A stretch of 11,578 bases of DNA. It comes from an uncultured Bradymonadales bacterium. Its GTDB lineage: Bacteria > Myxococcota_A > Bradymonadia > Bradymonadales > Bradymonadaceae. The stretch is taken from positions 1 through 11,578 of the forward strand of contig CAYUPT010000066.1 of assembly GCA_964446725.1 (NCBI GenBank), in the 5' to 3' direction. Shown one piece after another: positions 1 to 11,578 of this stretch (the first letter of the stretch is position 1; each line of letters starts with the position of its first letter). A program made the position numbers and the translations under genes. The notes under the pieces are model-generated. The model was not told the DNA's origin. It saw nothing but the letters and a program-made list of their open reading frames with translations, and did not search any database.

Positions 1-50
1 GAGGACGCTTCCGTCTCCAACCTCACACCGCCGCCACCTCCTGGAAGTCG

Positions 51-68
51 GCTCCCCCTGGGGGGAGC
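51..68. other. GC-rich palindrome or hairpin downstream of the operon's last gene
   Basis: GCTCCCC-CTGG-GGGGAGC: 7-bp perfect stem with a 4-nt loop, 53-70 nt past the TGA of the 97-aa ORF. No U-tract on either strand, so it is at best a non-canonical terminator or RNA-stability stem. Confidence 0.25.
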
Positions 69-120
69 TGCCGGAGCGCAGCGGAGGCTGAGGGGGCACC
101 GGTCGACCTTTATTTACGCC

Positions 121-414
121 TCAACCCTCTTCTTTGCGCACTTCGACCTGCAGAAGCAGGTCTTCGTCGCCGGCGCCCAGAGAGATCGCGTAGTCCAGAT
201 CGCGATTGGCCAATTCATCGTCCAGAATCGGTGCCACGCGATCGGCGAGTTGCTCCCCGGTCTCGAGTTCGTGCTGTGCTTCGCGAAGCGCAATGTAGAT
301 TGCGCCCAGGCTTCCGGCGTCGGCGCGCACGTCGTAGCCACCGAAGGTGGGAACTTCGTCGTTGATGCGAGCTGCGATCTCTTCGCAGAGTTCGTCCAGC
401 GAGGACTGGGCCAT
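121..414 (-). CDS. Small (97 aa) highly acidic hypothetical protein, last gene of the NfeD-flotillin-ATPase operon
   Basis: ATG at 412-414 with AGGAG about 6 nt upstream on the minus strand (ctcAGGAGtacgcATG). TGA stop at 121-123. Codon usage (gac/gaa/ctg/cgc, GC-rich third positions) matches neighbouring genes. It sits 53 nt downstream of the giant ATPase stop (TAG at 468-470). Net charge is strongly negative, about 25 D/E against about 7 K/R. No recognisable domain. A competing plus-strand open frame (1..807) is S/R/C-rich and judged an artefact. Confidence 0.55.
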   Translation of the reverse strand: MAQSSLDELCEEIAARINDEVPTFGGYDVRADAGSLGAIYIALREAQHELETGEQLADRVAPILDDELANRDLDYAISLGAGDEDLLLQVEVRKEEG

Positions 415-467
415 GTGCGTACTCCTGAGAATGAACTATTTGTTCCCGTTGGCTTTCGCTCTCGGTC

Positions 468-3400
468 CTACTTTGAAGTCTCGATATTTTCCAGCCGTTG
501 CAACACCTCGCCCAATTGTTCGGTGGCCTCCGATTCATCGTCGAAGTGCCGATGCATGGCTCTGGCCAGTGGGACCAGAGCGCTTTCGATAAGGCCGAGC
601 TGGGTCTCGAGGACTTCTTGGAGTTTATCCGGCACGTCGCCGCCGACATCGACGCGGACCTCGCCGTTTTGCAACGCCCGGGTCATCTGCTCGACGGCCC
701 GCTCGCTTCCGTCGGACCGGCCATTGGCCTCCGATTCACCGTCGTCTGTCGGCGCCGGCACAGCGACGGAGCGATCGGAGTTGGCCATCTCGGCGAGGGC
801 GTCGTGAATTTCGCCCAGGTGTTGAGACATTTCTCGATGATCCAGGGCCCCCTGGACGTCTTCCACGCGCTGGACCAGCGTCGCCAGCGGTCCGGCGACC
901 CGGCTGACCGGATCGTCGTCGCCGCCGCCCATCATTTTACGTCGCTGGAATTCCTGTTTGACCTCGTCCCAGCGCTGCTGCTCGTCGTCGCTGAGCGTTC
1001 CCCGCAACTCGCCGAGTTTCAACAGGTTGGCCTCGGCGCCGGTGGTCAGCGTCTGAGCTTCGTTCTGGTAGTGGTCGTCGATGACCTCGTCGAGCTCCTC
1101 TTCGTTCATCGCCGGCACGATGCGCTCCGCCATGCTCCCCATATTTCGATAACTTCCCTGGAGCAAAAACGGCGGCTCCGTGCGGTAGTCGTCGTCCTGG
1201 CCCGCGGAGCGGATGTACTCCTGGTTGACCGCCAGTACCACATCGCGGACCTGGATGTACTTTTTGAGGACTTCCACAATCTGGTTGGCCTCCACCGACG
1301 AGTAGTCGTAACTCATCTCCGTCAGTGGAATCTGTTGTCCCTCGGCCATGCGGATAAAGCGATCGACGTCTTCCGGATCGCGCCCCACAAGTTGGGCCGT
1401 CGTCTCGTTGGAGGTCAGGGCGTTTTCGATGTAGCTGCGCTCAAAAGCCTGCCGATTTCCGCTGAGGATGTCACCCAGATTGTAGATATCGGCCCGGTTG
1501 GCCAGCATATCGGGGATGCGAAATCGCTCACCGGACTCCGTATAGGGGTTTCCACCCATGACCACCGAAAAGCGCTTGCCGCGAAGATCGTAGGTCTTGG
1601 ATTCGCCGTTCCAGACGCCGTCGACGCGGCGAGTGGCGTCGCACAGCGAGATAAATTGCTGCAAAAACTCCGGCGATACATGCTGGACGTCATCGACGTA
1701 CAGCATCACGTTATTGGCCATCTCGAAGGCGAAGTTCAATTTCTCCAATTCCTGGCGCGACGTGGCACTCGGGGCCTCCGCCGGGTCCAGCGAGGTGACC
1801 TCGTGGCCCAGCGAGGGGCCGTTGACGCGGACAAACATCACGCCCAGACGGCTGGCGATGTACTCCATGAGCGTCGTCTTGCCGTAACCGGGCGGCGAGA
1901 TCAAAAACAGCAGACCGCTTCGCTCGGCGCGCGCCGAATCACCGGCGGTCCCCATCTGAGTCGCCAGGTTGTCGCCGACGATGTCGAGATACACGTCATT
2001 GATGAGCTGGTTTCGCACAAATCCGCTCATGACCTGGGGTTCCAGGTCGTCGACTTCCAGTCGCTGTGCCTCGCGCTCCACCAATTCGTGGGTTCTTCTT
2101 CGGTATTCGCGCCAGGCCGGGACGTGTTCGTCGATGTACTGGCGAAGCCGTGTCAAAAAGGCGTCGAGGCGCAACTCCATCGCTCCGTCGTCGATCCGTC
2201 CGTGATTGCCGCGAAGCCCCTCGATTTCGATGCGCATGCGCACCTCCGAGGTCTTGCGGCGCAACCGATCGCCGACCAGAAGCAATCCCACCGTCTCCGG
2301 CAGCACGTGGTGGACATCGCCGTCCACATTGCGCTCCACAAATCCCTCTAGCCAGGCCTCGACCAGATCGTAGCCGGAGGCGATATCGGACTCGATATCC
2401 TCCAGGTCCTGCTCGAAGTCGATGCGCTTGCCCTTCTTTTCGAGGGTCTCCATAAAGCGGTCGCGCAACTCCGTGGCCTCGTCGTTGACCACGAAGACCG
2501 GGTCGTCATCGACCAATTCCTGGGCCAGATAGTGGCCGGCCTCGATACAGCGGCTTCGGGTGAAGCGGCCGATCTCTGCGGTGGCCGTCTCGTCGACGGT
2601 GCGGCGAAGTCCCAGTCCGTCGATAAATTCGTCGATGGCCTCTCCCAACTCCCGGCCCAGGCCGTCGAGGGGGCGATCGTGGCCGAAAATTTCGCGCAAT
2701 CTGCCGAGGCTAACGGACTGGCGGGCCCAGCGCTGGCGGCGTTCATCGTCACTGAATGCCCAGAATAGCGACGCCGCCGCCCGGGCCTGGGGCGTAAATC
2801 GAAGCAGCCCCGCCGTCTTGTAGACACTGAGCAGGGCCTCCAGAATCTTTTCGGCGTCCTCGTCGTGCACGCCCCGCTCGTAGCCCTCGTCGTAGCGATC
2901 GGTTCGAGCTTCCTCGATGACCTCTGCCAACCCGCCGTCGTCGCGCGCCTTGTCGCGAAGCTCGTCGATGGTGTAGTCGCCGTCGCCCTCTTCGGCGTCA
3001 AATAAAATCGACGCCGCCAGAAACTCCGCCCGGTAGACGTGCTCCGTCTCCGAGACCAGTGGCTGGTCCCAGAAGGGTCGGGTCTTTTCGTACTCCGGAT
3101 CGTCGACGGGCTCGAAAAACTCGGTGCCCGTGATGTGGAGCATCATCTGGCCGCCGCGGGGAATGGCGGTCATCTCCGGGTCGCCATCGCCGATGCTGAA
3201 TTTGTGGCGACCGAGTTCAATGATGTCGTCGTCATCGCCGTACAGGTCGGCCTTGTCGCGAAGCTCGCGCACCGATTCGTCTTCTACGGAGGCCATCTGC
3301 GTCTGCAGATCGTCTGCGGCGACGCCCTCGCCGAGTTCGCGCAGCTCTTCGATCTGCTCGCGAACCCGCATGATCATCGGATCGGAGGCGAAAAAGGCGT

Positions 3401-5846
3401 TGAGATCGTCGACCGAGTCCTGGGATGCGGCCCGGCGCTTGACGTTTTCCAGGACCCGTTCGGCGGCGTCGACGATGCGCTGGGCCCGGCGCTGGCGCTC
3501 TTCGAGAAGCGTCTGCTTTCGGCTCTCGAAGGTCTCGTAGATCTCCTCGCGCTTGCGAGTCAATTTCTCCATGTAGGTATCGAATTCGCTGAAGCGACTC
3601 TCCAGCTCTTCGAGTTGCGACAACACCCGGCTGAGGCGCTCATCGCAGGCCTCCGGCGTATCGGCCATGCCCAAGGCGCTGTTGATGGTCTGGTCGAGGA
3701 GCTGAAACTGGACGGCGAATTCGGCCTTCCCCTCCTGATCGCGGACCTTCTGGAGGCGGTTTTCGAGCCCGGCGCGCACCTGGTTTTGCCGTCCCAGCAA
3801 GGCGCCGATGTCGTCGAGGATCTCCGTGCGCCGCGTCGGATCGTCGATATCGAGGTTGCTGACCACGTCGGTCAAAAGCGTCAACTGCTCGTTGATCTCC
3901 TCGACATCGTCTAACAGCGCCTCGCCCTCTTTGGTGGTCTCGAATTCGTCGGTGGCTTCCTCGAGTTCATCGAGCCGCTCGTGATACGGCGCCAGGGCGT
4001 CTTCGCCGAGCAGAAAATCGACGGTGGCTGCCGTCAACTCCTCGCTTCGCTCGACGACCTCCTCTTCGAGTTCGTCGAGGCGCTCGTCGTCGATGTAGCG
4101 CACATCGTGCAGTGTGATGAGCCGGCCGCGATGCTCTCTCAGATCGGCCAGCGCGTCGACGAATCGCTCCAGGCGACTCCAGTTGTCGAAGCGAGTGTCG
4201 ACCAGAATATCGCTCTGGCGGTCTTCGGCCTGCTGGAGGCGCTTTCGGGCGTCCTCTTTCATGGCCCGAACTTTGATGAACTCCTCGACGACCAATTCGG
4301 CGGTATCGATGATATCGCCGACCAACTCGTCGATGGCGCCAATTTCGTCTTCGCCGAGCCAGAAATAATTGTCGAGCAGTGTCTGAGCGGACTTGATGAG
4401 CGCCTCGTAGATCGTCTCGCTGGGCTCCAGATCGTCGATCATCCGGCACAGCCCGAGAATATCGGAGATCCCCTGGACCAACTCTGCATTGCCCAGATCG
4501 GTGAGACGGGAGTCGCTCTCTTTGGGCTGTTCGGCGGCGAATTCCTCGTCGTAGTACGGCGTCTCCCAGATCTGCATGGGATGGACCCGCGTCGCCTCGT
4601 CGTTCATCAGTCGAAACACGACCATCTTGCCGTCGCTAAAGATGCTGTAGCCGTGGCAATTGATCGGGTTTTCGATCTCCTTTCGGATCACGTTGTACGA
4701 CAACAGCAGATAGGTCCCCTCCTCCGGGCGATAAAAGACGTACAGATAATCCTCGCCGTTGGCGGAGCGAATCATCTCCTGGAAGCGCATGCCGTCGGTT
4801 TCGACGTCGAACTCGCGCATCGGTCCTTCCGACAGGACATAGCCTCCCGGAAAGATGACGCCCTGATCTTCGGGAAGGGTCACGCAGGACTGGCCGATGG
4901 TATCGATGCGGCGAATATCCTCGGTCAGCGAGTTAAAGACGAAATACCGCCAGTCGTCTTCTCGATAGGGAAGGACCCGAAAGACAATCAGATTGTCGAT
5001 CTGGCAGAACTGGACTTCTGCATCGCCCAGCGACTGGTGGCGATCGTCGACGGGCTCGGAGTGGATGCCTTTGCCGGACTCGGTGTTGTCCTCGACTTTG
5101 ACCGTCAATTGACCGTCCGTGCAGTCGACGAAGACGTCGTCGAGGATACAGACGTGCGGATAGCGCCCCTGGACGTGGTCTTCGCGGGTGACGTCCCGCC
5201 AGTCGAAGTCGTGCTGGCTGGGCGTGCGCAGATCGCGGCGCCCGGAGTTGTCGATGTAATCGACGTTTTCATCGGAATCGAGCGCCCACCGAAGCACCCG
5301 GATATCGTCGAGCGTCGTCCCCGTCTGAAAGACCCCCATCAGGCGATTATCGGTCTTCTGGAGCTGAATCAGACGGACGTCGCTGTAATAGGTGTACAGG
5401 CTCTCAAAATCATCGACGAATTCTTGCTGACCCAGAAAGTTCTCGGAGCGATCTTCGGCGATGGGCTCGATCTGAAATTCATCGCCGTCGGTCTCGAAGG
5501 CGTGAAAGCTGAAGACATCGTCGATATCGGTGGATTTCTTCATGCCGATATAGACGTTGTAGCCAAAGAGCAGGTGGTCATCGATATCGATGATGTCGCG
5601 CGGGATACAGTTGTGCTCGGTGCGCACGACGACCTGTCCGGCCACCGAAAGGTCGGTCCCTCCAAAGATGTCCTGGCGATGATCGTTGAGTTCGTCGGCC
5701 CGGCGCCGAAGTTCGTCGGCCTGATCGGCGAGCCGGTCGCGGATGATGTCGTAGTTGCTTCCCCGGACGTCGGTCTCTTCGCCATCCGGGGCGTTGTCGG
5801 GGGCGGATTGCGTCGATTCCTGTTCGACTGGCGCTTCGGTGGTCAT
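468..5846 (-). CDS. Giant (1792 aa) AAA+ ATPase. Beta-rich N-terminal ~480 aa, ~800 aa acidic helical region, one AAA_5/MoxR-like module near the C-terminus, ~330 aa helical tail
   Basis: Uninterrupted 5.4-kb ORF. ATG at 5844-5846 preceded by GGAG (ccGGAGtgcgccATG). TAG stop at 468-470. Walker A 'LISPPGYGKTTL', Walker B 'NVMLYVDDVQ', and an 'MGGNPYTESGERFRIP-DMLANRADIYNL' block resembling the sensor-1 / Arg / 'ALLDRF' region of MoxR/McrB/dynein-type AAA_5 domains. No obvious transmembrane segment and no VWA MIDAS motif seen. Confidence 0.9.
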   Translation of the reverse strand: MTTEAPVEQESTQSAPDNAPDGEETDVRGSNYDIIRDRLADQADELRRRADELNDHRQDIFGGTDLSVAGQVVVRTEHNCIPRDIIDIDDHLLFGYNVYIGMKKSTDIDDVFSFHAFETDGDEFQIEPIAEDRSENFLGQQEFVDDFESLYTYYSDVRLIQLQKTDNRLMGVFQTGTTLDDIRVLRWALDSDENVDYIDNSGRRDLRTPSQHDFDWRDVTREDHVQGRYPHVCILDDVFVDCTDGQLTVKVEDNTESGKGIHSEPVDDRHQSLGDAEVQFCQIDNLIVFRVLPYREDDWRYFVFNSLTEDIRRIDTIGQSCVTLPEDQGVIFPGGYVLSEGPMREFDVETDGMRFQEMIRSANGEDYLYVFYRPEEGTYLLLSYNVIRKEIENPINCHGYSIFSDGKMVVFRLMNDEATRVHPMQIWETPYYDEEFAAEQPKESDSRLTDLGNAELVQGISDILGLCRMIDDLEPSETIYEALIKSAQTLLDNYFWLGEDEIGAIDELVGDIIDTAELVVEEFIKVRAMKEDARKRLQQAEDRQSDILVDTRFDNWSRLERFVDALADLREHRGRLITLHDVRYIDDERLDELEEEVVERSEELTAATVDFLLGEDALAPYHERLDELEEATDEFETTKEGEALLDDVEEINEQLTLLTDVVSNLDIDDPTRRTEILDDIGALLGRQNQVRAGLENRLQKVRDQEGKAEFAVQFQLLDQTINSALGMADTPEACDERLSRVLSQLEELESRFSEFDTYMEKLTRKREEIYETFESRKQTLLEERQRRAQRIVDAAERVLENVKRRAASQDSVDDLNAFFASDPMIMRVREQIEELRELGEGVAADDLQTQMASVEDESVRELRDKADLYGDDDDIIELGRHKFSIGDGDPEMTAIPRGGQMMLHITGTEFFEPVDDPEYEKTRPFWDQPLVSETEHVYRAEFLAASILFDAEEGDGDYTIDELRDKARDDGGLAEVIEEARTDRYDEGYERGVHDEDAEKILEALLSVYKTAGLLRFTPQARAAASLFWAFSDDERRQRWARQSVSLGRLREIFGHDRPLDGLGRELGEAIDEFIDGLGLRRTVDETATAEIGRFTRSRCIEAGHYLAQELVDDDPVFVVNDEATELRDRFMETLEKKGKRIDFEQDLEDIESDIASGYDLVEAWLEGFVERNVDGDVHHVLPETVGLLLVGDRLRRKTSEVRMRIEIEGLRGNHGRIDDGAMELRLDAFLTRLRQYIDEHVPAWREYRRRTHELVEREAQRLEVDDLEPQVMSGFVRNQLINDVYLDIVGDNLATQMGTAGDSARAERSGLLFLISPPGYGKTTLMEYIASRLGVMFVRVNGPSLGHEVTSLDPAEAPSATSRQELEKLNFAFEMANNVMLYVDDVQHVSPEFLQQFISLCDATRRVDGVWNGESKTYDLRGKRFSVVMGGNPYTESGERFRIPDMLANRADIYNLGDILSGNRQAFERSYIENALTSNETTAQLVGRDPEDVDRFIRMAEGQQIPLTEMSYDYSSVEANQIVEVLKKYIQVRDVVLAVNQEYIRSAGQDDDYRTEPPFLLQGSYRNMGSMAERIVPAMNEEELDEVIDDHYQNEAQTLTTGAEANLLKLGELRGTLSDDEQQRWDEVKQEFQRRKMMGGGDDDPVSRVAGPLATLVQRVEDVQGALDHREMSQHLGEIHDALAEMANSDRSVAVPAPTDDGESEANGRSDGSERAVEQMTRALQNGEVRVDVGGDVPDKLQEVLETQLGLIESALVPLARAMHRHFDDESEATEQLGEVLQRLENIETSK
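1460..1950 (-). other. AAA+ (AAA_5/MoxR-type) ATPase module inside the giant ORF, about residues 1300-1460
   Basis: P-loop SPPGYGKTT encoded at 1872..1898 (checked: revcomp of cttgccgtaacc... gives LLFLISPPGYGK). Walker B MLYVDDVQHV encoded at 1677..1706 (checked by reverse translation). Sensor/Arg block GGNPYTESGERFRIPD at about 1509..1556. Confidence 0.8.
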
Positions 5847-5873
5847 GGCGCACTCCGGGCATCGAAAATCGGC

Positions 5874-5898
5874 GCCGGAGGCTCGGGAAGCCTCCGGC
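5874..5898 (-). promoter_or_regulatory. Intercistronic GC-rich stem-loop between the flotillin stop and the ATPase RBS. Perfect 10-bp stem, 5-nt loop, followed on the minus strand by GCCGATTTTCG
   Basis: Minus-strand RNA GCCGGAGGCU-UCCCG-AGCCUCCGGC, then GCCGAUUUUCGAUGCCCGGAGUGCGCCAUG. The stem ends about 27 nt before the ATPase start codon and just upstream of its GGAG. It could be a partial terminator or attenuator, or an mRNA processing or stability element. Confidence 0.45.
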
Positions 5899-5935
5899 GT
5901 TTGGGGTCCGTATCACGGGCTGTTGGTGCCGAAGG

Positions 5936-8227
5936 CTAGACCGATGCGTCTTCTCCGTCGATCTCGTCGACGGTATCGAGTTCGGTCCCCTGGACCAATT
6001 CGATGAGCTCATCGATCTTTTTGCGCCCCTCGCCCTCGGCGCGGCCTTTGACCTCGTCGAGAATCTTCGACAGCGTCAACTTCGGCGCACCATCGGTGGC
6101 CGCTTCGCCGTTGGCGCCATCGCCAACCGGCAGCGCATTGCCTCCTCCGTTGGCGCCTCCGCCGGAGAATTTGTCGACCACCGAACCCACCAGCCCTTCG
6201 GCGGTGGGACTGGTGTCCATAAAGCCCTCGATCATGTGTCCCGCCGAGATCGACTTCATGAAGTTCTGATAAAAATCGTCGTTGCCGCCGACGATGTTGA
6301 TGTCGGCTTCTGTCATCGCCTTGCCGAGGACGTCGGCCTGAGCCTGGGCGATATCGACGGCGTTTCCGATCTTCTCCATGCCCAGCTTCTCGCCGTACTC
6401 CAGCTGCAGTCGGTATTCCTCGTGCTCCAGTGCGTGGTCGCTGAAGGCGTCGATGGACTTCGCCTTTTCGGCAAGTCCCTTCGCTTCGGCGAGCAGGCGC
6501 TCCTGGATGCCTTCGGCTTCGGCGCGCTTCTTTTCGGCCAAGGCGTGGGCTTCGGCTTCGCCGGCGGCGCGCACGCCATCGGCTTCCGCCTGCTTTTGTT
6601 CGCGAAGAGCGACCGCTTCCGCCGTGCCCTTCTCCTCGGTGATTTTCGCCTCCGCCAGGCCCTCCTGTTCGAGGGCTTCGGCGTTTTGCTTTTTGACGCG
6701 AACCTGAACCATTTCGCGCTCTTCTTCGCCGGCGGCTTCCGCCTTGAGCTGTTCGCGCGTGATTTTGGCCTCCACCAATCCCTCTTTTTCGAGGGCCTGA
6801 GCGTTGGCTTCTTTGACCTCGACCTCGGCGAGTCCGGGAGCGGCCTGTTCGGCCTGCACACCTTCGGCGCGCTGCTTTTTGGCCTTGGCGATCCGTTCGG
6901 CGGCGTCGACTTCTGCATCGGCGCGCGTGATCTGCTCTTTGGCCTCGTGTTCGGCGACCTTTTCTTTGGCCTCCGCCTCTTTGATATCGGCGATCAGCGC
7001 TTCCTGGGCTTCGCCCTCGGCGGCGATGACCGACGCTTCCTTTTCGCGCTCGGCGGCCTTGACGGTGCGCAGTGTCTCGATTTCTTCTTCTTCTTCGGCC
7101 ACCGTCTTTTCGACGGCGATGCGGTCGCGCCGCACCTCGGCAACTTCCTTTTGCTCGGTCTCGACTTCCCGGTCCCGGGAAATGCTCTTGAGCTCGGTCT
7201 CCCGCTCGCGCTCCACGACCTGGAGGTCGCGCTCCTTTTTGACGTTTTCTTCTTCGACGGCCAGCACGCGCTCGCGATTCTTCGTCGCCACTTCCTGCTC
7301 GCGCTGACTTTCGATCTTGCGGATCTCCACTTCCTCCTGGGCTTCGATCTCAGCCTTCTGGGCGCGGGCAATCTCCTTGGCGCGGATCTCTTCTGCCTCC
7401 GCCTTTTGCTGAGCTTCGACGACCGAAATTTCTCGGCGCTGTTTGGCTTCAGCGTCCGCTTCCTGTCGCTCGTACTCCAGAAGCGCCTTGCGGGTCTCCA
7501 GATCGTCACGGCCAATGTCTTTTTTGGCCTTGTTTTCGAGCTCGTTTTTGTGGTGGCGCTTCTCGGCGGTAATTTCGGTGATCTTTTCGAGACCGCGGGC
7601 ATCGAGGACATTCTCCGGATCAAGTTCCCGCGCCGGGGTCTGCTCCAGATAGTCAATGGCGGCGTCTTCCAGAACGTAGCCGTTTAAGTCCTCGCCGATG
7701 ACTTCGATGATCTGTTCGCGAAATTCGACGCGCTGTCCGTACAACTCTTCGAATTCCAACTGCTTACCGACCGTCTTTAAGGCCTCCGAAAATTTCGCGG
7801 TAAACAGCTCTTCCAGTCGGTCCTGGTCGGAGGCGCGAGCACAGCCGACGGCTTCCGCCACCTTTTTGACGTCGCGCTCGGTGCGATTGACCTTGACGAA
7901 GAACGTAACCGTAATGTCGGCGCGAATATTGTCGGCGCAGATCAGACCGTCGTGACCATCTCGGGCAATCTGGATGGTCTTGACCGAGATATCCATCACC
8001 TCGGCGCGGGTGATCACCGGCCAGATAAATCCACCGGTAAAGTGGACATCCGTCTTCCACGGCAGGTTCACGATCAGGACTTCGCCCTGGTCGACCTTCT
8101 TGTAGGCCAGCATGGAACCGATAAACAAAATTACGGCCAAGCCGATAAAGCCGAACACAATCGCCCACACTCCAAGGCCGCTGAACGTGTCGAGTATCCC
8201 ATTGGCATTGGCGAGTACGAAACTCAT
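5936..8227 (-). CDS. Flotillin-like SPFH/band-7 protein (FloT/YqiK family), 763 aa, with an extended Glu/Ala-rich coiled-coil region
   Basis: ATG at 8225-8227 with GAGAGGA about 7 nt upstream. TAG stop at 5936-5938. N-terminal TM helix (GLGVWAIVFGFIGLAVILFIGSMLAY, about 8105..8176). Then an SPFH core (YKKVDQGEVLIVN...HFTGGFIWPVITRAEVMDISVKTIQI...GLICADNIRADITVTFFVKVNRTERDVKKVAEAVG, about 7540..8095) typical of YqiK/FloT. Then about 370 aa of EA/KE-rich heptad-like coiled coil and a flotillin-type C-terminal tail. Confidence 0.92.
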   Translation of the reverse strand: MSFVLANANGILDTFSGLGVWAIVFGFIGLAVILFIGSMLAYKKVDQGEVLIVNLPWKTDVHFTGGFIWPVITRAEVMDISVKTIQIARDGHDGLICADNIRADITVTFFVKVNRTERDVKKVAEAVGCARASDQDRLEELFTAKFSEALKTVGKQLEFEELYGQRVEFREQIIEVIGEDLNGYVLEDAAIDYLEQTPARELDPENVLDARGLEKITEITAEKRHHKNELENKAKKDIGRDDLETRKALLEYERQEADAEAKQRREISVVEAQQKAEAEEIRAKEIARAQKAEIEAQEEVEIRKIESQREQEVATKNRERVLAVEEENVKKERDLQVVERERETELKSISRDREVETEQKEVAEVRRDRIAVEKTVAEEEEEIETLRTVKAAEREKEASVIAAEGEAQEALIADIKEAEAKEKVAEHEAKEQITRADAEVDAAERIAKAKKQRAEGVQAEQAAPGLAEVEVKEANAQALEKEGLVEAKITREQLKAEAAGEEEREMVQVRVKKQNAEALEQEGLAEAKITEEKGTAEAVALREQKQAEADGVRAAGEAEAHALAEKKRAEAEGIQERLLAEAKGLAEKAKSIDAFSDHALEHEEYRLQLEYGEKLGMEKIGNAVDIAQAQADVLGKAMTEADINIVGGNDDFYQNFMKSISAGHMIEGFMDTSPTAEGLVGSVVDKFSGGGANGGGNALPVGDGANGEAATDGAPKLTLSKILDEVKGRAEGEGRKKIDELIELVQGTELDTVDEIDGEDASV
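6638..6877 (-). repeat. In-frame tandem duplication, two units of about 120 nt (40 aa), inside the flotillin coiled coil
   Basis: Nucleotide blocks 6638-6684 and 6758-6804 are near-identical (gtgattttcgcctccgccaggccctcctgttcgagggcttcggcgtt versus gtgattttggcctccaccaatccctctttttcgagggcctgagcgtt), spaced exactly 120 nt. They encode VEVKEANAQALEKEGLVEAKITREQLKAEA versus VRVKKQNAEALEQEGLAEAKITEEKGTAEA. Confidence 0.8.
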
Positions 8228-8284
8228 CGAATCCTCTCATCGCAAAGATTGTGGGTCCTCACTGGAAGCGATGTGCTCCGGCGA

Positions 8285-9064
8285 CTACCCGTGTTTGACT
8301 TTCGCCTTTTGTTCTTCGTGCTCTTCGGCCGCTTCTTCGAGATCTTCAAAATCGATATCTTCTAAAACGATCTTCTGCGATTCGCTTTGAGGTGTGACCT
8401 GCTGGCCCAAGACGGCGTCGAAGGGCTCGACCTCGTAAAGATTGTCGCGGTCATTAAACCCCAGAATCAGCGCCCGGTCGCCGCGCGAAAGGTCGTTGTC
8501 GTGAGGGCAGCGAATCGACAATATCAACTCCGAGCCCTCGATATACACGTTGGCTCGTCCAAACCCGTCGTCGACACGACTCGTCGACACCTCGCAGACC
8601 TGACCGATGAGATGTTCACCGGTCCTGGAACCACTTTCACCGGCGGTCAACGCCTGAAGTGGCGCCATCAACAATCCGGTGATCGGGAAGGCAAATACCG
8701 TCGCCCCCACCAGTAACAGACTGCCGATCATCCAGTTGACGTCCATGATGTACTCCTGGACGCCGAAGACGAATAAGAAACACAGACTCCACCCGGCAAA
8801 TACAAAGGTGGTCCCGAAAATACTCATCGGAACCGTCCCCAGACCAAAAGACGACAGCATCTGGAAGACCGACGATCCGGCCTCTTCGACTCCGGCGCCA
8901 TCGACCTCGACGTCCAGATCAAAGACCTCAAAACCGATACCACCGACGATCATCAGCGTTGCCACAACCATCGCCACGGCGAGCAACACCGTGTAGGCGA
9001 CGGTGGGAAAGCTAAATGCGATGTCGAGAAATTCCTGCATACAGGTGGTCTCGAATTTTGGCAC
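8285..9064 (-). CDS. NfeD-like / YqiJ-family inner-membrane protein: multi-pass N-terminal membrane region plus C-terminal OB-fold. First gene of the operon
   Basis: Hydrophobic N-terminal half (TVAYTVLLAVAMVVATLMIVGGIGF..., FGLGTVPMSIFGTTFVFAGWSLCFLFVFGV, IGSLLLVGATVFAFPITGLLMAP). C-terminal beta-barrel signature 'GEHLIGQVCEVSTSRVDDGFGRANVYIEGSELILSIRCPHDNDLSRGDRALILGFNDRDNLYEVEP' (about 8420..8617) typical of short NfeD (YqiJ) proteins. The stop lies 57 nt before the flotillin start, the classic NfeD-SPFH arrangement. The start is uncertain: GTG at 9062-9064 (longest) or ATG at 9038-9040, neither with a strong RBS. Confidence 0.85.
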   Translation of the reverse strand: MPKFETTCMQEFLDIAFSFPTVAYTVLLAVAMVVATLMIVGGIGFEVFDLDVEVDGAGVEEAGSSVFQMLSSFGLGTVPMSIFGTTFVFAGWSLCFLFVFGVQEYIMDVNWMIGSLLLVGATVFAFPITGLLMAPLQALTAGESGSRTGEHLIGQVCEVSTSRVDDGFGRANVYIEGSELILSIRCPHDNDLSRGDRALILGFNDRDNLYEVEPFDAVLGQQVTPQSESQKIVLEDIDFEDLEEAAEEHEEQKAKVKHG

Positions 9065-9171
9065 ATTGCCGTCGTTACCAGTCCAGTACCACGTGGGGGA
9101 CGTCTACGATTAACCAATGGCGATGCCAAACGCAACCGTTCTGTAAGACGCCGGCTGTCGTGTCGGCTACG

Positions 9172-9205
9172 AAAAAAGGCCCGCCTCCAGCGGGAGACGG
9201 GCCTT
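9172..9205 (-). terminator. Rho-independent terminator downstream of the Cys-rich lipoprotein gene
   Basis: Minus-strand RNA ...AAGGCCCGUCUCCCGCUGGAGGCGGGCCUUUUUUCG. It has an 11-bp GC-rich stem (one mismatch) with a 3-nt loop, followed directly by a U6 tract (A-run 9172-9177 on the plus strand). It lies about 70 nt after the TGA at 9276-9278. Confidence 0.8.
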
Positions 9206-9275
9206 GCGGTGGTCGCGCCCCGGGCTGCAACGAATTAGCGCCCGACGGGCTATCTATGAGCACTGGAACACTGAA

Positions 9276-10556
9276 TCAGGGCATAATGAAGCAAAGGTCG
9301 TCATCGCTGATACAGGTACCCTGACAGCAATATTCATCACTGGCGCACTCAATGCCGCAGCTTCCGCAGTTGTCGGAGTCGCTGTCGGTATCGACGCAGT
9401 CGCCGTCGCAACTGGTGTAGCCGTCCTGGCAATAACACCCCAGAAGACTGATGGGACCGGAGCCGGTGGTGCATTCCTCGGTCTGCACATCACAGCAACT
9501 GGCAGTGGTGCCAAAGCCACATTGCGACTCGCCTTCATCGCAAAAGCAGTCGCCTTCGGAACAAGAGCCCCGATCGCCGCACTCGTAGCCACAGCTTCCA
9601 CAGTGGTCGCTGTCGACACTCAAGTCGACGCAGTCTCCGTCGCAGTTGGTATAACCGGACGCGCAGGTGCAGATACCACTGGTGCAGGTCTCGGTGGAAC
9701 CACAGGATTCGCCGCAGGCGCCACAGTTGGCGTCGCTGGAATCGAGGTCGACGCAGTCTCCGTCGCATTCGACTTCTCCGGCGTCACAGTCGGCCACGCA
9801 ACTTCCACCAGAACAGACATCACCGTCGTCACACTCGTTTCCACAACTTCCGCAGTTGGCGGAACTGCTGTCCAGATCGATGCATTCATCGCCACATCGA
9901 TCTAAGTCGGGGTCGCAACTGAAGTCACAATTTCCATTGACGCAGATGGCTGTCGCCCCGTCCGGCGCGTCGCATTCGATATCGCAGTCTCCACAGTGAT
10001 CGACATTGTCCTCGAAGTCGACACAGTCCTCATCGCATTGCGTGAAACCTTCGGCGCACTCCAGGTCACACTGGCCATCGCTGCACACCGGCGCCCCGGT
10101 CGGCGGATTCGGACAGGCCTCATCACACGCCGAGCAGTGCGAGCTGTCTTCGTCGAGATCGACGCACTCATCGCCACAGCGGGTAAAGTCGGACTCACAT
10201 TCAAAGTCGCAGACGCCCTCATCGCATACTGGCGTCCCATTTTGCGGTGCCTCGCACTGCGTATCGCAGCCCCCGCAAAAATTGGGGTCCATGTCGGTGT
10301 CGACGCACTCGTCGTTACACCATTCCTCGTGCTCATCGCATTCGGTTTCATCGTTATCGTTGTCGTCGTTCTGGTCGCCATCGTTGACATCGTTGACGTC
10401 GCCGACATCGTTGCCGGCATTGGCGTATTCATCCTGGGTGTTGCAGGCCGACAACATCGATATTGCGCCAAAACACAAAACCAGTGCCGCAATGCCGATT
10501 CGATGCAATCCAGCGGCTGGAGTCATCGCTCTCAATTCGATTAATGCTCTACTCAT
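9276..10556 (-). CDS. Secreted lipoprotein with about 8 tandem 40-aa cysteine-rich repeats (Myxococcus-type Cys-rich repeat, TIGR02232-like) behind a D/N-rich acidic linker
   Basis: ATG at 10554-10556 with AGGAG 9 nt upstream (AGGAGAATAGCATCATG). TGA at 9276-9278. Signal peptide with lipobox LSA-C (Cys38, codon 10443-10445). Linker GNDVGDVNDVNDGDQNDDNDNDE. Repeats of the form C-x2-C-x4-6-C-x2-3-C-V-D-x-D-x2-3-[HN]-C-G-x-C-[GD]-x2-C (for example CDFSCDPDLDRCGDECIDLDSSSANCGSCGNEC), about 54 Cys in total. Ends with ...LCFIMP. Confidence 0.85.
   Translation of the reverse strand: MSRALIELRAMTPAAGLHRIGIAALVLCFGAISMLSACNTQDEYANAGNDVGDVNDVNDGDQNDDNDNDETECDEHEEWCNDECVDTDMDPNFCGGCDTQCEAPQNGTPVCDEGVCDFECESDFTRCGDECVDLDEDSSHCSACDEACPNPPTGAPVCSDGQCDLECAEGFTQCDEDCVDFEDNVDHCGDCDIECDAPDGATAICVNGNCDFSCDPDLDRCGDECIDLDSSSANCGSCGNECDDGDVCSGGSCVADCDAGEVECDGDCVDLDSSDANCGACGESCGSTETCTSGICTCASGYTNCDGDCVDLSVDSDHCGSCGYECGDRGSCSEGDCFCDEGESQCGFGTTASCCDVQTEECTTGSGPISLLGCYCQDGYTSCDGDCVDTDSDSDNCGSCGIECASDEYCCQGTCISDDDLCFIMP
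9279..10346 (-). repeat. Periodic intragenic repeats (about 120-123 nt period) underlying the Cys-rich protein repeats
   Basis: Exact 21-mer gtcgacgcagtctccgtcgca at 9624..9644 and 9747..9767 (123 nt apart). Near-copy atcgacgcagtcgccgtcgca at 9390..9410. The motif gtcgacgca (encoding C-V-D on the minus strand) recurs throughout 9390-10330. Confidence 0.75.
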
Positions 10557-10664
10557 GATGCTATTCTCCTGGATAAAAGACAGGTCAAAACGCGTCCACC
10601 ACGCTCATGTGGAACGCCAGCTACAAACTCATTCCACGGAACCGGGCTGTAACGATGCACCGAA

Positions 10665-10694
10665 ATTATTAGTCACCGCGGCCTTGCTTCGCAA
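10665..10694 (-). promoter_or_regulatory. Candidate sigma70-type promoter for the Cys-rich lipoprotein gene
   Basis: Minus strand: TTGCGA (revcomp of 10689-10694), 18-nt spacer, AATAAT (revcomp of 10665-10670), about 110 nt upstream of the ATG at 10556. Found by eye only. Confidence 0.25.
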
Positions 10695-10751
10695 ATTTTC
10701 GTCCGCCGATGAACCGTTGGATCGACGTCGGGCCTGCACAGGTGGTGTTCA

Positions 10752-11578
10752 TCAGTCTCTGCGTCTCCACAACAAGAGTCCGAGCAACACCACCGCCGCG
10801 ACCCCACCACTGCCGCTGGTTCCCACCTGCGAACAGGTCGGCTCGTCTTCGCCGACTCCCGGCGACTCATCGTCGCTGTCATCGTCCTGACTATCGTCAT
10901 CGCCTTCGTCTTCTTCTTCCTCCTCCCCTTCTTCCTCGTCGGGACACAACATCACATCCGTGTGAGGTTCGCTGGTCCAGATGGCATCGGTTCCCGGAAT
11001 CCGAGCACTGATTTCGACTCTGTAAAACCCGTCCTCGAGAGTCTCCGCGAATTCCCGGGGCTCCGGCCCCTCGCCCTCACAGACCGCGTAGATCTGCTCT
11101 TCTCCCCAGCCGACGCGACTGGCTCCGGCGGGCACTGTTTCGTTGACTCCGGCCTGCGGCTCCCAGATATTGGAATTAACCCAGGTCTCAAAGGCAATCG
11201 CCTCGCCCCAGACTTCGGCCTCTTCGGTGGGCTCGAACTCCAGGCGCTGGTAGGCCGCCTCCACGACTTTGGAACACGACTCCTCGCCGTCGCCCTCATG
11301 GCGCACCGGCCCGATGACCGCATTATTGGGCACCCAGATCCCGAGCTCCTCCGGCAGTTCCGCCGGCTCACCGGTCTCAAAGGTCCAGGACGCCGGTTGA
11401 AGCGGACCGCCCTCTCGGCACTCCGGATCGGACTCGAATCGATAGGTTGTATCCTCCATCAATTCTTCGTCGAAAAATATCTCGTAGAGACCATCGCGGT
11501 CCCGCTCGGCGCTGATCTCCACCGCTTCATCGCTGTCATCGACATAGAGTCCAAATTCCGGGTCCTCCAGTGGAGCGA
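10752..11578 (-). CDS. Partial CDS (5' end beyond the window): secreted acidic protein ending in a MYXO-CTERM-like sorting signal
   Basis: The frame is open from the window edge. The track 'start' at 11522 is a GTG, and the codons upstream to 11578 remain in frame (...PLEDPEFGLYVDDSDEAVEISAERD...). TGA at 10752-10754. Poly-acidic spacer EEEGEEEEEDEGDDDSQDDDSDDE. C-terminus PTCSQVGTSGSGGVAAVVLLGLLLWRRRD, that is Cys, Gly/Ser stretch, hydrophobic helix and RRR, as in the MYXO-CTERM tag. No PEP or PGF motif. Confidence 0.75.
   Translation of the reverse strand, partial: APLEDPEFGLYVDDSDEAVEISAERDRDGLYEIFFDEELMEDTTYRFESDPECREGGPLQPASWTFETGEPAELPEELGIWVPNNAVIGPVRHEGDGEESCSKVVEAAYQRLEFEPTEEAEVWGEAIAFETWVNSNIWEPQAGVNETVPAGASRVGWGEEQIYAVCEGEGPEPREFAETLEDGFYRVEISARIPGTDAIWTSEPHTDVMLCPDEEEGEEEEEDEGDDDSQDDDSDDESPGVGEDEPTCSQVGTSGSGGVAAVVLLGLLLWRRRD

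Follow-up and report, generated by a model that had tools for sequence, protein, structure and literature searches.

Does a giant AAA+ ATPase belong with a flotillin and its NfeD-like partner, and if so, what might these proteins do together? The question is raised by a window of 11,578 nucleotides (the whole stretch of DNA analyzed here), in which the ORF list gives four co-directional ORFs on the minus strand, separated by gaps of 57, 89 and 53 nt (Table 1). The role of bacterial flotillins is still debated, and their deletion often has little phenotype. An earlier note on this DNA had described the four genes and their spacing, which the ORF coordinates bear out, and had named the products as a YqiJ/NfeD-like protein, a flotillin, an AAA+ ATPase and an acidic protein, which is correct by domain calls and orthologues. 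All four ORFs are real genes, because protein-level orthologues exist for each. A widespread three-gene membrane module is represented in the window by an abbreviated member, together with a lineage-specific gene for a 97-aa protein.

Table 1. Genes, ATPase regions and regulatory elements of the window (nucleotide positions).
Feature	Position	Strand	Description
YqiJ/NfeD-like gene	8285..9064 or 8285..9040	-	259 aa (GTG start) or 251 aa (ATG)
YqiK-type flotillin gene	5936..8227	-	763 aa
Giant ATPase gene	468..5846	-	1792 aa, soluble, no TM segment; family annotated "DNA repair ATPase"
Acidic 97-aa gene	121..414	-	Clade-specific accessory, cytoplasmic product
Beta-propeller, core of Pfam DUF3686	4557..5654	-	ATPase residues ~65-430
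Long helices or coiled-coil bundles, including DUF7902	3252..4529	-	ATPase residues ~440-865
AAA+ core plus lid	927..1949	-	ATPase residues ~1300-1640
Strong intrinsic-terminator-like hairpin	9176..9205	-	13 bp stem, 9 GC pairs, T-run
Candidate promoter block	9107..9135	-	TTGCGT-N17-TAATCG; read by eye, low confidence
GC-rich stable hairpin, flotillin-ATPase gap	5873..5899	-	11-12 bp stem, -25 kcal/mol, z=-4.5

The linkage of the ATPase gene was surveyed at 80 loci of reference genomes, of which 77 include upstream DNA. All 77 have a flotillin orthologue upstream of the ATPase gene and on its strand, with E-values from 1e-96 to 0 and a single edge fragment at 3e-63, and a YqiJ-like gene usually comes before the flotillin. 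Clustering of the ORFs at the 80 loci yields just three conserved genes, namely the YqiJ-like gene (74 loci), the flotillin (78) and the ATPase (78), with median gaps of 24 nt and 57 nt within the unit. The same arrangement is found in Streptomyces, plasmid pQBR103, Deinococcus and Hymenobacter, and it is kept at the edge of the ATPase family, where propeller identity is 29-33%. This linkage is far beyond chance, and the three core genes share one orientation, lie close together and are co-inherited across many phyla. It had been proposed that the ATPase is part of the flotillin/NfeD unit; the 77 loci and the divergent members establish this, and they count decisively against orthologues that live apart from flotillin. 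Pairwise distances of flotillin and ATPase are also correlated (Pearson 0.94 over 70 loci), a correlation that operon co-inheritance alone would also give. E. coli genomes contain no match to the ATPase gene and have yqiJ-yqiK without it. The distribution of the ATPase family is patchy, and some copies are carried by megaplasmids such as pQBR103, which fits an accessory role rather than core housekeeping.

The arrangement as such is not new, having been catalogued in 2020/2024. Ravi et al. (2024, mSystems 9:e00847-23, PMC11237479) describe operons of the form CesT/Tir-PspA-YqiJ/YuaF-Band-7/flotillin-(beta-propeller+coiled-coil+AAA+), report that abbreviated versions without PspA are widely distributed, and list the exact core gene order in a supplement. 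The window unit follows this order, with a YqiJ/YuaF-type TM protein, a flotillin of band-7 plus coiled coil, and a protein of beta-propeller, coiled coil and AAA+ module. CesT/Tir, PspA and PLD genes are all missing from the 16-kb contig, and the lack of the CesT/Tir-PspA dyad in both window and contig makes this the "abbreviated" form. The claim that such an arrangement was undescribed is overturned by this catalogue. The earlier note had also allowed that the unit might already be characterized; cataloguing has indeed taken place, but that work is purely computational, and no experimental work on any member was found in the literature. Ravi et al. independently reached the same general functional conclusion; the parts of their paper considered here make no mention of a downstream 97-aa gene.

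The flotillin consists of an N-terminal TM anchor (residues ~14-43), an SPFH/Band_7 domain, a long coiled coil rich in Glu, Ala and Lys, and a variable C-terminal tail. Scanned at full length it has no Pfam match, and a search for the C-terminal Flot domain of Pfam gave nothing; residues 1-209 scanned alone match Band_7/SPFH (PF01145) at E=1.6e-13, with 51.5 bits where the cut-off is 23.6. The single N-terminal TM segment is followed by KK, which suggests that the SPFH domain lies on the cytoplasmic side. Identity to E. coli YqiK is 29% over 483 residues (E=5e-31), compared to 39-70% between the window flotillin and other ATPase-linked flotillins across phyla. This difference suggests that the ATPase-linked flotillins form a distinct subfamily.

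The YqiJ-like protein has three TM-like segments, an acidic loop and a beta-rich C-terminal domain, and is predicted to reside in the inner membrane. Its gene more probably starts at ATG 9040 than at GTG 9064, and the gene was called from the ATG on the parent contig (L081). Even at E=10, the window protein does not directly match Pfam NfeD, YqiJ_N or YqiJ_OB. A profile of 32 orthologues aligns with E. coli YqiJ over TM2-TM3 and the beta domain (hhalign, 94.7% probability, E=5.6e-8); YuaF (2k14) also aligns in the expected place, but only at E=0.32. Two of the 32 orthologues match YqiJ_N, the Deinococcus orthologue matches Pfam NfeD weakly (18.5 bits against a cut-off of 29.1), and the Hymenobacter orthologue is annotated as DUF1449 by PGAP. 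The predicted layout, with a multi-TM N-terminus, a C-terminal beta domain and a gene located upstream of an SPFH gene, corresponds to the NfeD/YqiJ type. HMM searches for the three expected families gave a mixed outcome: AAA_5 was recovered in the ATPase, Band_7 only in the isolated N-terminal 209 aa of the flotillin, and NfeD/YqiJ not at all in the window protein.

The 97-aa protein is strongly acidic, with 24.7% Asp+Glu and 7.2% Lys+Arg. The domain search returned no family for it. The motifs RADAG..G.xYxALR and S.G.G..DLLLQ are conserved among its orthologues. Its gene is present only where the ATPase is at least ~76% identical to that of the window, and its conservation indicates a real, clade-restricted add-on. 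Although the earlier note counted it in the operon, the gene lies outside the conserved unit.

The ATPase matches Pfam DUF3686 (2.3e-189) and DUF7902 (1.8e-25), and AAA, AAA_5 and AAA_22 above their cut-offs, AAA_5 with 27.9 bits against 22. The DUF3686 domain is N-terminal in every full-length member of the family. In the AF2 model its propeller has a block pLDDT of mostly 80-94, and Foldseek retrieves generic propellers only, at TMt up to 0.40. The AAA+ module is modeled with pLDDT above 90. Its Walker A is PPGYGKTT (G1320-T1324, with K1323), N1433 is the candidate sensor 1, and R1451 is the candidate Arg finger; all are invariant in alignments of 15 and 56 sequences. The Walker B motif, LYVDD, has an invariant D1385-D1386, so that DD takes the place of DE throughout the family and the rate of ATP hydrolysis is uncertain. 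In the model, a beta-hairpin at residues 1407-1420 (strands 1407-1412 and 1415-1420) precedes the sensor-1 strand. The best structural fits of the module are the MoxR proteins NorQ and CbbQ (TMt 0.56-0.60); full-length RuvB chains and MCM reach 0.44 at most. The module is a MoxR-like member of the pre-sensor-1 hairpin superclade with conserved catalytic residues; a helix-2 insert is not clearly resolved. MoxR ATPases normally act with a VWA-domain partner, and none was found in the operon, on the 16-kb contig or among the conserved neighbors.

At the 5′ end, the unit is bounded by the strong hairpin of Table 1, which terminates a Cys-rich gene upstream. The candidate promoter block lies ~70 nt 5′ of ATG 9040. 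A consensus promoter scan made no call on it; an 82%-identical relative (L083) has a similar upstream block, TTGCGC-N18-TAATCG. Transcription as a single unit, as had been proposed, agrees with the internal gaps, in which no insulating promoter is evident, but a simple, uniform transcript is not assured, since a stable hairpin stands before the ATPase gene. This hairpin is followed by just ATTTT and ends ~27 nt before the ATPase ATG. At the same place L083 has a canonical terminator shape and another relative (L084) has none. The element is probably an attenuator or mRNA-stability element rather than a full insulator.

Genes that extend the trio in other lineages bear on what it does. At 17 of the 80 loci, all gammaproteobacterial, genes for a CesT/Tir-like chaperone (DUF2170) and PspA (PspA_IM30) precede the trio, and a PLD gene follows it at nine loci. 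PspA is an ESCRT-III-family protein. One Hymenobacter plasmid has the order Tir chaperone-PspA-DUF1449-flotillin-ATPase, and on pQBR103 the genes directly upstream of the trio encode DUF2491, DUF350, DUF1190 and a glutathionylspermidine-synthase-family protein. A role in membrane stress, suggested in the earlier note, fits the PspA, CesT/Tir and PLD extensions. Among divergent ATPase members, one has TelA directly downstream and another a PspA gene ~6 kb away. TA and transposase genes are inserted inside two loci.

The trio most likely works as an ATP-driven module that depends on flotillin and acts in envelope stress or membrane remodeling. Flotillin and YqiJ would assemble into an oligomeric scaffold or cage at the inner membrane, on its cytoplasmic side. 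The ATPase would oligomerize and, as the gene linkage suggests, dock on this scaffold through its propeller and coiled coil, and would spend ATP on remodeling the scaffold itself, associated PspA-type polymers or clients held there. To this docking and remodeling we assign a probability of roughly 0.6. The targets would be assembled, disassembled or extracted when the cell maintains its membrane or is under envelope stress. The hairpin ahead of the ATPase gene may lower ATPase expression relative to flotillin, and the 97-aa protein may have a local role as adaptor or regulator. Either the ATPase works on the scaffold or it is simply housed there. Counted against this explanation are the Walker B DD, the missing VWA partner, the lack of PspA on the 16-kb contig, the hairpin, which could partly uncouple expression of flotillin and ATPase, and the patchy distribution of the family. 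In a more specific form, which we put forward only tentatively, the ATPase would be a dedicated Vps4-like remodeler of the flotillin/SPFH scaffold and of co-operonic PspA polymers, with the 97-aa protein as adaptor or inhibitor; if true, this would be a previously uncharacterized membrane-repair machine present in at least eight phyla.

SPFH cages are known to enclose the AAA+ protease FtsH, and a flotillin/YqiJ cage could likewise recruit, enclose or gate the ATPase, with other membrane- or periplasm-bound proteins or lipids as substrates and the scaffold left as it is. This reading, which comes close to the raft that recruits or regulates the ATPase in the earlier note, is somewhat doubtful, although it draws on the same linkage data as docking and remodeling, and present data do not separate the two. 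The propeller might have clients besides flotillin, and the PLD and polyamine genes of the extended operons hint at other targets; however, the ATPase carries neither a protease nor any other effector domain, and six subunits of 1792 aa with long coiled coils would make a very large hexamer to fit into a cage lumen. It is improbable that the trio is an anti-phage or conflict system, which would sense infection at the membrane and trigger membrane damage, for instance through PLD. The patchy occurrence across phyla, the presence on megaplasmids such as pQBR103, the PLD gene attached at nine loci and the TA/transposase genes inside two would suit such a system. However, PADLOC gives only weak LmuB coiled-coil matches (E ~1e-4, in ATPase residues ~440-865), no homologue occurs among 50,697 phage records, and the 80 loci have no recurrent defense-gene neighbors; most lack an effector domain, and the recurrent partners are the envelope-stress genes PspA and CesT/Tir. 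It is very improbable that the large protein acts in DNA repair and merely neighbors membrane genes, as the label "DNA repair ATPase", taken from NCBI annotation and the description of Pfam DUF3686, implies. Against this, the RuvB likeness, seen in weak P-loop-level matches and among the fold matches, amounts to 19.5 bits against an NCBIfam cut-off of 282 over only ~45 residues around the P-loop, the structure is closer to MoxR, the search found neither a nuclease nor a DNA-binding domain in the ATPase, its gene is obligatorily linked to two membrane-protein genes, and no paper supporting the name was found. The widespread name is unsupported in this analysis and probably misleads annotation.

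A flotillin subfamily that is always paired with a giant ATPase, and sometimes with PspA, offers a biochemical handle on flotillin function: an enzyme as partner, catalytic residues that can be mutated, and hosts that are tractable. Candidates for such hosts include P. fluorescens SBW25 with plasmid pQBR103, Proteus mirabilis, Vibrio campbellii, Myxococcus, Corallococcus and Streptomyces.

Several known systems resemble the unit in part. E. coli YqiJ-YqiK and B. subtilis YuaF-FloT likewise consist of a 3-TM NfeD-like protein followed by an N-terminally anchored SPFH/coiled-coil flotillin, but the E. coli pair has no ATPase downstream, and its YqiK is only 29% identical to the window flotillin. 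The operons of Ravi et al. share the core gene order and domain architectures, while the window lacks CesT/Tir, PspA and PLD. In HflK/C-FtsH an SPFH assembly is also coupled to an AAA+ machine, a coupling that the gene order suggests for the window. However, FtsH is a membrane-anchored protease of the classical AAA clade, and the window ATPase is soluble, protease-less and built on a MoxR-like pre-sensor-1 hairpin module; HflK/C lie on the periplasmic side, compared to the probable cytoplasmic orientation of the window flotillin. The MoxR systems (NorQ/NorD, CbbQ/CbbO and RavA/ViaA) provide the best structural fit, share the AAA_5 match and, by eye, have a counterpart of the NP-x-E...R motif region in the window ATPase, which differs in being about six times larger, in its propeller and coiled-coil extensions, in its Walker B DD and in lacking a VWA partner. 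The unit recalls Vps4/ESCRT-III and PspF/PspA in that its AAA+ ATPase is, in some lineages, coupled genomically to the ESCRT-III-family protein PspA at the membrane, but the window module is not a classical-clade AAA and has neither an MIT domain nor a sigma-54 activator architecture. Its universal partner is the flotillin, with PspA at only 17 of 80 loci.

The giant ATPase is part of an obligatory, co-inherited module with a YqiJ/NfeD-like protein and a YqiK-type flotillin, and in the loci examined it never occurs without the flotillin. Homologues of the ATPase are numerous (>3,000 matches, with full-length conservation), the closest named relatives being from Bradymonadaceae (63% identity) and Persicimonas caeni (58%), and the ATPase of a 'Myxococcales' MAG (L001) is 77% identical to that of the window. 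Scanning a single genome for each GTDB species confirmed at least 568 ATPase loci, the best 80 of which were kept. By their record titles, these 80 span Myxococcota, Actinomycetota, Gammaproteobacteria, Betaproteobacteria (Lampropedia), Zetaproteobacteria, Planctomycetota and Acidobacteriota. The earlier note had asked whether ATPase orthologues adjoin flotillin elsewhere, and they do: with the window proteins as tblastn queries, 77 of these best 80 of at least 568 loci showed a flotillin orthologue upstream of the ATPase and in the same orientation. The other three loci (L039, L051 and L072) have just 71–408 nt upstream of the ATPase match and are thus uninformative for this linkage.

All-against-all ORF clustering of the 80 loci and the window yielded exactly three conserved genes, namely the YqiJ-like gene (74 loci), the flotillin gene (78) and the ATPase gene (78), separated by median gaps of 24 and 57 nt. 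Pairwise distances of the three proteins are strongly correlated across 70 loci (Pearson 0.94 for flotillin versus ATPase), which indicates that the trio is inherited as a unit. The trio is also carried by a Streptomyces linear plasmid, pQBR103 of P. fluorescens SBW25, a Deinococcus megaplasmid and a Hymenobacter plasmid.

An exhaustive search with the propeller domain alone gave 682 clusters at 50% identity, and the propeller is N-terminal in every full-length family member (~1,550–2,040 aa). Three of the most divergent members, with propeller identities of 29–33%, were looked up; genes of ~212 and ~647 aa lie directly upstream of the ATPase in two of them, and a truncated flotillin gene occupies that position in the third, which is on a short contig. 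The flotillin (E=2e-57) and YqiJ-like gene (98.1% probability) of the divergent locus L090 were verified, as was the flotillin of locus L092 (E=4e-46). In a few loci, kilobase insertions separate flotillin and ATPase. Two tandem PD-(D/E)XK transposase-like genes fill this interval in one locus (L080:8006-9906), and an NYN-domain gene with a nucleotidyltransferase/HepT pair fills it in another (L066:7674-10007). The flanking genes are kept in both, and these large gaps are secondary insertions of mobile or toxin-antitoxin genes. A third locus (L057) has a 6.4-kb gap holding unrelated ORFs.

Features in and around the four-gene unit of the window
Feature	Position	Strand	Basis or remark
YqiJ/NfeD-like gene	8285-9064	minus	ORF call
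Flotillin gene	5936-8227	minus	ORF call
Giant ATPase gene	468-5846	minus	ORF call
97-aa acidic protein gene	121-414	minus	ORF call
Stable hairpin, -25 kcal/mol, z=-4.5	5899-5873	minus	flotillin-ATPase gap
Strong terminator-like hairpin, 13-bp stem, T-run	9205-9176	minus	3' end of preceding Cys-rich gene
Sigma-54-like TGGCAT-N5-TTGG (-24/-12-type), rejected	9114-9128	minus	upstream of YqiJ-like gene
426-aa Cys-/Asp-rich protein gene	9276-10556	minus	
256-aa acidic protein gene	10752-11522	minus	

In the window, the four co-directional genes were confirmed where the earlier note had placed them, with intergenic gaps of 57, 89 and 53 nt computed from the ORF coordinates. The gene call on the parent metagenomic contig (L081, 15,971 bp, ENA ERZ27265940) starts the YqiJ-like gene at ATG 9040, giving 251 aa. 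The strong terminator-like hairpin closes the Cys-rich gene, so the unit starts after ~9176. Shine-Dalgarno-like motifs were read from the sequence ahead of three of the starts: GAGAGG for flotillin, CGGAG for the ATPase and AGGAG for the 97-aa gene. A consensus promoter scan near the operon returned nothing useful, and Rfam identified no RNA family in the window. The sigma-54-like motif is not conserved in the 82%-identical relative L083 or in the related locus L084, and was rejected as probably a chance occurrence.

The reading of the unit as a single operon stands with one qualification. The three internal gaps lack a canonical terminator comparable to the one that closes the Cys-rich gene, but the hairpin between flotillin and ATPase qualifies this reading without refuting it. 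Its stem is followed by just ATTTT, and it ends ~27 nt ahead of the ATPase ATG. This leaves no room for a promoter, so that ATPase expression must come by read-through. The same site in L083 has a GC-stem followed by TTTTT, which is a canonical terminator shape, and L084 has no such shape there. The hairpin of the window would attenuate or stabilise the transcript and thereby set a high ratio of flotillin to ATPase.

The Cys-rich gene encodes a protein extremely rich in Cys and Asp, in which a hydrophobic N-terminus leads into a Cys, as in lipoproteins, and Stig1-type repeats occur five times (PF04885, 2.9e-27); the gene is not kept beside the operon in other lineages, and a similar gene lies elsewhere on the L001 contig. 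The 256-aa protein is very acidic (27% Asp+Glu) and includes a poly-Glu/Asp tract; its only TM segment is C-terminal, and it has no family match.

Full-length flotillin has no Pfam match, even at E=10, but residues 1-209, with the coiled coil trimmed off, match Band_7/SPFH (E=1.6e-13). The protein has one N-terminal TM segment and is 29% identical to E. coli YqiK (E=5e-31). Flotillins linked to the ATPase share a conserved stretch in the C-terminal region, at residues ~580-680. No Pfam model matched the YqiJ-like protein directly, even at E=10. This protein combines three TM-like segments, an acidic loop and a beta-rich C-terminal domain, and a profile of 32 orthologues aligns with E. coli YqiJ (hhalign, 94.7% probability, E=5.6e-8). 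Weaker hints agree: 2 of the 32 orthologues match YqiJ_N, the Deinococcus orthologue matches NfeD, and YuaF aligns at E=0.32. Sequence searches of solved structures returned nothing for flotillin, one unrelated and insignificant match (E=2) for the YqiJ-like protein and, for the ATPase, matches confined to the P-loop.

The ATPase is a soluble protein with conserved catalytic residues, in which a MoxR-like AAA+ module is joined to a dedicated propeller and long helices. Pfam assigns DUF3686 (PF12458) to residues 45-495 (E=2.3e-189), together with DUF7902, and AAA, AAA_5 and AAA_22 around residues 1309-1436; there is no TM segment. AlphaFold2 models were built as two overlapping halves on 56-sequence alignments. 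The first (residues 1-1150, mean pLDDT 81.8) opens with a confidently modelled beta-propeller at ~65-430, after which long helices take up ~400 residues; a small beta domain (876-913) and a helical one (939-1150) follow. In the second (1101-1792, mean pLDDT 78.8), the AAA+ core and lid exceed pLDDT 90. Structure comparison gave only generic neighbours for the propeller, and the best fits for the AAA+ module were the MoxR ATPases NorQ/CbbQ (TMt 0.56-0.60), with full-length RuvB chains, MCM and dynein fitting less well. With a beta-hairpin at residues 1407-1420, ahead of the sensor-1 strand, the module falls outside the classical Cdc48/FtsH/Vps4 clade. Residues K1323 (Walker A), N1433 and R1451 are invariant. 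The Walker B motif at D1385-D1386 (window 1689-1694, minus strand) reads hhhhDD then xQH throughout the DUF3686 ATPase family instead of the canonical DE, and is invariant in 56 sequences; this DD-type motif may reflect slow or regulated hydrolysis.

The 97-aa protein (24.7% Asp+Glu) has no family match. Orthologues of the same length and 44–67% identity, with invariant motifs kept, directly follow the ATPase in the related loci L001, L083 and L084, and the ORF is a real gene; L001 and L084 show a 4-nt overlap between its start and the stop of the ATPase. Besides those on related contigs, it has three database relatives only. The gene is confined to loci whose ATPase is at least ~76% identical to that of the window, and other lineages have no conserved positional equivalent after the ATPase. 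It is a clade-specific accessory. On the parent contig it has no canonical terminator 3' of it; a 719-nt gap separates it from the gene of a 690-aa protein (L081:13558-15630, beyond window position 1), which has no Pfam match above threshold and only a sub-threshold PUA_3.

The trio is recurrently joined to PspA/CesT-type envelope-stress genes. DUF2170 (YjfI-type, CesT/Tir-like) and PspA/IM30 genes lie immediately upstream of it in 17 gammaproteobacterial loci, and the Hymenobacter order is 'chaperone Tir', PspA/IM30, DUF1449, a 722-aa protein and the ATPase. Directly upstream of the trio on pQBR103 (L085, 86413-103605) are DUF2491, DUF350, DUF1190 and glutathionylspermidine-synthase-family genes, which presumably correspond to YjfK/L/M/C in the yjf operon of E. 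coli. Larger gammaproteobacterial operons embed the trio in loci such as L019, L022 and L024, and a basic-poor ORF of ~183-191 aa overlaps the ATPase stop in L022, L025, L040 and L041. At the divergent locus L090, TelA (toxic anion resistance; 11001-12221) directly follows the ATPase and an FtsH gene lies ~6 kb upstream; a second divergent member has a PspA gene ~6 kb away.

The observation in the earlier note is confirmed, and its interpretation is supported in part. In the preferred model, flotillin and the YqiJ-like protein would build a scaffold facing the cytoplasm, on which the ATPase would dock through its propeller and coiled coil; during envelope stress, it would spend ATP remodelling the scaffold, PspA-type polymers or clients. 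The present data fit the main rival equally, an HflK/C-FtsH-like version in which the scaffold would do no more than house or gate the ATPase. A defence role for the trio is weakly possible, in line with the patchy distribution of the family and with the PLD gene that follows the ATPase in 9 loci. No ATPase homologue occurs in 50,697 phage records, just 13 plasmid records out of 72,556 carry the ATPase (most are megaplasmids, chromids or what seem to be mislabelled chromosomes), and PADLOC gave only weak LmuB coiled-coil matches and no meaningful one. Weaker still is a DNA repair function: family members (P0010, P0032 and others) carry the NCBI name 'DNA repair ATPase', but the label has no support in this analysis and is probably an annotation artefact, and NCBIfam gave only sub-threshold RuvB matches confined to the P-loop. 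Some JGI records read 'MoxR-like ATPase' or even 'soluble cytochrome b562', and no experimental backing was found for any of these names.

The arrangement had been taken for undescribed, which is not borne out. Ravi et al. 2024 (mSystems 9:e00847-23, PMC11237479; preprint 2020) describe operons with CesT/Tir-PspA combined with three other genes, one of them a 3TM protein prototyped by YqiJ/YuaF, with PLD also in some such operons; by their account, abbreviated operons without the CesT/Tir-PspA dyad are more widespread, and the supplement lists the exact gene order. Literature searches found no experimental paper on any operon member and no papers on DUF3686, PF12458, DUF7902 or 'DNA repair ATPase' with flotillin, and neither Hinderhofer 2009 nor the 2026 SPFH paper on P. 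aeruginosa mentions the ATPase. As a computational observation the arrangement is therefore known, while its function is uncharacterised. The converse of the linkage fails in E. coli, where sib/ibs genes, not an ATPase, follow yqiJ-yqiK and the genomes have no match to the ATPase gene. Although its arrangement is not new, the module offers a good target for experiments on what flotillins do in bacteria. The window operon is a member of this computationally described family, from a metagenome contig of Bradymonadales-like Myxococcota, with a small clade-specific extra gene.

What the first reader, a model, noticed from the sequence alone, without database searches (positions are those of the whole stretch)
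468..5846. Unusual architecture of the giant ATPase: one MoxR/dynein-like AAA module far toward the C-terminus of a 1792-aa, very acidic, mostly helical protein
Only one P-loop module is discernible: SPPGYGKTT at residues 1317-1325, Walker B LYVDDVQ, and a sensor/Arg block GGNPYTESGERFRIPDMLANRADIYNL. It is preceded by about 480 aa of beta-rich sequence and about 800 aa of D/E-rich helical or coiled-coil sequence, and followed by about 330 aa of helical tail. The Walker B is 'DD' rather than the canonical 'DE' of AAA_5, which may alter or slow hydrolysis. I could not find a VWA/MIDAS motif, which is the usual MoxR partner domain, and I could not find a transmembrane segment. The layout suggests a long-arm mechanochemical or scaffold protein rather than a classic unfoldase.
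Basis: seen in the sequence. Interest (0 to 1): 0.6.

Follow-up and report, generated by a model that had tools for sequence, protein, structure and literature searches.

The report
Flotillin-linked giant MoxR-like AAA+ ATPase
The giant acidic ATPase is real, but it is an ordinary member of a large, already catalogued and experimentally unstudied bacterial family that always sits next to a flotillin/NfeD membrane-scaffold gene pair, so it is probably a membrane-scaffold motor and not a 'DNA repair' enzyme.

Summary
The ORF at 468-5846 (minus strand) encodes 1792 aa with one P-loop (SPPGYGKTT, 1317-1325), Walker B LYVDDVQ and the sensor/Arg block, all at the stated positions. There is no TM segment, no VWA domain and no second AAA module.

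The architecture is not unusual. It is the standard layout of the Pfam DUF3686 + DUF7902 + AAA family, which NCBI names 'DNA repair ATPase'. More than 3000 protein clusters and at least 585 species carry it. The layout and its gene neighbourhood were described by comparative genomics in Ravi et al. 2024.

The gene is the third of a conserved cassette, YqiJ/NfeD-like then YqiK-type flotillin then giant ATPase (77 of 84 loci). Some loci add PspA.

The 'DD' Walker B is invariant across the family. The extreme acidity is a trait of this organism's proteome.

Best reading: an ATP-driven remodeller or regulator that docks on flotillin assemblies. This is inferred and untested. It is a new member of a known kind.

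The parts
468..5846 (-). Giant ATPase gene, 1792 aa plus stop. A member of the DUF3686/DUF7902/AAA family that NCBI names 'DNA repair ATPase'.
   Evidence: ORF list and translation. Pfam PF12458 at 630 bits, PF25472 at 89 bits, and AAA, AAA_5 and AAA_22 at 28-32 bits. More than 3000 full-length homologues.
4563..5648 (-). N-terminal beta-propeller, residues 67-428, with about 26 strands. It is the core of Pfam DUF3686 (residues 45-495) and follows a helix at residues 30-61.
   Evidence: AF2 model mf29e67fb536a, pLDDT 86. Strand count. Foldseek PDB hits are to propellers and propeller-plus-solenoid proteins: IFT-A, Elp1, CyRPA, Vps18, clathrin terminal domain and prolyl oligopeptidase. E-values run from 3.5e-6 to 1e-3 and TM-scores are low.
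3240..4547 (-). All-helical arm, residues 434-869. The long helices are 505-550, 670-727 and 756-806. It contains Pfam DUF7902 (residues 616-699, nt 3750-4001).
   Evidence: DSSP gives 84% helix. Pfam DUF7902 E 1.8e-25. Weak PADLOC LmuB (SMC-like) hits at 519-817 are attributed to coiled-coil composition.
1953..3224 (-). Middle module, residues 875-1298: a small beta sub-domain (875-913), a helical domain (939-1191), a second small beta sub-domain (1197-1226), and a long helix (1227-1262) that leads into the AAA module.
   Evidence: AF2 model m5a5d5beff8b1, pLDDT mostly above 90 in this part. It is conserved across the family except residues 1051-1100. There is no alpha/beta Rossmann-like pattern, so no cryptic AAA module.
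1479..1934 (-). AAA+ alpha/beta core, residues 1305-1456. It holds Walker A (1317-1325, nt 1872-1898), Walker B LYVDDVQ (1382-1388, nt 1683-1703), a pre-sensor-1 beta-hairpin (1407-1420, nt 1587-1628), sensor-1 N1433, and R1451 at the Arg-finger position (block at nt 1476-1556).
897..1478 (-). Lid and conserved helical domain, residues 1457-1650. It includes the invariant YRTEPPFxLQGSYRNM segment with candidate sensor-2 arginines R1555 and R1567.
   Evidence: Conservation. LQGSYRNM was one of two family-wide peptide patterns that retrieved 585 confirmed loci.
471..896 (-). Variable, low-confidence acidic helical tail, residues 1651-1792.
   Evidence: pLDDT 32-66. Identity to homologues is 17-24% with gaps.
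5873..5899 (-). A 12-bp GC-rich hairpin followed by CCGAUUUUCG, in the 89-nt spacer between the flotillin gene and the ATPase gene. It may be a partial terminator or attenuator. This is an inference.
   Evidence: The spacer folds at -39.5 kcal/mol with z -3.9 against shuffles. Sequence. The consensus terminator scan did not call it because the T-run is only 4 bases.
5936..8227 (-). YqiK-type flotillin, 763 aa: an N-terminal TM segment, an SPFH/Band_7 domain (residues 44-186, nt 7670-8098), a long E/A/K-rich coiled-coil region and a C-terminal flotillin-like region. It lies immediately upstream of the ATPase on the same strand.
   Evidence: Band_7 at 51.3 bits, E 1.9e-13, on the N-terminal 230 aa. 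The full-length protein gives no Pfam hit. BLASTP against E. coli YqiK gives 5e-31. It is 43% identical to the Band_7 protein in the same position in L004. A homologue sits directly upstream of the ATPase gene in 77 of 84 loci.
8285..9064 (-). YqiJ/YuaF-like (NfeD2-type) membrane protein, 259 aa, or 251 aa from the alternative start at 9040. It is the first gene of the cassette.
   Evidence: The profile of 31 positional homologues against E. coli YqiJ gives hhalign probability 95.7% and E 1e-8 over 128 columns. YqiJ_N hits are weak. A homologue is found upstream of the flotillin gene in 66 of 84 loci.
9176..9205 (-). Strong intrinsic-terminator-like hairpin (13 bp, 9 GC, followed by TTTTTC). 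It ends the upstream Cys-rich lipoprotein gene and marks the 5' boundary of the three-gene unit.
   Evidence: Top hit of the terminator scan.

Best explanation
The gene encodes the cytoplasmic ATPase subunit of a conserved three-gene membrane module: a YqiJ/NfeD-like membrane protein, a YqiK-type flotillin (SPFH scaffold), and this giant AAA+ protein. Shown: the protein consists of an N-terminal beta-propeller, a helical arm of roughly 870 residues with two small beta inserts, one AAA+ module of the pre-sensor-1-hairpin type that is structurally closest to MoxR/dynein-class motors, and a helical tail. Its nucleotide-site residues are invariant (Walker A K/T, Walker B DD, sensor-1 N, and an Arg at the Arg-finger position). 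Inferred: like other MoxR-class AAA+ proteins it assembles into a ring, using R1451 in trans. The ring would project propeller-tipped arms that dock on the cytoplasmic flotillin/NfeD assembly. ATP binding and hydrolysis would then assemble, disassemble or reshape the flotillin oligomer, or extract or hand over client proteins held in it, as part of membrane maintenance and envelope-stress response. The closest analogies are Vps4 acting on ESCRT-III, FtsH held inside the HflK/C cage, and MoxR proteins remodelling their targets. The invariant DD(I/V)QH Walker B is the same DDIQ core as in E. coli DnaA. Together with the lack of an aromatic pore loop, this suggests slow or partner-stimulated hydrolysis and a switch or remodeller mode, not processive threading. 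The 'DNA repair ATPase' name is most probably an annotation artefact that arose from the coiled-coil-like arm.
For: Synteny. A flotillin homologue lies directly upstream in 77 of 84 loci and a YqiJ-like gene upstream of that in 66 of 84. These loci span Myxococcota, Actinomycetota, Gammaproteobacteria, Acidobacteriota and plasmid pQBR103. The flotillin and ATPase genes overlap by one base in L002 and are 10 nt apart in L004.

Partner identity. Band_7 at 51 bits. YqiK BLASTP 5e-31. YqiJ hhalign 95.7%.

Link to membrane stress. PspA/IM30 lies next to the cassette in L004. In pQBR103 it lies in the same same-strand gene run, six genes upstream of the cassette. The published comparative-genomic description matches (PMC11237479).

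Whole-length selection. The propeller, arm and AAA module are all conserved at 40-78% identity.

Other points. The protein has no TM segment, so it is cytoplasmic. E. coli DnaA carries LLIDDIQFF.
Against: There is no experimental datum for any family member in the searchable literature. Physical interaction with flotillin, ring formation and ATPase activity were not tested here. The MoxR-class assignment rests on a predicted structure, because sequence profiles align only the P-loop. A helix-2 beta-hairpin insert, which is typical of the MoxR/dynein clade, is not seen as a hairpin in the model. This window and its 16-kb parent contig carry no PspA. Most flotillin/NfeD pairs, including E. coli yqiJK, work without such an ATPase, so it is an accessory and not a core component.
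Confidence: 0.55

Rival explanations
1. The protein is a coat-like or switch-like scaffold and not a working motor. The beta-propeller plus helical-solenoid arm would resemble a membrane-coat protein. With flotillin it would build or curve a sub-membrane lattice. The AAA+ module, with its DD Walker B, would act mainly as an ATP-bound oligomerisation switch with very slow turnover, as in initiator-type AAA+ proteins.
For: Foldseek's best hits for residues 1-900 are propeller-plus-solenoid proteins: IFT-A, Elp1, clathrin terminal domain plus linker, Vps18 and a nucleoporin. The Walker B is DD instead of DE in every member, and DnaA shares the DDIQ core. There is no aromatic pore loop.
Confidence: 0.15
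2. The cassette is an anti-phage or other conflict system. The flotillin/NfeD pair would be a membrane-acting effector or sensor platform, and the giant ATPase would be the sensor or activator.
For: The cassette occurs on megaplasmids and secondary replicons, including pQBR103 and Streptomyces and Deinococcus plasmids. Some loci lie next to a ParE toxin gene or IS66 elements. Giant multi-domain NTPases are common in defence systems (general knowledge).
Against: No significant PADLOC hit for any of the cassette proteins. No homologue in 50,697 phage records. No nuclease, protease or other obvious effector lies in the cassette. Full-length conservation across phyla is 40-50% with fixed gene order, and the recurrent neighbours are PspA and polyamine genes, not defence islands.
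Confidence: 0.1
3. It is what its database name says: a DNA repair ATPase related to SMC, SbcC or Rad50.
For: NCBI and Pfam both use that label: 'DNA repair ATPase' and 'ATPase involved in DNA repair'. Weak PADLOC LmuB (SMC-like) hits fall in the helical arm, E about 2e-4. A knockout of a YqiK-family flotillin in Shewanella raised the spontaneous mutation rate (PMC1468410), but that paper attributes the effect to iron and oxidative stress and reports no ATPase gene in the operon.
Against: The ATPase is one contiguous AAA+ module, not a split ABC-type head. No nuclease partner and no recognisable DNA-binding domain are present. The invariant neighbours are membrane proteins. The helices in the model are short, not a long antiparallel coiled coil. 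From my own knowledge, 'ATPase involved in DNA repair' is the COG name of SbcC, so the label probably spread through coiled-coil similarity.
Confidence: 0.03

Closest known systems
DUF3686/DUF7902/AAA family (Pfam PF12458 + PF25472; NCBI 'DNA repair ATPase'), for example the Persicimonas caeni protein (P0010) and pQBR103 WP_011922896.1
   Same: Collinear over the full length: 58% identity to Persicimonas and 41% to pQBR103. Same domain order, same invariant motifs (SPPGYGKT, DD[IV]QH, GNPY, LANRAD, LQGSYRNM) and same upstream flotillin and YqiJ-like genes.
   Different: This copy and its nearest relatives are much more acidic (pI 4.4 against a family median of 5.1), which tracks the host proteome. 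The C-terminal 140 residues are lineage-specific.
'Beta-propeller + coiled-coil + AAA-ATPase' protein of YqiJ/YuaF and Band-7/flotillin operons, described by Ravi et al. 2024 (PMC11237479)
   Same: Same architecture and same gene order (YqiJ/YuaF, then Band-7 + coiled coil + flotillin, then ATPase). The paper states that the abbreviated three-gene form is widespread.
   Different: The paper's prototype operon also carries CesT/Tir and PspA, and sometimes a phospholipase D. None of these is in this window or its 16-kb contig. The paper offers only a contextual inference and no experiment. I could not retrieve its example protein to align it directly.
MoxR-class AAA+ ATPases (CbbQ, NorQ, RavA; Pfam AAA_5), with dynein and midasin AAA modules
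   Different: There is no VWA/MIDAS partner. Walker B is DD, not DE; RavA has FLDEIW. About 1300 residues of propeller and arm precede the module. No helix-2 beta-hairpin is seen. Sequence-profile similarity to RavA is limited to the P-loop. Dynein and midasin concatenate six modules, whereas this protein has one.
SPFH scaffold plus AAA+ enzyme pairs: HflK/C-FtsH in bacteria and SLP2-YME1L-PARL in mitochondria (my own knowledge, plus abstracts listed)
   Same: The principle is the same: an SPFH-family membrane scaffold is genetically or physically paired with a dedicated AAA+ enzyme. In pQBR103 a rhomboid protease gene also lies six genes upstream of the ATPase gene, in the same same-strand gene run.
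   Different: The ATPase here has no protease domain and no TM anchor, and it belongs to a different AAA+ clade. The flotillin is YqiK-type, whose SPFH domain is expected to face the cytoplasm.
Vps4-ESCRT-III, and the PspA-associated AAA+ ATPases
   Same: An AAA+ enzyme with an N-terminal recognition module is encoded beside a membrane-remodelling polymer. PspA and a second 588-aa AAA protein lie immediately downstream of the cassette in L004.
   Different: Vps4 is a classical-clade threading enzyme with aromatic pore loops and an MIT domain. This protein has none of these, and its constant partner is flotillin, not PspA.

Membership tests
DUF3686-type giant AAA+ ('DNA repair ATPase', PF12458 family) | N-terminal DUF3686 domain matched over its full length | tested here: met
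   PF12458 E 2.3e-189, 630 bits, profile positions 1-448 of 448, residues 45-495
DUF3686-type giant AAA+ ('DNA repair ATPase', PF12458 family) | DUF7902 in the helical arm and one C-terminal AAA module carrying the family motifs SPPGYGKT and LQGSYRNM | tested here: met
   PF25472 at 89.4 bits. Both motifs are present and invariant. They retrieved 585 confirmed loci.
DUF3686-type giant AAA+ ('DNA repair ATPase', PF12458 family) | Encoded directly downstream of a YqiJ/NfeD-like gene and a YqiK-type flotillin gene | tested here: met
   Window genes 8285-9064 and 5936-8227. The same order holds in 77 of 84 loci for flotillin and 66 of 84 for the YqiJ-like gene.
AAA+ superfamily | Walker A GK[ST], Walker B acidic pair after a hydrophobic strand, sensor-1 polar residue, Arg finger before beta5, and a helical lid | tested here: met
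MoxR / AAA_5 (helix-2-insert clade) | Closest structural relatives are MoxR, dynein or midasin modules, and the AAA_5 HMM scores above its cut-off | tested here: met
MoxR / AAA_5 (helix-2-insert clade) | Pre-sensor-1 beta-hairpin | tested here: met
   Strands 1407-1412 and 1415-1420 lie between alpha3 and beta4 in the model, pLDDT 84-94.
MoxR / AAA_5 (helix-2-insert clade) | Beta-hairpin inserted in helix 2 | tested here: inconclusive
   Residues 1343-1360 between beta2 and alpha2 form a confident (pLDDT 94-96), highly conserved ordered loop. DSSP shows no hairpin there. Coordinates could not be inspected.
MoxR / AAA_5 (helix-2-insert clade) | Canonical Walker B hhhhDE | tested here: not met
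   DD is invariant in 99 aligned homologues and 85 loci. E. coli RavA has FLDEIW.
MoxR / AAA_5 (helix-2-insert clade) | Partner protein or domain with VWA/MIDAS | tested here: not met
   There is no VWA hit in any window ORF. None is listed among the called neighbours of L002, L003, L004 or pQBR103.
MoxR / AAA_5 (helix-2-insert clade) | Sequence-profile similarity to a bona fide MoxR protein across the module | tested here: not met
   hhalign of the family AAA profile against E. coli RavA gives probability 21% with 22 columns aligned (P-loop only). RuvB gives 95.7% with 41 columns. The profile against all PDB sequences matches only a 34-residue P-loop stretch.
SMC / SbcC / Rad50-type DNA repair ATPases | Split ABC-type head (Walker A at the N-terminus, signature motif and Walker B at the C-terminus) joined by a long antiparallel coiled coil, with a nuclease partner | tested here: not met
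   There is one contiguous AAA+ module at residues 1305-1456 and no N-terminal P-loop. Helices are at most 58 residues. No SbcD/Mre11-like gene is in the window.
PSP (PspA/IM30) envelope-stress operons | A PspA/IM30 gene in the same operon | tested here: not met
   There is none in the window or its 16-kb contig. PspA is next to the cassette in L004 and in the same gene run, six genes upstream of it, in pQBR103. tblastn with the L004 PspA found it in only 1 of 84 loci at E<=1e-5.
Known anti-phage defence systems (PADLOC-DB 2.0) | A significant match of any cassette protein to a defence-system model | tested here: not met
   The best hits are LmuB at E 1.6e-4 in the coiled-coil-like arm and a generic 2TM model at E 0.03.

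The most novel reading that the evidence does not exclude
The cassette encodes a bacterial ATP-driven cycle for flotillin assemblies. A ring of MoxR/dynein-like AAA+ modules would carry six propeller-tipped helical arms of about 1300 residues each, dock on the cytoplasmic flotillin/NfeD cage, and mechanically open, disassemble or re-shape it, or pull clients out of it. This would be the first dedicated motor for an SPFH scaffold other than FtsH-type proteases. It would be a prokaryotic counterpart of coat and uncoating machineries.
Probability: 0.3. Interest if true: 0.7.

Novelty: new member of a known kind. Interest (0 to 1): 0.35.

Why it matters
For genome annotation, the finding shows that the label 'DNA repair ATPase', which is attached to thousands of proteins, has no support from fold, partners or context, and that these proteins belong with flotillin/NfeD membrane modules. 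For biology, bacterial flotillins are thought to organise membrane microdomains and to hold unfolded membrane proteins without using ATP. A dedicated giant AAA+ partner present in at least 585 species, including Pseudomonas, Stenotrophomonas, Streptomyces relatives and myxobacteria, would add an energy-consuming step to that picture. This can be tested directly in tractable hosts. The specific copy in this window adds nothing beyond another orthologue from an acidic-proteome myxobacterial lineage.

Tried and rejected
1. Full-length Pfam and NCBIfam scans of the two upstream proteins gave nothing. The SPFH domain appeared only when the N-terminal 230 aa were scanned alone. The YqiJ relation needed a profile of 31 positional homologues. 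The same profile found no PDB sequence.

2. Sequence searches of the ATPase against PDB matched only the P-loop, both as a single sequence and as a 99-sequence profile. There is therefore no solved relative.

3. Sequence-profile clade assignment against E. coli DnaA, RavA, ClpX, Lon, DnaX, RuvB and FtsH aligned only 20-41 columns around the P-loop. It cannot rank clades.

5. The defence-system idea has no PADLOC support and no phage homologues.

6. The cryptic second AAA module is rejected from the secondary-structure maps of both models.

7. Literature searches for DUF3686, PF12458, 'DNA repair ATPase' with flotillin, and MoxR with SPFH or flotillin found no experimental study.

8. The 97-aa ORF downstream (121-414) was considered as a fourth component. 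It is conserved only in the closest relative.

9. I did not use the search of protein representatives. Its top 150 hits would all have been family members and would not have changed any conclusion.

10. Model coordinates could not be exported. I therefore could not check the blade count, the arm geometry, the sensor-2 position or the pore architecture.
Full report
**Observation**

The window carries a 1792-codon ORF on the minus strand at 468-5846. A P-loop regular expression matches only once. The protein has pI 4.4 and 21.9% D+E, and no hydrophobic stretch that could be a TM segment. It is a real gene: more than 3000 protein clusters match at full length with E=0.

**Family**

- Pfam places residues 45-495 in DUF3686 (PF12458, 630 bits, full profile length; its description reads 'ATPase involved in DNA repair').
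- Residues 616-699 fall in DUF7902. The P-loop region matches AAA_22, AAA and AAA_5 at only 28-32 bits each.
- Homologues are 46-82% identical over 90-100% of the length. Where named, they carry the NCBI label 'DNA repair ATPase' (Persicimonas caeni, 58%).
These come from Myxococcota, Actinomycetota, Gammaproteobacteria (Pseudomonas, Stenotrophomonas, Marinobacter, Cellvibrionaceae) and Acidobacteriota.
- Thirteen PLSDB records carry the gene, including megaplasmid pQBR103. No phage record does.

**Anatomy**

Two AlphaFold2 models were built on a 99-sequence alignment. Residues 1-900 gave pLDDT 86.0 and residues 871-1792 gave pLDDT 84.6. Combined with the strand and conservation counts, they give this map:

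| Residues | Feature |
|---|---|
| 1-22 | disordered |
| 30-61 | helix |
| 67-428 | all-beta domain of about 26 strands |
| 434-869 | all-alpha arm; longest helices 46-58 residues |
| 875-913 | small beta unit |
| 939-1191 | helical domain |
| 1197-1226 | second small beta unit |
| 1227-1262 | long helix |
| 1305-1456 | one alpha/beta AAA core |
| up to about 1650 | lid and further conserved helices |
| 1651-1792 | poorly conserved, low-confidence helical tail |

Foldseek matches the N-terminal half to beta-propellers and propeller-plus-solenoid proteins (IFT-A, Elp1, CyRPA, Vps18, clathrin terminal domain). E-values are 1e-6 to 1e-3 but TM-scores are low. That supports 'beta-propeller' and nothing more specific. 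Neither model contains a second Rossmann-like module, so there is no cryptic AAA domain. The protein is conserved along almost its whole length, so the propeller and arm are functional parts and not spacer.

**The AAA+ module**

- Strand order, P-loop, Walker B, sensor-1 (N1433) and an arginine at the end of the helix before beta5 (R1451, the Arg-finger position) are all present. All are invariant in 99 homologues.
- A beta-hairpin (1407-1420) lies between alpha3 and beta4, which is the pre-sensor-1 position.
- Foldseek gives RuvB the best E-value, but NorQ and CbbQ have the best target TM-scores at 0.59-0.63.
- At the sequence level nothing beyond the P-loop aligns with any solved protein or with E. 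coli RavA, RuvB, ClpX, Lon, FtsH, DnaX or DnaA.

Three features that usually accompany MoxR proteins fail: the DE Walker B, a VWA/MIDAS partner, and sequence-profile similarity. A helix-2 hairpin is not evident.

The Walker B is DD[IV]QH in every one of 99 aligned homologues and 85 loci. It is a fixed family trait. E. coli DnaA has the same DDIQ core, LLIDDIQFF. From general knowledge, DnaA hydrolyses ATP slowly and under partner control. A slow or partner-stimulated cycle is therefore a reasonable inference, though untested. The loop between beta2 and alpha2 is conserved but lacks an aromatic pore-loop motif. This argues against a classical threading unfoldase.

- Immediately upstream on the same strand lies a 763-aa protein. 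Its N-terminal 230 residues match Pfam Band_7/SPFH (51 bits). The whole protein aligns with E. coli flotillin YqiK (5e-31). The full-length protein gives no Pfam hit at all, apparently because its long E/A/K-rich region triggers the bias filter.
- Upstream of that is a 259-aa multi-TM protein. The profile of its positional homologues matches E. coli YqiJ, an NfeD-type partner of YqiK (hhalign 95.7%, E 1e-8).
- A strong terminator at 9176-9205 separates this trio from the preceding gene.
- Across 84 loci from at least four phyla and one plasmid, a flotillin homologue lies directly upstream of the giant gene in 77, and a YqiJ-like gene upstream of that in 66. Most exceptions are truncated contigs.
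- Gene junctions can overlap (L002) or be 10 nt apart (L004).
- In L004 the cassette is followed by PspA/IM30 and a second AAA protein.
- In pQBR103 it ends a run of PspA, rhomboid, DUF2491, DUF350, DUF1190 and glutathionylspermidine-synthase-like genes.
- Exactly this arrangement is described in Ravi et al. 2024. [quoted passage not shown] - I found no experimental work on any member.

**Mechanism**

Shown: domain composition, conserved nucleotide-site residues, absence of a membrane anchor, and near-obligate genetic linkage to a YqiK-type flotillin and its NfeD partner.

Inferred: the protein forms a MoxR-like ring. Its propeller and arms dock on the cytoplasmic flotillin/NfeD assembly. ATP binding and hydrolysis remodel that assembly or the clients it holds, as part of membrane maintenance or stress response.

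I put about 0.85 on functional coupling to flotillin and about 0.35 on scaffold remodelling or client extraction as the specific act, giving 0.55 for the explanation as stated. The rivals are:

- a largely structural, switch-like coat protein (0.15);
- a defence or conflict system (0.10), which has no PADLOC or phage support;
- a genuine DNA repair ATPase (0.03), contradicted by fold, partners and the lack of any DNA-related domain.

The database name probably spread from coiled-coil similarity to SbcC-type proteins. This is my inference; the weak LmuB hits in the arm point the same way.

**Other points**

- The extreme acidity is shared by every ORF in the window (pI 4.05-4.7), whereas the family median is pI 5.1. 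It reflects the organism.
- The neighbours include an MXAN_6577-like Cys-rich lipoprotein and a protein with a borderline MYXO-CTERM signal. The nearest relatives are Bradymonadales or 'Myxococcales' MAGs. The source is most likely a myxobacterial-lineage, halophile-like organism.

**Verdict**

The 'unusual architecture' is a rediscovery of a catalogued family that comparative genomics has already described. The functionally informative feature is the flotillin/NfeD operon. This is a new member of a known kind. Interest is moderate to low for this window, but the family itself is a worthwhile experimental target.

Noticed in passing
window 9276-10556 (-): A 426-aa, extremely Asp- and Cys-rich protein with a lipoprotein-like N-terminus (…LSAC). 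It matches the NCBIfam MXAN_6577-like cysteine-rich protein (197.8 bits) and has five Pfam Stig1 repeats. It is separated from the flotillin cassette by a strong terminator.
   Followed up: partly
window 10752-11522 (-) (350 aa in L001:1156-2208): An acidic protein that ends in …PTCSQVGTSGSGGVAAVVLLGLLLWRRRD. This is a borderline MYXO-CTERM sorting signal (TIGR03901, 19.9 bits against a cut-off of 20) and points to a Myxococcota-lineage source.
   Followed up: partly
whole window (all six ORFs examined): Every protein has pI 4.05-4.7 and 15-27% D+E. This is a halophile-like acidic proteome. It explains the 'very acidic' character of the ATPase, whose family median is pI 5.1.
   Followed up: yes
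window 5873-5899 (-), in the 89-nt spacer 5847-5935: A 12-bp GC-rich hairpin followed by CCGAUUUUCG lies between the flotillin stop codon and the ATPase start codon. The spacer folds at -39.5 kcal/mol with z -3.9. It could lower ATPase expression relative to flotillin. Its conservation was not checked.
   Followed up: partly
window 5936-8227 (-): The full-length flotillin gives no Pfam hit even at E<=10, and the precomputed tables also show '-' for its orthologues. The N-terminal 230 aa alone score 51 bits on Band_7. Coiled-coil-rich SPFH proteins are therefore systematically missed by full-length scans. In my reading of the translation, the coiled-coil region also contains an apparent internal duplication at about residues 465-545.
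   Followed up: partly
window 121-414 (-): A 97-aa acidic ORF directly downstream of the ATPase gene has no family hit. It is conserved only in the closest relative, L005, at 44% identity. It is probably lineage-specific and not part of the cassette.
   Followed up: yes
L085 (pQBR103, NC_009444.1 85413-104605) and L004:15453-18026: In pQBR103 the cassette ends a same-strand gene run of PspA, rhomboid, DUF2491, DUF350, DUF1190 and a glutathionylspermidine-synthase-like gene. In L004 it is followed by PspA_IM30 and a second 588-aa AAA protein. These links to PSP and polyamine genes are variable.
   Followed up: partly
window 498-2351 (+) and 3981-5939 (+): Long antisense ORFs of 617 and 652 aa lie opposite the ATPase gene. 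I assume they are stop-poor antisense frames, as expected at about 60% GC. They were not checked for homologues.
   Followed up: no
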